A stretch of DNA of 64,000 bases from Candidatus Marinacidobacterales bacterium (GCA_965226495.1 OZ245365.1:4160001-4224000), one strand, 5' to 3'; numbered from the stretch's first letter, positions 1-64,000 are shown. Notes: generated by a model not told the origin, from the sequence alone. Numbers and translations are program-made.

Positions 1-2067
1 TTCCCCGCGGCCGAGCTCACCGTAGTAGAGCGGGTCGATCGCCGACTGATGGTCGACACGGTATCGGAAGACTAGCTCGTCGGTCCGAACGTCTCGCCAC
101 ACCGTGATGCGCCCAGAGTTCGACTGCCAATCGATGACGCGGATATGGATTGTCTCCGGGAGCTTTCCGCCGGAGCTTATCTGATCGTTCTCTTCGCGGA
201 CGAAGATGAGGCCAACACCCGGATGGGCTTTGAGCGCATCGACAACGGTGGTTTTCGAGCGAGTCCCTCCTCGGTAGTCTAGAATCTGTCGGTAGGAAGG
301 GCGTCGGGCCCAGGTGCATTGGCGGGATTCGACTCCCCGGCAAGAAGGAACGAAGATCTCTGCGTTGTTTCTGGCACCTCCCCCGTAGACGAGCCTCACG
401 TGGCGCTCGAAAATGCCACGTCTGGCCTTCACTTCACTTTCCGAATAGGCGGGATCGCCCCGCAAGTACAGGTCCGCCAACAAATCGACTGCGGGTTCGG
501 CAACCTGGTCCAGAGTCATATCGAGCTTTGGGTCGACCAGCAACGTTCGCATAAAGAAAAGCCACCAGTACCGCTCATGCAAGTTGGCTCGAAGGGCGAC
601 GCGGAGCTCGTCGAAGAATTCCGCCGCCCAGACCCTGGCTTCCGTTGTGCGGAGTCGGATGCCCTCGGGCTGCCAGGAACTGTATCGGTAGGGCTGCGAC
701 AATCGGCGCGGCATCTCGAGGTAGTCGATTCCGAGCTCGGCTCGGGGGCTAAGCTCCTCCATCTCCGCGCCTGTTTGTAGGCCAAGCGCACTATTTAGCG
801 AGTCGAGAAAGCTGACTTTCATTGACAGAGGATCGCGATAGGGGTTCGCCTCCGGGCCGGGCGGGACCATCATGCGATGAGTATCCACCATGCCGTGATC
901 GCCAAACAGGATGAAGAGAGTACGCTCGAAGAGCGAGTCGTCGACTCGGTCACTCTTCATGTAACGCAGGAGATCGTTCCGAGGAGCTTCAAAGCGTCGC
1001 TGCCCCCTAGAGTCGAAACGGATGCTGCGAAACCGATCGATCAAATAGCCGAGCTCTATGTCGATGAAGATCATCGCCAAGACGTAGTTGGGTCGGGTGA
1101 CTCTTAGAAGAGGGACGCTTCCCGGCTTCGCCGCTCCGTCCGACGGATCGCGAGGAACCTGGATTAAAGGAAGCTCGATGCAAAGGCGTTCGTGCTTCCG
1201 GGTCAGCAGACCATGTTGTACCCGTTTGAAATAGCGGTCCTCCAACTGTTCGAGGTATCCGGGATCGTCATCGAGAATTTGGAAGATCGTAGGATCGGTA
1301 TCCTGCTCCTCTCGAATGAAACAGTGTTCCCTCACCGACGAGAAGGTCGTCACTCCTTCCAGGTGGGACATCTCGTCCGCTGCGGCGAGCAATAGATTGG
1401 AGAACGCCGGCATTTTCTCATCCGGGTTGCGAGCGATCCGTTCGTGGATGTCGAGAAAATAGCGCATCGTGGCGTCGGCCTGGTTGTAATAGCTGTGGTC
1501 GTAGACCGCTTTCGCTCCTTCCAGGTAGGCGCGGCCGTAGTTCGCAAAGGGAACGCCCCGTCTGTGCAGGCTCATGCCTGCGACGAGGGTTTCACCGCGA
1601 TGACGGAGGTAATCTTGGATAGTGGGATAGCGTGGGAACTCGAGGCCCAGGGCGTAGTTCAAGACCTCGGCCGGATCCAGCCAGAAGTTACGGAAGTGCA
1701 AGTTGGCGCGACTAAACTGCCACCAGCCCACCACGTACGTATCGAGGCGGGACGTGAGATAGGACTGGATGATCTTCATCGTCTCCGTTTTGTCCACGGT
1801 AGACGCGTCGTAGGAGATGCGGCCTCGCGACAGTAAAAACTCGAAGTGAGGCAAACGGCCGGAGACGAGGAGAGAGCGGAAGACGTCGGCACGGAACCCG
1901 TCGAGGTGAATGAACTGGACGTGGCGGTTGGAGGGAGCGGTGGGGCGGCCCTCCCCGGTCTCGCCGCTCCCGAGACGAGCGGCGACCGTCAAAACGAGGC
2001 CAAACGTTAAAGAGATCGTTAGGCTTCGTGCCCAAGTACAGGGTCTGGACTCTCGGTTTCGAGGCAA
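1..2067 (-). CDS. Large exported alkaline-phosphatase-superfamily (NPP-like) protein, 3' end beyond window
   Basis: Not in ORF track (no stop in window). Manual translation from TTG 2067 (GGAG upstream): hydrophobic N-terminus, VQFIHLDGFRADVF..LPHF, DEMSH and LFILFGDHG motifs; frame spot-checked and in register at position 1. Confidence 0.75.
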   Translation of the reverse strand, partial: MPRNRESRPCTWARSLTISLTFGLVLTVAARLGSGETGEGRPTAPSNRHVQFIHLDGFRADVFRSLLVSGRLPHFEFLLSRGRISYDASTVDKTETMKIIQSYLTSRLDTYVVGWWQFSRANLHFRNFWLDPAEVLNYALGLEFPRYPTIQDYLRHRGETLVAGMSLHRRGVPFANYGRAYLEGAKAVYDHSYYNQADATMRYFLDIHERIARNPDEKMPAFSNLLLAAADEMSHLEGVTTFSSVREHCFIREEQDTDPTIFQILDDDPGYLEQLEDRYFKRVQHGLLTRKHERLCIELPLIQVPRDPSDGAAKPGSVPLLRVTRPNYVLAMIFIDIELGYLIDRFRSIRFDSRGQRRFEAPRNDLLRYMKSDRVDDSLFERTLFILFGDHGMVDTHRMMVPPGPEANPYRDPLSMKVSFLDSLNSALGLQTGAEMEELSPRAELGIDYLEMPRRLSQPYRYSSWQPEGIRLRTTEARVWAAEFFDELRVALRANLHERYWWLFFMRTLLVDPKLDMTLDQVAEPAVDLLADLYLRGDPAYSESEVKARRGIFERHVRLVYGGGARNNAEIFVPSCRGVESRQCTWARRPSYRQILDYRGGTRSKTTVVDALKAHPGVGLIFVREENDQISSGGKLPETIHIRVIDWQSNSGRITVWRDVRTDELVFRYRVDHQSAIDPLYYGELGRGE

Positions 2068-2179
2068 GGCTCCCGCTCCTGTCTCGGGCAGAAGTTAGCA
2101 CGTCGAGCGCGGTGACGTCGAACCGTTGGAGCTCTAGCAAAAAAGGCGCATTCACCCTGCCTTTACGAATTTGCCGCCC

Positions 2180-2345
2180 GATCCTTGTCGAAACTTCGTG
2201 GTGGCCATTTCGGGTTTCAGTGTTCACAAGCACACCAAACGTCCCAGTGACCGCGAAGGGAGGGATCGGCTTGCTTGCTACCTCATGCGGGCCCCAGTGG
2301 ACCTGTCCCGGCTTCGCGTGGAGCGCGATGAGCTGTTGCGGGCTC
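2180..2345 (+). mobile_element. IS91-like (Y2) transposase remnant
   Basis: [29 protein letters not shown] resembles the SGFSVH...LERLxRYxxRxP block of IS91-like transposases; fragment only. Confidence 0.55.
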
Positions 2346-3612
2346 GGCGCCCGAATTTCCCACCGTTTCCGTGGCTTGCCCCTCCGCCATGGCGCTCGCG
2401 GCTGGATGAAGGGCGGGATTGAGTCCGGCCTCTTCCGACACCCGGGCGATGACGACTGGAGTCGACGACCGGCCCCGCGCTCGGCTCGAATCGAGCCACG
2501 ATCTCGTAGGGGAGCTGCCGCTTCAACAGGCGCTCGATCCCGTGGAGAAGAGAGCTCTCGTCCGGCGAAACGAGCGAGACGGCTCGGCCTTCGCGGCCTG
2601 CTCGTCCCGTACGTCCGATACGGTGAACGTAGTCTTCGGGGACGTGGGGCAGCTCGAAGTTGACGACGTGAGGCAGCCGATCGATATCCAGGCCGCGAGC
2701 GGCGATGTCGGTGGCCACGAGGACTCGAGTTTGCCCGCGCTTGAAGGCCGCGAGCGTACGGGTGCGCACCCCTTGACTCTTGTCGCCATGGATGGCGTCC
2801 GTACGGATACCTTTTTGGCTAAGCTCACGCGCCAGCCGGTCGGCATGTCGCTTGGTGCGGGTGAAGACCAACACTTGTTTCCAGTCGCCGGACCGAATGA
2901 GATGGCTCAGCAGCGTCGCTTTGCGCTGCCGGTCGACGGGGTGGACGACGTGCGACACGCCGTCCGCCGTCGTCTGCTCACTCGCGATTTCTATGCGGCG
3001 CGGAGAGTTTAAGAGTTTGTCCGCGAGCTTCTGGATTTCGTTCGGGAGTGTAGCGGAGAAGAGAAGGTTCTGGCGCGTGGCTGGCAAGATATCGAGAATC
3101 CTGCGGATGTCAGGCATGAATCCCATATCCAGCATGCGATCGGCTTCGTCCAGTACGAGGATCTCGACGCTGGACAAATCCACGGTTCTCTGTCCGACGT
3201 GGTCCAAGAGTCGCCCCGGGGTAGCCACTAGAATCTCAACACCCTTTCGAAGCGTTTGGACCTGGGGAGCAAAACCGACTCCGCCGTAAACGACAGTCGA
3301 TTTGAGCGGCAGGTATTTGCCGTAGGTGTGCACACTCTGTTGAACTTGAGCCGCGAGCTCCCGGGTCGGGGTAAGAATGAGTGTTCGGATGGCGCGGCGC
3401 GATGAGCGGCGCGGTGTGTCGCTCAGCCGCTTCAGCAGCGGCAGAGTAAAGCCCGCCGTTTTTCCCGTTCCGGTCTGGGCTCGCGCGATGACGTCGCCTC
3501 CGTTCAAGATGGCGGGGATGGCGAGACGTTGCACCGGTGTCGGGACGCTGTAACCCTGTTCCGCTACAGCTTGCAAGAGTTCGGCCGACAGGCCGAGGGT
3601 ATCGAATGACAT
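2278..3612 (-). CDS. rhlE: DEAD-box RNA helicase, RhlE-like
   Basis: [31 protein letters not shown]; start reassigned to ATG 3612 (MSFDTLGL) after AGGAG. Confidence 0.9.
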
Positions 3613-3765
3613 GAAAGTAGACTGCTCCTGAATCGGCCTAACCAGTGCCTGGGGCACGGACCGATCTAGGCAGAAATCTAAAACTTAGGTTGTATTCGGG
3701 GGTAGCCAGTAGGGATAACCGCGAAAGGCTCTCGCGCAGATCGGAATGCGCTGAGATGCAAACTG

Positions 3766-3774
3766 ATTATAGCA
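3766..3774 (-). promoter_or_regulatory. Extended -10 promoter for rhlE
   Basis: TGCTATAAT on minus strand about 150 nt upstream of the start. Confidence 0.55.
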
Positions 3775-3879
3775 GCATAAGGGACCGAATGCTTCCTTTT
3801 TTTGATGTAAGTTCCACGAAAGTACACTTTTAGGGGGACTTTGGCGTGCGTACGACGAATTCTGCCTTGAGTTTCCACG

Positions 3880-4065
3880 TTTTCGCGTGCACGGCTACCT
3901 GAGCATCTGTGCCGCTCCATTGCCTCTCTTCCGTAGTCGTGCTCGGCCAGATACCCCTCGGTGAGGTGGGGCGCAAGCTTGGCGACGCCGCTCAGCCGCC
4001 GCTCATCCAACTCGCCGATGTGTGTGATCAGCTCTGACTCGACGCGCCGGGATTCGCCCTCACTT
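3880..4065 (-). pseudogene. Internally deleted remnant of a DUF222/HNH-type gene
   Basis: Fused patches SRRVESELITHIGELDERRL / SGVAKLAPHLT / YLAEHDYGREAM recalled from such proteins. Confidence 0.45.
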
Positions 4066-4117
4066 CCACTGCGCCAGCCGGCAACACTTCCTTGAGGGGA
4101 GTGCGCTAGAATCGACG

Positions 4118-5332
4118 ATGTTCGCCGATGTGGATCGCACCTAATCCTAGCCTCGGCGTTCTTCCGTGCCGCCGCCACGGGAATGCTGAGCATCCTGCTC
4201 GGCCTCCTCCTTCCGCTACGGGGCTTCGGCGCCACGGGCGTCGGAATCGTCCTCTCCCTCGGATTCGTCGGCATGGGCCTGGGGACCGCGCTGACCGCTC
4301 GGGTTGGTGATACTTGGGGACGAAAACGCAGCCTCGTCCTTTTTTCGACCCTTTCCTGCTTGGGAGCGCTTCTGGCCTCTTTGCCGAGGACCTGGCATGG
4401 ATGAGCCTGGCGGCCTTTTTAGGGATGTTCAACGGTATGGGGCGAGATCGCGGAGCCGCCTTGGTCTTAGAGCATGCAGCGCTCCCATCCATTGTCGGCG
4501 AAGGGAACCGCACCCGGATGTTTGCCTGGTACAACATAGTTCAGGATTTGGGACACGCCCTCGGGAGTCTTATGGTCGGGCTGCCCTACTTGCTGAGGAT
4601 GATGGGAGGCGTTCCAATCGAGTCGTCCTATCAGATCTCGCTCGGTGTTTGCGCGACCCTTTTCGGGACGGGCATCATTTTCAGTTCGCTCCTTTCACCG
4701 CGCATCGAAACCCGGGCGCTTCCGAGCGCCCGCCCGTTTCTCCCGAAACCCGGAAAGTCCTCTTTCGCCTGTCAGGCCTTTTCGCCGTGGATAGCGTCGG
4801 AGGAGGGTTTTTGACGACGACTCTCCTTTCCTACTGGTTTTTCGAGCGTTTCGGGGTTCAGGAGGGCGAGCTGGCGATTCTATTTTTTCTGGCGCGAATC
4901 GCCAACGCGGCTTCGCATCTAGGCGCCGCTTGGCTTGCCGAACGCATTGGTCTGGTCAATACGATGGTCTTCACCCATATTCCCTCGAGCCTCCTTCTCG
5001 TGTCGGTGACCTTTGCGCCAAACTTCCTGGTCGCGGCAGTCCTGTTCTTAATGCGGGAAGGACTTTCTCGGATGGACGTACCGACGCGCCAGTCCTACGT
5101 GGTGTCGATCGTCGAGCCCGAGGCTCGCACGCTCGCCTCGGGAGTCACCAATCTGACACGCAACCTGGGTTGGGCTGCGTCTCCCGTTATCGCGGGAGCA
5201 CTCATGGCTGGCCGTTCTCTTTCCGCGCCTCTTTTCATCGGAGCAGGAATAAAAATAGCCTATGACGTCATGCTCTACGTGGCTTTTCGTAACTTGCGGA
5301 CTTCGGAGGAGGGCGCGTCGCGGAAAACCTAG
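4118..5332 (+). pseudogene. MFS transporter, multiply frameshifted
   Basis: Continuous MFS-like sequence split over ORFs 4183-4404 (GDTWGRKR motif A), 4314-4814 and 4304-5332; shifts near 4142, 4390 and 4735. Confidence 0.8.
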
Positions 5333-5381
5333 AACAAGGACGAGGCGAGAAAGAGCAGAGGGCCATGCGGCCAAGAAATTA

Positions 5382-6608
5382 TCAACCGAAATCGTCGAAG
5401 AGGATATTCTCCGGCTCTACTCCTAGGCCGTCGAGCATTTGCATGCAAGCCTTGAGCATGAGCGGCGGACCACAGAGGTAATACTCGATGTCCTCGGGCG
5501 AGGGATGATCCTTTAGATAGTTGTCATAAACGACCTGGTGGATGAACCCCGTGTACCCGGTCCAGTTGTCCTCGGGTAGCGGCTCGGAAAGGGCGAGGTA
5601 CCACTTGAAGCTATCGAAGTCCTTCTGAATCTTGTCGAAGTCTTCGATATAAAACGCCTCGCGCAGGCTCCGCGCCCCATACCAGAAGGTGATCTTGCGC
5701 TTGGAGTGGAGTCGGCAGAACTGGTCGAAGATATGTGAGCGCATCGGCGCCATTCCGGCGCCGCCGCCGATGAAAAGCATCTCAGCCTCGGTCTCTTTGG
5801 CGAAGAATTCGCCGAAGGGGCCTGAGATAGTGACCTCGTCTCCCGGCTTCAAACTGAAGATGTAGGACGACATGATTCCCGGCGGCGTGCCTTCGGGCGC
5901 TCGGGGTGGCGGGGAGGCTACGCGCACGTTCAGCAGGATGATGCCCTTCTCCTCCGGGTAATTAGCCATGGAGTAGGCGCGGGTCACGGGCTCCCCCACC
6001 GTAGACCCGTAGCGCCACACATTGAACTTGTCCCAATCCGCGCGGTACTCTTCTTCGACCTCGAAGTCTTTGTAGTTGACGACATGCGGTGGGGATTCGA
6101 TCTGAATGTAGCCACCGGCCCGGAACGGAACCGATTCTCCCGGAGGAAGCTCCAACACCAGCTCTTTAATGAAGGTAGCCACATTGTGATTCGAGCGCAC
6201 TTTGCACTTCCACCTACGAACATCGAAGACCTCGGCCGGCACAACGATCTTCATGTCCTGCTTGACCTTCACCTGGCACGACAGGCGGACGCCCTCCCGG
6301 GCCTCACCACGGCTGATGTGGTTCTCCTCCACCGGGAGCATGGCCCCGCCGCCCTCTTTGACACCGACCGTGCAAACGCCGCACGTTCCCTTTCCCCCGC
6401 AGGCCGAGGGAATGAAGATCTTGTTGTCGGCCAGCGTGCTCAGGAGCGTTCCTCCCGCCGCGGTGGTAATCACCTTGTCCGGGTCATCGTTCACGGTGAT
6501 GTCCACGTCCCCGGTGGCGACCAACTCTCGCCGGGCAACCATCAACACACCCACCAGCGTCACGATGACGAAGGTGAACATGAAAACGCCGAGTGCAACG
6601 GTGACCAT
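5382..6608 (-). CDS. nqrF: Na+-NQR subunit F
   Basis: [10 protein letters not shown] 2Fe-2[24 protein letters not shown] end. Confidence 0.97.
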
Positions 6609-6620
6609 GGTGTGACGCTC

Positions 6621-7238
6621 CTAGAGCTGGATCCCTCCGAAAGCCATGAACCCGATGGCCATCAGACCGGTGATGATGAACGTGATTCCCAAGCCGCGGA
6701 GGCCTACGGGGATATTGCTATAGCGCAGCCGCTCTCGAATGCCGGCCAGCGCGATGATGGCGAGTGCCCAGCCCACTCCGGACCCTAACCCGAAGACCAC
6801 GCTCTCTCCGAATGCGTAGTTGCGCTCGACCATCCAAAGGGAGGCCCCCAAGATGGCGCAATTCACCGCGATCAACGGTAAGAACACCCCCAACGCCGAA
6901 TGCAGCTTGGGTAGGAACCGATCAAGTGCCATCTCCACAATCTGGACCATCGCGGCGATCGTACCGATGTAGGTGAGAAAACCGAGAAATGACAAGTCGT
7001 AGGAGGCTAGTTCCGGGCTGACCCAGGCCAGCGCCCCCTCCTTCAGTAGGTACGTATAGATCAGAAAGTTCATGGGCACGGTGATGGTCAGAACAAAGAC
7101 CACCGCGCTACCGAGACCGATGGCGGTTTCCACTTTTCTCGACACCGCGATAAAGGAGCACATGCCCAAGAAAAAGGCGAGGGCCATGTTCTCGACGAAG
7201 ATGCTCTTGATGGCCAGGTTCAAGTAATGTTCGAACAT
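6621..7238 (-). CDS. nqrE: Na+-NQR subunit E
   Basis: [20 protein letters not shown]; operon position. Confidence 0.96.
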
Positions 7239-7239
7239 G

Positions 7240-7863
7240 TCAATCCGCCTCCACTTGGTCCGGTTTCCAAGTTCTCAAGATCCAGATGAACAATCCGATT
7301 ATGAAAAACGCCGCCGGGGAAAGGAGCATGAAGCCGTTCGGAGTGTACCAGCCGCCCTCCGAGACTAGAGGCATCAGCGTGATCCCGAACAGGGAGCCGG
7401 ATCCGAACAACTCCCTCAAAAACGCCGTTAGCATCAGAATGAGCGAGTACCCCAAGGCGTTCCCTATCCCGTCCAAGACACTCTGCATCGGAGGGTTCTG
7501 CATGGCATAAGCCTCGGCGCGCCCCATGATGATGCAGTTCGTGATGATGAGGCCCACGAACACGGAGAGCTGCTTCGAAATCTCGTAAACGTATGCCTTG
7601 AGAATCTGATCGGTGACGATCACTAGAGACGCGATGATGGTCAGCTGCACGATGATGCGAATATTCGTCGGAATCTGATTTCGAAGCAGACTGACAAAAA
7701 GGTTTGACAGCGCCAGAACCGCGAGGACCGCCACGCTCATGACTAGAGCGGTATCCATTTGGGTCGTCACCGCCAGCGCCGAGCAAATCCCCAACACTTG
7801 ATAGGCGATCGGATTGTTGTTGAAAAGCGGATCTGCGAGCGCGTCTCGCGCCTTGCTAGTCAT
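7240..7863 (-). CDS. nqrD: Na+-NQR subunit D
   Basis: [33 protein letters not shown]. Confidence 0.96.
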
Positions 7864-8648
7864 CCGGTGACTCCTTCCGTTTTCCTCAATCGAGCGAGAT
7901 AGGGGCCGAATCCATTCTCCGCCAGCCAGAAGTGAATCATGTTGGTCACGCCGCGACTGGTAATGGTGGCGCCCGAAAGACCGTCTACTCGGTACGGATG
8001 CTCAGCGGGCGGGCCGGCCGGTCCTTTGATGACGGTAATCTTCGGGCTAAGCTCTTCGTCGAACGCCAAGCGACCGTCCCAGCGCGCCTTCCAAATTGGA
8101 TTGTCGACCTCGCCGCCAAGCCCCGGGGTCTCTTTGTGCTCATAATAAGTGATGCCGCGGATCGTGTTGAGATCGGAGCCATCCAACGCGAGAAAACCAT
8201 AGAGGGTTCCCCAAAGGCCGTATCCCTCTATGGGCAGAATCAGAATCTGAATGGCACCGCTGCCATTTTGAAGCTGGTAGACCAAGGCCTTGTCGGCGAG
8301 GCGCTGGACCCGTGAGCGATTGTCGGGAGCCGCTCGACTGGTATCGGGATTCATCGCCGCCCTCCGATAATCGAACGTCGTCGGATCGATATCAGGAGCC
8401 TCTTCTCCCGTATTGAGATCGATGACCACCTGCCGGATAGGCGTGAAGCGCTCCTCGATCTCTTGGCGGCTCAGCTTCTCGCCCTCTTTCGCCAGCCCGG
8501 CGGCAATCAGCACATTCCGCTGTTTGTCCAACGCAGCGTTGATAGCTTGCCGGTCTTTCAGAGAGACTGCCGCCCATGAAACGAACACTGCGCAGCAGAC
8601 CGATATCACTGCCGCAAACCAAAAGTTGTATTGGACGCTATGTTGCAT
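7860..8648 (-). CDS. nqrC: Na+-NQR subunit C
   Basis: [18 protein letters not shown] site GLSGATITS. Confidence 0.96.
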
Positions 8649-9858
8649 AGCGAGCCTTCCTACGTTTTATATTAGCCCGGATTGCGAAATGGTCAATGAC
8701 CGGGGCGAACACGTTCATTAGCAGGATCGCCAGCATCATCCCTTCTGGATAGGCAGGATTGACGACCCGGATCAGAATCGCCAGCACCCCTATCAGGAAG
8801 CCATAAATATAGGCCCCTTTTTGGGTTACCGCGGCGGATACCGGGTCGGTCGCCATGTAAACCATGCCGAAGGCCCACCCGCCCAGAACGAAATGCCACC
8901 AGAAAGGCACGTCGAAGAAGGGATTGGTCGAAGAGCCAAAACCGTTAAGGACCAGGGTCATGGCGATCGTTCCGAGCGCGACGCTCAGCATGATGCGCCA
9001 GGAACCAATCCCAGTGAACACGAGAAGGAGGGCTCCAGCCAAACAAGCAAGGGCGGACGTTTCTCCCATCGACCCCGGGATGAATCCGACAAAGGCATCC
9101 CACCACGTGACCCCCTCGGCGACGACTGCCTGGCCACCTTCGACCGCGTTCGCTAGCCAGGTTGCGCCGCTCACCCCGTCGACCGAGGTCACCGCGGCGA
9201 TCCATACTTGGTCTCCGGTGATCTCGGCCGGGTAAGCAAAAAACAGAAACGCGCGGGCGGTGAGGGCCGGGTTCAAGATGTTGAAACCCGTTCCTCCGAA
9301 GACCTCTTTCCCGATAACGACGCCGAACGTGATGCCGAGGGCGACCTGCCAGAGGGGGATGTTGGGCGGCAGAATGAGCGGGAACAAGAATCCAGTAACC
9401 AAGAGACCCTCGTTCACCTCGTGCTTGCGGATGACGGCAAAGATAACCTCCCAAATACCGCCGACCGCGAACGTGACGATGAACACCGGGAAGAAATAAA
9501 GCGCCCCATGCACGATGCACGCCCAGGCGTTTCCGGGATCGAAGCCTAGCTCCAGCGCTCCCATCACCTGGGTCTGCCACGTCACCAGCGGAGCGGCACC
9601 CTTTGAGATCGCGAGATTTGCCTGGAAGCCGGTATTGTATAAGGCCATGTAAAGGCAGCCGACCAGCGAGATCACGACCGTCATCATCATGCGCTTGAGA
9701 TCGAGACCGTCGCGCGCATGCGAGGCATGCTGGGTGACCTCGCCCGGAGTGAACAAGAAGGTATCGTTCGCTTCCCAAAGCGGGTAGAGCTTTTCGAGCT
9801 TGCCGCCCTTCTCGAAAAGCTTGGCTTGTTTGTCGAGTAGGTTGCGTAAGAATTTCAT
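8638..9858 (-). CDS. nqrB: Na+-NQR subunit B
   Basis: [24 protein letters not shown] site, MATDPVS. Confidence 0.96.
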
Positions 9859-9885
9859 GAGTTAGAGCTTGTTTTCTTTGTTTAG

Positions 9886-10070
9886 TGCGCGCGGGGCCCC
9901 ACCCCCAAGCCTTGATGCTCCGTCGACTTCGCGACTACGCATCGGCTCAAGGCTGCGCTCGGGCTTTGCACCGCTAACCCTCGTCATTAGTCACTCGCGA
10001 GCTCCTCGCTCGCTCGCCGCCCTCGCTCTTCGCTCGGGCGTAACCCCGGCCGCATTCCCTTGGCCGCGCA
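9886..10070. repeat. GC-rich palindromic intergenic element between nqrA and nqrB
   Basis: 276-nt gap with GCGCGGGGCCCCACCCC start and TCGCTCGC-rich imperfect hairpins. Confidence 0.45.
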
Positions 10071-10134
10071 GCACGTGTGCCAATTCCTCGCGGCCGACGG
10101 CTAGCCAGACGACCGTTGTCCCATTCACGTTTGG

Positions 10135-11514
10135 CTAGCCTTCTTTCTCGATGGTGGTGAGGACGTCACGGAGATACGGTCCGTATTCGTTCTTCCCTGG
10201 ATCCACGAAAGTACACAACCCAAGATCCTCCTCGTCCAGCTCCAGGCACCCGAGCTCTTCAGCGCGAACGACGTCGCGCATCAGAAGCGACCGGAGCAGA
10301 AACGTCGGAAGGATGTCCATCGGCATCACCTTCTCGTACATCCCAATAGGAACGATGGCGCGGACTGATCCGTTGGTGGACGTCGTGAACGCGAACTTCT
10401 TCCCCGGAATCAGCTTGGAAACAAAAGTATTAATGGTAGAGAACTTGTCGAAGCCCGGTCCCAGCCAACCGAGAAATTCGCGTTCGCGCTCCTCGCGAAG
10501 AACGGTGATTTGCCGATCGTAGCGTCCGAGATAACCCAAGGTCTCTCCGGAAGCCTCGCGTCCCGAAAAGACAGAGCCTGAGATGACACGGCTCTCTCCG
10601 TCCTGTAGCTCACCCCTGAGGAGATCGTCCGTCGACCCGCCCACCCTTGCACGCACCAACCTAGGCTGCCGTACCGCCGGACCAGCGATTGCGATCACGC
10701 GCTCCACGTCGAGCTTGCCGGTTTGGAAGAGCTTTCCAATCGCCACCGTGTCCTGATAACCGGCATGCCACACCATCTTGTTCCGATCGACGGGATCCAG
10801 CTGGTGGATGTGAAGGCCCGCTGTACCGGCGGGGTGAGGGCCCTGGAACTCCTCGTGGTGAAACTGATTATCTCTAGGTATCGGGACCTGACTTCCCGGT
10901 GACGTACAAACGAAGACTGGCCCGTCAGTCAACTTGGAGAGTGCGATGAGCCCGTGCTCGAAATCGGAATGTCGGCCTTCGAGTGCGACGTCAACCGAGG
11001 GCGCCAGAGGGTGGGTGTCTATCGCGGTAACGAAAATGGAGCGCGGCTTGTCGTTGGGATCGGCGACTCGGCTGAAGGGACGCCCGCGCAACGCAGTCCA
11101 CATCCCGGACTCGATGAGAAGCCGGGCGACATCGTCTCGCGAGAGACCACCAGGGTGCTTCCCGGTGAAGGACGGGAAAGAGGCTTCTTCGGGCCCCCCG
11201 CTCCGACCCCCTTTCTCGCTCTGACTCAGCTCGATGACGATGGATTGAAAAGCCCGGCGTTCGCCGCGATGAATAGCCGCTACCTTGCCGGCGCCGGGCG
11301 ACGTGTAGCCCACGCCAGAGGTCTTCTTGTCCTCGAAGAGAAGCTGGCCGCGCCGGACGTCGTCCCCCACCTCTACCCGCATAGTAGGCCGCAACCCCGC
11401 GTAGTCGCTGGCCAGGAGCGCGACCTTCCCGGGGGCGCCACCATCCTGAACGGCTTGTATCGGCTCCCCCGAAATAGGCAGCCGGAGCCCCTTATTGATC
11501 TTGTGCAGTCCCAT
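10135..11514 (-). CDS. nqrA: Na+-NQR subunit A
   Basis: [36 protein letters not shown]. Confidence 0.96.
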
Positions 11515-11718
11515 CTATCCGTCTAGTATCGCGCGCTGGCTACCGACAAAACCTATATTTTAGCGTACCCGCCCATATCCCGAACATCATTATTGCGACT
11601 AGTCTGGATCGCCGCCCGCCCCGGATCAGAAACGCCAAAGTGAACGGCTACCAGTCTTGGTCCAACTTTATCTCGCAGGGTCGAAAAGCCACCGGCGAAG
11701 CTCTAGAGCGCTAGCGGG

Positions 11719-12744
11719 GTGCTCAAAAGACTCACTGCCCGACTGCCTGGCTGCTCCCGAGTTACAATAGTAACAGTGATGCTTTTCGCAAGCCCTTGGA
11801 GCGCACACGTCATAGGGCTGGTGGCCTTTGGGACCCTCCTCAGCGGCCCGCCTAGTTACTCGACCCCGACAAGAGCAACAACGTCAGCTCCCGCCGCCCG
11901 ATGGCAAGAAACGACGCATCGCTTCTCGGTGGACGTCAACGCCGTAACCTTGGACGTTGTGGTGACCGACCAAAAGGGTCGCTTCGTTAAGGACCTGAAG
12001 CGGGAAGATTTCGCGATTCTAGAAGAGGGTGTTCCGCAGGAGTTGACTTACTTCACCTCCGGCAACACTCCGATCACTGTACTGCTTCTCTTAGATAGCT
12101 CAGCCAGCGTGCGCTCACACCAAAAGGAAGTCCAAAAGGACGCCAATCGGTTCATCAACAAGCTGCAAAAGGGAGACCAGGCTCGAGTCGGCTTCTTCCA
12201 CAACACGGTCGTGTTCGGTCCACGGTTCACGGACGACATGGACGAGCACATCGCCATGATCAACCGCATGCGGCCGCAACGTAGCACTCATCTTTACGAC
12301 GCCCTCTTGAGCGCCCTCCAAGAGCTCGCCGCCTTGCCAGATCGCAAGGCTCTGCTCGTGTTCACCGATGGCGCCGATGAAGGCAGCAAGGCAACCCGGG
12401 AGGATGCGCTCGAAGCGGCGCGGCGATCCCTAGCATCGGTTTACTCGGTCGGCCTCGTGGGGTGGAACCTCGAGGACGGCATGAACACTAACCAAAAGCT
12501 GCTCACTCAGGTAGCCGAGTACACCGGGGGCCGCGCCTTCTTTCCGCAAAAGGAAAAGGAGATGCGGCAGGCCTTCGATCGAATCCGGGACGAATTGCAC
12601 CGAACCTACCGCATGGCGTACTTCCCCCAAGAAAGCCACGGCGACGACGCCTGGCGCTCAATCGAAGTCCGACTCGCTAAGCGCAAAAATCTCGTCGTGC
12701 GGACCCGCCTGGGCTACTACAGTTATTCTGGCAACACACAGTAG
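11719..12744 (+). CDS. Exported VWA domain protein (Acidobacteria-type)
   Basis: FSVDVNAVTLDVVVTD, MIDAS-like DSSAS, FTDG, TGGRAF, VRTRLGYY; true start may be 11776/11779. Confidence 0.85.
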   Translation: MLKRLTARLPGCSRVTIVTVMLFASPWSAHVIGLVAFGTLLSGPPSYSTPTRATTSAPAARWQETTHRFSVDVNAVTLDVVVTDQKGRFVKDLKREDFAILEEGVPQELTYFTSGNTPITVLLLLDSSASVRSHQKEVQKDANRFINKLQKGDQARVGFFHNTVVFGPRFTDDMDEHIAMINRMRPQRSTHLYDALLSALQELAALPDRKALLVFTDGADEGSKATREDALEAARRSLASVYSVGLVGWNLEDGMNTNQKLLTQVAEYTGGRAFFPQKEKEMRQAFDRIRDELHRTYRMAYFPQESHGDDAWRSIEVRLAKRKNLVVRTRLGYYSYSGNTQ

Positions 12745-13509
12745 ATGATGAACCCGACTCGCCTCGCACTACTTTTCGTCATACTCTCCGCCTTTACACA
12801 GGATCCGGATCGGCAGCTCCGCGACTGGTCGGCCTCGGGACAAACGGAAGCGGTCCGCAAACTCTTGGCCGAGAGCGAAACGGTAGATGTCAGCTACCGC
12901 GATGACATGGGTTGGACTCCTTTGATGTACGCGGCCGAGGCTGGTCACACTGAGATCGTCGCATTGCTCATCCAAGCCGGCGCCAACGTCCACTCCGAGA
13001 ACAACCACGGCGAAACTGCCCTTCATCTCGCGGCAGAAAAGGGTCGTACGAACGTGACGCGGATTCTTTTGAAGGCGGATGCCGATTTCGAGGCTCAGGA
13101 TGGCAGCGGTCGAACGCCGCTATACCGCGCGTTCGAGAATCGTCACGGGGACATTACCGAGCTTCTGCAGGAAGCCGCTCTGAAGGAGGCCGACCGGAAG
13201 GCTTCGGTCGAGACGGGGCGCGTAACGCAGGGCACGCACCCTCCGAAGCTCATCGAGTCGGTCTCGGCCGAGTACACGAACATCGGTTTGAAGCGGGGTA
13301 TCGAAGGAACTGTCGTCCTCATGATCCTCGTCCGCCGGGATGGATCGGTCGGGCCGGTGGGCGTCTCGGAAGGCATCGAAGAGAGCCTCGACGAAAGCGC
13401 GCGGAGAGCCGTCAGGAAATGGAAGTTCGCGCCCGCGACGCGAGCTGGGAGCCCCGTGGAAGTCATCATGGAAGTAAAGATAGACTTCAAACTTCCAACG
13501 GAGCCGTAA
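12745..13509 (+). CDS. Ankyrin repeat plus TonB C-terminal domain protein
   Basis: GWTPLMYAA, GETALHLAA, GRTPLYRA; C-terminal GIEGTVVL..RDGSV..AVRKWKFAPA. Confidence 0.85.
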   Translation: MMNPTRLALLFVILSAFTQDPDRQLRDWSASGQTEAVRKLLAESETVDVSYRDDMGWTPLMYAAEAGHTEIVALLIQAGANVHSENNHGETALHLAAEKGRTNVTRILLKADADFEAQDGSGRTPLYRAFENRHGDITELLQEAALKEADRKASVETGRVTQGTHPPKLIESVSAEYTNIGLKRGIEGTVVLMILVRRDGSVGPVGVSEGIEESLDESARRAVRKWKFAPATRAGSPVEVIMEVKIDFKLPTEP

Positions 13510-13538
13510 GCCCGGTTAACAGAAGGGCGAGGTTTTTT

Positions 13539-14720
13539 TCAGTTCTTGACCGGAGCGGTGGTGGTGAGCGTATCCAGCTTCGCGCGTGCTGACAAGTAGT
13601 TGGGATCGACTTCGAGGGTAGCGCGGAACTCTTGGATGGCCTTCTCTTTGTTCCCTTGTTTCAAATAGCACTGGCCCAGATAGTATCGAGCATCGGCGAG
13701 CTCCGGCTCTTTGGAAATAGCCTTCTTGAACTGCCGGATCGCTTGGTCGTACTGCTCGAGTCGGTAGTGAGCCACGCCCAAGTGGTGAAAGAAATACGCG
13801 TTCGACCCGGAGTTTTTGGTAGCGAGTTGGAACTCCTTCATCGCTTCCTCCTCCCGACCCTGCCTAAGGTAGGCCGCCCCAAGATTGGAATACGCGTCGG
13901 CGAAATCCGGGTCGTCCTCGATCGCCTGCTTGTACTGCTCGATCGCTTCGTCGATGTGACCGCGACGCCTTAGAGCCACGCCCAGGTTATTGCGAGCACG
14001 CACGAACGTCGGCATGATCTCTAGCGCGAGCTCATACATATCCAGCTCTTTCTCCAGAGGATCGAAACCGAGATCCTTCCCTTCTGTCTCAGTGAAGTAA
14101 CCGTAGAGGAAGCCTTGGTTGTTGTAGAAGTTCGCGATCGCCTCCAGGTCATCGATGACGTTGTATCCAATGTATTCTCGCTCGGGCGTGCGCGTGAAAT
14201 CGATAATGGCGACCTTGGTCCCTTTTCGGTACCCGGCCGTGATGTGCCCATTGTTGACAATGACCTCCGCCTCTCTCGACACGCGCTCGATCATCGTGAC
14301 GTCGACGTAGACCGCCTCCACCCCTACCTCTCGGGCCATGCCTACGAAGAGATTCGAATACGCAAGGCAATTCCCGCGGCCCTCCCGGAATACTTCCTTC
14401 GCGGTCTTGTTGGAAAGCCAGTCGTATGAGATGGAAAGGCCGGTCAGATCGATAATCTTGTTGACGATCGCGTGCACTTTCGCGCTGTCACTCGTTGCGC
14501 TGTGGGTGATGTCATGGGCGACCTGGCGGATCTCGTCATCGATCTCGAAAGGGATAACGACCTGCTCTCGCATTTGAGTGGAGACGCGATCGTCATACGC
14601 CGCGGTGACCTCGTCGGGCGTGTAGATCTTCTTCTCCGCCGAGACGCAAGCGTTCAACAGGAGAGTTGGAAGGCTAGCCAACAAAAGTAGCCGAACGTGG
14701 GTGCAGAGCATCGGTGTCAC
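13539..14720 (-). CDS. Transglutaminase-like/TPR lipoprotein
   Basis: Lipobox LNAC; GNCLAYS, GHI, IDF candidate triad; TPR repeats. Confidence 0.8.
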   Translation of the reverse strand: MTPMLCTHVRLLLLASLPTLLLNACVSAEKKIYTPDEVTAAYDDRVSTQMREQVVIPFEIDDEIRQVAHDITHSATSDSAKVHAIVNKIIDLTGLSISYDWLSNKTAKEVFREGRGNCLAYSNLFVGMAREVGVEAVYVDVTMIERVSREAEVIVNNGHITAGYRKGTKVAIIDFTRTPEREYIGYNVIDDLEAIANFYNNQGFLYGYFTETEGKDLGFDPLEKELDMYELALEIMPTFVRARNNLGVALRRRGHIDEAIEQYKQAIEDDPDFADAYSNLGAAYLRQGREEEAMKEFQLATKNSGSNAYFFHHLGVAHYRLEQYDQAIRQFKKAISKEPELADARYYLGQCYLKQGNKEKAIQEFRATLEVDPNYLSARAKLDTLTTTAPVKN

Positions 14721-14824
14721 CGACAGAAGCCATTATAGCACGGACCTTTCGCCGCAAGCGGTAGCCGACCCACGAACAACCGAGCGCGGCGCCAGCCCCT
14801 GAAGAGTGCTATATTTGGCGGTTC

Positions 14825-16051
14825 ATGTCTCCTGGGAACAGTCTCTTTTCGGCCCGGTTCTTCGTCATTTGCTCTTTCAATTTTACAGTTTTCCTGTCCG
14901 GTTTCATGCTGTTCCCTACCGGCCCATTTCATATTCTCGACTTAGGGGGCAATAAGTTCACGGCCGGGCTCTTCTTGGCCTTTCTGACCTACGCCTCCGC
15001 ATTTTCGGCTCCCTTCACGGGCGCATTGGCCGACCGAGTCGGCAAACGCCGCGTCCTGATCGTGGCCAGCCTGACTCTGGTGGTCATCTCCGGCTTATAC
15101 GCGGTGAGCCCGACCTATACCATCTTGTTGTCGTTGGTTCCCATTCACGGGTTTTTCTGGTCAGGCCTCCTCGCCGCCTCAGGCGCCTATCTCGTAGACC
15201 AAATCCCCGCCTCCCGTCGCGCCGAAGGACTGGCGTTTTGGGGGCTCGCGACGGTAGCCGCGATCGCCGTCGCACCGCCCCTCGCCTTTTGGCTCTACGA
15301 TTCCGGCGGCTGGCTGTGGGTTTGCATTGCGTCGGCGGTGTTCAACGTCGCCATGGCGGGGATTGCCCTCAACCTAAAGGACGGACCGCACCCAAGTGCG
15401 CCAGGTGAGCCAAGTGAGAAAGCCCGCTTGGAAACGACTTTCGTCGAATGGCGCATTGTCGGAGTTTCTCTAACTCTCTTCCTCTTCAGCTTCGGCTACG
15501 GCGGAATCACGAGCTTCGTGGCCCTTTACGCGCAGGAAAGCGGCACCGTTCCCAAGAGCCTTTACTTCACGGTGCTCGCTATCGTCATCTTGGTCACTCG
15601 CCCACTCCTCGGGCTCTTGGCCGACCGCATCGGACATAAGAGAGTCTTCATTCCCTGTCTTGTGTCCATGGCGGTGGGGCTAGCTCTCCTGGTACCGGGC
15701 GGAACACGTCCTTGGCTTGTGAGCTCTGCGATCTTCTTCGGCATCGGTTTGGGTTCGGCGCTTCCCGTCTACACCGCTTTCATCATGCAACGTGTATCCA
15801 CAGCTCGGCGGGGAGCGGCGTTCGGCGGCATGTTGGCAGCCTTCGACACCGGCATCGGTACCGGCTCAATGACGCTGGGGTATGTCATCGAGGCGACCAA
15901 CTATGGAGTCGCGTTCGGTATCGCGGCCATACTTGCGACGCTGTCGCTTCCCTACTTCATCGTGTCGGAGCGAAGGTTTCTAAGAGAACCAAGAAAGAAG
16001 AAAGAAGAGCCCGGTTATACTACGGTCGAGCCGAAAGGAGAGATCCCATGA
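14825..16051 (+). CDS. MFS transporter
   Basis: GALADRVGKRR and GLLADRIGHKR motif A, multiple TM segments. Confidence 0.9.
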   Translation: MSPGNSLFSARFFVICSFNFTVFLSGFMLFPTGPFHILDLGGNKFTAGLFLAFLTYASAFSAPFTGALADRVGKRRVLIVASLTLVVISGLYAVSPTYTILLSLVPIHGFFWSGLLAASGAYLVDQIPASRRAEGLAFWGLATVAAIAVAPPLAFWLYDSGGWLWVCIASAVFNVAMAGIALNLKDGPHPSAPGEPSEKARLETTFVEWRIVGVSLTLFLFSFGYGGITSFVALYAQESGTVPKSLYFTVLAIVILVTRPLLGLLADRIGHKRVFIPCLVSMAVGLALLVPGGTRPWLVSSAIFFGIGLGSALPVYTAFIMQRVSTARRGAAFGGMLAAFDTGIGTGSMTLGYVIEATNYGVAFGIAAILATLSLPYFIVSERRFLREPRKKKEEPGYTTVEPKGEIP

Positions 16052-17277
16052 CCTCCCTGGACCGCCGCAGTTTCCTCAAAACCACCACCGCCGGATTGGC
16101 CTCATTGGCAGCTGCCCGCGGCGAGGCGCGACCGGCCAACTCGGCCAACTCGTCCAATGATGACCCCCTCGGAGTACGCGCGGAGTTCCCGATCACCAAG
16201 GCCCAGGCCTATCTCAATACCGCTTCTTCGGGTCCCTTTCCCCGTGCGGTGAAAGAGGCAGCCTTGGCGTTCGTGGAGGAAAAAACCCTACGGCCGACCC
16301 CCGGTAGCCGCCATGAAACCCGAGCAAGAGCCCGAGCCAAGTTCGCCAAGCTCTTCGGCGCCAAAGAGGAAGAAGTGGCCTTCCTCTATTCCACAAGCGA
16401 CGGGGAAAATCTGGTAGCCCGCGGCCTCGACCTGCAGGCAGGCGATAACGTCGTGATCGACGAGCTTCATTTCATCACCAGCTTCGTACTCTTTCGCCAG
16501 CTCCAGAAGGAAAAAGGAATCGAGCTACGCGTGGTGCCACAAAGGAAAGGGCGTTCCGAGATCGAAGACTTCGAGGCGCGCATCGATCGACGCACGCGAC
16601 TCGTTTCCGTGGCGTGGGTCTCGAACCGCAACGGCTATCGACACAACATCCGCGCCCTCGCCGACCTCGCTCACGCCCACGACGCGTTGCTGTATGCCGA
16701 TGCTATCCAAGCGTTCGGCACTTTTCCGATGCGACTGCGCCAAGAAGGCGTGGATTTCGCGACCGGCAATTCGTACAAGTGGATCTACGCCGGCTATGGA
16801 GTCGCACCCTTTTTCATCCGCGAAGAGCATCTCGACCGCATCCGACCGGATCGCTACGGTCATGCCCAAGTGGCGGAGTCACTCCCCGACTATCAATACC
16901 GACTGCAGAAGACGGCTCAGAAGTTCGAGTACGCGAACCCGGCCTACGGTCCCCTGTATCAGCTCGATGCCGCCCTTTCTTTACTCGAGGAAGTTGGGCT
17001 CGACCGCATCGAAGCCCACGGCGTGGCGCTGGCCTCCGAGCTTCGCGCGGGAGTGAACAAGCTCGGATTCGAGGTATGGACCCCCCCGAACAACGCCTCG
17101 CCGATCGTAACGTTCCCACACGGACAAAAACCCGCGGCCTTGCGGCGTCTTCTGGAAAAGGAGGCGGTGGTCGTCACGCTTCCCGAGAAGGAAACACACA
17201 TACGAGCCGCGATGGGCATGTTCAACAACCAGAGCGACATCAATCGACTCTTGAAGGTTCTCGAGAGAATCGCTTAG
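16048..17277 (+). CDS. Tat-exported class V aminotransferase-fold PLP enzyme
   Basis: ATG 16048 after AAGGAG; DRRSFLK twin-arginine; YLNTASSGP, DAIQAFG, SYKW. Confidence 0.88.
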   Translation: MTSLDRRSFLKTTTAGLASLAAARGEARPANSANSSNDDPLGVRAEFPITKAQAYLNTASSGPFPRAVKEAALAFVEEKTLRPTPGSRHETRARARAKFAKLFGAKEEEVAFLYSTSDGENLVARGLDLQAGDNVVIDELHFITSFVLFRQLQKEKGIELRVVPQRKGRSEIEDFEARIDRRTRLVSVAWVSNRNGYRHNIRALADLAHAHDALLYADAIQAFGTFPMRLRQEGVDFATGNSYKWIYAGYGVAPFFIREEHLDRIRPDRYGHAQVAESLPDYQYRLQKTAQKFEYANPAYGPLYQLDAALSLLEEVGLDRIEAHGVALASELRAGVNKLGFEVWTPPNNASPIVTFPHGQKPAALRRLLEKEAVVVTLPEKETHIRAAMGMFNNQSDINRLLKVLERIA

Positions 17278-17298
17278 TAATCAAAGGAGGGTACTCAC

Positions 17299-17760
17299 AT
17301 GAAACCATGGTCTTTCAAACAACTCGCCATTGGAGCGGCGCTGGGCGGATTGCTCACCGTATCCGCTGGGTTCCAGAAGTCTGAGGCGCCGCGGTACATC
17401 ACCTTGCCCGAGCGCACCGATGATCGGCCTTACAGCAATGCCGTGCTCGTGGGCGACACGCTCTATCTTTCGGGAGCGATAGGGATCGATCCGAAGACCG
17501 GCAAACCGCCGGCGGACGTCAAAGAGGAAGTCAAGATCGTCATGGATAGCATGAAGCGGCGGCTCGAAATGGTGGGAATGACGATGGACGATCTGGTAAG
17601 CGTCCAGGTCTTTTGCCCCAACCTCGAGCTCTACGACGAGTTCAATGCCGTCTACCGAACGTACTTCAAAGAGCACTTCCCGGCCCGGGGATTCATCGGC
17701 TCCGGTCCCCTCTTGGCCGAAAGCAATTTCGAAGTCATGGGGATCGCCGTCAAGCGCTAG
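17299..17760 (+). CDS. RidA/YjgF family protein with signal peptide
   Basis: PYSNAVLVGDTLYLSG, FNAVY..YF..FPAR; hydrophobic N-terminal extension. Confidence 0.9.
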   Translation: MKPWSFKQLAIGAALGGLLTVSAGFQKSEAPRYITLPERTDDRPYSNAVLVGDTLYLSGAIGIDPKTGKPPADVKEEVKIVMDSMKRRLEMVGMTMDDLVSVQVFCPNLELYDEFNAVYRTYFKEHFPARGFIGSGPLLAESNFEVMGIAVKR

Positions 17761-17819
17761 GACGCACTCGACTACTCCTTCGGTCCGGCCACTTCGTCGA
17801 GGAAGGGCGCGAGCGCCAA

Positions 17820-18210
17820 GGGCGAGGTCCACTATCCTTGGACCGACGACGTCATCGTGCGCTACGCGTCGTCGCTCGATCTCCCCTTCTCCCCTTTGGG
17901 GAGAAGGATGGGATGAGGGGCTATTCCTCGTCCATGGGAGAGTAAGTGTTAGAAGCAGGAACACGACTCGGCTCGTACGAAATCGTCGCGAGCATTGGCG
18001 CGGGCGGCATGGGCGAGGTCCACTATCCTTCGACCGACGACGTCATCGTGCGCACCGCGTCGTCGCTCGATCTCCCCTTCTCCCCTTTGGGGAGAAGGAT
18101 GGGTTGAGGGGCTATTCCTCGCCCATGGAAAGTAAATGTTAGAAGCAGGAACACGACTCGGCTCGTACGAAATCGTCGCGAGCATTGGCGCGGGCGGCAT
18201 GGGCGAGGTC
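17820..18210 (+). repeat. ~190-bp tandem duplication containing a REP hairpin and the kinase 5' end
   Basis: GGGCGAGGTC at 17820, 18011, 18201; the two units are near-identical. Confidence 0.92.
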
Positions 18211-20517
18211 TATCGAGCGAAAGATCTCAAGCTCGGGCGTGACGTCGCGATTAAAGTATTGCCGAAGGAATTCGCTTCAGACCCCGAACGCCTTAGGCGA
18301 TTCGAGCAGGAAGCGAGAGCCGCCTCGGCTCTCAACCATCCCAACATCATTACTATCCACGACATAGGCGAGCAAGACGGCACGCACTACATTGCGATGG
18401 AGCTGGTGGAGGGGAAGACGCTACGTCAAGTACTCGAAGACGGTCCGGTCCCCACCACCAAAATGCTCGACTTCGCGAGCCAAGTCGGGCAGGGCCTCGC
18501 GAAGGCTCATGCCGCAGGCATCGTCCATCGTGATTTGAAGCCCGATAACCTGATGGTGACCAACGACGGCTTCGTGAAGATCCTCGATTTCGGGTTGGTC
18601 AAATTGTCGTCCCAACCCTCGAATCCCGACTCGCAAATGGCAACGATGAGCAAGATGCGAACCCAAGAGGGTGTCATCCTCGGTACCGTGCAATACATGT
18701 CCCCGGAACAGGCCGTGGGCCGGACGGTCGATTTCCGCTCTGACCAGTTTTCTTTCGGATCGATTCTCTACGAGATCGCGACCGGCAAACGCGCCTTCGA
18801 GCGCGAGAGCTTCGCACAGACGTTGACCGCGATTATCGAGAACGACCCAGAACCCGCGACGGCACTCAACCCCAATCTCCCCAAGCACCTCGGCGTCATC
18901 TTGAAACGCTGTTTGGCTAAAGATCCGAGCGAGCGTTACGAATCCACGCACGAGCTGGCCAGCGAGGTTGGACTTGTGAGCGCGGAGGATGTCGGCTCCC
19001 GAACGAAGGGCCTGCGATGGACCGTGGCTGGGATATTGCTCGCAGGGCTTGCTGTCGTCGTCGGGCTCAACGTGGATGGACTCCGTGAACGGCTGCGCAG
19101 CATGCCGAGCAAGACGGCTCCGGCACCACAGATGATCGTTGTCCTCCCCTTCGAGAACCTCGGCCCATCCGAGGACGAGTACTTTGCGGCGGGCATGACC
19201 GACGAAATCACGAGCCGCCTCGGTGCGGTCAGTGGGCTCGGTATCATCTCGAGGAAGAGTGCACTACGCTACGCTGGCACCGAAAAGTCCATCGGCGAGA
19301 TCGGCGAGGAGCTGGGGGTCGGCTACATTCTCGTTGGAAGTGTGCGCTGGGCCAGCGGCGGAGACGGTCCTACCCGAGTACGAATCACGCCGGAGCTCAT
19401 CCGCGCCTCAGACGGCACGCAGCTTTGGTCCGAGCCCTACGATAGGGTCATAGAGGATATTTTCGAGGTGCAATCGGACATCGCCGGCCAGGTCATCCAG
19501 CGGCTGGGCGTAACGCTTCTCGACATAGAGCATGCCCCTCTCACCTCCCGACCGACCGAGAACCTGGAAGCTTACACTCTCTACCTAAAGGGGCGGCACT
19601 TCTGGAACAAAAGAACCGAGAAGGACATCCAGACCGCCCTCGACTATTTTCAACAAGCCGTTGATCTGGACCCTGGTTACGCGCTAGCTCACGTCGGAAT
19701 CGCCGACGTTTGGATCTTTCGCGGATGGTATAGCGTCCTGGCCCCGAAGGAGACTTTCCCGAAGGCCAAGGCGGCGGCGCTCAAAGCGTTGCAGTTCGAC
19801 GAGACGTCGGCAGAAGCGCACACGTCACTCGCCCATATACACTTCGAGTTCGATCACGACTGGGAGGCGGCAAGGAAAGAATACCAGCGCGCCATCGAGC
19901 TCAATCCGCGCTACCCCACCGCCCACCACTGGTATGGCGGCTTCTTGTCAGCCATGGGGCAGCATAAGGAAGGGCTGAGCCAAGCCGAGAAAGCGCGGGA
20001 GCTTGATCCGCTATCGCTGATTATTAATACGTGGATAGGCCTGCGTCACTACTTCGCGGGACGGTACGAGGTGGCCATTGAGGAATACAAGAAAGCGCTC
20101 GAATTGGGTTCCGCTTTCGCACCCGGGCACTGGCATTTGGGGTGGGCCTACGAGCAAGCGGGCCGCTATCCGGAGGCAATCGCGGAAGCGCAACGAGCAA
20201 TAGAATTATCGAACGGCAGCCCACTCTACATTGCCTCACTCGGCCACGCCTTTGCCAAGGCAGGGCATGAAGAGCAAGCGCGAACGGTTCTCGAGCAGCT
20301 GGAGCAGGAGTCTGCAACAAGACACGTGTCCGCGTACCACGTTGCGGTTATTCACGCGGCCCTAGGTGATACCGACGAGGCGTTCGATCGGCTAGAAGGA
20401 GCTTTCGAGGAGCGTTCCCCTTGGATCGGCTATATGAAGGTCGACCCTCGGGTCGACCCACTCAGGTCAGACCCGAGGTTCGATGACATACTTCTTAAAG
20501 CGCGTCTCGACTTTTGA
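18136..20517 (+). CDS. Ser/Thr protein kinase with TolB-like and TPR domains
   Basis: GAGGMGEVY, HRDLKPDN, DFG, YMSPEQ; hydrophobic segment; VLPFENL; TPRs. Confidence 0.95.
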   Translation: MLEAGTRLGSYEIVASIGAGGMGEVYRAKDLKLGRDVAIKVLPKEFASDPERLRRFEQEARAASALNHPNIITIHDIGEQDGTHYIAMELVEGKTLRQVLEDGPVPTTKMLDFASQVGQGLAKAHAAGIVHRDLKPDNLMVTNDGFVKILDFGLVKLSSQPSNPDSQMATMSKMRTQEGVILGTVQYMSPEQAVGRTVDFRSDQFSFGSILYEIATGKRAFERESFAQTLTAIIENDPEPATALNPNLPKHLGVILKRCLAKDPSERYESTHELASEVGLVSAEDVGSRTKGLRWTVAGILLAGLAVVVGLNVDGLRERLRSMPSKTAPAPQMIVVLPFENLGPSEDEYFAAGMTDEITSRLGAVSGLGIISRKSALRYAGTEKSIGEIGEELGVGYILVGSVRWASGGDGPTRVRITPELIRASDGTQLWSEPYDRVIEDIFEVQSDIAGQVIQRLGVTLLDIEHAPLTSRPTENLEAYTLYLKGRHFWNKRTEKDIQTALDYFQQAVDLDPGYALAHVGIADVWIFRGWYSVLAPKETFPKAKAAALKALQFDETSAEAHTSLAHIHFEFDHDWEAARKEYQRAIELNPRYPTAHHWYGGFLSAMGQHKEGLSQAEKARELDPLSLIINTWIGLRHYFAGRYEVAIEEYKKALELGSAFAPGHWHLGWAYEQAGRYPEAIAEAQRAIELSNGSPLYIASLGHAFAKAGHEEQARTVLEQLEQESATRHVSAYHVAVIHAALGDTDEAFDRLEGAFEERSPWIGYMKVDPRVDPLRSDPRFDDILLKARLDF

Positions 20518-20584
20518 CAACAGGAGCGCCGATGCGTGCGCCGGCTACTCCCCATCGGCGCGAATTTAGGCTGCCGCTCGCCTT

Positions 20585-20905
20585 CTAACTTCCCGGAGAC
20601 TTGTAGGAAACGGCCTTCTTGACCGCCTCGTCCATGTCTTGTGGCGTCATCAGGGCGGTGGTCTTCACCTTCACTGCGCCGGAGGCGTTTGTCGCCAGCG
20701 ACACCGCGGTGACGGTCGCGTGATCCGGTGCGTCGAGAACGAGATAGACATCGTCATCTCCGAGCGCAAAGTAGAACGACTCCACCTTGCCCCCAAGAGG
20801 CGCCAAAGCCTCTTCGACGGCTCGAACCCGCTTCGATCCGCCGTCCTTGATTAGCCCCTTCACACCCTCTGTGGTGTAGGACCCACGAATGAGGTACTTA
20901 GCCAT
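20585..20905 (-). CDS. GYD domain protein
   Basis: KYLIRGSYTTEG..GGKVESFYFALGDDD; AGGAGG RBS. Confidence 0.85.
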   Translation of the reverse strand: MAKYLIRGSYTTEGVKGLIKDGGSKRVRAVEEALAPLGGKVESFYFALGDDDVYLVLDAPDHATVTAVSLATNASGAVKVKTTALMTPQDMDEAVKKAVSYKSPGS

Positions 20906-21051
20906 GACTCCTCCTTCCGAGAGATTGGGACTCTCCGATCATCAGGAGTCGGACCCGCGAAGATGGAAGTAGTTAGGAGGCCCCGGGTTCGCCCTTTGGG
21001 TGCCCCGGAGGAAATTTTCCCTGCAGGAACACATGCCCAAGGGGTAACGGC

Positions 21052-21080
21052 AGCATAGGAGTAGGCCTCCGCGGAGTCAA
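21052..21080 (-). promoter_or_regulatory. Sigma70-type promoter of the GYD gene
   Basis: TTGACT-17 nt-TATGCT. Confidence 0.6.
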
Positions 21081-21128
21081 GTGCTCAGGTTGGCGGCTGG
21101 AACCGTTTCTAGCGTGCGAGGCCGAGTG

Positions 21129-21989
21129 CTAGGAACACTTGCCGCAAAAGTCGCCGTGGCCGTAATGCGCGGGCAACGCAGACTTGGATATCGAGAGCGT
21201 TTTCTTGTTCTTGTGACATACGAGGATCTTATTGGAGTTCTTCGGATCGGTTACGCTGCATTCCGGAACGTTCGTGTCGCCGACGTCCGTCCGGTCGTCG
21301 TCTTCTTCTTCCTGTAGCTTGATTTCCCGAGCGAAGACACCCTGGGTACCATCGACCATCCGCCACTAGCCTTTCACGTGTACGCGCTTCCCTTCCACGT
21401 CTTCCAAGTCGATTCTACGATTGCCTTTGCGTATGGCGGTCTCGCCCCCGCTCGAGACGACGAGCTCGTCGTTCACGCGAAGGGTTCCGTTGTTGGCGTG
21501 GCCGTCCTCTAACTGTACATCACTTGCCATTCCCTCGAGCTCCACGTCACCGTGGCCAATTCCGTTGCGCTTCTCCATGAGCAGGATTACCGTACCGTCG
21601 TCGTTCAAATCCACCAAGATGGAAAGCTGCTGGTTAGGCATGACTTCCTTGAACCGAATCCGGCCGATCCGAGTCCCATTCGCGTCTCGGAAGATGAGCG
21701 TGAAGACACCTTCTGGGAGTCCCCGGAGTGTGAAAGAACCGTTGGAGCCGACCGCAACTCGGATCCCTGTGTCGTTGCCGTCACTATCCAAGACTTCGAC
21801 GGTGACTCCAGCGAGATCCGTCGCGGACTGTGCCCGAAGCGCCAGCGGCGAGCGTCCGTCCGATGCGAACCGCCCAGTTAAGTTGACTCCATCTTGCGAG
21901 GGAGACGTCGGGCTAGAACCACCACAACTAACCACGAGAGAGCTCAACAGCGCGACAGCAAGTAACGTCCAGATTGTTCGATGGAGCAT
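21129..21989 (-). pseudogene. DUF5666-like lipoprotein interrupted by in-frame TAG
   Basis: Lipobox VVSC; ORFs 21366-22049 and 21129-21359 share a frame (VHVKG*WRM..AREIKLQ); C-terminal CH..AHYGHGD..C motif. Confidence 0.65.
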
Positions 21990-22204
21990 GATCGTCTCCC
22001 TTGGACTCCGGCACACTTCCCGGGTTGTGGCTGGGGACCAATAGATCATGGTAGCAACGAGGGTCCGGAGACGACATGATCTGGGTCACTCAATGGACCC
22101 TCAAATTCTGTGTGGAAATTCCAACACTCGTTGGCACGAGCGCTACAACTCAGGAAAAACCGGAAGGATTCGGCGAAGTATTCGGCGTTGGTGTTGGCGC
22201 TCGC

Positions 22205-23344
22205 TTATCTCAAGCTCTGCGCCGCTTCCACCATGACTTGAAGCTTGCGAAACGCTATCTCGGAGCTAGCGATGGGACGGTTCGAGAAAGTACCGAAGCC
22301 GCAGTCCGGGTTGAGGAAGATGCTTTCCGCAGGATAATGCGCCAGCGCGCCCTCGACGCTGCGGCGGATGGTTTCAGGAGATTCCATTTCGTCCGTGCGC
22401 GGATTGACTACTCCGAGACCCAGCTCCTTGCCATCGAACGGGAGGACGTCGCCCGCTCGCTCGGTGGCGTATTCTAGGACGAGCTGTCGCGCGTCCATCC
22501 GACCCAGACTCGACCGCAATGGATGGTAGCTCCCGCGCAAAAGCGTCGACTCGTCCCGGCTCCAGTTCCCGCGGCAAACGTGAACACCGGTACGCACGTT
22601 GTCAAACCCTTCGAGCACTCGGTTGATCAGTGTGGTGGCGAACTCCAACTCTTCTTCTGGATCCTGGCGCGCGGCTAGCGCCGCGCACATGAACGTTCGC
22701 GTCTGACCTTGGGTAAATACGAGCTCCGTCAATACCGGCTCGTCGAGCTGAATGAAGCTGGCGCCGGCCGCAATCAGGTCCTCGATCTCCTCTCTTAGCA
22801 TCGCCACGACATCTTCCGCCAGCAACTCCTTTGTGGAATAAACGCCTCGGGTGATTTCCTTGACGAACATCGAGCGCGTGAGAAGGTACGGCCCGGGAAG
22901 CGGCACCTTGATGGGTTTGTTGGTATGTTTTTTCAAGAACGCGAGCTCGTTCAGAGCCAGTGACTCGCGGCGACGAATTTTCCCCACGCAGCTCGGATTG
23001 CTGAGCGAGTAAGCAGGCACGTCCAAAGTCTGCAAAATCTTCTCGAAACCGGCCCGGTCCTCGACGACTTCCGCCAACTCGGCAAGAGTCATGAGCCGAA
23101 CGCCCTCGAGCTTTTCGGCGACGAACGAATAGAAGTTATCCCGCCGTTGCTCGCCGTCGGTCACGATGTCCACGCCGGCTTCCTCTTGCTGGCGAAGAAC
23201 TTCCAAGACCGCCTTGTCGGCGGCGAGATCGAACTCCTCCAGAGGAAGTCGACCGAGGCGCTTCAGTTTCTGCGCCTTCAATAGCGCGGGCGAGCGCGGC
23301 CAGCTCCCCACGGTTGTGACGGGGAACAGCGGTAGCTCGGTCAT
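22205..23344 (-). CDS. Single-barrel cobalamin-independent methionine synthase family protein
   Basis: VGSWPR, TDGEQRR, IQLDEP, Zn ligands HVC and NPDCG. Confidence 0.9.
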   Translation of the reverse strand: MTELPLFPVTTVGSWPRSPALLKAQKLKRLGRLPLEEFDLAADKAVLEVLRQQEEAGVDIVTDGEQRRDNFYSFVAEKLEGVRLMTLAELAEVVEDRAGFEKILQTLDVPAYSLSNPSCVGKIRRRESLALNELAFLKKHTNKPIKVPLPGPYLLTRSMFVKEITRGVYSTKELLAEDVVAMLREEIEDLIAAGASFIQLDEPVLTELVFTQGQTRTFMCAALAARQDPEEELEFATTLINRVLEGFDNVRTGVHVCRGNWSRDESTLLRGSYHPLRSSLGRMDARQLVLEYATERAGDVLPFDGKELGLGVVNPRTDEMESPETIRRSVEGALAHYPAESIFLNPDCGFGTFSNRPIASSEIAFRKLQVMVEAAQSLR

Positions 23345-24165
23345 CCGCGAGTCTTCTCGAAGAAGGATTGCTTGTCGACCGCGTCAGATAAAGGTTCGAA
23401 CCCGCTCGTGCGCGCGGGCAGCCACTCTTTCAGGCCTTCGAGATCCATCATCTCGCGATGCTTTGGATTGTCGTAGCTCATGGAGAAGAGCACGTCCAGC
23501 CATTTCTTCTCTCGATCCGGAGGAAAGTCCTCACGTACTGTAAAGACACAATGGTCGAAGCGATCGGTCGAGGCTAGGATCTCGAACTCGCTAGCGTTGA
23601 CAGTGCCGTCCTTGGTCCACCCGTCCCAGTTCAGATCGATCATGGCCGAGCAGTGCGCCTCCCCTTTCTCGAGACACCTGAAGGCCTCGAGCTCACCACC
23701 CACGTGGTCGCCATGCTTTCCTACGAGAACGTCGAACCGCTTGACGTGAAAATCGTCTCCCGCCGTCAGGCCGTGGCGCTCTAGAAAACCCAGGGGGATC
23801 AATGTGGCCTGAGGCGAGTCTTTGGCTCCAACCGCCACTGTCTTGCCGCTCAAGTCCGCTACCTTGCCGACCCCGGAACCCTTGCGAACGACCAGATGCG
23901 TTACGCGGTCCCGGTCGGAATCCCGCATCGCGATGGCACGACAGGTACCACCGGAGGCCCGCTGAGAGTCGAGCCACGCGAGGGGCGAGTTCCAGGCCAT
24001 CTCGATGTGTCCTTTGACGAGCGCATCCACCTGCAGCTCGTAGTTCGTGTAGAACACGACATCCATGGGACAGCCGTGCTCCTCGAAGAACTCGCGGATG
24101 ATGTCCCAGATGACCGAGACTTTCGGATCGTACAAAACGGCGCCGACGATCACCGGCTTACTCAT
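23341..24165 (-). CDS. PhnD/SsuA-like substrate-binding-fold protein without signal peptide
   Basis: YELQVDAL..AWNSPLAW, DLSGKTVAVGAKDS; start overlaps upstream stop (TAATG). Confidence 0.75.
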   Translation of the reverse strand: MSKPVIVGAVLYDPKVSVIWDIIREFFEEHGCPMDVVFYTNYELQVDALVKGHIEMAWNSPLAWLDSQRASGGTCRAIAMRDSDRDRVTHLVVRKGSGVGKVADLSGKTVAVGAKDSPQATLIPLGFLERHGLTAGDDFHVKRFDVLVGKHGDHVGGELEAFRCLEKGEAHCSAMIDLNWDGWTKDGTVNASEFEILASTDRFDHCVFTVREDFPPDREKKWLDVLFSMSYDNPKHREMMDLEGLKEWLPARTSGFEPLSDAVDKQSFFEKTRG

Positions 24166-25316
24166 TAGAAGAGCTCCATGCCGCAAAGGGCGCGGCCGAT
24201 GAACTCGTGCGCCACATCGGTCGTCGGAGCCATGATGCCGGAGGCCCTAGCGTCTCGGAAATGCCGCTCGACGGCGACGCGGCGGCCGAACGCGGCTCCG
24301 CCACATGCCCGCATACCGATCTCAGTAACCGCCATCGCGGTTTCCGAAGCCGCCGCCTTCGCTTCAAGGACCAGAAGTTGAGTGACTTCGTTCGGCTGCT
24401 CGACCGAATCGATGACGCTGACGAGATGCGCGCGGCCCCGGTCGGTTTCGATACGCATCCGCGCGAGTCGGGCCCTCAGGTTGGGAAGCTCCGATAACGT
24501 CGACCCGAGGTGTTCGAATCGGCTGGACGTCAAGTGTTTCGTGGTGGCCTGGACGGCCGCCTCGGCGATTCCCACTGAGATGGCAGCATTCCCAATCTGA
24601 AACCACGGAAGCACGACCCCCAGCATGGTATCGAATCCCTTGCCCTCGTCGGAGAGCGCACGATCGGAAGGGATTGAGACGCGCTCGAGCTTCATGGGAG
24701 CGCTCGCGTTTCCTCTCATGCCGTGGGCGTCCCACGAGCCCGAGACATCTAAGCCCGCATCTTCAGCGAGCACGAGGTACAACATGCTCTCGGTAGGGGC
24801 GGTGCCGTCCGCCCAACCGGTGGAGACCACGTAGCCCGCGGCTATTCCTGCCGACGTAACGAATGACTTGTCCGCAGTGATATGAATTTGACCGTTCACT
24901 TTCTCCGCGCGGCTCACCGGGGCCCAGAAATGACTGCGGGAGCCTCGCTCGCTCCAGGCCAAGGTGGAGAGATGATCGCCTTTTGCCGCCGCTTCCAGAT
25001 ATTTAGCGGTGGTCTTCGATTTCGCGTTGTAGCAAGCGATGCCGCACAAATGCATCATGTAAATCATTCCGGTAGACGCGCAACGCTGCGAGAACTCATC
25101 GAGCACCGCACATCCGACACGGGGGCCTTGCCCCATGCCTCCATATTCCTCAGGTACATTCAGGCCAAGAAAACCGGCATCGCCGAGTGCACGGATCCCT
25201 TCGGTGGGAAAGGTGCTTTCCGAGTCTACGCGGGACGCATGGGGTGCAAGACTCTCGTCGGCCAGCTTTGATGCGCGGTCGATGATTTTCTTTTCTTCTG
25301 AATTCAAGCGGTACAT
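24165..25316 (-). CDS. Acyl-CoA dehydrogenase-fold flavoprotein
   Basis: VPEEYGGMG, LAWSERG, KSFVTSA, GMRGNAS, ERHFRDARA; start ATG 25316 after GGAGG. Confidence 0.88.
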   Translation of the reverse strand: MYRLNSEEKKIIDRASKLADESLAPHASRVDSESTFPTEGIRALGDAGFLGLNVPEEYGGMGQGPRVGCAVLDEFSQRCASTGMIYMMHLCGIACYNAKSKTTAKYLEAAAKGDHLSTLAWSERGSRSHFWAPVSRAEKVNGQIHITADKSFVTSAGIAAGYVVSTGWADGTAPTESMLYLVLAEDAGLDVSGSWDAHGMRGNASAPMKLERVSIPSDRALSDEGKGFDTMLGVVLPWFQIGNAAISVGIAEAAVQATTKHLTSSRFEHLGSTLSELPNLRARLARMRIETDRGRAHLVSVIDSVEQPNEVTQLLVLEAKAAASETAMAVTEIGMRACGGAAFGRRVAVERHFRDARASGIMAPTTDVAHEFIGRALCGMELF

Positions 25317-25348
25317 GGGTTTAGACTCCTCCGGTAGGCGGCCAACTA

Positions 25349-25798
25349 TTAGAGCACAACTTTCAACGTGAGCTCCAAATCCACCACCGGCCGCAAGGTG
25401 CGCACCAGAGGCGATTTGGCCAACACTTCGTCCCAAACACGGCGTACCTTTTCTTCTCCGTCGACAGAGCTCGCATACACCTGGATGCGGATCCTTTCGA
25501 TTCCGGGATGGCCTTCTTCCCCGACGACGTCTAGGTACGTCAGCGGGTTGTTGACCGCACCGTGGACCACCGCCTCGACGTTATCCACTTCGACCCGGCG
25601 TTTTTTTGCGAGAGTGAAAAGACCGTTCGCAACATCCGACCCGAGGGCTCCAAGCACGTACTCGAGAGAGGTGATGTGCGGATATTCCTGATCGAACTGT
25701 AGTGGCGCGCCGACCGCGAATTGGTGTTTCCTAACGAAAACGGTCGCCAGGTTCTTGTCTCTGGCGCCGACTCTCAGGTTCCACTCGAAAGGTTCCAT
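25349..25798 (-). CDS. OsmC-like protein lacking cysteines
   Basis: EYVLGALGSD..A..R.VEVD.VE..V.G and SPLVRTL pattern follows OsmC/Ohr. Confidence 0.7.
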   Translation of the reverse strand: MEPFEWNLRVGARDKNLATVFVRKHQFAVGAPLQFDQEYPHITSLEYVLGALGSDVANGLFTLAKKRRVEVDNVEAVVHGAVNNPLTYLDVVGEEGHPGIERIRIQVYASSVDGEEKVRRVWDEVLAKSPLVRTLRPVVDLELTLKVVL

Positions 25799-25883
25799 CG
25801 TCGCTGTGCTCGCGTCGAGCCTATCATAGCGTGGTCACAACGCTCGGTCTCACATCCAGGAGGAGGACGCCGCGGCGTCCAGC

Positions 25884-26729
25884 TTACGGCACGATCCCGA
25901 AGATGCGGCTAGCCGCTCCGGAGCCACCCTGAATCTTCATCGGCGCCACCACCAACCATGCGCCGGCGGCGGGCAGAGCGTCCACGTTGGCGATCAGCTC
26001 GATCTGGTACTTCCCGGCCCGGTGCATCTCGATATGCACTTGATTGAAGGGATCCGTCTTTAGAGAAATGGCTAGAGCGTCGGTGGACAGAGAGTCGGCT
26101 GCAACGGCGTTGATGTCGCGGTTCTCCAAGAGCCATCGAATGGCATCCGGGGAAAATCCGGGAAAGTGCAACTCTCCGGCCTCGTCCAAACCTAGAAACG
26201 CCATCGGATCGGAATACTTGGCACTCCAACCGCTGTTCATAATGATCACCGCGCCCGGGGGGATCTCTCCATTCGCCTGCTCCCACACCTCGAGGTCATC
26301 AACCGACACCATGTAGTCCGAATCAGCCGCGGCTTTCGCCTTCACATCCACGACCACCGCAGGCGCCACCAAGCGCTCGAGCGGTATCTCATCTATGGCT
26401 TCTTTGTCTTTGCCGGGAAACCAGTGGTTCGGAGCATCCACGTGCGTCCCCGAGTGCTCCGTCACCTGATACCAGTTCCAGTACCAGGTGTTCATTCCCG
26501 GTTCGTTCCATTTGGAGATCTCGTTGAGCTTGAACGGAACGCCCTGCCCCAAGTGGGGAGGCGCCTGAAACTCCGGCATCCCTTCATGGTACGGATGGGA
26601 TAGGTCGACCAGAGAGTAGTTCCCTGCCGCGAGCACGTCTGCGATCGTGGGCGCGGGTGTCTCAGGGGGCGCGCAAGAAGTGAGCCACGCGATTCCCCCG
26701 ATCCCAAAGACAAACGTCATGGGTCTCAT
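25884..26729 (-). CDS. Cyclase-family (kynurenine formamidase-like) lipoprotein
   Basis: HSGTHVDAPNH, HFPGFS; lipobox LTSC. Confidence 0.88.
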   Translation of the reverse strand: MRPMTFVFGIGGIAWLTSCAPPETPAPTIADVLAAGNYSLVDLSHPYHEGMPEFQAPPHLGQGVPFKLNEISKWNEPGMNTWYWNWYQVTEHSGTHVDAPNHWFPGKDKEAIDEIPLERLVAPAVVVDVKAKAAADSDYMVSVDDLEVWEQANGEIPPGAVIIMNSGWSAKYSDPMAFLGLDEAGELHFPGFSPDAIRWLLENRDINAVAADSLSTDALAISLKTDPFNQVHIEMHRAGKYQIELIANVDALPAAGAWLVVAPMKIQGGSGAASRIFGIVP

Positions 26730-26855
26730 TTTTCCTCCCCGTTGTCCTTCAACGCCGGCGACTCTTTGCTGGCCCACCAACCATAATAAAAACGAACATC
26801 CGGATCAAAGCCCGGAAATGACAGCCTGACCGTTTGCCGCTAGTATGAGGCGGCC

Positions 26856-28235
26856 ATGGTCACGGAAGTAAAGCCGTCGAGCTCCGAACGCCATTTCCTC
26901 AAGGCGCTCGGCCCCGGTTTGCTGCTCGCCGCAGTAGCCGTCGGCGTATCCCATCTCGTCCAGTCCACACGCGCCGGAGCGGTGTACGGTTTCGCGATGC
27001 TGATATTCATCGTGGGCGCCATCGTGACGAAGTACCCGACCTACCGATTTGCACCCCAATACACCCAGGCCACCGGCGTCTCGATGGTCGAGGGATTCCG
27101 GCGCCAAGGCCGGTGGGCGCTCGCCCTGTTTGCGCTAGTCTTCCCCATCCCGGCGCTCGTCGCGGTTGCCGCAGTGACGATTGTAACCGCCGGGGTCGCC
27201 AAGGCTACCTTCTTTCTTGGTGCGAGTCCGGGCAATATTGCCGTCGCGATACTGGCTATCACCGCCGTGTTGTTGATCACCGGGCGGTACCACTGGCTCG
27301 ATCTCCTAATGAAGCCGTTGATGCTGGTCCTCACCCTAACGACGGTGGCCGCGGCGTTGTTGGTACTGCCACATGTCGATTGGTCTCTTTCCGGAGACTT
27401 GTGGCCGGACACATTCGACATGAGGACGATACTATTCACCGCCGCTCTGATCGGATGGATGCCCGCGCCACTCGAGTCGGCCGTCATCCATACTTTGTGG
27501 TTGAGAGCCAAGGTTCAGGACACCGCCTACCGGCCGAGTGCAAGAGAATCGTCCCTCGATTTCCACATCGGTTATGTGGCTACTCTGCTACTGGCGGTTT
27601 GTTTTCTGGTGCTCGGGACCGGCGTTATGCATGGTAAGGGCATTGCATTCGAAGAGAGTGCCGGAGGCTTCGCCGCGCAGGTGATGGCCCTTTATACGGA
27701 GACCCTGGGCGACTGGAGCCGGCCGCTTATCGCTGCGGCAGCGCTGGCGGTGATGTACTCAACCGTGATCGCAGCGATCGATGGATTCTCGAGGATCACC
27801 GCCTCGACCATCTTGTGTTTTCGGGGACCAGAGGGGCCCTCACCCTACCCTCTCCCAGGGGGAGAGGGAATAGAGGAAGAACGGCACGATCAAATATCCT
27901 CACCCTACCCTCTCCCAAAGGGAGAGGGTACAAGGGCGCGCGGTGTGAATGCGTGGAACATTCTCTACGTCGTTTCGATCGTGGCGTTTTGTGCGGGGGC
28001 AGTTACGATCCTTATGTTCTTCCTGAGATCGTTCAAGACGCTGATCGATATCGCGACAACCCTCTCGTTTCTCACGACGCCGGTATTGGCCTTTCTGATC
28101 CACCGATCCATCATGAGCGCCGATGTCCCCGCGGAAGCGAGACCCGGGCGGGCTTTCTGGGGCTTTAGCGTGTTCTGTATCGGAGTGTTGACGACCTTTG
28201 CCGTCGGGTATTTGTTACTGCTGGTCGTGCGTTGA
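26856..28235 (+). CDS. NRAMP-related transporter with in-frame REP insertion
   Basis: LGPGLLLAAVAVGVSHLVQSTRAGA, GWMPAP; multiple TM segments. Confidence 0.82.
   Translation: MVTEVKPSSSERHFLKALGPGLLLAAVAVGVSHLVQSTRAGAVYGFAMLIFIVGAIVTKYPTYRFAPQYTQATGVSMVEGFRRQGRWALALFALVFPIPALVAVAAVTIVTAGVAKATFFLGASPGNIAVAILAITAVLLITGRYHWLDLLMKPLMLVLTLTTVAAALLVLPHVDWSLSGDLWPDTFDMRTILFTAALIGWMPAPLESAVIHTLWLRAKVQDTAYRPSARESSLDFHIGYVATLLLAVCFLVLGTGVMHGKGIAFEESAGGFAAQVMALYTETLGDWSRPLIAAAALAVMYSTVIAAIDGFSRITASTILCFRGPEGPSPYPLPGGEGIEEERHDQISSPYPLPKGEGTRARGVNAWNILYVVSIVAFCAGAVTILMFFLRSFKTLIDIATTLSFLTTPVLAFLIHRSIMSADVPAEARPGRAFWGFSVFCIGVLTTFAVGYLLLLVVR
27837..27929 (+). repeat. Two REP-like palindromes inside the transporter CDS
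   Basis: CCTCACCCTACCCTCTCCCA..GGGAGAGGG twice, 60 bp apart. Confidence 0.9.
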
Positions 28236-28263
28236 GATGTTTTTCCTTGGAAAGGACGAGTCC

Positions 28264-29643
28264 ATGATCCCCGATCTTCGCGCTGTGCTGAAAGTCTTCG
28301 AATCCAACAACGAGTTGATTCGAATCAAGGAAGAGGTGGAGCTCAATTATCAGATTACCGCGTTCTGTCGCCTAGTATCCGACGCGGATGGTCCCGCCCT
28401 TTTGTTCGAACGGATCAAGGGACACACTGTACCGTTGGCGGTCAACCTTTTCGGCACACGACGACGCATCGCGCTGGCCTTAGAGACTACTGAACACGAG
28501 ATGACTGAGCGGAATCTGGAATGTCTCAAGAAACCCTTGCCACCTAAGATGGTGGAAGCCGATCTCTCTGACTGGGTGGTCATGAAAGGCGAGGACATCG
28601 ATCTGTATAGCCTTCCGCATTCGATCTGGAACGTGGGAGACGGGGGGCCCTTCGTGACGGCGGGTGTCGTCATGGCTCCGCAGGCCAGCGGCGAGTACAA
28701 CGCCGGAATTTATCGGATGCAGATACACAGTAAGAATACCTGCGGGGTTTATATGGCCCCCGATCACCACGTGCGGCGACTGCTCGAGGCGCCGGGTCGG
28801 ACGAAACCGGTTTCGATCTCGGTCGCCCTAGGACCTCCTCCGGCGCTCTTTCTGGCCGCCAGTTCCGATTTCGCGGTCAACGAGAGTGAAGTTTCGATAG
28901 CGGGTGCGCTCCAAGGAGAACCCTTGGAGTTCGCGGCCGGTCTGACGGTGAACGTACCGTGGCCGGTTCGGTCCGAGATCATCATCGAGGGCACACTGGA
29001 TGGAACTCTGGCCGAAGAGGGCCCTTTCGTCGAGTTCACGGGTTATACGACGGGGTCGGGACCTGCTCCGGTCATGAATATAACGGCCATCTATCACCGC
29101 CCACAACCGATCTACCATGCCGCCTACGTGGGTAAGCCGCCGAACGAGACGGCGACGGTCTGGCGGGAGATAGAAGAAGCGAAAGCACTCCGGGTACTCC
29201 AAGAACGTTTCCCCATCGTGAAGGGAATGCATCGACCGCCTCAGATCGGGCGTGACTTCTGGTGTGTCATCTCCGTGGACTCCGAACGCGCCAAACCCGG
29301 GATGATTGGAAACCTGCTACTCGGCGCCGCCTACTGCCTTCCGCGTCCGAAGTTCTTAATCGTCGTGGACGATGATGTCGACATTTACCGGATCGAGGAC
29401 GTGCTGTGGGCTTTGAGCATGCGCGTGAACCCCCAGCGCGACAGTTTTTTTGCACCCAATACAATGACATCCGGTCTGGATCCATGCGGACCCACGCCCC
29501 CTCTAACCTCGAAGCTTTTGATCGACGCTACCAAGAAAAAGGGGTTCCGCGGCAGGCTCGGGGTGCCGACCGAGGAAGCCTTCGACTTCGCACGCAAGAC
29601 GTTAGCCAAATACCTAAAGACGGAAGCTAAGGGGATCAGCTGA
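28264..29643 (+). CDS. UbiD-family prFMN-dependent decarboxylase
   Basis: NLFGT, GIYRMQ, EEGPFVEFTGY, VVDDDVD. Confidence 0.92.
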   Translation: MIPDLRAVLKVFESNNELIRIKEEVELNYQITAFCRLVSDADGPALLFERIKGHTVPLAVNLFGTRRRIALALETTEHEMTERNLECLKKPLPPKMVEADLSDWVVMKGEDIDLYSLPHSIWNVGDGGPFVTAGVVMAPQASGEYNAGIYRMQIHSKNTCGVYMAPDHHVRRLLEAPGRTKPVSISVALGPPPALFLAASSDFAVNESEVSIAGALQGEPLEFAAGLTVNVPWPVRSEIIIEGTLDGTLAEEGPFVEFTGYTTGSGPAPVMNITAIYHRPQPIYHAAYVGKPPNETATVWREIEEAKALRVLQERFPIVKGMHRPPQIGRDFWCVISVDSERAKPGMIGNLLLGAAYCLPRPKFLIVVDDDVDIYRIEDVLWALSMRVNPQRDSFFAPNTMTSGLDPCGPTPPLTSKLLIDATKKKGFRGRLGVPTEEAFDFARKTLAKYLKTEAKGIS

Positions 29644-30608
29644 TGGAATTCGGCGTCTACTTACCCCACGCGGGACCCCTCTGTGACGCGGAAGCGGTCC
29701 GCGATGTCGCTCAAGCGGCGGAGGAGCTGGGCTTCGCGTCAGTTTGGGTCAACGACCACATTCCCCACACGCTCCAGTGGTCAGAGAAATTTCTATGTGT
29801 CGGCTCGCTCGATGCGCCCAACAAGCCCGATCACCTCGAAGCCGTTACCTCATTGAGTTATGTCGCCGCCTCGACGAAAAAAGTAAAACTCGGCTTTACT
29901 GTCCTCGTCTTGCCATTCCGCTCGCCGGCGCTCTTGGCGAAGCAGTGTGCCACACTCGATGTGTACTCGGGAGGGCGCCTGATCTTCGGCGTCGGCGCCG
30001 GAGGGGTCGAACCGGAGTTTCGAGCATTGGGCATCCCCTTCAAGGGCCGCGCCGGCGAAACGGTTCGCTCGATGCGCTCGATTCGCAAGTATTGGGAAAC
30101 GGGTTCCCTCGATGCGCAAGTGGAGGGTGACGATTTGACGTTCGAGCTACTTCCGCGTCCGGTGCAGCAACCGGCCCCGCCTATTTGGTTCGGTGGCCAC
30201 ACTCCCTGGGCTCTACGGACCACCGCGCGCCATTCGGACGGTTGGCTCCCTTTTGCGCTCACCTTGAAGGAGTTCCAGGCGAAGCTGCAAGAACTAGACA
30301 CATTGCTCTCTGAGCTCGAGCGTCCGCGCCCGACTCTCGCCACCCAACACTTGATAGTGATCGACGAGGACGCCACGCGAGCCGAAGAACGGGCCGCCAC
30401 AACTCTGACCGCAAGGTTTGGAGCGTTGGATAAAGGACTCGAAAAGTCTCTGGTGGGCAGCCCCAATCAAATACTCTTGAAGCTCCGAGCCTACAAAGGA
30501 CTTGGCGCGGAACACGTGGTGTTGGGCTTCATAGCCACCACGGTGCCCGAAATGCTGGATGACATGCGGCTCTTCTCCACAACGATCCTGCCAACCTTCC
30601 AAAGCTGA
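29643..30608 (+). CDS. LLM-class flavin-dependent oxidoreductase
   Basis: AEELGFASVWVNDH, AKQCATLD..SGGRL, PPIWFGG. Confidence 0.9.
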   Translation: MEFGVYLPHAGPLCDAEAVRDVAQAAEELGFASVWVNDHIPHTLQWSEKFLCVGSLDAPNKPDHLEAVTSLSYVAASTKKVKLGFTVLVLPFRSPALLAKQCATLDVYSGGRLIFGVGAGGVEPEFRALGIPFKGRAGETVRSMRSIRKYWETGSLDAQVEGDDLTFELLPRPVQQPAPPIWFGGHTPWALRTTARHSDGWLPFALTLKEFQAKLQELDTLLSELERPRPTLATQHLIVIDEDATRAEERAATTLTARFGALDKGLEKSLVGSPNQILLKLRAYKGLGAEHVVLGFIATTVPEMLDDMRLFSTTILPTFQS

Positions 30609-30623
30609 AAAAGTGAGCCCCCA

Positions 30624-31085
30624 TTGAGTTCGTCCTCGCCGGTAGCGACCGAGCTAACCGAAGCCCAGTTCGAAACGTTGCAGCAGGGCTGCGCCGGTCT
30701 GCTAGTGACGGTCGAAGCGAATCGTTTTCCGACCACCGCCTTCGTATGGACGGTCGCTGCATCGCGCACGAAGGTGCGGTTCGGTGTCGAAGGAGGCACC
30801 ACCCAGGCCAACCTCGAACGGGAGGGAATGGCTTCTCTCCAGATCATCGGCGCCCGCAATCGCGTCTTTTTGATCAAGGGAAAGACGACCTTGGCGAAAC
30901 CGCGCCTCGAAGCCGTGCCGTTCGAGAGCGCAATGATGAGCTTGGAGGTGGCAGAGGTTAAGGATCAGACCTGGCCGGAGGTCTCCGTTCGTGAGCTCGC
31001 CTACGAATGGAACCCCGACCGTCGTGAAGAGTGGCTTGGCATCGAGCAAGCCGTCTACCGAGAGATGAGGGAGTGGAAGGACTGA
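30624..31085 (+). CDS. Pyridoxamine 5'-phosphate oxidase-like split-barrel protein
   Basis: LLVTV..NRFP, TQANLER..ASLQIIG..VFLIKG pattern; operon position. Confidence 0.55.
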   Translation: MSSSSPVATELTEAQFETLQQGCAGLLVTVEANRFPTTAFVWTVAASRTKVRFGVEGGTTQANLEREGMASLQIIGARNRVFLIKGKTTLAKPRLEAVPFESAMMSLEVAEVKDQTWPEVSVRELAYEWNPDRREEWLGIEQAVYREMREWKD

Positions 31086-31101
31086 AGCGTCCGCGACCTG
31101 C

Positions 31102-31701
31102 TCAGTTTTTCGATGGTTCTCCGGCTGACATCACGCCGTCCCAGCGAGGCGCCTCGTCGAGACGAATCCCCAGCTGATCCAAAACTCGCATCACCGTCTG
31201 ATCGACGATCTCCGCGACGGTTTCTGGGCGATTGTAGAACGCTGGCACCGGCGGTGAGATGATGACTCCCATCCTCGCTAGCTTCAGCATGTTCTCGAGG
31301 TGCACCGCGTTGAGCGGTGCCTCGCGAACGACGAGCACGAGTTTCCGCTGTTCCTTCAAGGTCACATCCGCCGCCCGGTGAATGAGGTTGTCGCTCACGC
31401 CGTTAGCTATGGCGCCGAGCGTTCTAACGCTACACGGAACAACGACCATCCCCGACGTTTGAAACGAACCGCTCGAGATCCTGGCTCCCTGATCGTTCTG
31501 GGCGCAGGTGTAGCTGGCTATCTTCTGCACCTGCTCGACGCTGTACGACGTCTCGTGGATGAGGGTTCGCGCACCCCACTTGCTGATGATCAGGTGCGTC
31601 TCGACATCCGCTTGGCGGAGCATCTCGAGAGCCCGAACACCGTAGATCGTCCCGGTGGCGCCCGTGATGGCGACAACGATTCGCCGAGTCGACTCACTCA
31701 T
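31102..31701 (-). CDS. ubiX: Flavin prenyltransferase UbiX
   Basis: ITGATG, ISSGSF, PCSVRTL, RAADVTLKE, REAPL, PAFY. Confidence 0.95.
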   Translation of the reverse strand: MSESTRRIVVAITGATGTIYGVRALEMLRQADVETHLIISKWGARTLIHETSYSVEQVQKIASYTCAQNDQGARISSGSFQTSGMVVVPCSVRTLGAIANGVSDNLIHRAADVTLKEQRKLVLVVREAPLNAVHLENMLKLARMGVIISPPVPAFYNRPETVAEIVDQTVMRVLDQLGIRLDEAPRWDGVMSAGEPSKN

Positions 31702-31767
31702 AGGACAACAAGTTACCTCAGGTCCATGAGAGAACGCGAACCCGGCGACATTCACCGCGGCGCGCGG

Positions 31768-32103
31768 TTACTTTGTAAGATCGAAGCTCTTGGCGCCCCC
31801 GGCAGCGCGAGCGATGGCCTTGATGCCGTTGTTGCGGGCGGCCTCGGTCGGATAAACCTGGCTCGTCCCGATGACCTGATGGTTCCGGGCCTTCATAACA
31901 AAGCGGTGCTTGCCCGAAGCAGCCGGCTTCGCCTCGAAGCATTTCGCGCTTCGGCAGTTCTTCTTCACGGAAGCGGCGCCATTGTTTGCGCCGGCTTTTG
32001 ATCGGTAGCCCTCGCTGGCGAGAACGATCTCGCCATTGCTTGCTCTCAGGCGAAAGCGGAACTCCCCACGTTTGTCTTTGAAGATTTCGAATTTTCCAGC
32101 CAT
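31768..32103 (-). CDS. YegP/DUF1508 family protein
   Basis: FRFRLRASNGEIVLASEGY; two repeats. Confidence 0.9.
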   Translation of the reverse strand: MAGKFEIFKDKRGEFRFRLRASNGEIVLASEGYRSKAGANNGAASVKKNCRSAKCFEAKPAASGKHRFVMKARNHQVIGTSQVYPTEAARNNGIKAIARAAGGAKSFDLTK

Positions 32104-32260
32104 GTCGGCATCCCCTCCTCGGTTAAGTTGCCAAACTAACGGCGAGAAGTATACACCGAATAGTGACCAGGGTATTGCCGGCTAGCGGCGTGAAGGATGT
32201 TCAACTGTGCGTACGTGTGAGACAGCGAAATATGTGCTCATCATTGCGGTGCCGGTGCTG

Positions 32261-33097
32261 TTATTCGGGCCGCGTCCTTACTGGCGCTTGTTCGGTGTCC
32301 GGAAGGAACGGATCGGCGAGCACCCAATGAAGCGATAGGTACTTCGGGTCTCTCCGCTCGGGCACTCCAAGGATCATTGCTTCATGGCCTCCCGCTGGCT
32401 GGTCCAGATAAGTTCCGAAGAAGTAGTCCCAGCAGGGCAGCAAGACTCCGAAGTTCCTGTTCGACTCGCGCGGAAGAATCGAATGGTGCACACGATGCAT
32501 TTCGGGTGTCACCATGACGAGTCGAAGGACACGGTCAATTCCTAGCGGATAGCGCACGTTGCTATGCACCACAAAGGCCGACACTACGACCAGTGTCTCA
32601 TAGACGAAAACAGCGAGCACCGGAGCACCGATGGCCACAATCACCACGAAATCCGTTGCAAAAATCAGGAGGGCTTCGAAAGGGTGAAATCGGATGCCGG
32701 TCGAGAAATCGCCGTCTAGATCGGCGTGATGCGTTCGGTGAATGCGCCACAGGGCCGGGATGTCGTGAAGCAGAACATGCCGACCGAACCCAGCGAGGTC
32801 GAAGAACAGAAGCGAGCACGTGAACGCGAGCCAATAAGGCGCCGGAAGCCCGTTGAAGAGCCCCCATCCCCGCTCGGAGGCGACCACCGCAGCGGTGATG
32901 CCAGCGATGGGTGAGACCCAACGCAGCAGCGCCGAGTCGATCAGGGCCAGTGAGATGTTGGTGCCCCAGCGCTTGCCAAGGGGGGCGGTCGAGGAACGCC
33001 GTGGGGCCATTCCCTCCCAGACCGCCATGAAGAAAACCGCACCAAAATACGCGCCGGCATAGATGACTCCTCCACGACTAAGGAGAAAATCAGCCAC
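32261..33097 (-). CDS. Sterol desaturase/fatty acid hydroxylase family protein
   Basis: His boxes HVLLH, HRTHH, HSN, HRVHH. Confidence 0.9.
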   Translation of the reverse strand: MADFLLSRGGVIYAGAYFGAVFFMAVWEGMAPRRSSTAPLGKRWGTNISLALIDSALLRWVSPIAGITAAVVASERGWGLFNGLPAPYWLAFTCSLLFFDLAGFGRHVLLHDIPALWRIHRTHHADLDGDFSTGIRFHPFEALLIFATDFVVIVAIGAPVLAVFVYETLVVVSAFVVHSNVRYPLGIDRVLRLVMVTPEMHRVHHSILPRESNRNFGVLLPCWDYFFGTYLDQPAGGHEAMILGVPERRDPKYLSLHWVLADPFLPDTEQAPVRTRPE

Positions 33098-33167
33098 CGG
33101 TAGATCTCAAACAGTGTGCCTCTCGACCCGAAATCAATTCCAGGTCAGGGTGAGAGGGCTGACCCGG

Positions 33168-33350
33168 CTACTTGCGTCGCCAAAGCCTGGCGGCGAGTGC
33201 AGCGGCGGCAAGACCACCGGCGAGCAGCGCCGTCGAGCTAGGCTCCGGCACCGGTTTTGTGAGACTGGCCCATGCCGGGTTTGCCAGAAAACCGAGCGCC
33301 ACCAATGCTCCGACGCCCGTCCATCCGATTCGCAGGAACTTCTCATACAT
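33168..33350 (-). CDS. Minimal PEP-CTERM peptide (60 aa)
   Basis: Signal peptide ending AWA, then SLTKP, VPEPSS, TM helix and RRK tail. Confidence 0.8.
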   Translation of the reverse strand: MYEKFLRIGWTGVGALVALGFLANPAWASLTKPVPEPSSTALLAGGLAAAALAARLWRRK

Positions 33351-33380
33351 GATGTTGGGTCCCCCTTTGGTGACGAATTA

Positions 33381-33397
33381 AGCAATCGGTGGGCCAA
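33381..33397 (-). promoter_or_regulatory. Sigma54 promoter
   Basis: TTGGCCCACCGATTGCT, exact GG-N10-GC spacing, about 30 nt upstream of the PEP-CTERM gene. Confidence 0.75.
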
Positions 33398-33460
33398 TAT
33401 GCTAACGCGCGTCGACTCAATCTGTTACGCGCGGCACGCTCCACGCTCGACCTCGGCGAT

Positions 33461-33600
33461 TGTAAGAGATGCCGACGTTTCCGCGCCCAGGTCGGTGACG
33501 GTCACGTCACGTAGAGTACAGATAGCCAGGAAAATAGCGGCCATTTGTTGCCCATGCGAAAGAGTGACCCCGAAATCGAAATATGTAAGAGAAAGCGACG
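33461..33600. promoter_or_regulatory. Two candidate enhancer (PrsR-type) sites
   Basis: TGTAAGAGATGCCGACG (33461-33477) and TGTAAGAGAAAGCGACG (33584-33600). Confidence 0.6.
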
Positions 33601-33739
33601 CCGCGGTGGGACCAAGTTGGAGCCAGATGCACATTCCAGAGGGTCGTGGAGGGTCGAGGTCTCAGTCCGAAGGCGGTGAATGCGGGCTCTCCGATGGGAC
33701 CGAGTAGGTGTCGGTGAGCATGTTCATCATGACACTAGC

Positions 33740-34330
33740 GATCAAGTACGACGTCCTGCCGCTGGATGACCGTACGTTCGAACGTTTCAACGCGGCGATT
33801 GCCGGCAGGCCAGACCTGATGGGCGACCGCACGTCACTTACGGTGTATCCCGGCATGACCCACATGACGGAGAACACGTTCATCAATGTGAAGAATCGCT
33901 CACAAACGATCACCGCAGAGGTGGGAGATCCCGAGAGGTGGTGGAGAAGGCGTGATTTTGGCTCAGGGAGGGCGCTTCGCCGGCTGGAGTCTTTATATGA
34001 AGGACGGCAAGGTTTCCTACGTACATAACTGGGTCGGCAAGGAGCGTTACACCATCACCGCACCGGAGCCGCTGGCTCCCGGTAGGCGACAATCCGCTAC
34101 GAGTTCGCCGACGAGGGCGACCAACCCGGTTCGGGCGGTATGGGAACGATCTCCGTGAATGGGCAGAAGGTGGCCAAAGGTCGAATCGGCAATACCACGC
34201 CATTCGTCTTCTCTGCTGACGAGCCCGCCGACGTGGGCATGGACGAGGCCACTCCTGTGACCGAAGACTATGCCGGGGTGACAACGAGTTCACCGGAGAG
34301 ATCGAGAAGGTGACGGTGCAGCTGCAATAG
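33740..34330 (+). pseudogene. Arylsulfatase C-terminal fragment, frameshifted
   Basis: KYDVLPLDDR..GRPDL..NVKNRS..ITAEV, then QGGRFAGWSLY in another frame. Confidence 0.8.
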
Positions 34331-34350
34331 GTGCGTGAGCGCGTCCGCTG

Positions 34351-34434
34351 TTCTACATGGAGCCGGCCCGCCTTCGCCCTACGGGCTACGGCGCGGCAGG
34401 CCGAGAGGACTTGAATCCACCTGCTGATTACGAA
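34351..34434 (-). mobile_element. Degenerate att site (tRNA-Thr 3' half) with ~35-bp hairpin insertion
   Basis: TTCTACATGGAGCCGGC[insert]GAGAGGACTTGAA..ACCTGCTGATTACGAA matches 40601-40652. Confidence 0.85.
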
Positions 34435-34836
34435 GAAGCAAAGAAGGGTCCCAAAGACCGCGAAAGGGCATCATCCCTTTCCCTAAAGGAGGATCGGCTG
34501 ACCGGGTGTCCCTTCGTGTTCCCTCGTGACCGTGCCCAAGTGCCACAGAGGTGCCACAACCACCTGGTGCCAGACTCCTAGTAATGTGAGCGGGGACGCG
34601 AGTCGAGCAGCCCGACGCAAGGATTTTCAGGGCTCGCGGATACGGTCTCTACTGGTCGTTCTGTCGACTTTGGTTTGTTTCCTCGCTTTTACGAGAGGGC
34701 GGGAAGGCAGAAACAACCCGATCCGACCACATCCCGCCCGCAAGACGGGCAAAGTGAGGGGCGACGGGTCATGAGGATGATCGTTGAGCAGCAAACTTGG
34801 TACATCCGAACGAACCAAGTTAGTCGGCATTGAGTT

Positions 34837-35696
34837 TCAAAAAAATGTTTTCAGTGTTTCAAAAGCATGGCTGAGGGTGCCTTCAATACCACATTCCTCA
34901 GCGAGTTTGCCATATGGCCCCTCCCATTCCGCAGGAGGAGGTGATAGCTCCGATGGTAATTCGTGAGTGCCTCTGCACTCAAACGTGGCTCGAATTGCGG
35001 TGTGGACCTGATCGTGAACCATGCCGTCCTCGATGAGGAGAAGCATATCCACGAGATCCTTCACCCGCGAATTCTGGCGGTCGCCGTCCCTCGGTAGGCT
35101 ATAAGCATGCAGCTTTTCGGCAAACTGCTGCTCCTTGGAGATCGCAGGAAACGCGCCTGGCTCGATCCCAGCAAAACCGAGCCAATCCCTAGGCGTAAGC
35201 TCCTCGATCGGCTCTGTCCAAACATCTCCGAGTCCGATATCTAGGTGGAACTTCGCGAATGTCCTTCCATCCATCTTCGCCTCGATCGGAAAGCGAGCCC
35301 GCCTTCCGGTGGGGCATCAAAATCCATTTGAGCAGCACCTATCGTAAAATCAAAGAAGTCCAGCACGGACGGTTGCGACACACATTCCTGGATCGTCTCT
35401 TGAAGTGCGAGATTCCTGTCACCAACGCCGAGTGAGTAGAGCTTTTCGTCTCTCATCGCGAGGTCGATATCCTTCGTTGCTCTTGCTGACTGGATTCTCA
35501 GTTCCATCGCATATCCGCCTTTGAGAACCCATGGAACATCACCTTTCGAAAACAGTCTGGTCAGGAGTCGATCAAAAGAGACCTGCTTTCTCAACCTCTG
35601 AAGATCCTCACCCTTTTCAGTAGAAATTCGCTTGAGTCGATCTTCTAAGGCCGTCCTAAGGGCCGCTGCCGACTTGTAAGTCTTGGGCTTCTTCAT
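34837..35696 (-). pseudogene. abiEii: AbiEii nucleotidyltransferase toxin, frameshifted
   Basis: WVLKGGYAM..RATKDIDL in ORF 35241-35696; AEKLHAY..SRVKDLVD in ORF 34837-35274; shift near 35300. Confidence 0.85.
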
Positions 35697-36316
35697 GCTC
35701 GAACTCTACCCAGTTCCTGTTTGAGCCACTCGATGAACGTATTTTTCATCCCTTCGGGGAGCTTGTTCGATTTCGTATCTCTAATCGGAATGAGTCCACG
35801 TTCGACCGCCTGGAAAAAGGCTTGGCGAATGAGATCCTTCGCGAGCCCGTCCTCGGTCAGCAGATCTACGATCGTTCGAAGCGGTTTCGTCACTCGGTAC
35901 CCCCTCATTTGTTCGATGTCAGAGTCCTTGAGTTCATCATAGTGGAGAACGAGCGCCCTCGGCGTTTTGGCGTTCCTCCTAAAGTGCTTCGGTACGGTCA
36001 TATGAAGCCTCGCAGGCATCACATCAGAAAGGTCGTGAATGCTAAGAGCCGTTTCGTGGGAATAGACCCCTTCCGGCTTGTCCTCACGGTTCCTGGTCCA
36101 CAGCGAGAGTGCGATGAGCTGGCTGTCGTCGGTTCTTGGAAATGTGCTCAGGCGATAGACCCCTCGCCCCTCTCGGATCCAATTCCCAGCTCTGACGTGG
36201 TAGCCGTGGTTTTTATTAAGAAAACCCGCCTTCTCGGCCTGTTTGGCCGTAAAGAACCCTTGCTGGCTCTCAGCGAGTTCAAAGAGATCCGTTCGTTTTC
36301 GGACTTCTCGTTTCAT
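35693..36316 (-). CDS. abiEi: AbiEi type IV antitoxin
   Basis: AESQQGFFT..A..AG, RGVYRL, SHETALSIH, VTKPLRTIVD; ATGA overlap with toxin. Confidence 0.88.
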   Translation of the reverse strand: MKREVRKRTDLFELAESQQGFFTAKQAEKAGFLNKNHGYHVRAGNWIREGRGVYRLSTFPRTDDSQLIALSLWTRNREDKPEGVYSHETALSIHDLSDVMPARLHMTVPKHFRRNAKTPRALVLHYDELKDSDIEQMRGYRVTKPLRTIVDLLTEDGLAKDLIRQAFFQAVERGLIPIRDTKSNKLPEGMKNTFIEWLKQELGRVRA

Positions 36317-36334
36317 CCCTTCACTCCTGCATAC

Positions 36335-36355
36335 TATACTTAATTATTAAGTATA
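36335..36355. promoter_or_regulatory. Inverted repeat, candidate AbiEi operator
   Basis: TATACTTAAT-T-ATTAAGTATA about 20 nt upstream of abiEi. Confidence 0.65.
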
Positions 36356-36615
36356 ACGTGAAAACACATACAATACTTAAAAATTACGTATTTCGTGAAT
36401 TCCAGGAAACCAAAAAGGGTCTTCAGCAGAATATGTGGGCAGAAACCGGCTGCCATCGCCCGTCCCCCGTGTCAGGATAGTTGTCGCATGCAAGATGCGG
36501 GGCGGCAAGCGATGAGACCCGAACCTCCAACAAGCTAGTTTGCCGAGCCGTCGCAGCCGCACCGTGTTCTGCAGCCAGCGAGATAGACACCTGCTCCGCG
36601 AGGTGAACTCGTGAT

Positions 36616-37215
36616 CTACCCACGTCCTCCCGCGACAACCTTCGCGAGCCAAACCTTCAACTCGGGGTATAGATCAAGGTCGAGGACGAATTCCTGCCCA
36701 CGCCCGACAGTGAGGAGGCGAGCGTTCTGGCCGCTTTGGGACCAGCGATCTGGCGACGTATAATAGCTCAATGGTGTTCTTCCCTTCGGAAAGAACCCAC
36801 CTGGCAAGGACCACTCGGAAGGTTTCTTAGCATCGCGGGCAGTGAGCCGCCAAGCATCGTCGACGTACTCGAACACACCGGAGCCCGGAATCGCCGCCAG
36901 CCCCTCCCCGGGCAACGAGAGCCGCTTGGCCGCAACGTAGAAGGTATTCGTCGGATCCTTTGGAAAGGCGAAGTGCGGATGCACTTCTGCCCATCGCCAC
37001 TTCTCGCCTCCATTGCGAACGGCCTTGTCCACTGAAACCATCTCTCCGACCCGGAGCCAGCCTCAGATGTAATGTACTGGGCGTTGTAACAACTTCAGCT
37101 CGCTGTCGACTGCCCGAAACGAGCCCCAGAAGAGGAACAAGTCGTCAACCGGAACCCCTTGGTTTCGGAGGTGACCTTGGGCGTTTCCGTGCTGACCGAG
37201 AGTGGGACCGACGAG
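36616..37215 (-). pseudogene. Nucleotide-modification-associated domain 3 (Nmad3)-like gene, 5'-truncated, in-frame TGA
   Basis: GQHGNAQGHLRNQGV..DLFLFWG.FR, HYI*GWL, HPH, GRGQEFVLD. Confidence 0.6.
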
Positions 37216-37380
37216 CTGCCGAAAGATCGAACTCCTTACGATCTTCGTCACACGTTTGTCACGCACAGTCTCCAAGTTGAACGCCAGGAGATCGGATTCG
37301 TAAGCAAGCAGCTCGGGCACGACAAGGTCACGACGACGTGGGACTACTATTACCACTGGCTCCCGGAGAACATGATGACG
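37216..37380 (+). pseudogene. Tyrosine integrase C-terminal remnant
   Basis: YDLRHTF..VSKQLGH..TT..YYYHW catalytic boxes adjacent to an att site. Confidence 0.8.
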
Positions 37381-37491
37381 AATCGCGATGCTGATAAGTG
37401 GCACCGAACGACCTCAGGTGCCACAACCGGGTCATCTGGCGAGACGGATGAAGAAGCGGATTCGGAAACCCCTATGCCTCAAGGGGAAGAA

Positions 37492-37537
37492 TGGAGCCGG
37501 CGAGAGGATTTGAACCTCCGACCTGCTGATTACGAAT
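37492..37537 (-). mobile_element. att site: copy of the tRNA-Thr 3' 46 nt
   Basis: TGGAGCCGGCGAGAGGATTTGAACCTCCGACCTGCTGATTACGAAT, one mismatch to 40608-40653. Confidence 0.92.
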
Positions 37538-37898
37538 TGTGTTCAGAGCCAACTGAGGGCACCCAAGAAGACCCACCGACAACTGAAATCAAAGACTTAG
37601 ACAACAAGTAGGTGCCCGTGGATCCCCTTGGTTCGGGGTGTTCTGGTAGCAAAGTGGTAGCAAGATGGACAAGGATAAACTTGAGTTTTCCACCTAACAG
37701 ATTCCGCCTAGCAAGTCTGATCAGAATCCCTCTCAGAGGATCTGGGATCCCGTCTAAGGATCTCCCAAGCCCCGACCCGATCCAGACCATTCCCCCGGCC
37801 CGGGAAGCCCGCTACAGGATCGCTGAGCGCCTTTCCTGGTCCCCCCATTGACTTTCCGCCTGTGCAAGGATATCTTCACACGAATTGAAGGGCCGGCC

Positions 37899-38220
37899 AT
37901 GCCACTCAACCCCGGAAGTAAACTGGGTTCCTACGAGATCCTTGCCGCTATTGGTGCAGGCGGGATGGGCGAGGTCTACCGCGCCAAGGACAGCAAGCTC
38001 GGTTCGGGAAGTCGCTATCAAAGTCCTTCCCGAAGAGTTCACGCAACATCCGCAAAAGCTGGCTAGGTTTGAGCGCGAAGCAAGATTGCTAGCCGGGCTG
38101 AACCATCCCGGAATTGCCACGCTCTATGAAGTCGAAGAAGCCGAAGGCAAGCCCTTCTTGGTCATGGAGCTTGTCGAGGGCGAAACGCTCTCCGAGCGGA
38201 TTGCCCGCGGGCTTGTAAGA
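37899..38220 (+). pseudogene. Ser/Thr kinase N-terminal fragment
   Basis: MPLNPGSKLGSYEI..GAGGMGEVY, frameshift, REVAIKVL..LVMELVEGETL, then stop. Confidence 0.88.
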
Positions 38221-38369
38221 ACTGCGCGATGATCTTCCGCTCAAGGGAGGAGGACATCGAGGCGGGCTACAAGCGTTACTGGGCGGCTCCAATTGACATG
38301 AGCGTTCAATCCCAACTAGATTCTTCAGTGATTGTAGGCAGCTCACTGTGACAGCAAAGGAGGGAATCG

Positions 38370-38879
38370 ATGACGAGCTTCACGGATCGGATGCTCGGCG
38401 CTGCAAAGCTGGACGTTGACACCTACGAGGAAGTGGAACACGACCAGGCGGCTACGGGGCAGGCCATGGGGGTGGTCATCATCTCCAGTCTTGCAGCGGG
38501 AATCGGCTCGGTCGGGGGCGGTGCGTCTGGGCTGATTGCAGGGACGATCGGCGCACTAGTGGGCTGGTTCATCTGGGCGGCGCTGACTTTCTTAATCGGC
38601 ACGAAGATCCTGCCGGAACCGCAAACCAAGGCAGATCTGGGCGAGCTGCTTCGGACCATTGGCTTTTCGGCGTCTCCGGGCGTCCTCCGGATATTCGGGA
38701 TGATTCCCTTGCTGGGCGGTCTGATCGCGCTCGCGGCGAGCGTCTGGATGCTGGTCGCCATGATCGTCGCGGTCCGACAGGCGCTGGACTACACCAGCAC
38801 CCGGCGGGCTGTGGGCGTCTGTGTCATAGGTTGGCTAGTGCAAGTCGCTATTTTTTTCACTTTGCGCCTGTTTGTGTGA
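38370..38879 (+). CDS. Yip1-family membrane protein
   Basis: TYEEVEHD..ATGQA, LLRTIGFS.SPG, AVRQALD; GGAGG RBS. Confidence 0.78.
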   Translation: MTSFTDRMLGAAKLDVDTYEEVEHDQAATGQAMGVVIISSLAAGIGSVGGGASGLIAGTIGALVGWFIWAALTFLIGTKILPEPQTKADLGELLRTIGFSASPGVLRIFGMIPLLGGLIALAASVWMLVAMIVAVRQALDYTSTRRAVGVCVIGWLVQVAIFFTLRLFV

Positions 38880-38999
38880 GCCGCTACCGCCGGCCTTCTT
38901 GGTGGGCGGAAAGGTGGGAGGGCGTGACCCCGTCTCAACGCGAGGAAATCCCTTTGACTTTTCAGTCTGTGCAGATACTTTCACGCTCAAAGGGCCGCC

Positions 39000-39207
39000 A
39001 TGTCACTCTCTCCCAGCACCAAGTTGGGTCCCTATGAAATCCTCGCACCACTCGGTGCAGGTGGCATGGGTGAGGTTTATAAAGCCAAAGACACGCGGCT
39101 CGACCGAACGGTCGCCATCAAAGTCCTCCCGTCTCACGTAGCCAGCAATCCCGAAGTCCGCCAGAGATTCGAGCGTGAAGCCCGCGCTGTCTCCAGCTTG
39201 AACCACC
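39000..39207 (+). pseudogene. Ser/Thr kinase 5' fragment truncated by IS
   Basis: LGPYEI..GAGGMGEVY..RFEREARAVSSLNH ends at the IS left end. Confidence 0.88.
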
Positions 39208-40542
39208 TGTGCATCGTCAAAACTGGTCCGCCCATGAAATCAAGGACTTGCGCTTTGCTTGAGTTCCGGGCCGAAGGCGGCGAAACTGCGCCGCTATGCT
39301 CCGCGTACTCACCTTCCTCGTCTCTCTCGGCGTCCGCGCCATCCGGGCGATGTGTCGGCGCCGAGCCGACCTCGTGATCGAGAACCTCGCTCTGCGACAG
39401 CAGGTGACAGCGCTGAAGAAGGAGCGCCCGCGGTCGACGCTCGACGACACGGATCGGGCTTTCTGGGTCGCCCTTCGCCGCTCGTGGCCCGTGTGGGCGA
39501 GCCGCCTGGTCATCGTCCACGCCGACACGGTGGCCCGGTGGAATCGGGATCGATTCCGCCGATACTGGGCGAAGATCTCACGGAGGCGCTTTCCGAGCCG
39601 ACCTCGCATCGAGGCGGACATTCGCCGGCTCATCCGGCTAATGGCACAGGACGGCTGGGGTGCGCCGCGCATCCACGCCGAGCTCACCAAGCTCGGTTTC
39701 ATCATCTCCGAGATCACGGTGTCCCGATGCATGCCGCGCCGTCCAGTCGAGCCCGACCAGGTCAAGCGATGGGTTGCGTTCCTGCGTAACCACAGGCACG
39801 AGATCCCGGCGATGGACCTGTTCACGGTACCGACGGCGTCGCTGAGGTTGTTGTACGGCTTCTTCATCATCGAGCTCGGCCGTCGACATATCGTCCATTT
39901 CAACGCCACGTTCCATCCGACGTCCGCTTGGGTGATTCAGCAATTGCGTGAAGCGTTTCCCTACGACACCGCGCCGCGATATCTCATCTTCGACCGCGAC
40001 TCTATATTCAGCCCTGCTGTCGTCCAGTTCGTCAGGGCGCTCGGCTGCATTCCCATGCGTACCTCGTATCGGAGCCCGTGGCAAAACGGAACCGCCGAGC
40101 GCTGGATCGGGAACTGTCGTCGCGAACTCCTCGAGCATGTCGTCATCTTTGGCGAGCGGCATCTCGTCCGACTCGTGCGTTCGTACATCTCTTACTATCA
40201 CGAAGACCGCGGTCACTTGGGACTCGACAAAGACACGCCAGACAAGAGATCAGTTACCCCAAGAACGTCATCCGCAGCGAAGATCGTCGCGCTGCCGCGA
40301 GTCGGCGGCCTTCATCATCGCTATGAATGGCGGGAAGCTGCCTAGCACCGTTTCCGCTTGTGCCGGTGGCCAGCGTCGCTTGGCTTCTCCGACTCGTGAA
40401 TCCGCGCTCCCGGCGGTGTCTTGCAGCCATCGATCCTTCTTTCGTGGCCGCTTGTCGTTTCGCGTAGCTTCTGAATTCCGCTCCAAATTGCCGGAACCCG
40501 CATAGCTTACTTCCTGGCCGGATCAATAATGACGAGGCACAG
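39207..40542 (+). mobile_element. Insertion sequence with integrase-core (DDE) transposase
   Basis: Terminal IRs CTGTGCATCGTCA / TGACGAGGCACAG (12/13); CCAC on both flanks. Confidence 0.85.
39296..40345 (+). CDS. Integrase-core-domain transposase (IS481/IS3-like)
   Basis: WGAPRIHAEL, MDLF, DRD, PWQNGTAERW..RRE, GGLHHRY. Confidence 0.9.
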   Translation: MLRVLTFLVSLGVRAIRAMCRRRADLVIENLALRQQVTALKKERPRSTLDDTDRAFWVALRRSWPVWASRLVIVHADTVARWNRDRFRRYWAKISRRRFPSRPRIEADIRRLIRLMAQDGWGAPRIHAELTKLGFIISEITVSRCMPRRPVEPDQVKRWVAFLRNHRHEIPAMDLFTVPTASLRLLYGFFIIELGRRHIVHFNATFHPTSAWVIQQLREAFPYDTAPRYLIFDRDSIFSPAVVQFVRALGCIPMRTSYRSPWQNGTAERWIGNCRRELLEHVVIFGERHLVRLVRSYISYYHEDRGHLGLDKDTPDKRSVTPRTSSAAKIVALPRVGGLHHRYEWREAA

Positions 40543-40607
40543 CCACCGTTGGTGCCACTGAATCGAGATCGGACAACGAACACTCTTCGGAAGTTATTGA
40601 TTCTACA

Positions 40608-40682
40608 TGGAGCCGGCGAGAGGACTTGAACCTCCGACCTGCTGATTACGAATCAGCTGCTCTACCACTGAGCTACACCGGC
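40608..40682 (-). tRNA. tRNA-Thr(CGT)
   Basis: GCCGGTGTAGCTCAGTGGTAGAGCAGCTGATTCGTAATCAGCAGGTCGGAGGTTCAAGTCCTCTCGCCGGCTCCA cloverleaf with CCA. Confidence 0.97.
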
Positions 40683-40800
40683 TCGAGGTGTGACGACAAG
40701 CGAAGTGAGTGAGGATACCGCGATTAGGCACGTCCTGCCAACTTCGGACGCCTGAAAAACCGCTCTGACTCAGGAGTTATCGGGATGTATCCTCGCGCAA

Positions 40801-41015
40801 CCCTCACCCCGGCCCTCTCCCAGAGGGAGAGGGAGTAAAGGAAGAAGAAACTAGGAATAACCTCACCCCGGCCCTCTCCCAGAGGGAGAGGGAGTAAAGG
40901 AAGAAGAAACTAGGAATAACCTCACCCCGGCCCTCTCCCAGAGGGGAGAGGGAGTAAAGGAAGAAGAGACTAAGAATAACCTCACCCTGGTCCTCTCCCA
41001 GAGGGAGAGGGAGTC
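40801..41015 (+). repeat. Tandem array of four REP-like palindromes, ~59-60-bp period
   Basis: CCTCACCCCGGCCCTCTCCCAGAGGGAGAGGGAGT with near-identical A-rich linkers. Confidence 0.92.
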
Positions 41016-41139
41016 ACTCAACATTCCGTAGTTTTACGGATTTCACTCTGTTTCCGCCTGTATTACCATATCGGGTGTTTTTACATTTTCGGCGGCTGAA
41101 CAAATCGGCCGCTCCGCTACAGAAAGAAGGAGAACAGAC

Positions 41140-41682
41140 ATGAAAATGCTTCAAACCTTGGCTGCATTGACCCTGGCCGTCGCGCTGGGAGCAGCCTGCT
41201 CATCGCAGAAGGTCAACCACGACTACGATCACCAGGCCGATTTCTCACAATTCAAGACTTACCAATACACCAAGGGGACGCCGGTCGAGGACCAACTCAT
41301 GGATGGGCGGATCGTTTCCGCGATCGAGGCGGAGATGGGTCAGAAGGGGTTCACCAAGGCCTCATCGAATCCGGACGTCGTGGTGACTTACCACGCCTCT
41401 TCGACACAGAGCAAGCAGTACGTAACGGACAACTTCGGCTACGGCTACGGCCCGGGATGGGGCTGGGGCGGATACGGCGGTGGCATGGGCACCTCGACCA
41501 CTCGCGAGTATACCTACGAGAAAGGTACCCTCGTCGTCGACATGTACGATGCGAAGAAGAAACAGCTCGTTTGGCGAGGAACGGGTACCGATACCGTCGA
41601 CGAGAACCCTCAGAAGATCGTGAAACTTATCAACAAGATCGTGGACAAGATATTCCAGAACTACCCGCCCAAAGCGAGCTAG
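41140..41682 (+). CDS. DUF4136 lipoprotein
   Basis: Lipobox GAAC, DYD..ADFSQFKTY, GTLVVDMYD..LVWRG, YPP. Confidence 0.88.
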   Translation: MKMLQTLAALTLAVALGAACSSQKVNHDYDHQADFSQFKTYQYTKGTPVEDQLMDGRIVSAIEAEMGQKGFTKASSNPDVVVTYHASSTQSKQYVTDNFGYGYGPGWGWGGYGGGMGTSTTREYTYEKGTLVVDMYDAKKKQLVWRGTGTDTVDENPQKIVKLINKIVDKIFQNYPPKAS

Positions 41683-41700
41683 TCTCTCTGACTCAGGTTG

Positions 41701-41727
41701 GAAGGCGAGGTCTCACACCTCGTCTTC
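41701..41727. terminator. Hairpin between convergent genes
   Basis: GAAGGCGAGGT-CTCAC-ACCTCGTCTTC. Confidence 0.5.
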
Positions 41728-41739
41728 CAATCGAACCCT

Positions 41740-42393
41740 TCAAAAACGAAACGCCGCGCCGATCGTGATCTCGGTGTTCCGGGGCTCGGCGATGTTGCCT
41801 GCGAAAGCCAACCCCTCGGAGAGGATCTGATACCGTAGGTCGAAGCGCGCTCCCACCCACTCGGTAAAGAAATACTTCACTCCCCCCCCGAAGTTCAGGC
41901 CGGTACTGGAATCGTTCGTGACTCCGCTGATCTCGGTGTCGAGATCGGTTCGCATCCAAGCGAAGCCGAGCGTTCCATAAGGCACCAATCCGATTTCAAG
42001 CGGAAACTGGGCCACGAAATTGCCGCTTATGTTCTGGACGGTGGTGGTGAACTGGTCACCCAAGTTGACAATCCCCACATCGTTGTCGTTTACGGTAAAG
42101 GCAAATATCTCCTTCGTCCGCGAGTAACTCACTTCCGCGCCGAGGTTGGGACTGAAGTCATAGCTGAAACGCCCTCCCCAAAGATCCCCAAAAGGGACAT
42201 TATCGGCCGCTCCGGTGGTCGTGAAAAAGAGATTCGAGACCGTGCCGAGATCGTGGCTGACCGACATGCTACCGACGAAACCGCTGGCCTCGAAGCGTTT
42301 ATCTTGAGCTTGCGCCGGACTAGACGCCATGATGACGATGCCGCAGGCTAGAAAAAAGAACCGCAAACCTTGCATCCGCCCTCGCACGCTCAT
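41740..42393 (-). CDS. Outer-membrane beta-barrel protein
   Basis: Signal peptide, VPYGTLG, NFGGGVKYF, terminal FRF. Confidence 0.85.
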   Translation of the reverse strand: MSVRGRMQGLRFFFLACGIVIMASSPAQAQDKRFEASGFVGSMSVSHDLGTVSNLFFTTTGAADNVPFGDLWGGRFSYDFSPNLGAEVSYSRTKEIFAFTVNDNDVGIVNLGDQFTTTVQNISGNFVAQFPLEIGLVPYGTLGFAWMRTDLDTEISGVTNDSSTGLNFGGGVKYFFTEWVGARFDLRYQILSEGLAFAGNIAEPRNTEITIGAAFRF

Positions 42394-43394
42394 GGGTTGA
42401 CCGCCACGTCGATCCTGGTTGTGGTGCTGCCCACGGTGACTTCCGCACTGCCTTCGTGAAAAGTGACCTCGAAATCCAAGTCGGTCGTGAAGTCATTGAA
42501 GCCGAAATCCGAGGGCGATGTGGGATCGGTAATGGGGTTCACCCGCACCACCATGGGGCCCGAAGAGAGGCCTTCGACCACATACTGCCCGTCCTCAGTC
42601 GTGAAGACGCCGAGTAGCTCGTCGGTAAATGGGTTGTAGACTGTTACCTGGGCACCTCCCAGGCCCTCTCCGCTCTTGGTTACCCTCCCGGACATGCGTC
42701 CCTGTCTACTGAAGTTACTTGCCGGGTAGTTCACCGACGCGCCGGTGAGGTCGTCAAGAGTCAGCGTGCGTCCGAGGGTAGTGCCTCTGGGAAAGGCGAA
42801 GGGATACATAATCGCGGAGTCTTCGAGCAAGAAGCGTCGCCCGGCCCGGTTCTCCATCACCCCGACGGCGGAATGGTCGAGACCGATGAAGTGTCCGATC
42901 TCGTGTAGTGCCGTCGACTGGTAGTCGAAGCGTCCGGCCTGTCCGTTGGGAGACACCGACCATGGTGCATCGTCATTGAAGAAGATGTCCGATTCCGCGA
43001 TCTCTCCGGTCAAGGTGAAGACGATAAAATTCGTGGCTGCGAGAATGCCGCTTCCTTGGAGATCTGGGTCGGTGATGAAACCCAGAGTGTTGATGAAGTC
43101 GAAGAAAACGAAGGGCTCGGCGTTGGTCGTTCCGGCGAAACGAAAGGTGATACCGCTGGTCTCGACGTCCTCCCAGGTATCGTACGCTCTCTCGGTCGCG
43201 TCGATGGCGGCGTCCAGAGAGAAGTCCTTCGGGGGCGTGTTGTTGTAATGCCACGCCACAGGGGTGTCTTGTGGTCTCCACTTCAGAAACACTCTTTCGC
43301 CATCCGGATTGATGAAATCGATGATCTTGTAGGCCGATCCGGCGCGAGAAACCGTGAGCACCAATAATAAGGCAAACGTTAGTCTCAATCTCAT
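42390..43394 (-). CDS. Matrixin-family metalloprotease with C-terminal beta-sandwich
   Basis: HEIGHFIGLDHS, Met-turn SAIMYP; signal peptide. Confidence 0.9.
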   Translation of the reverse strand: MRLRLTFALLLVLTVSRAGSAYKIIDFINPDGERVFLKWRPQDTPVAWHYNNTPPKDFSLDAAIDATERAYDTWEDVETSGITFRFAGTTNAEPFVFFDFINTLGFITDPDLQGSGILAATNFIVFTLTGEIAESDIFFNDDAPWSVSPNGQAGRFDYQSTALHEIGHFIGLDHSAVGVMENRAGRRFLLEDSAIMYPFAFPRGTTLGRTLTLDDLTGASVNYPASNFSRQGRMSGRVTKSGEGLGGAQVTVYNPFTDELLGVFTTEDGQYVVEGLSSGPMVVRVNPITDPTSPSDFGFNDFTTDLDFEVTFHEGSAEVTVGSTTTRIDVAVNP

Positions 43395-43419
43395 CTCGAC
43401 GGTCCCCTTATTGTGGGCG

Positions 43420-43983
43420 CTAGCGCCCGAGGGCGGCGCTGATGCGCGACTCGACCTCGGAAAGCAGGAACCGCGTTGGAGGGGTGCCGGCCTGTACCGA
43501 ATCCGTGCGGTAGTTGACCAGGATGAGCCCGGATATGTCGCGCTTCAAGATCCTCTGTCCGGCGTCATCAACGCTCAGCGTGAACTTTCCAAGGGCAAGT
43601 CCCAAGAGGGTTGGGACGCGAGCCCCCGAGCCAACACAAAAAAGAAGCACTTGCTCTCCATTGGTGAAATCCGGAGTTCCAGGAACGATGGAACGCAGGG
43701 GACCAACTTGCCCTCCCCACAACCGGACAGTCATCGACCGCTCACCGGCTCCTCCCTTGAGGAAGCGCTCCACCTCGAAGGTGGTGTGGGTATAGACGCG
43801 AGTATGTTGGGCATTCCAATCCGCACGTGAATCGATGCTTCGCCCGATGAAGATCATGTCTGCTCGCTGCGCCATCTCTTCTAAGGTCATGGCCTCAACC
43901 GTCGCGCCCTCCGCCTTGATGTTAGGAACGAGTGTTAGCGAGATGACGCCGAGCAGATACAACGCCTGGTTCACACTTCGCAT
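43420..43983 (-). CDS. Exported protein of ADxxxxG..LKG type
   Basis: Signal peptide; TLEEMAQRADMIFIG, VERFLKG, GG.VG..VPG.P.F..GE.VLLF. Confidence 0.7.
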   Translation of the reverse strand: MRSVNQALYLLGVISLTLVPNIKAEGATVEAMTLEEMAQRADMIFIGRSIDSRADWNAQHTRVYTHTTFEVERFLKGGAGERSMTVRLWGGQVGPLRSIVPGTPDFTNGEQVLLFCVGSGARVPTLLGLALGKFTLSVDDAGQRILKRDISGLILVNYRTDSVQAGTPPTRFLLSEVESRISAALGR

Positions 43984-44011
43984 CGATTGCCTCCTTTGAT
44001 CGACTCTCGAC

Positions 44012-45184
44012 TCACGTTGTCAACACTTCGTGGTGCGGTCGCGGAGCCCGAAGCCTCTGCTGAGCCACCGATAAGACTTCCTCGGCCGCCTTGCGTGAAG
44101 CACCCCGAGCTCCCAATCGAGCACTCACTTCCCGAAGCCCTCGCCGCATAGATTCCGCCTCCTCGGGATTCTCGAGCAATTTGAGGGTCTCCGAACAAAC
44201 TCTATCCTCCGTCATGTGCTCTTGGATCAACTCGGGCACCAGGGATCGCCCCGCTATCAAATTGACCATAGCGTAATGAGGAACCCGGACCAAGGGTTTC
44301 CCCAAAAAATAACTCAATCCGCCCACCCGATAGACGACGACCATCGGCGTTTCACAGAGGGCGGCTTCGACGGTCGCAGTGCCCGAAGCCACGATCGCGA
44401 CGTCGGCGTGTGAGAGACCCTCGTAGTTAGACTCGCTTAGGATGTGCACAGAGGACGAGGCATCACCTAATCTCCCCGACACGTCGGCGAGCTCGACGGT
44501 TGGTGCCTTCAACAAGACAAACTGCAGATCCGGACGCCGGCCCTTCATTCTTCGTATCGCACTTACTAAAACGGGAAGATGAAGCTCTATTTCCCGAGGA
44601 CGGCTCCCAGGCATCAGGGCGACCACCGGGCGGTTTGCATCGAGCCCGATGCGTTGAAGGAACGCCGAGCGATCTTCTTGGCTGCGAACGATGTCGACCA
44701 ACGGATGCCCTACGAACGTCGCCGTAATACCAGCCTCTCGGTAGAACTGTTCCTCAAAGGGAAGGATCACAAGCATTTTGTCGACAGTTTTCTTGATCGT
44801 TTTGAGACGCCCTCGGCGCCAGGCCCAAACTTGCGGGCTCACGTAATAGACGACCGGGATTCCCAAGGATTTGAGTTTTTTGGAAAGACGCAGATTGAAT
44901 CCAGAGAAGTCGATAAGTACCGCAACGTCTGGCCTGCGCTCGGCGGCCGTTTCGACAAGCGTGGTTTGCGCTCTCTTGAGCGCCGGCAGCTTCCCGACGA
45001 CCTCGACGAGGCCAATGACCGAGATTTCGTTGAGATCGACCAGAACTTCGGCTCCCGCTTTACGGAGTCGGTCGCCGCCCAAGCCGAAACACTCAATCTC
45101 CGGATCTAGGGCGAGTAGCTCTCGGACGAGCCCCGCTGCATAGAGCTCGCCGGATGCTTCCCCGCAACTCAGAAGCACTTTCAC
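44012..45184 (-). CDS. lpxB: Lipid-A-disaccharide synthase
   Basis: GEASG, IDFSGFN, YYVSPQVWAWR, ILPFE, PGSR, SGTAT. Confidence 0.96.
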   Translation of the reverse strand: MKVLLSCGEASGELYAAGLVRELLALDPEIECFGLGGDRLRKAGAEVLVDLNEISVIGLVEVVGKLPALKRAQTTLVETAAERRPDVAVLIDFSGFNLRLSKKLKSLGIPVVYYVSPQVWAWRRGRLKTIKKTVDKMLVILPFEEQFYREAGITATFVGHPLVDIVRSQEDRSAFLQRIGLDANRPVVALMPGSRPREIELHLPVLVSAIRRMKGRRPDLQFVLLKAPTVELADVSGRLGDASSSVHILSESNYEGLSHADVAIVASGTATVEAALCETPMVVVYRVGGLSYFLGKPLVRVPHYAMVNLIAGRSLVPELIQEHMTEDRVCSETLKLLENPEEAESMRRGLREVSARLGARGASRKAAEEVLSVAQQRLRAPRPHHEVLTT

Positions 45185-45287
45185 GCAGCCCCTGTTCGCC
45201 TTTTCTCTCGCTTGTCTTTGACAGTAGTAACGAACCGACTATAGCATAGCCACTCGCTCTCCTCCATGCGTTAGCGAGACCCCAACT

Positions 45288-45394
45288 CGATGATCGGACA
45301 CGTGGTCAAGTTGCTCGGGAAGACGTGCTCAGTACGACCAGAGCCCGCAACGGACCCTATCTACGAGTGCCCATCTTCGCGGACGATTGTTTGA
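45288..45394 (+). pseudogene. Diverged copy of the rsgA 5' end
   Basis: Direct repeat of 46749-46854 (MIGHVVKLLGKTCSVRPE..YEC) with substitutions and a 1-nt insertion. Confidence 0.88.
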
Positions 45395-45602
45395 TTCCCC
45401 AGGAGTCCAAATCGCGTGGTGTATTGCTTGGCAGCGGCTTCGGACGGCGAGGGCCTGCTCGGCGTCGGCATAGCGTTGGTTGCCGTAGCCAAGAGCCGCC
45501 GCCCTGACGCAATCGGCACCGAATGGCTGGGTAGCGACGTCATTGCGATGCTCGTTGGCGCCGCGACAAGGCGAGAATTAACCGTTTGGCAGGGGTTCAA
45601 TA

Positions 45603-46727
45603 GTGCAAGTCAAAAAACCGATTTCAAAAATGAATGTTATGGTGACCACTCTGGCGTTGTTGGGTTCAATATTGGGCAGGCCTGAGAGCGCTGGAGCGGC
45701 GGCTTTTGATATTGAATTCGAGGAAGTGGCCGATGGCGTCTGGGCTGGCATCCGGCCGGACGCACCGAGATTTCCTGTGATGGGCACGTCTGTTTTCGTT
45801 TTGGGCAACGAGGGTGTCGTTGTGTTCGACGGCGGTGGAATGCCGGTAATGGCGGAAAAAGTGATCGCCAAGATTCGGTCATTGACGGACGCGCCGGTAA
45901 CCCACGTCGTCATCAGTCACTGGCATGGCGATCACAACTTCGGCATCTACCGCTTTGTGGAAGAATTTCCGCATGTGCAATTTGTGGCCCACCGCTTCAC
46001 TCATGCTGTGATGAATGCTTCCAGGATTCGCTACATTGACGGGTATCCGGATTTCATCGAAAAAAACCTTCCGCTTGCAAAAGAAGCGCTGAGAACCGGT
46101 GTTACGGAAAATGGTGACAAATTATCGCGCACCGACCGCATGGAATATGAACGCATGGTCGAGGAAGCGGATGAGATTGACGCCGAGTTTGAACGCGCCA
46201 AAGTGACATCTCCGAACGTGGTCTTCGATGATGCACTCACCATATATTCGGGTGGGCGGCGCATTGAATTATTGAAGCTTGGACACGGCAACACGGAAGG
46301 TGACATCGTCATGTGGTTACCTGAAGAGAAAGTCGTTGCAACCGGCGACATCGTTGTGTTGCCAACGCCTTATGCGTTCAATGTGCCGCCGCGGCCATGG
46401 GCGGCAACGCTCCGAAAAATCAAGGAGCTCGGCTATGAGATCCTGATTCCGGGCCACGGTGCGATTCAGCGGGACACTGAGTATGTCGATCTCAACATTG
46501 AGGCGGCCGATTCGATAGCAGACCAGCGCGACGAAATGCTTGCCGAGGGCTTAAGTCACGAAAAGACTGCAGAGCAGCTCGATTTCTCCGGATTCGAGCA
46601 GAAATTCACCGGTGGTGATGAATATCTTAAAGGCTACTACTATGACTATTTCGAGAAACCATTTCGTGCCGCCGCAATCAAAGCGTTGACGGGCGAACAA
46701 ATGGTAACGATCGAGCGCCCTGAATAA
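45603..46727 (+). CDS. Exported MBL-fold metallohydrolase
   Basis: SHWHGDH, GNTEGD, TGD, IPGHG; signal-like N-terminus. Confidence 0.9.
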   Translation: MQVKKPISKMNVMVTTLALLGSILGRPESAGAAAFDIEFEEVADGVWAGIRPDAPRFPVMGTSVFVLGNEGVVVFDGGGMPVMAEKVIAKIRSLTDAPVTHVVISHWHGDHNFGIYRFVEEFPHVQFVAHRFTHAVMNASRIRYIDGYPDFIEKNLPLAKEALRTGVTENGDKLSRTDRMEYERMVEEADEIDAEFERAKVTSPNVVFDDALTIYSGGRRIELLKLGHGNTEGDIVMWLPEEKVVATGDIVVLPTPYAFNVPPRPWAATLRKIKELGYEILIPGHGAIQRDTEYVDLNIEAADSIADQRDEMLAEGLSHEKTAEQLDFSGFEQKFTGGDEYLKGYYYDYFEKPFRAAAIKALTGEQMVTIERPE

Positions 46728-46750
46728 AGCTTTCCGGCCGTTGTCATGCG

Positions 46751-47710
46751 ATGATCGGACACGTTGTCAGGTTGCTCGGAAAGACGTGCTCGGTACGACC
46801 AGAGCTCGCGGCAGACAAACTCTACGAGTGCTATCTTCGTGGTCGACTGTTCGAAACTTCAGGGGTTCACGTGGCGGTGGGAGATCGCGTCGAGTTCGAT
46901 CCGGTCGAGGAGCCGCACTCTTATGACTCTGTCGAGCCGGGACCCAGAAAAGGAATCGGTGTCATCCACGAGATCCTTCCTCGACAAACCGCCCTCGCAC
47001 GCCCGCCGTCGAAAAGAGGAGGCCGACCTCAAATCGTCGCGGCGAACATCCATCAGCTCGTCGTGGTGTCGGCGATAAAGCAACCGCCGTACAGAACGGG
47101 ACTCATCGATCGTTATTTGGTCATCGCACATAGAGCGGGGATCGTCCCCGCTCTGTGCATGAACAAGATCGATCTCGCCAATCCGGAGGAGCGCGACGAG
47201 GCCGACAGGAATCTAAAACCTTATAGAGACCTCGGGCTACCGAGCATCTTCACGAGCGTAGTGAACGGCGAAGGGATAGAAACGTTACAAAACTTGCTGA
47301 AGGACAAGCGCTCGGTCTTGGTAGGCCATTCCGGTGTAGGGAAGTCGAAGCTCGCCGGTCGATTGCAACCAGGACTCACATTGTCGAGCTCGTCGGTCAG
47401 TCGGCAAGGCAAGGGACGTCATACAACTTCGGCTTCCACACTTTTCGCCCTCGACATTGGCGGGGAGCTCGTCGACACTCCAGGAGTCCGCGAGCTCTCG
47501 ATCTCGGATTTAGATCAGAGTGAACTAAGCGCGCACTTTGCCGACTTCGCGCCTTTTCTAGGGAATTGCCGCTTCACGTCTTGCTCGCACATTCCCGAGC
47601 CTGGGTGTGCGGTGCGAGAGGGGGTAACGTCTGGGAAGATTTCGCATGCGCGCTACGACAGCTACGTGCGGCTATACCACGAGCTTCAACATCATCACCG
47701 AGCGCGGTGA
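46751..47710 (+). CDS. rsgA: Ribosome small subunit GTPase RsgA
   Basis: VGDRV, NKID, GHSGVGKS, GRHTT, DTPG, CRFTSCSHIPEPGC. Confidence 0.95.
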   Translation: MIGHVVRLLGKTCSVRPELAADKLYECYLRGRLFETSGVHVAVGDRVEFDPVEEPHSYDSVEPGPRKGIGVIHEILPRQTALARPPSKRGGRPQIVAANIHQLVVVSAIKQPPYRTGLIDRYLVIAHRAGIVPALCMNKIDLANPEERDEADRNLKPYRDLGLPSIFTSVVNGEGIETLQNLLKDKRSVLVGHSGVGKSKLAGRLQPGLTLSSSSVSRQGKGRHTTSASTLFALDIGGELVDTPGVRELSISDLDQSELSAHFADFAPFLGNCRFTSCSHIPEPGCAVREGVTSGKISHARYDSYVRLYHELQHHHRAR

Positions 47711-49365
47711 GCCTCGGCCTTGGACTCTGTTACGACTCGAGCCCCGATGAGTTTCACGAGGGCGTCCAACCCCTCGCCCTTTAGCGCCGAGACGGCGACG
47801 GTGTCGGAGCGTCCCGCAAATGCCCCGCTGTTCTCGAGTCGATCTACTTTGTTGAAGACAGCCAGCCGCGGAATGTGCTCGAGCTTGAGCTTCCCGAGAA
47901 TCACTTCCACCGCCTCCATCTGCTCACGGTAGCGAGGATCGGAGCAATCTACAACGTGAAGGATGAGAGTCGAGTTCTCGATTTCCTCCAAGGTAGCGCG
48001 GAAGGCGTTAATCAGGTCGGGTGGGAGATCTCGAATGAAACCGACCGTGTCGGCTAGCAATACCTCTTGCTCCACCGGGACGCGCAGGCGTCGGGTCGTC
48101 GGGTCGAGCGTCTCAAACATGCGGTTTCCCGCGGCCACCTCACTGTTGGTGAGGCGATTCAGCAACGTCGACTTTCCGGCGTTGGTATAGCCGAGGAGCG
48201 AAACGATGGGTAGCCCACGCTCGACGCGCCTTCTCCTTCGAACACCTCGCTTGCGCCGCACCTCTTCGATCTCTCGCTCGAGCCGCGCGATACGGTCCCG
48301 CGCCCGCCGACGATCCATCTCCAGCTTGGTTTCACCAGGCCCCCTCCCCCCGATCCCCCCCGTCAGCCGGGAAAGCGCGGTATCCATTTCGGTAAGCCGA
48401 GGCAGAAGGTAGCGAAGCTGCGCCAGCTCGACTTGCAACTTTCCCTCCCGCGTGGAAGCACGGCGCGCGAAGATATCGAGAATAAGTTGTGTTCGATCCA
48501 GAATCTTGAGGTCGGTCGCCGCCGCGATGGAGCGGACCTGAGCCGGAGTCAAGCTCTGGTTGAAAATGATGAGGTCGGCGCCGTGCTGCAGGGACGCGAT
48601 CACCAGCTCATCGATCTTCCCTTTGCCCAACAAGAATCGGGGATCGAGCTTGGGCCGTCGCTGCACGAGCGTATCCAGAACGACCACATCGCAGGAGCCG
48701 GCGAGCTCAGCGAGCTCCACCAGGGACTCCCGCTCCGCCTCGGCTCGGCTCGTCGTGACCCCGACTAAGATGGCACGATCCCGATGATCGGAATGATGCA
48801 GTTCGCCTCGCTGGCGGGTGAATTCGTCCTCGAGATCATCGATGAAATCCAGAAAATCGACGTCCAACTGGCTGGGAGCGCGCGGCTCCAAGAACTCCCA
48901 TGCGGTTGCCGATGTGCCATTCCGTAGTTTCCCGTTGGAGCTGGCCGGCAAGAGGTAGGCGGCCCGAACCAGGCCCGGCAGTCCCTCTTTGGTGACGTCG
49001 ATGGACACCATTAGATCCAGGCGAAGAAGCGCCAAGTCACTCAGGTCGTCGTGCGTGAGCGGCTCACCGGCGAGATGCGTATGGAGGCACCGGAGTCCAC
49101 GGAAGCGCTGCTCCGCGACACGGACGCGTTTTAGATCCGGGAGAACGATTCGCCGCGCGTCACCCACGATCACGGAATCAACGGCGCCCCGTCGATTCAC
49201 GAGGACACCGATCTGTCGATTGATCTCTCGGGAGAGCTCGGTGAGAGCCCGGGCAAACTCTTGAGTGACGATGTCGCGGGGAGGGATTCGCCTCTGATAA
49301 ATCTTTTCCAGACGTTTCCGCTGCAGGGCCTTTAGGCCAGTGGAATTGCCTTGTAACTTATGGAT
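47695..49365 (-). CDS. hflX: GTPase HflX, long form, probable ATC start
   Basis: GPGETKLE, GYTNAGKS, TLDPTTR, DTVG, NKVD; frame extends 55 codons upstream of GTG 49200. Confidence 0.92.
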   Translation of the reverse strand: MHKLQGNSTGLKALQRKRLEKIYQRRIPPRDIVTQEFARALTELSREINRQIGVLVNRRGAVDSVIVGDARRIVLPDLKRVRVAEQRFRGLRCLHTHLAGEPLTHDDLSDLALLRLDLMVSIDVTKEGLPGLVRAAYLLPASSNGKLRNGTSATAWEFLEPRAPSQLDVDFLDFIDDLEDEFTRQRGELHHSDHRDRAILVGVTTSRAEAERESLVELAELAGSCDVVVLDTLVQRRPKLDPRFLLGKGKIDELVIASLQHGADLIIFNQSLTPAQVRSIAAATDLKILDRTQLILDIFARRASTREGKLQVELAQLRYLLPRLTEMDTALSRLTGGIGGRGPGETKLEMDRRRARDRIARLEREIEEVRRKRGVRRRRRVERGLPIVSLLGYTNAGKSTLLNRLTNSEVAAGNRMFETLDPTTRRLRVPVEQEVLLADTVGFIRDLPPDLINAFRATLEEIENSTLILHVVDCSDPRYREQMEAVEVILGKLKLEHIPRLAVFNKVDRLENSGAFAGRSDTVAVSALKGEGLDALVKLIGARVVTESKAEAHRAR

Positions 49366-49391
49366 AGCTTTCTCTACCTCCTCTTCCCTCT

Positions 49392-49397
49392 ATTATA
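49392..49397 (-). promoter_or_regulatory. -10 box of hflX
   Basis: TATAAT just upstream of the GAGGAGGT Shine-Dalgarno. Confidence 0.6.
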
Positions 49398-49599
49398 CGC
49401 GGCTGATGGAATCCTTGCGGGGCGCCCCACCGAGCGTCCTCCCGGCTGGACGTCGAATAGCCAGAAAGAGACAGGGGGCGGCGCCGACAATCTACGCACC
49501 CTTAGTGCGCCAATCGTTTACGACCATCCGCCAGTGGTACCAGTCTTGCAAATCGTGTTATGAAGAAATGCCCTCGTGAGCTTGGAGGATCCCTATGAA

Positions 49600-49757
49600 G
49601 TGGTCGAGAGTCCAAGATCGCCTACGTGAGCCGGACCGAGAAACTCGATGAACTGATCGCGCGGATGTACGTCCACGGGATGTCGACGCGTGACATTGAG
49701 GCGACGTTCGCGGACGTGCTGAGCGGCACGGGTGTCTCGAAGTCGGTGGTGAGCTCA
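49600..49757 (+). mobile_element. IS256-family transposase remnant
   Basis: KLDELIARMYVHGMSTRDIEATF..VSKSVVS. Confidence 0.75.
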
Positions 49758-49777
49758 CCCTACTGACGCCGCTGATC

Positions 49778-50593
49778 TTGTCTAGCGTGTTGGTGGCAAG
49801 CCCCCGCCAAAGTGCCTTCTCCTTTAGCGTTCATGGCCCCCGATTCGGTTTCGGGTTGGGATATCGCCACCGGCACTTTGCCTACCACTGGCCAACCGTC
49901 AGGCTTGGCTCCCCCTATCCTTACTACCACCGACTTGTGTACGCACGCGCGCGCCCACTGCCAACATACGCTCCCTACCAGGGCTACACGTACGGGTCGG
50001 GCGCTATTCGAACACTCGTGCAACCGAAGCGCGCGGAGGTCTACGTCGACGGCTACTACGCGGGCATTGTCGATGACTTCGACGGTGCGTTCCAAAAGCT
50101 CTACCTTGCGCCTGGTGAGCATGTTATCGAGCTGCGGCTCGAAGGGCACCGAGACTTTCAGCAGCTCATCCTGGTCACTCCGGGCCACACTCAAAAGATC
50201 CACCATGAGTTGGTTCCCCTCACCCCGGAGGAGACCGAAAAGCCCGTACAGCCAGCGGGTGTCGTCCGGGAAGAGAGTCCGGAAGGCCGCGATCGACGGG
50301 CTCCCCCGCCGCCCACCAGTACCGCGCCGGCACCACCAACCTCTCCAGTTCCTGGCTCCGCCTCGCGGGCCCGTTTCGGCGTTCTCAAGCTTCGCGTGCA
50401 GCCGGCGGAGGCCCAGGTCCGGATCGACGGCGAGGTATGGGGACATCTCGGCGGGATGGAAGAGCTCTCGATTCACCTACCCGCAGGTCGGCACTGGATC
50501 GAGCTTCTCCGGGATGGCCAACCTGACTTTTCCACGGAAGTAGAGATCCAGCTCGGACAGCCAACGCCACTGAACGTTAGACTCGCCCCCTAG
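49778..50593 (+). CDS. PEGA domain protein, 5' end probably clipped
   Basis: VQPKRAEVYVDGYYAG..PGEHVIEL and second VQPAEAQVRIDG domain. Confidence 0.8.
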   Translation: MSSVLVASPRQSAFSFSVHGPRFGFGLGYRHRHFAYHWPTVRLGSPYPYYHRLVYARARPLPTYAPYQGYTYGSGAIRTLVQPKRAEVYVDGYYAGIVDDFDGAFQKLYLAPGEHVIELRLEGHRDFQQLILVTPGHTQKIHHELVPLTPEETEKPVQPAGVVREESPEGRDRRAPPPPTSTAPAPPTSPVPGSASRARFGVLKLRVQPAEAQVRIDGEVWGHLGGMEELSIHLPAGRHWIELLRDGQPDFSTEVEIQLGQPTPLNVRLAP

Positions 50594-50752
50594 GCGGGGG
50601 CGAGAGGCGACTCACTCCGTCGGCGGAGCGAGCGGCCCTCGCCCCAGCAACGGGACGACTCGCAGAACTTGACACTTTCCGACCCGGGCGATTATCCTAG
50701 CCCGATCTTGTAGTCACGGATCGACATTTAGAACCTTTGGGAGGACAGTATT

Positions 50753-52180
50753 TTGACGCTTCAAGCTAAGCTCGGCAGCCTGACGATGGCGATGGGTCTA
50801 ACTTTGCTCTTGGGGTCATCGGCCAACGCCGATGGCGACAAGCTGAGCAAGGATGACAAGAAATGGCTCGAGGAGGAGGTTGCGGCCCTCATCACCGCCG
50901 AGGAGCTCGAGATCTACAAAGACCTCAAGTCGAAAGATCGCAAGCTCTTCAAGGAAATCTTCTGGGCCCGCCGAGACCCCAACCCCATGACGCCCAAGAA
51001 CGAGTTCATCGACGGATACAAGGAAAGGGTCAAGGCGGCGGACGAGAACATCAAGAACGTCGGCATGAAGGGTTCTCGCTCGGACATGGGTCGCGTCGTG
51101 CTGCTGCTGGGGAGTCCAACGGAAAACAATCGCGACGGCCAGATCGTAACCTGGAGATACGATCCCAACCCTCCGCTGGGTATCCCCGACGGTCTCAAGC
51201 TTGAGTTTCGCGACGTCGGTATGGGGTATCGCATGTTCGGTTCCGATGACGTCGAGGCAACGCTGGAGCGCGTCAAGACCTTCTACCTGATGAACCGAAG
51301 CGTCCTCTACACCAGGGACGAGGACGGGCGTCTGCTCAAGCCGGACTCGCAATTCGATCCCAATAGCCCAGCCAAGAAGCTGCTGCAAGAGCTGATAGAT
51401 ACGCAAACCGAGAACCCAGCCATCCCCTTCGTAGCGAGAAGCTCTTTCTTTAGAGCCCAGGAGGGCGCGGTTTATGTACCGGTTCTCTTCGAGATCAAGG
51501 CCGAGGCGCTGACCTGGAAGCAAGACAAGGCGGCGGCGACGATTTTCGGAGCCGTGCAAAACGCCGAGGGTCAGACTCTCTTTCCCTTCGAGCAACCGGT
51601 CGAGCTCGAGAACAAAGACGGCATCGCCTTGTACGAGATGCCCGTACAGGTTAGTCCGGGCTCCTATACTTTTCTCTTCGGTGTGCTGGACACTGAATCC
51701 AATACCGTCGGGACGAGGGTTCTTCCGGTCGAGATACCGGACTTCGGCGGCGAAGGCCTAAAGTTGTCTTCCCTGGTCGTCTATTCGGAAGGCCGGAAGG
51801 TCGAGGACTTACCGGGTACTCCTGGGCACGCGTTTCAATTCGGTCCGATCCAATTCGTCCAAATGCCGGGCGACATGGTGACGTACTCGACGAGCGACAA
51901 CATCGGGATCTTCTACTTCGTCTATGGATTCGGCGTAGAGGAAGGCGGCGAGCCCGACCTCACCGCGCAATACGTTTTCTTCAAAGACGGGAAGAGGCGC
52001 GGGCAAACCGGAGCAGAGCCACTTCAAGGTGGTGAGGGCCAGGCGGTCGGAAACGCCGAGATTCCGCTGGCCAGCTTCGAGCCCGGAAACTACAAGATCC
52101 AGATCAAGGTGATCGATAAGGTTACGAAGGAAACAATCACCGACGAGTTCGAGTTCGTCGTGGAGGGTGCTTCCGAGTAG
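50753..52180 (+). CDS. GWxTD-domain exported protein
   Basis: KWLEEEV..IT.EE, FWARRDP.P.T..NEF, GSRSDMGR..LG.P; TTG start after GGAGG. Confidence 0.85.
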   Translation: MTLQAKLGSLTMAMGLTLLLGSSANADGDKLSKDDKKWLEEEVAALITAEELEIYKDLKSKDRKLFKEIFWARRDPNPMTPKNEFIDGYKERVKAADENIKNVGMKGSRSDMGRVVLLLGSPTENNRDGQIVTWRYDPNPPLGIPDGLKLEFRDVGMGYRMFGSDDVEATLERVKTFYLMNRSVLYTRDEDGRLLKPDSQFDPNSPAKKLLQELIDTQTENPAIPFVARSSFFRAQEGAVYVPVLFEIKAEALTWKQDKAAATIFGAVQNAEGQTLFPFEQPVELENKDGIALYEMPVQVSPGSYTFLFGVLDTESNTVGTRVLPVEIPDFGGEGLKLSSLVVYSEGRKVEDLPGTPGHAFQFGPIQFVQMPGDMVTYSTSDNIGIFYFVYGFGVEEGGEPDLTAQYVFFKDGKRRGQTGAEPLQGGEGQAVGNAEIPLASFEPGNYKIQIKVIDKVTKETITDEFEFVVEGASE

Positions 52181-52204
52181 AAACCACGTTTAACCGAAAC
52201 AAGG

Positions 52205-52248
52205 ACGGGAACGGCTTCCTACAAAAGTCGTTCCCGTTTTTCTTTTTT
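52205..52248 (+). terminator. Rho-independent terminator
   Basis: ACGGGAACGGCTT..AAGTCGTTCCCGT followed by T-run. Confidence 0.7.
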
Positions 52249-52266
52249 GGGGATGAAAAGTCCTGG

Positions 52267-52366
52267 CCCCTCACCCAGGGGGAGAGGGATTAACGGATGA
52301 GGAGTCCTTTAGCCCTCACCCAGGCCCTCTCCCAGAGGGAGAGGGATTAACGGATGAGGAGTCCTT
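52267..52366 (+). repeat. Two REP-like units, first internally deleted
   Basis: CCCTCACCCAGG..GGGAGAGGGATTAACGGATGAGGAGTCCTTTA twice. Confidence 0.85.
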
Positions 52367-52368
52367 TA

Positions 52369-53538
52369 TTAAGCGGCTTTGCGAGCCTTGGACTTGGATA
52401 GGATTTCGATAGCCTTCTCGAGAATGGGGTCGCCATCACCGTTGTCTGCCTGAAACGAATCCGCGACTTCTACGGTAGGCTCGAGACCCTTGCCCAGAAG
52501 GGTTTCGCCTTTCGGTGTCGAGTACTGAGACACCGAAAGCACGAGGCCCGAACCGTCGTCGAGGGGGATAGCCTTCTGGACACCGCCGCGGCCGGCCGTA
52601 CGCTCCCCGACCAGCTCGCCTCTTTCCGCATGCTGGATAGCGCTTCCGAAGATCTCTGCAGCGGTGGATGTACCACGGTTCGCCAGGACCGTGATGGGAC
52701 CGTCAAAAACAACCCGCCCGGTCTCGAGCGCAAGTTCGGTCTTTTCTCCGGCGCGATTCTCGAGAATGGCGGCCACGCCACCTGACATGAAGAGCTCAGC
52801 CACCTGAGAACCCTCTGCAGCTGTCCGACCGAAACTATTCCGCACGTCCACGACCAAAGCGGTCGCACCGTCGCCGGTCATGCTCCGAACGGCGCTCGTC
52901 ACTTCTTCGTCCACTCCGGGTCGAAAGGCCGCGATCCGAATGTACCCGATGGAGTCCGTCAGCATCTTGTAGGCCACCACGTCCCCGGAATGGACCTCTC
53001 GCTTGACGCTGATCTCAATGGGATCCGCCTGACGCCCGCGGATCACCTGCAAATCTACGGTGGTACCGGTGGGACCTCGTAACATCGATTCGCCAATCGC
53101 AACGCTGAATTCACGCGTGTTTCTACCTCCCACCGATTTTAGGAGGTCGCCCGGTTGAAGGCCGGCTTTTTCGGCAGCAGAATCTGGGAGCACACCTACT
53201 ACCGACAGGTAGTAACGCTTGGTTACTTCGACTCCAATCCCCGCCGTTTCCTGTTCCCCCGGATTCTGAAACTTGGCGAACTCTTCCGGCGACAGGTAGG
53301 CGCTATCCGAATCGAGGGCTTCCATCATCCCTCGGATCCCGCCTTCGAGTACTCCATCCATCTCCACCGCGTCCACGTAGTTGTTCATGATCAGAGTGAC
53401 GACGTCTTGAAAGACGGACAAATATCGATAGGCGGAGTCTCGGGCCAGGGCCCGACCCAGGACCCCTCCCAAAACCACGTAGATGACGAAGGGACCGGAG
53501 AGCAGCAGGAGCAAGTGCCTGGCACGAACGAACTTCAT
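52369..53538 (-). CDS. S41/CtpA-like PDZ protein with degenerate active site
   Basis: GIGVEV, AEKAGLQPGD, IGYIRI; GTSTAAE and TAGRG. Confidence 0.85.
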   Translation of the reverse strand: MKFVRARHLLLLLSGPFVIYVVLGGVLGRALARDSAYRYLSVFQDVVTLIMNNYVDAVEMDGVLEGGIRGMMEALDSDSAYLSPEEFAKFQNPGEQETAGIGVEVTKRYYLSVVGVLPDSAAEKAGLQPGDLLKSVGGRNTREFSVAIGESMLRGPTGTTVDLQVIRGRQADPIEISVKREVHSGDVVAYKMLTDSIGYIRIAAFRPGVDEEVTSAVRSMTGDGATALVVDVRNSFGRTAAEGSQVAELFMSGGVAAILENRAGEKTELALETGRVVFDGPITVLANRGTSTAAEIFGSAIQHAERGELVGERTAGRGGVQKAIPLDDGSGLVLSVSQYSTPKGETLLGKGLEPTVEVADSFQADNGDGDPILEKAIEILSKSKARKAA

Positions 53539-53611
53539 GATGCGGGAGCCTCCTGGGCGTGTAGCGTTACAAAAACCATCTTTTCCATTCTGCCTTCACG
53601 CCCGCCAATCG

Positions 53612-54847
53612 TCAAGGCGAAGGCATTCTCAGGTCTGTGGTGCGTTTTGGTGGCTCGGCCAGCCACTCCTCCGGATTCACCGGCTGGCCGTCCTCGCGGA
53701 TCTCGAAATAAAGGCTGGGCCCGATGAGAGACCCCGTATCCCCAACGAGGGCGATCTCATCGCCGCGCCGGATAGTGTCACCCTCCCGGACCTTGATCTC
53801 GGACAGATGCCCGTAGAGGCTGTGTACCTTGTGCGGGTGGCTCACAATAAGGAGTGTGCCGTAGCCTTGGAACCAGGACGCAAAAACTGCCTCCCCGTCG
53901 TAGACCGCCCGAACCGAGGTACCGATCGGGGCGTTGATCTCGACGCCGTTTTGCACGGTCACGGTGCGGAATCGAGGGTGCCGGTGCTTGCCGAAGCTGG
54001 CACCGATCCGGCCCTCGACTGGCCAGCCGAGCTCCCCGCGAAAGAGGCGGATGGGAAGAAACAACGTGTCGAGCTGGTTCTCCCCACCTACTTCCAGGTC
54101 GGCGATCAAGGTAGTCAGTCGCGACCGCGCGTCTTCCAACTCGAATTGCAAGGTCTCAGCCATCTCTCGGCGTTCATAGATTTCTTCCAAGAGCGCCGCC
54201 CTAGTGGCCCGCCGTCGCTCGAGGGATCGCGCCGTCCCTTCGAGATCTTTCTTGGTCTCGAGTGTCTGCCTCGTCCCTTCGAGAAGCTCCGCTTTCGTTT
54301 CCTCGAGAGCTTCTTGATCGGCCAAGAACTGACTGATCTTTTCCGCATCCACCCGAGCCAATCGAGAAATGTAGCGATACGCACGGGTCAGCTCATTCGG
54401 CTCTTCGACCGAAAGCAGCAGACGCATATAGCTAAGCTTGCCCAGCTTGTAGAGACCCACCGCTCGGCTCGCAAGGTAAGGCATCAATTCTCGGATGGAA
54501 GCCTCAAGAGCCTGAACCTGCTTGAGATTGCGATCGATCTCCCGATAACCCCGCTCGAGCTGAAGCGTCAAAAGCTGGACCTTCTGATGCGCAACTGCTA
54601 TCTGCACTTCTAGACGATGGAGCTCCCCGATGACCGTCGTCTGCTGATCGTCCAGGGACACGAGCTCATCGTTCAGGACAGCAAGCTTCTCGGATAGCAG
54701 CTCGAGCTTGGCTTCTTCCTCGGCAAGACGGTCTGGGTCGGGGTCCTGACCAACGAGCACACTAGCCGCCATCAGGCACAGAGTCATGGCGGAAGAGACA
54801 AGTGTCCACTTGGCGAGGAGCCGGCGGCGAATCCGGGAAACGCGCAA
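53612..54847 (-). CDS. envC: EnvC-like murein hydrolase activator
   Basis: Long coiled coil plus degenerate M23 domain (NGVEI, YGHL, LYFEIR). Confidence 0.82.
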   Translation of the reverse strand: MRVSRIRRRLLAKWTLVSSAMTLCLMAASVLVGQDPDPDRLAEEEAKLELLSEKLAVLNDELVSLDDQQTTVIGELHRLEVQIAVAHQKVQLLTLQLERGYREIDRNLKQVQALEASIRELMPYLASRAVGLYKLGKLSYMRLLLSVEEPNELTRAYRYISRLARVDAEKISQFLADQEALEETKAELLEGTRQTLETKKDLEGTARSLERRRATRAALLEEIYERREMAETLQFELEDARSRLTTLIADLEVGGENQLDTLFLPIRLFRGELGWPVEGRIGASFGKHRHPRFRTVTVQNGVEINAPIGTSVRAVYDGEAVFASWFQGYGTLLIVSHPHKVHSLYGHLSEIKVREGDTIRRGDEIALVGDTGSLIGPSLYFEIREDGQPVNPEEWLAEPPKRTTDLRMPSP

Positions 54848-54932
54848 GATATTTCTCAGTGAATGGAGGATAAGCTAGTGTCATTATAAGCGTTTACCCT
54901 CGGAGTGACAACGGATTTTTGGAGCGAAGGGC

Positions 54933-55964
54933 TCAGCGAACCACGAGTCGTCCGGGCTGCCCTAGCTTCCCCGCGAGCTCGACGGTACGCTCGAGAAACG
55001 CCTTGATCACATCGACGTTCGTTCGGAGGTGCTCGGTTACCCGGACGGTCGTGAACTCAGAGGGGCCGGACGCCAAAGCGAGGGGGAGTACGATTTGATC
55101 GGCGAGCCGCTCATCAACCGCACCGGGTCGTTCCAAGTAGAAGCGGAACTGCGCCGCCGCCTCCTCACCGACCGCTTCCGCCGACTTGCCCCGCGTCCCG
55201 AGCGCAGACGTGGTGATCCACGTTTCATCGAAGCGGCCGGAGATGGCGACCACGCTTCCCGGTGACGCGGCATCGAGCTTCAGAAGTTGCACCGAGGCCT
55301 CGTGCCCGGTCGCCTGCACTCCGGCGCGCGCCCGTGCCGCTTGTCTCTGTCGAACATGGGCCGGAATACCGGCCGCCGCTGAAACGATCTCGAGAGACCG
55401 CAGCGACCCAGGGTCCAGAAGTTGAAGGGAACGAAGCTTGGCTCCCCCCTCGATGCGCGCCGAGATCTGTCCGCCACCTCTTGGGTAAAAGCCAGCCCTA
55501 TCGAGTTGGACGTTCATCTCGAGACCGAGACGGCGCACGAAGGGAAGCCAGCACGACTCGATATAGTTGAACGGTGGGCTCCCGGGTACGTGCGTGCCCC
55601 CGCAGAGAACGAGCTCCGAGGGCCCCTCGGCGAGCGCCAATGGCAGGGTGAGAGCCTGGAGCACCAAGGTCGCCGACCCGGCGGTGCGGATGTCCACTCG
55701 ATAAGACCCTGGCCGCAAACGCTCGGGTGTGAAAACCACTTCGCGGGAACCCTCTTCGTCGCCGCGGCAGGAAGCCCCGCTCAGTTCGCGAAACGCCCTC
55801 AGCGCGTGCAGGTGTTGCGGTGCCAGTCCGGGTGGGCTTCGCCGCCCACGGATCCCACGAATATGGAAGGGGCGTCCGGTAATGACAGAAAGGGCGAGCG
55901 CGGAACGAAGCACTTGGCCGCCGCCCTCTCCGCGACCCCCATCGATTTGAACAAGCTCGGCCAT
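54933..55964 (-). CDS. rtcA: RNA 3'-terminal phosphate cyclase
   Basis: GEGGGQVLR, GGTHV, GFYPRGGG, LADQ, HLRTN. Confidence 0.95.
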   Translation of the reverse strand: MAELVQIDGGRGEGGGQVLRSALALSVITGRPFHIRGIRGRRSPPGLAPQHLHALRAFRELSGASCRGDEEGSREVVFTPERLRPGSYRVDIRTAGSATLVLQALTLPLALAEGPSELVLCGGTHVPGSPPFNYIESCWLPFVRRLGLEMNVQLDRAGFYPRGGGQISARIEGGAKLRSLQLLDPGSLRSLEIVSAAAGIPAHVRQRQAARARAGVQATGHEASVQLLKLDAASPGSVVAISGRFDETWITTSALGTRGKSAEAVGEEAAAQFRFYLERPGAVDERLADQIVLPLALASGPSEFTTVRVTEHLRTNVDVIKAFLERTVELAGKLGQPGRLVVR

Positions 55965-56028
55965 TTCTGTTGTTTGACGGTTGTTTTAACCGGTGGCTAT
56001 ACTACTTTTTTCCAAAAATTCTCACACG

Positions 56029-56496
56029 ATGCGATTCATGGGGCTGGATTTCGGCAGCAAATACATCGGCATTGCTGTCTCCGACGAAGGGGGCCTCATC
56101 GCCTCGCCGCGCGAGTCACTGCGCCGCACCAACCTCGAAAAAGACATCGAGCACCTTACTTCGGGGGCTGGGGAGGAAGACGTCGGAGAGTTTGTGGTCG
56201 GCATGCCGCTTTCCCTAGACGGGAGCGAGGGGCCGCAGGCGAAGAAAGTGATGGCATTCATCAGTAAGCTCCAGCAAATGTCGGAAATCCACGTCACGCC
56301 GTGGGACGAGCGTCTTACGACGGTCGCGGCCCAGCGCTCCTTGATCGAAGCCGACGTGTCTCGCGCTCGCCGCAAGAAAGTCGTCGACAAGGTAGCGGCT
56401 GCCATTATGCTCCAAAGCTACTTGGACTACCGTAGTATCAAGCAGTCCTCGGAGGAGTCGCAAGCCCGGCAGGCCGAGTCGGACGAAGAGTCCTGA
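56029..56496 (+). CDS. ruvX: YqgF/RuvX family nuclease
   Basis: GLDFGSKYIGIAVSD, VVGMP, DERLTT, DKVAA. Confidence 0.93.
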   Translation: MRFMGLDFGSKYIGIAVSDEGGLIASPRESLRRTNLEKDIEHLTSGAGEEDVGEFVVGMPLSLDGSEGPQAKKVMAFISKLQQMSEIHVTPWDERLTTVAAQRSLIEADVSRARRKKVVDKVAAAIMLQSYLDYRSIKQSSEESQARQAESDEES

Positions 56497-56517
56497 CATT
56501 GATGAAGTGACGAAGCG

Positions 56518-57591
56518 ATGAAACGATTGAAGCGCGTCCTGTGGCTCCTTGCAATTTCTGTCCTTCTCGTCTGCGTTGCGGCAGGGGTCGGAGTGTATGC
56601 CGCTTACCAAAAGGCGACCGAACCCTACAAAGGTTACTCTGGAGACGAGATCTTTTTCACGGTAACGCAGGGGCAAACGGGCGCATCCATTGCTCGGGAG
56701 CTCGAAGCTGAGGGAATTACCCGCGATCACCGATTGTTCGTCGCCGCACTCTGGCTCAAGAAGGCGACCGGCCGCCTACAAGCCGGTGAATATCGTTTCA
56801 CGAAACCGGCCTCCACGGTGGATGTTATCGACCGGCTCGCCGACGGCGACATCTATTTGTTGTCGGTAACGATACCGGAGGGATTGACTCTTTCCGAGAC
56901 CGCCGACCACCTAGCAAGAAAGGGCATCGGCGACGCCGACGCGTTTCGCGCCGTCTTCGGTCGACGCGAGCTCATCGCGTCGACCGATCCCGAGGCCAGC
57001 GACCTCGAGGGCTACCTTTTCCCCGAGACCTATCGATTTCCACGCCGGCCCGCACCGGAGGAAGTAGCCCGCGCCTTGACCGCCCGCTTCATCCAGCTCT
57101 TCGATGAAGAACGTCTGGCAAAGGCAGCCAGTCTAGAGTTCGATGTACGCGACGTCGTGACCTTGGCCTCGATCGTTGAGAAGGAAACGGGCCGAGCCGA
57201 AGAGAGGCCTCTCATTGCCTCGGTGTTCTGGAACCGGCTCAATCGCCGCATGGCATTGCAGTCGGATCCCACGATCATCTACGCCCTGAAGCGGCAGGGT
57301 CGCTACGACGGGAATCTCAGGCGAGACGATCTCAAGTTGGACTCCCCATACAACACCTATCGTTTTCCCGGGCTTCCTCCCGGTCCGATCGCATCTCCGG
57401 GCCTGGCAGCCATCGACGCGGTGCTCTCGCCGCCGGAGACCAAGTATCTCTACTTCGTATCCAAGAACGATGGCTCCCATTATTTCTCGCGCACTCTGAG
57501 AGAACACACCAACGCGGTGCGGAAGTACCAGGTGGAGTATTTTCGGCAGAAGCGTCGCGAAAGGCAAAAGAAGAAGGCAGGCGTTTCGTGA
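56518..57591 (+). CDS. mltG: Endolytic transglycosylase MltG
   Basis: TIPEG, LEGYLFPETY, LASIVEKE, SPYNTY..GLPPGPI. Confidence 0.95.
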   Translation: MKRLKRVLWLLAISVLLVCVAAGVGVYAAYQKATEPYKGYSGDEIFFTVTQGQTGASIARELEAEGITRDHRLFVAALWLKKATGRLQAGEYRFTKPASTVDVIDRLADGDIYLLSVTIPEGLTLSETADHLARKGIGDADAFRAVFGRRELIASTDPEASDLEGYLFPETYRFPRRPAPEEVARALTARFIQLFDEERLAKAASLEFDVRDVVTLASIVEKETGRAEERPLIASVFWNRLNRRMALQSDPTIIYALKRQGRYDGNLRRDDLKLDSPYNTYRFPGLPPGPIASPGLAAIDAVLSPPETKYLYFVSKNDGSHYFSRTLREHTNAVRKYQVEYFRQKRRERQKKKAGVS

Positions 57592-59684
57592 TCGGGAAGA
57601 GGGCGGGCCTCGGCCTCACCCTCGTTCTGGTCTACGCCGGACTCACCGTCCTCTTTACTTATCCCTTGGTCTGGTTTCTTACCAGCCATCATGCGGGCGA
57701 AGCCGGCGGTGACGCGCGCGTCTACCTGTGGAACATGTGGTGGGTGGACAAAGCGCTGACCGAGCTCCACACCAACCCCTTCGAGACCGATTTCATCTTT
57801 TATCCTCTTGGCATAGGCCTTTCGCTGCACACGCTCGGTCTCTCACAAGGTCTGCTCTTCATTGCCTTGAAGATCTTGCTCGGCGACGTCGCGGCGGCCA
57901 ACTCCATCCTGCTGATTACCTTTGTTGCCTCGGCCCTCGGAATGTACGCGCTCGCTCGATACTTAGGAGCGTCGACGTTGGGAGCCTTCCTTGCCGGGCT
58001 CGCCTTCGCTTTTTGCCCGTATCGGCTGGCTCGACTGGCCGGACACTACGATCTGCTTGGAACCGAATGGATTCCTCTCTATACCCTCTTTTTCCTCAAG
58101 GCGCTCCGTGTAAAAAGGCTCGACGCGAAGCTGCTACTAGCTGCGGGAGTGCTGGCGGCGCTCTGCGGATATACGACGCTTACTTATCTCGTCTTTCTCG
58201 CGTTGTTGAGCGGCCTCTATGTGCTTTGGCGAACGGCCTGCGACCGGCGCGACTTTTCGCCGATTGGGCGCGCGGCGCTCATTGGCCTAGTGACGGCGGG
58301 ATTGCTTCTCCCTCTTTTGCTCCAAGTGAATCGAGACCTATCTGCGTGGCGTTACTCCGCCTATCCGGGCTCCGATCGCTACGGCGCCGATCTTGCCTCC
58401 TACGCGTTGCCTGGACCCCAGCAAAACCTGTTGGGCGATTCGCTAGGACAAAGCTTCGATTCGAACTTGACCGAGGCCACCATCTTCCCGGGTTATGTGC
58501 TGCTGCTCGTGCTCGTCGGAGCGTTGTCAACGTCTTACGTGCGTCGCAACTACGTGTTTTGGTTTGTCGCTGCGGGAGTCTTTCTTCTATTGAGTCTCGG
58601 AAGTTCGTTGAAGATCGCAGGCTGGGAATCGGGGATCCCTCTCCCCTTCGCGTTGTTTCAAGAGCTCCCTTTGCTCGAGCATTTGCGCGCACCCTCCCGG
58701 CTTTCCATCGTGTTCATGCTTTGTGCCGCGGTACTTCTCGGCGTGACCTGGAGTTTTTGGATGGAGCGGGTCCGAAGGCCAGTATCGCGGGTGTTCCTGA
58801 CCGGCTTGGTGGCTATCGGTCTCGTCGCCGAATACCTGGCGATCCCGGTCCCCGTCTTCACCGCGGGGGTAGCGCCCATCCATCGGCAGCTCGCGGCGGA
58901 ACAAGAACAGTTCACGGTGATGGAGATCCCTGGCATCGAGCAGGTGCCTGAGCAATTGATGTATCACCAGACGGTGCACGGCAAGAACATCTTTATTGGA
59001 ACCGCAGCACGAGTCCCCCCCGAAAAGACGGCGTACTATTTCGGCCTACCGCTCGTCCGCCCGCTGGTCGACCTTCGCAAGGGGAAGATCGCTTTGAGCC
59101 CCGAGCTAATCAGCGAGCAAAGCGAGTTGGCGCCCGGCGTGGCTGCGTTTCTCGGCCTTCGCTACTTCATCGTGGAGAAGGCCTATGCTAAACGAGGCGT
59201 CCTGGAGTTTCTCGAAAAGGTTCTGCCGCTGGATCGTACCTACGAGGACGAAGAGAGGATTGGGTTGCGCGTCCGGGCCGACGAGCTCCCCCTCCCCCGG
59301 CATGCGATCGATCCGGGGGCCGCGGACTCACGTATGTATTTCGCCACCGGCTGGTCGAGGGCGGAGCAAGCGGAAGGGAGGAGCTTCCGGTGGGCCAACG
59401 AGAGCCGCTCGACCCTGTTGCTAAGGCGCCCCGACGACGCGGCGGGAGTGGTGGTCGAAATCTCTCCGCTCGACAACGAGTCGCAGCGGGTGACCGCGCG
59501 TATCGATGGAATGCTCCTCGGCGAAGCTACTCTCTCGCCTGGCTGGAACGAGATTCGATGGACGCTTCCTTCGCGCACGCGCCGCGTGGAACGACTCGAC
59601 CTTCAGTGGTCCGTGCTTACGCAGGCTTCCGAAGCCGACCCGAGGCGATTGGCCGCGCGCGTGTCCTCAATCCGCTTTGAGTAG
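57588..59684 (+). CDS. Polytopic membrane protein, GT-C/YfhO-like
   Basis: TYPL..GDA..WN.WW, FAFCPYR, RAPSR; many TM helices and a soluble C-terminus. Confidence 0.65.
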   Translation: MIGKRAGLGLTLVLVYAGLTVLFTYPLVWFLTSHHAGEAGGDARVYLWNMWWVDKALTELHTNPFETDFIFYPLGIGLSLHTLGLSQGLLFIALKILLGDVAAANSILLITFVASALGMYALARYLGASTLGAFLAGLAFAFCPYRLARLAGHYDLLGTEWIPLYTLFFLKALRVKRLDAKLLLAAGVLAALCGYTTLTYLVFLALLSGLYVLWRTACDRRDFSPIGRAALIGLVTAGLLLPLLLQVNRDLSAWRYSAYPGSDRYGADLASYALPGPQQNLLGDSLGQSFDSNLTEATIFPGYVLLLVLVGALSTSYVRRNYVFWFVAAGVFLLLSLGSSLKIAGWESGIPLPFALFQELPLLEHLRAPSRLSIVFMLCAAVLLGVTWSFWMERVRRPVSRVFLTGLVAIGLVAEYLAIPVPVFTAGVAPIHRQLAAEQEQFTVMEIPGIEQVPEQLMYHQTVHGKNIFIGTAARVPPEKTAYYFGLPLVRPLVDLRKGKIALSPELISEQSELAPGVAAFLGLRYFIVEKAYAKRGVLEFLEKVLPLDRTYEDEERIGLRVRADELPLPRHAIDPGAADSRMYFATGWSRAEQAEGRSFRWANESRSTLLLRRPDDAAGVVVEISPLDNESQRVTARIDGMLLGEATLSPGWNEIRWTLPSRTRRVERLDLQWSVLTQASEADPRRLAARVSSIRFE

Positions 59685-59751
59685 GCGTCTGACGGGGCAT
59701 ACAGCAGCAACCACGCTGACTGACGCCAAGAATGGGTTTAAGCAAGCAACG

Positions 59752-59810
59752 AGGGTCTGAATGCACAAAACTAGATCAGACCCCTGTAATAAAACGGGGT
59801 CAGACCCCTG
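59752..59810. repeat. GGGGTCAGACCCC-type palindromic repeats
   Basis: AGGGTCTGA..TCAGACCCCTGT and GGGGTCAGACCCCTGT between convergent genes. Confidence 0.65.
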
Positions 59811-59812
59811 TC

Positions 59813-60955
59813 TCAGCTGTTGAAGATTTCGCGGGCGATGATAATGCGTTGGATCTGGCTGGTTCCTTCGTAGATCTGATAAATCTTGGCGTCACGGTAG
59901 AGCTTTTCGACCGGGTACTCTTTGCTGAATCCGTTTCCGCCGAACACCTGAACGGCGTCGGTGGCAACTTTGACCGCCGTATCGGCGGCGAAGAGCTTTG
60001 CGAAGGCAGCTTGCTTTGTGTTCCGGCGACCCTGGTCGATGGCCCAACCGGATTGCCAAACCAGAAGCCTCGCCGCTTCAACGGCGCACGCCATGTCGGC
60101 GATCATGAAGCTGATCCCCTGATGTTTGTAGATCGGGACGCCGAAAGTCTCTCTCTCCTTGGCATAGTTCACGGCGTGCTCGTAGGCCGAGCGGGCGAGC
60201 CCCACCGCAGCAGCTGCGACCACCGGTCGCGAGTGATCGAAAGCAGCCATCGCTACTTTCCAACCCGCACCCTCTTCACCCAAACGATTGCCAACCGGCA
60301 CCTTGACGTCTTCAAAACTGACCGCGCGCGTGTCGGAACAACGCTGGCCCATGTTGTTTTCCTTTTTGCCCAGCACGATGCCATCTGAGTCACGCGGAAC
60401 CACGAAAGCGCTCATGCCCCGGTAACCCTGATCCGGGTCCGTGTAGGCGAGCACGAAATACCAGCTGGCGACACCACCGTTGGTAATCCACATCTTGCTG
60501 CCGTTGAGGACGTAATCGTCGCCGTGTCGTTTGGCGGTGGTGCGGATGCCCTGAACGTCTGAACCGGCCCCCGGCTCGGTAACGCAGTACGCGGTGAAGA
60601 GGAATTCATCGATCGTCGGCGTGAGCCACTTCTTTTTTTGCTCGTCGTTGCCCGCGACGATGATCGGGCACTCCGCTAGAGTATTCGCCTCCATCGCGGT
60701 GCTGACTCCGGTGCACGCCCAGGCAGTCTCCTCGGCGATGAGGCATCCCTCGAGAACTCCCAGACCCAATCCCCCGTACTCCTCGGGAATGTGCGAATTC
60801 ATGAGCCCGAGCTCCCAGGCCTTCTGACAAATCTCACGCGGGTACTCGGCAGTTTCATCGAGACGTGCAGCGTGGGGAGCGATCTCTTTTTCGGCAAACT
60901 CGTGGGCGAGATCGCAAAGCTGCTTCTGTTCGTCGCTGAGCGTAAAGTCGATCAT
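59813..60955 (-). CDS. Acyl-CoA dehydrogenase
   Basis: [30 protein letters not shown]. Confidence 0.95.
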
Positions 60956-60983
60956 GGTCTCTCTCCAACAGGTTGATTGGCTC

Positions 60984-61769
60984 TCATTTTCCCTTGAACC
61001 GAGGCGGGCGCTTTTCCGCAAATGCGGTGAACCCTTCAAGGGAGTCCTCGGACTCGAAGCAGGCCGTTTGGGCCTCCTCCTCGTAATCTAGCATCTGATC
61101 GAGGGAGGCCCCTACCGCATCGTAGATAGCCTCTTTTGCGAACCGGACCGCTTGAGGTGGTGCGGCGACCAGCTCGCGCGCCAGCTCCAACACCCGATCG
61201 GGAAACTCGTCGTCCTCGACGACCCGATTGACCAAACCCACGCGCAGAGCTTCCTCCGCGCTCAGCATGCGTCCGGTGAAGATCATCTCGCAGGCCATGC
61301 CGGTGCCGACCAAACGAGGGAGGAAAAAACTACCACCCCAATCGGGATGGAGCCCCACCCGCGAGAAGGTCGCGCCCAGGCGAGCGTCGCTCGATGCAAT
61401 ACGGAGATCACAGGCAAGGGCGAGACTCAAACCCGCACCCGCTGCAACCCCGTTGATGGCGGCGACCGTCGGAAGCGGCAATTCACGCAGGAGCTCGACC
61501 ACACGGCGGCCAGATTCCATGAGCTGCCTCAGCGCCTCGGTGTCGCCCCGGCGCCGAAGCTCCGTCATGACCTTCACGTCGCCTCCGCTGCAAAACGCCT
61601 TTCCGGCGCCGGTGATGACCAGGACGCGGGCCCGGCCGAGTGACTTGGCGATGGCCTGATGAAGATCATCCCGCATGGTTCCGGAGAGGGCGTTGAGCTC
61701 CTCGGGACGATCCAGAGTCACGGTGGCGATATCGTCCGATACTTCGAACAGGACGTGCTCCCAGCTCAT
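60984..61769 (-). CDS. Enoyl-CoA hydratase/isomerase family protein
   Basis: [24 protein letters not shown]. Confidence 0.92.
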
Positions 61770-61776
61770 CGCTATT

Positions 61777-62967
61777 TCAGACCTTCTCTACCAGCAAGGC
61801 GAGTCCCAAGCCGCCACTGATACAGAGCGTCGCCAAGCCTCGGCGGGCGTCGCGTTTCTTCATTTCGTGGAGGAGTGTGACGACGATCCTTGTTCCGGTG
61901 GCGCCAATCGGGTGTCCAAGGGAGATCGCCCCGCCGTTCACATTCACTCGCTCCAGATCGAAATCCAGCTCTTTGTGGCAGGCCAACACTTGGCTTGCAA
62001 ACGCTTCGTTCAGCTCGATGAGGTCGATGTCCTCAAGCGAGAGACCCGTTTTGTCGAGAAGCTTCTTGACCGCAGGTACCGGGCCGATGCCCATGATCGC
62101 GGGGTCCACGCCTGCCGACGCATAGCCCACGATACGGGCCATCGGTTCCACACCGAGACGGTTGGCTTTCTCTTCACTCAAGACAACCAGCGCCGCCGCA
62201 CCGTCTGTGATCCCGGATGAGTTCCCGGCGTGAACCGTTCCGTCTTTCCGAAAGACGGGCGGAAGCTTGGCGAGGCTCTCCGGTGTCACGCCGTCCCGCG
62301 GATGTTCGTCTTCGGAGATCGTCAACATCTGCCCCTTCTGACCTGGCACCTCCACGGAAACGATCTCATCTTTGAACCGGCCCGACTTCCGAGCCGCCTC
62401 GGAGCGCCGCTGGCTTTGGGACGCGTACCGATCGCTCTCTTCTCTAGAGATTCCGTATTTATCCACGAGGTTCTCGGCGGTGTCTCCCATCAGCTGATCG
62501 CACAGTGGACATAGGAACCCGTCCCGGTACATGCCATCTACGATCTCGGAATGCCCCAACCGATAACCCCACCTTGCCTCGAGCATGAGGTAAGGCGTGT
62601 TGCTCATGCTCTCGGTCCCACCGGCAAGCACCACGTCGGCGTCCCCCAGCGCGATGGCCCCATAGGCATTCATGATCGCCTTCAGACTGGATCCACACGC
62701 CTTATTAATGGTGTAGGCAGGAGTGGTCTCGGGCACGCCAGCACGGTAGGCAATCTGGCGGGCGACGTTGGGCCGAACACCGGCCTGCCGACTGTTTCCG
62801 AAAATGGCCTCATCAACCGCATCGGCGGGCGTTCCGCTACGTTCGAGGGCCGCTGTCGCGGCGGCGGCGCCCAGGTCGGCGGCTTGGAGCGGCGTCAGCC
62901 CCCCACCGAACTTCCCTATGGGTGTCCGCACCGCGCCGGCTAGGAAGATGTTCTTCGCCATGCTCAC
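61777..62967 (-). CDS. Acetyl-CoA acyltransferase (thiolase)
   Basis: NKACGS, NEAFA, GHPIGATG, LCISGG. Confidence 0.95.
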   Translation of the reverse strand: MSMAKNIFLAGAVRTPIGKFGGGLTPLQAADLGAAAATAALERSGTPADAVDEAIFGNSRQAGVRPNVARQIAYRAGVPETTPAYTINKACGSSLKAIMNAYGAIALGDADVVLAGGTESMSNTPYLMLEARWGYRLGHSEIVDGMYRDGFLCPLCDQLMGDTAENLVDKYGISREESDRYASQSQRRSEAARKSGRFKDEIVSVEVPGQKGQMLTISEDEHPRDGVTPESLAKLPPVFRKDGTVHAGNSSGITDGAAALVVLSEEKANRLGVEPMARIVGYASAGVDPAIMGIGPVPAVKKLLDKTGLSLEDIDLIELNEAFASQVLACHKELDFDLERVNVNGGAISLGHPIGATGTRIVVTLLHEMKKRDARRGLATLCISGGLGLALLVEKV

Positions 62968-63758
62968 TTGCCTTTGAACGCGGGCTTTCTCTTCTCGAGG
63001 TGAGCGTCCAATCCTTCCTTGGCGTCTTCGGAAATGAAGAGCTGCTGCTGAAGCTCTCGCTCCAAAGCCAGCGCTTCCGAGAACGGAACCTCGAGACCGG
63101 AGCAGACAGCCCGCTTGATCCGTCCGACCGCCTTCGAGGCCTTGGCTGGAGGCACGAACTGCGAGGCATACTCCATCACTCGCTCTCTAAAACCTTCCGC
63201 CGGCCAGACGTGATTCACCAAACCGAGCTTCTCCGCGTCGTCGAAGGATAGGAGGCTGCCCGTTGCCATCAGCTCGATGGACCTGGACTTGCCCAGCAAA
63301 CGTGCCAGGCGCTGGGTGCCACCCGTTCCGGGCAGGACGCCCAGAGAAACCTCGGGGAGACCGATCTTGCCGCCGTCTTTCTTGGCGAGGCGTATGTCAG
63401 CAGCAAGGGCGACCTCCAGCCCACCGCCGACAGTGTGTCCGTTCAACGCCGCAATAACTAGCTTCGGAGTTTGCTCCAAGCGATTCAAGGTTTCGTTGGC
63501 ATGGAGGCAGAAGTAGTACTTGAACTCCGGATCGGCCTCGGTGAGCATCTTGATGTTGGCTCCCGCACAGAAAAATTTGTCCCCCTTGGCGGTGATCAAG
63601 AATACGTGGACGTTCTGGTCCATGCGCGCCTCGAGGACGGCATCATCCAATTGCCGCATCATCTCGTAGCTGTAGGTGTTGGCCGGCGGATCGTTCAGCT
63701 CGAAAATAGCGACGCCGTCTTCGGTTCGGTAGTCAACCAGCCGTGCATCGGAAGACAT
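62964..63758 (-). CDS. Enoyl-CoA hydratase family protein downstream of boxB
   Basis: FCAGAN, GGGLE, LPEVSLGVLPGTGGTQRL. Confidence 0.92.
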   Translation of the reverse strand: MSSDARLVDYRTEDGVAIFELNDPPANTYSYEMMRQLDDAVLEARMDQNVHVFLITAKGDKFFCAGANIKMLTEADPEFKYYFCLHANETLNRLEQTPKLVIAALNGHTVGGGLEVALAADIRLAKKDGGKIGLPEVSLGVLPGTGGTQRLARLLGKSRSIELMATGSLLSFDDAEKLGLVNHVWPAEGFRERVMEYASQFVPPAKASKAVGRIKRAVCSGLEVPFSEALALERELQQQLFISEDAKEGLDAHLEKRKPAFKGK

Positions 63759-63796
63759 GATTTTCCTCTCTTAAAAACGGACCGACCAACTGTGAG

Positions 63797-63853
63797 GTCA
63801 GGCTGTCAGGCTGTCAGGCTGTCAGGCTGTCAGGCTTGTCAGGCTTGTCAGGC
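63797..63853 (+). repeat. Short tandem repeat GTCAGGCT(T), seven units
   Basis: Four 8-mers, two 9-mers and a partial unit overlapping the upstream stop codon. Confidence 0.95.
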
Positions 63854-64000
63854 CCTTCTCACGTACTCGAAATCGAACGGCTTTCCTTTGACCCCAGATT
63901 GCGGCGGCGCGATCCAGTTTGCGATCTTTCCTGGCTCGTGGACCGGCTTCATCAGGCTTGCCACAAAAGCTTCGTCCTCCTTCGAGGGCAACCATTCGTC
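63848..64000 (-). CDS. boxB: Benzoyl-CoA epoxidase BoxB, C-terminal 50 aa
   Basis: Manual translation DEWLPSKEDEAFVASLMKPVHEPGKIANWIAPPQSGVKGKPFDFEYVRRA*. Confidence 0.8.
   Translation of the reverse strand, partial: DEWLPSKEDEAFVASLMKPVHEPGKIANWIAPPQSGVKGKPFDFEYVRRA

Follow-up and report, generated by a model that had tools for sequence, protein, structure and literature searches.

What common task could require an OsmC-like protein, a protein with an acyl-CoA dehydrogenase (ACAD) fold, a binding protein of the PtxB/PhnD fold (SBP-fold) and a MetE-like protein is the question raised by a run of four genes in Candidatus Marinacidobacterales bacterium (GCA_965226495.1 OZ245365.1:4160001-4224000), where the window denotes the whole 64,000-nucleotide stretch analysed and all positions are counted from its first letter. 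A preliminary description of this DNA had reported the run, with a 32-nt gap followed by TAATG and ATGA overlaps, and proposed an undescribed thiol-alkylation or sulfur pathway; the arrangement is found exactly so:

25798..25349, minus strand: OsmC-like gene, 149 aa ORF
25317..25348, minus strand: spacer between the OsmC-like and ACAD-fold genes, 32 nt, with a GGAGGAG ribosome-binding motif
25316..24165, minus strand: ACAD-fold gene, 383 aa, starting MYRLN
24165..23341, minus strand: SBP-fold (PtxB/PhnD-fold) gene, 274 aa, starting MSKPV
23344..22205, minus strand: MetE-like gene, 379 aa ORF

The TAATG forms the ACAD-fold/SBP-fold junction and the ATGA the SBP-fold/MetE-like junction, and the spacer is spanned by one contig of a metatranscriptome library (25139-25384), a weak hint that the OsmC-like and ACAD-fold genes are co-transcribed. 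Among 80 related loci with enough flank (at least 1.3 kb on both sides), all four genes were found in 67 (49/58 genome and 18/22 metagenome loci), distributed over at least 14 phyla, archaea among them; conserved synteny, the test that the preliminary description had set itself, is therefore observed, and the objection that the grouping might lack it fails because the four genes form a conserved unit across phyla. The cluster occurs in four gene orders, with the SBP-fold gene directly before the MetE-like gene in all of them and no more than 60 nt separating the two in 123 of 139 loci. No further conserved neighbour was found among the related loci, nor was any carrier protein, ligase or exporter kept alongside the four-gene form, and the cluster is rare (10/301 and 1/201 genomes in two phylum samples). 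The co-occurrence of the four genes is that of one conserved, self-contained unit, not of chance.

Each protein departs from the norm of its family, as had been claimed: a Cys-less OsmC, a Glu-less ACAD, an SBP lacking a signal peptide and a single-barrel MetE. The OsmC-like protein is recognised by Pfam OsmC (PF02566; 39.2 bits, cut-off 27.5) and contains zero Cys, a loss that extends to 65 relatives, none of whose alignment columns reaches 30% Cys. An OsmC/Ohr thiol peroxidase was rejected as its identity, the fold being present but the peroxidatic and resolving cysteines missing.

The ACAD-fold protein exceeds the cut-offs of the Pfam ACAD N, M and C domains and is matched by ACAD structures at E 1e-35. 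Pairwise alignment with the paralogue at 59813..61039 places IYEGT against IMAPT, in agreement with the motif difference first described (GIMAPT versus IYEGT), and the Glu is replaced by Ala363 (codon 24228-24230). Across 64 relatives the Ala and the Pro of MAPT show conservation of at least 95%, and 6/6 two-gene variants have this motif as well; at the alternative IVD-type position, compared by eye in the paralogue alignment, Phe/Gln stands and no Glu. An acyl-CoA dehydrogenase was accordingly dismissed, the three-domain fold being accompanied by loss of the catalytic Glu at the YEGT and (by eye) IVD-type positions. The best-scoring family, with which the protein also shares its motifs, is NF049984 (Rv1679 family; 421.4 bits, below its cut-off of 600), followed at a distance by models for 3-sulfinopropanoyl-CoA desulfinase (129.7 bits, cut-off 600), SfnB (103, cut-off 431) and DszC (38, cut-off 850). 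Carriers of the full cluster include MAGs with Oribacterium, Peptoniphilus, Tissierellia and Clostridiales labels, which denote anaerobes; its presence in such lineages argues against an obligate oxygenase and weakens the earlier suggestion of a DszC-type flavin oxygenase.

The cytoplasmic SBP-fold protein matches Pfam Phosphonate-bd (108 bits), scores 247.5 bits against NF049985 (Rv1680 family; cut-off 400) and has over 7,000 relatives in the databases, of which the best 120 show 69-78% identity. Its nearest solved structures, by Foldseek, are those of PtxB (TM up to 0.62; model mean pLDDT 71). The reported lack of a signal peptide and of nearby ABC genes was confirmed, strand 1 lying at the start of the protein, as in 12/12 aligned relatives, and no ABC genes turning up in a scan of the flanking ORFs (80 aa or longer, about 16.0-31.1 kb) or recurring in related loci. 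The anion-binding STSS of PtxB is replaced by DSPQ, a GKHGDH insert is present, and Cys206, found in 76/76 relatives, belongs to an invariant His205-Cys206 pair (codons 23548-23553). A phosphonate/phosphite ABC binding protein shares the fold and was rejected on the signal peptide, the ABC partners, the STSS motif and the TIGR03431 score (35 bits, below 261). Judged by these features of the sequence, the four-gene system is not one of ordinary transport.

The MetE-like protein carries one Meth_synt_2 domain (Pfam, 115 bits) and lies under the cut-off of every NCBIfam methionine-synthase model, the best being PRK04326 (186 bits, cut-off 406), with TIGR01371 at 102.7 bits (cut-off 930). Its candidate functional residues are encoded as follows:

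22580-22582 (His255), 22574-22576 (Cys257), 22472-22474 (Glu291) and 22301-22303 (Cys348), minus strand: Zn ligands, aligned to T. maritima MetE
22685..22687, minus strand: Cys220 codon, in the insert TRTFMCAALA; candidate catalytic residue, Sec in some relatives
22988..22990, minus strand: Cys119 codon (NPSCVG); candidate resolving partner of residue 220

Alignment upholds the initial picture of a single-barrel homologue with intact Zn ligands and an extra TRTFMCAALA segment, T. maritima MetE having no counterpart of TRTFMC. None of the four Zn ligands or of the homocysteine-contacting residues S14, E65 and D201 varies among 32 sequences. A conserved Zn and homocysteine site of this kind is equally compatible with methyl or alkyl transfer. 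Cys119 is also invariant across the 32-sequence set, and in an alignment of 60 relatives Cys220 is present in 60 and Cys119 in 59; the family possesses two extra invariant cysteines, newly recognised here. The AlphaFold model has a mean pLDDT of 88, with the Cys220 loop at only 55-63.

In five relatives an in-frame TGA aligns to Cys220 and sequence similarity resumes past it. A conserved hairpin lies 15 nt 3' of the TGA in 4/4 TGA forms folded, and folding found none in the window's own Cys form; SelD was found in 5/5 Verrucomicrobiota-type genomes tested and in G041, the source of one of the five TGA forms. The TGA is accordingly predicted to encode selenocysteine in these relatives, the window's copy encoding Cys. 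Since the invariant Cys of the insert is exchanged for Sec in relatives, redox chemistry or chalcogen transfer is favoured over simple alkyl transfer.

This bears directly on the proposal, made in the preliminary description, of an unusual methyl or alkyl donor, which gains no support: nothing found here points to a donor, the invariant Cys/Sec220 favours redox or chalcogen transfer, and MetH is encoded in the window's genome. In its fuller form the proposal would make the MetE-like protein a methionine synthase independent of folate and cobalamin, or another thiol alkyltransferase, with the SBP-fold protein and the flavoprotein preparing or presenting the donor to Zn-activated homocysteine, in the manner of MesD needing MesX; we consider this unlikely. 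The invariance of the Zn ligands and of all three homocysteine-contacting residues would suit it, as would the best fold match of the model, MesD (3RPD; TM 0.73/0.81, 24% identity), which the text of Price 2021 (PMC7857596) presents as a core methionine synthase dependent on its partner protein MesX. In two of five carrier genomes, both MAGs, neither MetH nor full-length MetE was detected at E <= 1e-100, whereas the window's genome encodes a canonical, full-length MetH, as do 3 of 5 other carriers tested. The gene egtD, whose product consumes three SAM per product formed, adjoins the cluster in three loci, yet a riboswitch of the SAM, B12 or T-box type was detected neither in the window nor in 13 loci (7 from Bacillota), and the cluster's rarity speaks against the proposal. 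MesX (DUF1852, PF08908) has no match in the window's genome, a comparison in which 14 control genomes were silent too, and does not occur among the cluster neighbours. Alkyl transfer also leaves the Cys119/Cys220 pair, the exchange with Sec, and the rhodanese and TusA partners unexplained.

Those partners define variants of the cluster. A second cluster in the window's own genome comprises CMD, tandem rhodanese, MetE-like and OsmC genes, and another genome (G014) carries rhodanese, MetE-like and OsmC genes; in G041 and four MAGs a TusA-OsmC fusion adjoins the Sec form of the MetE-like gene, and in one database protein TusA is fused to a MetE-like domain. Other loci contain or border on genes of the DsrE, TusA, rhodanese or thioredoxin-like type. 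Genes of AhpD/CMD-like, DJ-1/PfpI and pyridine-nucleotide disulfide reductase proteins are further neighbours. Cys119 is replaced by Val in the rhodanese-linked MetE-like paralogue, and Cys is present in the corresponding helix of the rhodanese-linked OsmC paralogue and of the TusA fusion. In these rhodanese and TusA variants, too, the MetE-like gene has an OsmC-like gene at its side; the OsmC-fold protein is the partner of the MetE-like enzyme.

The catalytic residues of MsrA and MsrB are Sec or Cys paired with a second conserved Cys, a pattern that residues 220 and 119 would reproduce. MsrA is listed among selenoproteins in the text of a 2026 selenoproteome review (PMC13188914). Redox repair, in which the MetE-like pocket would bind free methionine sulfoxide, a selenoxide or another oxidised S/Se amino acid of this kind at Zn for reduction by Cys/Sec220 and resolution by Cys119, the enzyme being recycled by the flavoprotein and the OsmC-fold protein together with thiol partners, could also draw on the thioredoxin-like, AhpD/CMD-like, DJ-1/PfpI and disulfide reductase neighbours, and on the genes for the antioxidant selenoneine that adjoin the cluster in three loci. 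Rhodanese, TusA and DsrE, however, are sulfur carriers, whereas enzymes of this type are not usually reduced by such proteins; cysteines are missing from the OsmC-fold partner, and neither the adjacency of selD nor the SBP-fold protein is given an explanation. We consider this reading improbable.

An association with selenium is evident at the level of genomes, SelD being present in 60 of 66 cluster-bearing genomes, counts in which related genomes are treated as units although they are not independent. The enrichment is informative only in Verrucomicrobiota (7/7 labelled carriers versus 6/101 genomes sampled from the phylum) because the background is high in the other three of four phyla sampled (233/301, 74/101 and 60/101). 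SelD was not found in 6 of the 66 carriers, 3/3 Nitrososphaerota MAGs among them, and an obligatory need for selenium can therefore be discounted. A true selD gene (349-408 bits, cut-off 125) adjoins the cluster in four loci, one of which also carries tRNA-Sec, and a partial copy adjoins it in a fifth; senA (496-523 bits, cut-off 420), senB and egtD directly follow the MetE-like gene in three loci, selD or sen genes adjoining only 8 of 160 loci overall. With the rhodanese, TusA and DsrE neighbours, the Sec/Cys residue and the selD and sen links, the context fits the sulfur-type pathway first suggested. The cluster, nearly always found in selenium-using organisms, probably represents a sulfur/selenium-handling pathway that is undescribed.

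The same description does not extend to the ACAD/SBP gene pair, which is already recognised in the curated Rv1679/Rv1680 families of NCBI and therefore not undescribed as a pair. No functional study of the Rv1679/Rv1680/Rv1681 families was found in print, only proteomic, genomic and structure-based listings. The pair can also lack a MetE-like gene and stand beside one for a radical SAM or a TusA-like diiron protein, and its role may therefore be wider than chalcogen supply. In one locus (L202) it is joined by an Rv1681-family radical SAM gene (421 bits, above the cut-off of 380) and in three others (L198-L200) by the gene for a homologous protein of ~420 aa with two E..H motifs, followed in L200 by an ATP-grasp ligase. 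These ACAD/SBP pairs share the MAPT, GKHGD and His-Cys motifs, and the window's SBP-fold protein has GKHGD, His-Cys and EGLK.W in common with the Rv1680 family. Such company would suit the biosynthesis of a small molecule or cofactor, the flavoprotein/SBP pair acting on one precursor and a third enzyme (MetE-like plus OsmC, Rv1681-type radical SAM or TusA-like diiron protein) supplying alternative later steps; enzymes with an SBP fold exist, and Thi5 is among the fold matches of the SBP-fold protein. The four-gene form, however, has no conserved carrier protein, ligase or exporter, and we regard biosynthesis as a rather improbable account in itself, one that is compatible with chalcogen handling, the chalcogen link being one case among several.

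Most likely, the four genes specify a system for sulfur/selenium transfer or redox chemistry, not characterised so far, that centres on a MetE-like enzyme with Zn and Cys/Sec. More specifically, and with slightly less than even confidence, they may form one cytoplasmic chalcogen-handling (Se and/or S) enzyme system of two modules, A and B, rather than an ordinary methionine synthase, dehydrogenase, transporter or peroxidase. Gene linkage, residue conservation, Sec/Cys exchange, neighbouring genes and the association with SelD are the observations from which this scheme is drawn. Module B would consist of the MetE-like enzyme, keeping its Zn site and a pocket for a homocysteine- or methionine-type amino acid, and the Cys-less OsmC-fold protein; a mobile loop with Cys/Sec220, together with Cys119, would sit where MetE binds its methyl donor. 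Residue 220 may carry or attack S/Se through a persulfide, perselenide or selenenylsulfide intermediate and exchange the atom with the Zn-bound substrate, Cys119 acting as resolving partner. Module A, the Glu-less flavoprotein and the PtxB-fold protein with its invariant His-Cys, for which rhodanese or TusA would stand in elsewhere, may capture and activate a chalcogen source, for example a small oxyanion (selenite, sulfite, thiosulfate, selenophosphate) or a CoA persulfide, and then pass the chalcogen to module B. Which way the chalcogen flows, what the substrates are and how each reaction proceeds is our inference. A narrower reading, possible but doubtful, is a hitherto unrecognised trait for selenium utilisation or salvage, in which the PtxB-fold protein would bind a Se oxyanion or selenophosphate, the flavoprotein process it, and the MetE-like enzyme make or break C-Se (or C-S) bonds on a homocysteine-type amino acid via Cys/Sec220; this would link free selenium to SelD, selenoneine synthesis or a new selenometabolite, and yield the first MetE-fold selenotransferase, whose Sec forms would make up a selenoprotein family new to science.

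Several known systems resemble parts of the cluster. The N-terminal half of two-barrel MetE is folate-binding. In the C-terminal barrel (T. maritima, 1T7L/1XDJ), the Zn His, Cys, Glu and Cys and the homocysteine Ser, Glu and Asp align with the window protein, which lacks the N-terminal barrel and has insertions at residues about 83-115 and 209-220. Several Glu-less ACAD-fold enzymes act on sulfur compounds; 3-sulfinopropanoyl-CoA desulfinase, DszC and SfnB, like the window protein, have the ACAD fold without the catalytic Glu, whereas the window ACAD lies far under their cut-offs and its cluster occurs in MAGs of anaerobic lineages. PtxB, PhnD, HtxB and AioX share the fold and Pfam family of the SBP-fold protein, PtxB being the best match in both sequence and fold, but are periplasmic oxyanion-binding proteins, unlike the signal-less window protein with its GKHGDH insert and invariant His-Cys. 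We know of no MetE-fold protein described in sulfur or selenium relays, and the main text of the sen preprint makes no mention of methionine synthase, OsmC, acyl-CoA dehydrogenase or phosphonate. MesD/MesX, as presented in PMC7857596 and 3RPD, has in common the single MetE-type barrel, the Zn site, the homocysteine pocket, the absence of a folate domain and a need for other proteins; the window family is only 24% identical to MesD and adds Cys119/Cys220(Sec) and SBP-, ACAD- and OsmC-fold, rhodanese or TusA partners, and the main text of PMC7857596 leaves OsmC, acyl-CoA dehydrogenase and phosphonate unmentioned. In Rv1679/Rv1680/Rv1681 (NF049984, NF049985, NF049973), as in the window, a Glu-less ACAD is followed by a signal-less SBP-like protein; the triad with a radical SAM gene is seen in L202, whereas the third partner in the window is the MetE-like gene together with the OsmC-like gene. 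With rhodanese, TusA, DsrE, the N-terminal Cys/Sec of SelD and senABC, finally, the likeness lies in a carrier residue that swaps between Cys and Sec, and in the physical linkage of the cluster to such genes.

The four minus-strand genes at 22205..25798 of the window are confirmed as coupled and as encoding deviant proteins, and their most likely role is that of a cytoplasmic chalcogen-handling machine, built from an ACAD-fold and SBP-fold pair (module A) and a MetE-like and OsmC-like pair (module B).

25798..25349, minus strand: OsmC-like gene, 149 aa; Pfam OsmC, 39 bits
25316..24165, minus strand: ACAD-fold gene, 383 aa; all three Pfam ACAD domains
24165..23341, minus strand: PtxB/PhnD-fold (SBP-fold) gene, 274 aa; Pfam Phosphonate-bd, 108 bits
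23344..22205, minus strand: MetE-like gene, 379 aa; Pfam Meth_synt_2, 115 bits

The ORFs run head to tail, joined in order by a 32-nt spacer that contains GGAGGAG, a TAATG overlap and an ATGA overlap. The peculiarities of the individual proteins listed in a preliminary description, made without database searches, are borne out: the OsmC-like protein of the window has no cysteine; the SBP-fold protein lacks a signal peptide, its first strand lying right at the N-terminus, and no ABC genes occur among flanking ORFs of 80 aa or longer (∼16.0–31.1 kb); and the MetE homologue is a single barrel whose Zn ligands (H255, C257, E291 and C348) and homocysteine-contacting residues (S14, E65 and D201) align to those of T. 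maritima MetE, relative to which the extra TRTFMC segment is an insertion. The motif change in the ACAD-fold protein likewise holds: opposite IYEGT in the canonical paralogue (59813..61039) stands IMAPT, which puts Ala363 in place of the catalytic Glu. The canonical acyl-CoA dehydrogenase of the window (59813–61769, minus strand) serves as the normal comparator for this Glu-less protein, and the ORF downstream of it looks like an enoyl-CoA hydratase.

The flanking ORFs encode cyclase, Nramp-like, UbiD, luciferase-like, kinase, RidA, aminotransferase, lipoprotein-like and GYD proteins. The class-V aminotransferase (16051–17277, plus strand), of cysteine-desulfurase-like fold and with an apparent twin-arginine signal, RRSFLK, is followed by the RidA-family gene (17299–17760). 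The peptide-like pattern PSPQRGEGEIERRR occurs twice near 17.9–18.1 kb, in ORF translations of several frames (∼17.8–18.2 kb), and the patterns SPYPLPGGEG and SPYPLPKGEG lie within the Nramp-like ORF (∼27.8–28.0 kb), as would be expected if a short DNA element were present in several copies.

The coupling is conserved well beyond this genome. More than 7,000 database relatives of the SBP-fold protein were found at E ≤ 1e-10, the top 120 all being of 265–289 aa with 69–78% identity. Scanning one genome per species with an SBP-fold alignment gave more than 569 confirmed matches, and scanning metagenomes with a MetE-like alignment gave 564, with 80 loci retained from each. Of the loci flanked by 1.3 kb or more on each side, 49/58 from genomes and 18/22 from metagenomes have all four genes (92/160 when loci with incomplete flanks are also counted). 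The order OsmC-ACAD-SBP-MetE predominates in these 92 four-gene loci (67), followed by ACAD-OsmC-SBP-MetE (15), ACAD-SBP-MetE-OsmC (6) and OsmC-SBP-MetE-ACAD (4), with the ACAD gene reversed in strand in two; in all four orders the SBP gene is immediately 5′ of the MetE-like gene, and 60 nt or less separates them in 123 of the 139 loci having both. No additional gene is conserved around the cluster across related loci.

By record labels, carriers span 14 phyla, including Bacillota and Nitrososphaerota archaea, with 60–78% cluster identity between phyla, and come from soil, water and gut, ammonia-oxidising-type archaea among them. Culturable carriers include Paenibacillus and Armatimonadetes isolates (loci L078 and L060). 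In a 76-row SBP tree, 27 phylum-label changes are counted against a minimum of 13, with Acidobacteriota, Chloroflexota and Planctomycetota scattered, a pattern compatible with some horizontal spread, labels of metagenome-assembled genomes (MAGs) being imperfect. The cluster is rare: within the window's phylum, 10/301 sampled genomes carry an SBP-like gene and 5/301 the MetE-like type, which in the phylum of genome G306 occurs in 1/201, namely the seed genome. Complete clusters also occur in MAGs of lineages that we take to be anaerobic, and the idea of an oxygenase role for the ACAD-fold protein is thereby weakened. In sequencing runs, the 3.6-kb cluster stretch is nearly identical in 19, and some part of it is present in 20, from nine studies. 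One 246-nt contig from a metatranscriptome library, identical to the window at 25139–25384, runs from the 3′ part of the OsmC-like gene through the spacer into the 5′ part of the ACAD-fold gene; it hints only weakly at co-transcription of the two genes, since such libraries can contain DNA, and parts of the stretch left uncovered are no evidence either way.

Beyond its Zn ligands, the MetE-like protein carries two further invariant cysteines, C119 (59/60 relatives) and C220 (60/60), the latter being the last residue of the TRTFMC insertion; both are invariant across a 32-sequence alignment spanning Bacillota and archaea. In the alignment to T. maritima MetE, they lie in family-specific insertions beside the strands bearing the homocysteine ligands, and would thus be placed at the open face of the barrel, the side of the second substrate in MetE. 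The AlphaFold model has a mean pLDDT of 88, falling to 55–63 in the C220 loop, which suggests that this loop is mobile. In four MAGs and genome G041, an in-frame TGA aligns to C220, with similarity unbroken beyond it.

L022:7503, MetE-like gene with TGA at position 220
L023:8797, MetE-like gene with TGA at position 220
L030:8950, MetE-like gene with TGA at position 220
L048:3159, MetE-like gene with TGA at position 220
G041:C9, about 190129–191274 (locus L110), MetE-like gene with TGA at position 220

A hairpin, ACCCGC-loop-GCGGGU, lies 15 nt 3′ of the TGA in all four of the Sec-form loci folded and is absent from the TGC form of the window folded likewise; SelD is found in the genomes with TGA-form genes. 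Exchange of Sec and Cys marks a catalytic residue, usually one that is redox-active or carries a chalcogen. The Sec-encoding MetE-like genes are candidates for a new selenoprotein family, and a 2026 table of prokaryotic selenoprotein families has, in its main text as accessible, no entry for MetE, homocysteine or PF01717 (PMC13188914). Outside the window, a distant MetE-like paralogue in the same genome (G000:C1:1239919–1240929, minus strand; loci L092 and L102) has an in-frame TGA exactly where the H-x-C motif would have its Zn-ligand Cys, reading HLURGN, a candidate for selenocysteine as a Zn ligand.

A plain methionine synthase, a reading kept alive by the intact homocysteine site and by two carrier MAGs in which neither MetH nor MetE was detected, would leave the Cys/Sec pair unexplained; moreover, MetH is present in the window's genome and in 3/5 other carriers tested, and an RNA search of the window and 13 loci yielded no methionine-type riboswitch, only a tRNA and one tRNA-Sec. 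A search for MesX was silent in the window's genome, as it was in control genomes.

The preferred reading, a chalcogen-handling machine, draws on the partners with which each module is found. MetE-like and OsmC-like genes are also found paired in the absence of ACAD and SBP genes, as in a second cluster of the window's own genome, and 6/7 further genomes from the window's phylum have an ACAD/SBP pair with no accompanying MetE-like gene.

G000:C1:3257328–3260488 (L101 5329–8489), plus strand, outside the window: second cluster, in the order CMD/AhpD-like (151 aa), tandem rhodanese (272 aa), MetE-like (390 aa), OsmC-like (175 aa)
L202:6614–7648, minus strand: Rv1681-family radical SAM gene beside an ACAD/SBP pair; 421 bits, cut-off 380
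L198:4734–6050, minus strand: homologous, conserved ∼420-aa protein with two E..H motifs, after an ACAD/SBP pair
L199:6750–7991, plus strand: homologous ∼420-aa protein with two E..H motifs, likewise after an ACAD/SBP pair
L200:4731–6011, minus strand: homologous ∼420-aa protein with two E..H motifs, likewise after an ACAD/SBP pair

In the second cluster, the tandem rhodanese has its active-site Cys loop, the MetE-like paralogue keeps the RTFMC insert with Val at position 119, and the OsmC-like protein has a Cys. A further genome, G014, combines rhodanese, MetE-like and OsmC-like genes. In G041, a TusA-OsmC fusion adjoins the Sec-form MetE-like gene, and, of the four MAG loci with a Sec form, L023, L030 and L048 have such a gene too (Pfam-confirmed in two); two longer fused MetE-like proteins were found in the database, one being a TusA fusion. 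By our reading of the sequence, rather than by a database match, the ∼420-aa proteins look TusA-like at their N-termini; against Pfam, one matches AurF weakly and two match nothing.

The MetE-less ACAD/SBP pairs keep the MAPT, SE.GSRSHFW, GKHGD, His-Cys and EGLK.W motifs. With NCBI's Rv1679 and Rv1680 families as best but below-cut-off matches of the window's ACAD (421 < 600) and SBP (247 < 400) proteins, the pair is recognised but unstudied: the accessible text of the literature on Rv1679/Rv1680 comprises proteomic, genomic or fold-based listings, with no functional study found, and nothing relevant to fadE16/moeX appeared among the matches listed. The route through genome G311 to actinobacterial Rv1680-type loci gave none above cut-off, its loci matching those of the 301-genome sample. 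The SBP-fold model is of moderate confidence (pLDDT 71), and its look-alikes in the ESM Atlas carry generic phosphonate-binding names only.

Links to selenium are recurrent at the level of neighbouring genes. True copies of selD (349–408 bits) adjoin the cluster in L014, L026, L031 and L186, with a partial one in L036, a recurrent, non-universal association; L026 also has a tRNA-Sec and L186 selA. In three loci, senA, senB and egtD lie directly 3′ of an OsmC-SBP-MetE trio.

L033:8023–11338, sen-linked trio
L127:5026–8327, sen-linked trio
L149:4911–8443, sen-linked trio, with senB and egtD fused

Their senA scores are 496–523 bits (cut-off 420); no ACAD gene lies nearby, and the annotated flanking ORFs include no selD (senC). 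L033 and L127 encode a betaine-type ABC transporter upstream, and L033 a disulfide reductase as well. Other loci adjoin rhodanese, TusA, DsrE-like, thioredoxin-like and DJ-1 genes. In their accessible text, the sen preprint and a thiohistidine paper leave the cluster genes unmentioned.

SelD is present in 60/66 cluster-bearing genomes (the window's own, then 2/5, 5/5, 4/5 and 48/50), a tally in which 15 of the 80 loci are not represented; it is missed in three Nitrososphaerota MAGs, one Saccharimonadaceae-labelled MAG and the genomes of L019 and L071. Because the background is high in the other three phyla sampled (233/301 in the window's own, 74/101 in that of G314 and 60/101 in that of G304), the association is uninformative there and strong in Verrucomicrobiota, where SelD occurs in 6/101 genomes (the phylum of G306, so labelled, seed included) and in 7/7 tested carriers (L009, L013, L017, L022, L034, L042 and L048), related genomes in these comparisons not being independent. 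EgtD, in 7/10 carriers vs 142/301 of the phylum sample, is not informative; this tally and the SelD tallies 233/301 and 74/101 include genomes flagged unpublished (G048, G145, G023 and G753). An obligate role for selenium is argued against by the SelD-less archaea that carry the cluster.

On the preferred reading, module B would hold a homocysteine- or methionine-type amino acid at Zn, with the mobile Cys/Sec220, together with Cys119, transferring or redox-cycling S or Se. Because rhodanese or TusA occupies the place of module A in variants, this pair, a flavoprotein and a PtxB-fold protein whose His-Cys is invariant, probably captures the S or Se source and activates it. Binding of CoA persulfide is known for ACAD folds. 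Small tetrahedral or pyramidal oxyanions would suit a PtxB-like pocket, and selenite, sulfite, thiosulfate and selenophosphate may be guessed as candidates. Of the cytoplasmic pathway proposed earlier, in which an unusual methyl or alkyl donor would feed a Zn-activated thiol, the coupled genes, the deviant proteins and a sulfur-type pathway fit these results, which lend no support to the methyl or alkyl donor or to an oxygenase.

The cluster links a Zn enzyme of MetE fold with a catalytic Cys/Sec residue, sulfur-relay proteins, selD and sen genes, and so bears on how cells obtain selenium and route it to SelD and into small molecules, as well as on the roles of non-folate MetE relatives. It also adds a candidate new selenoprotein family, gives a first way into the function of the Rv1679/Rv1680-type gene pair conserved in actinobacteria and, as a compact, strongly conserved module of four small soluble proteins, opens the question to direct tests. 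Nothing in print was found on the four-gene cluster, nor any publication treating TusA, OsmC, methionine synthase, rhodanese and persulfide jointly, and there is a real chance that it constitutes a new selenium or sulfur trait. Among known systems, the solved fold nearest to the MetE-like protein is that of MesD (3RPD), at 24% identity, and the cluster is best filed as a variant among the MetE-type enzymes that need partners.
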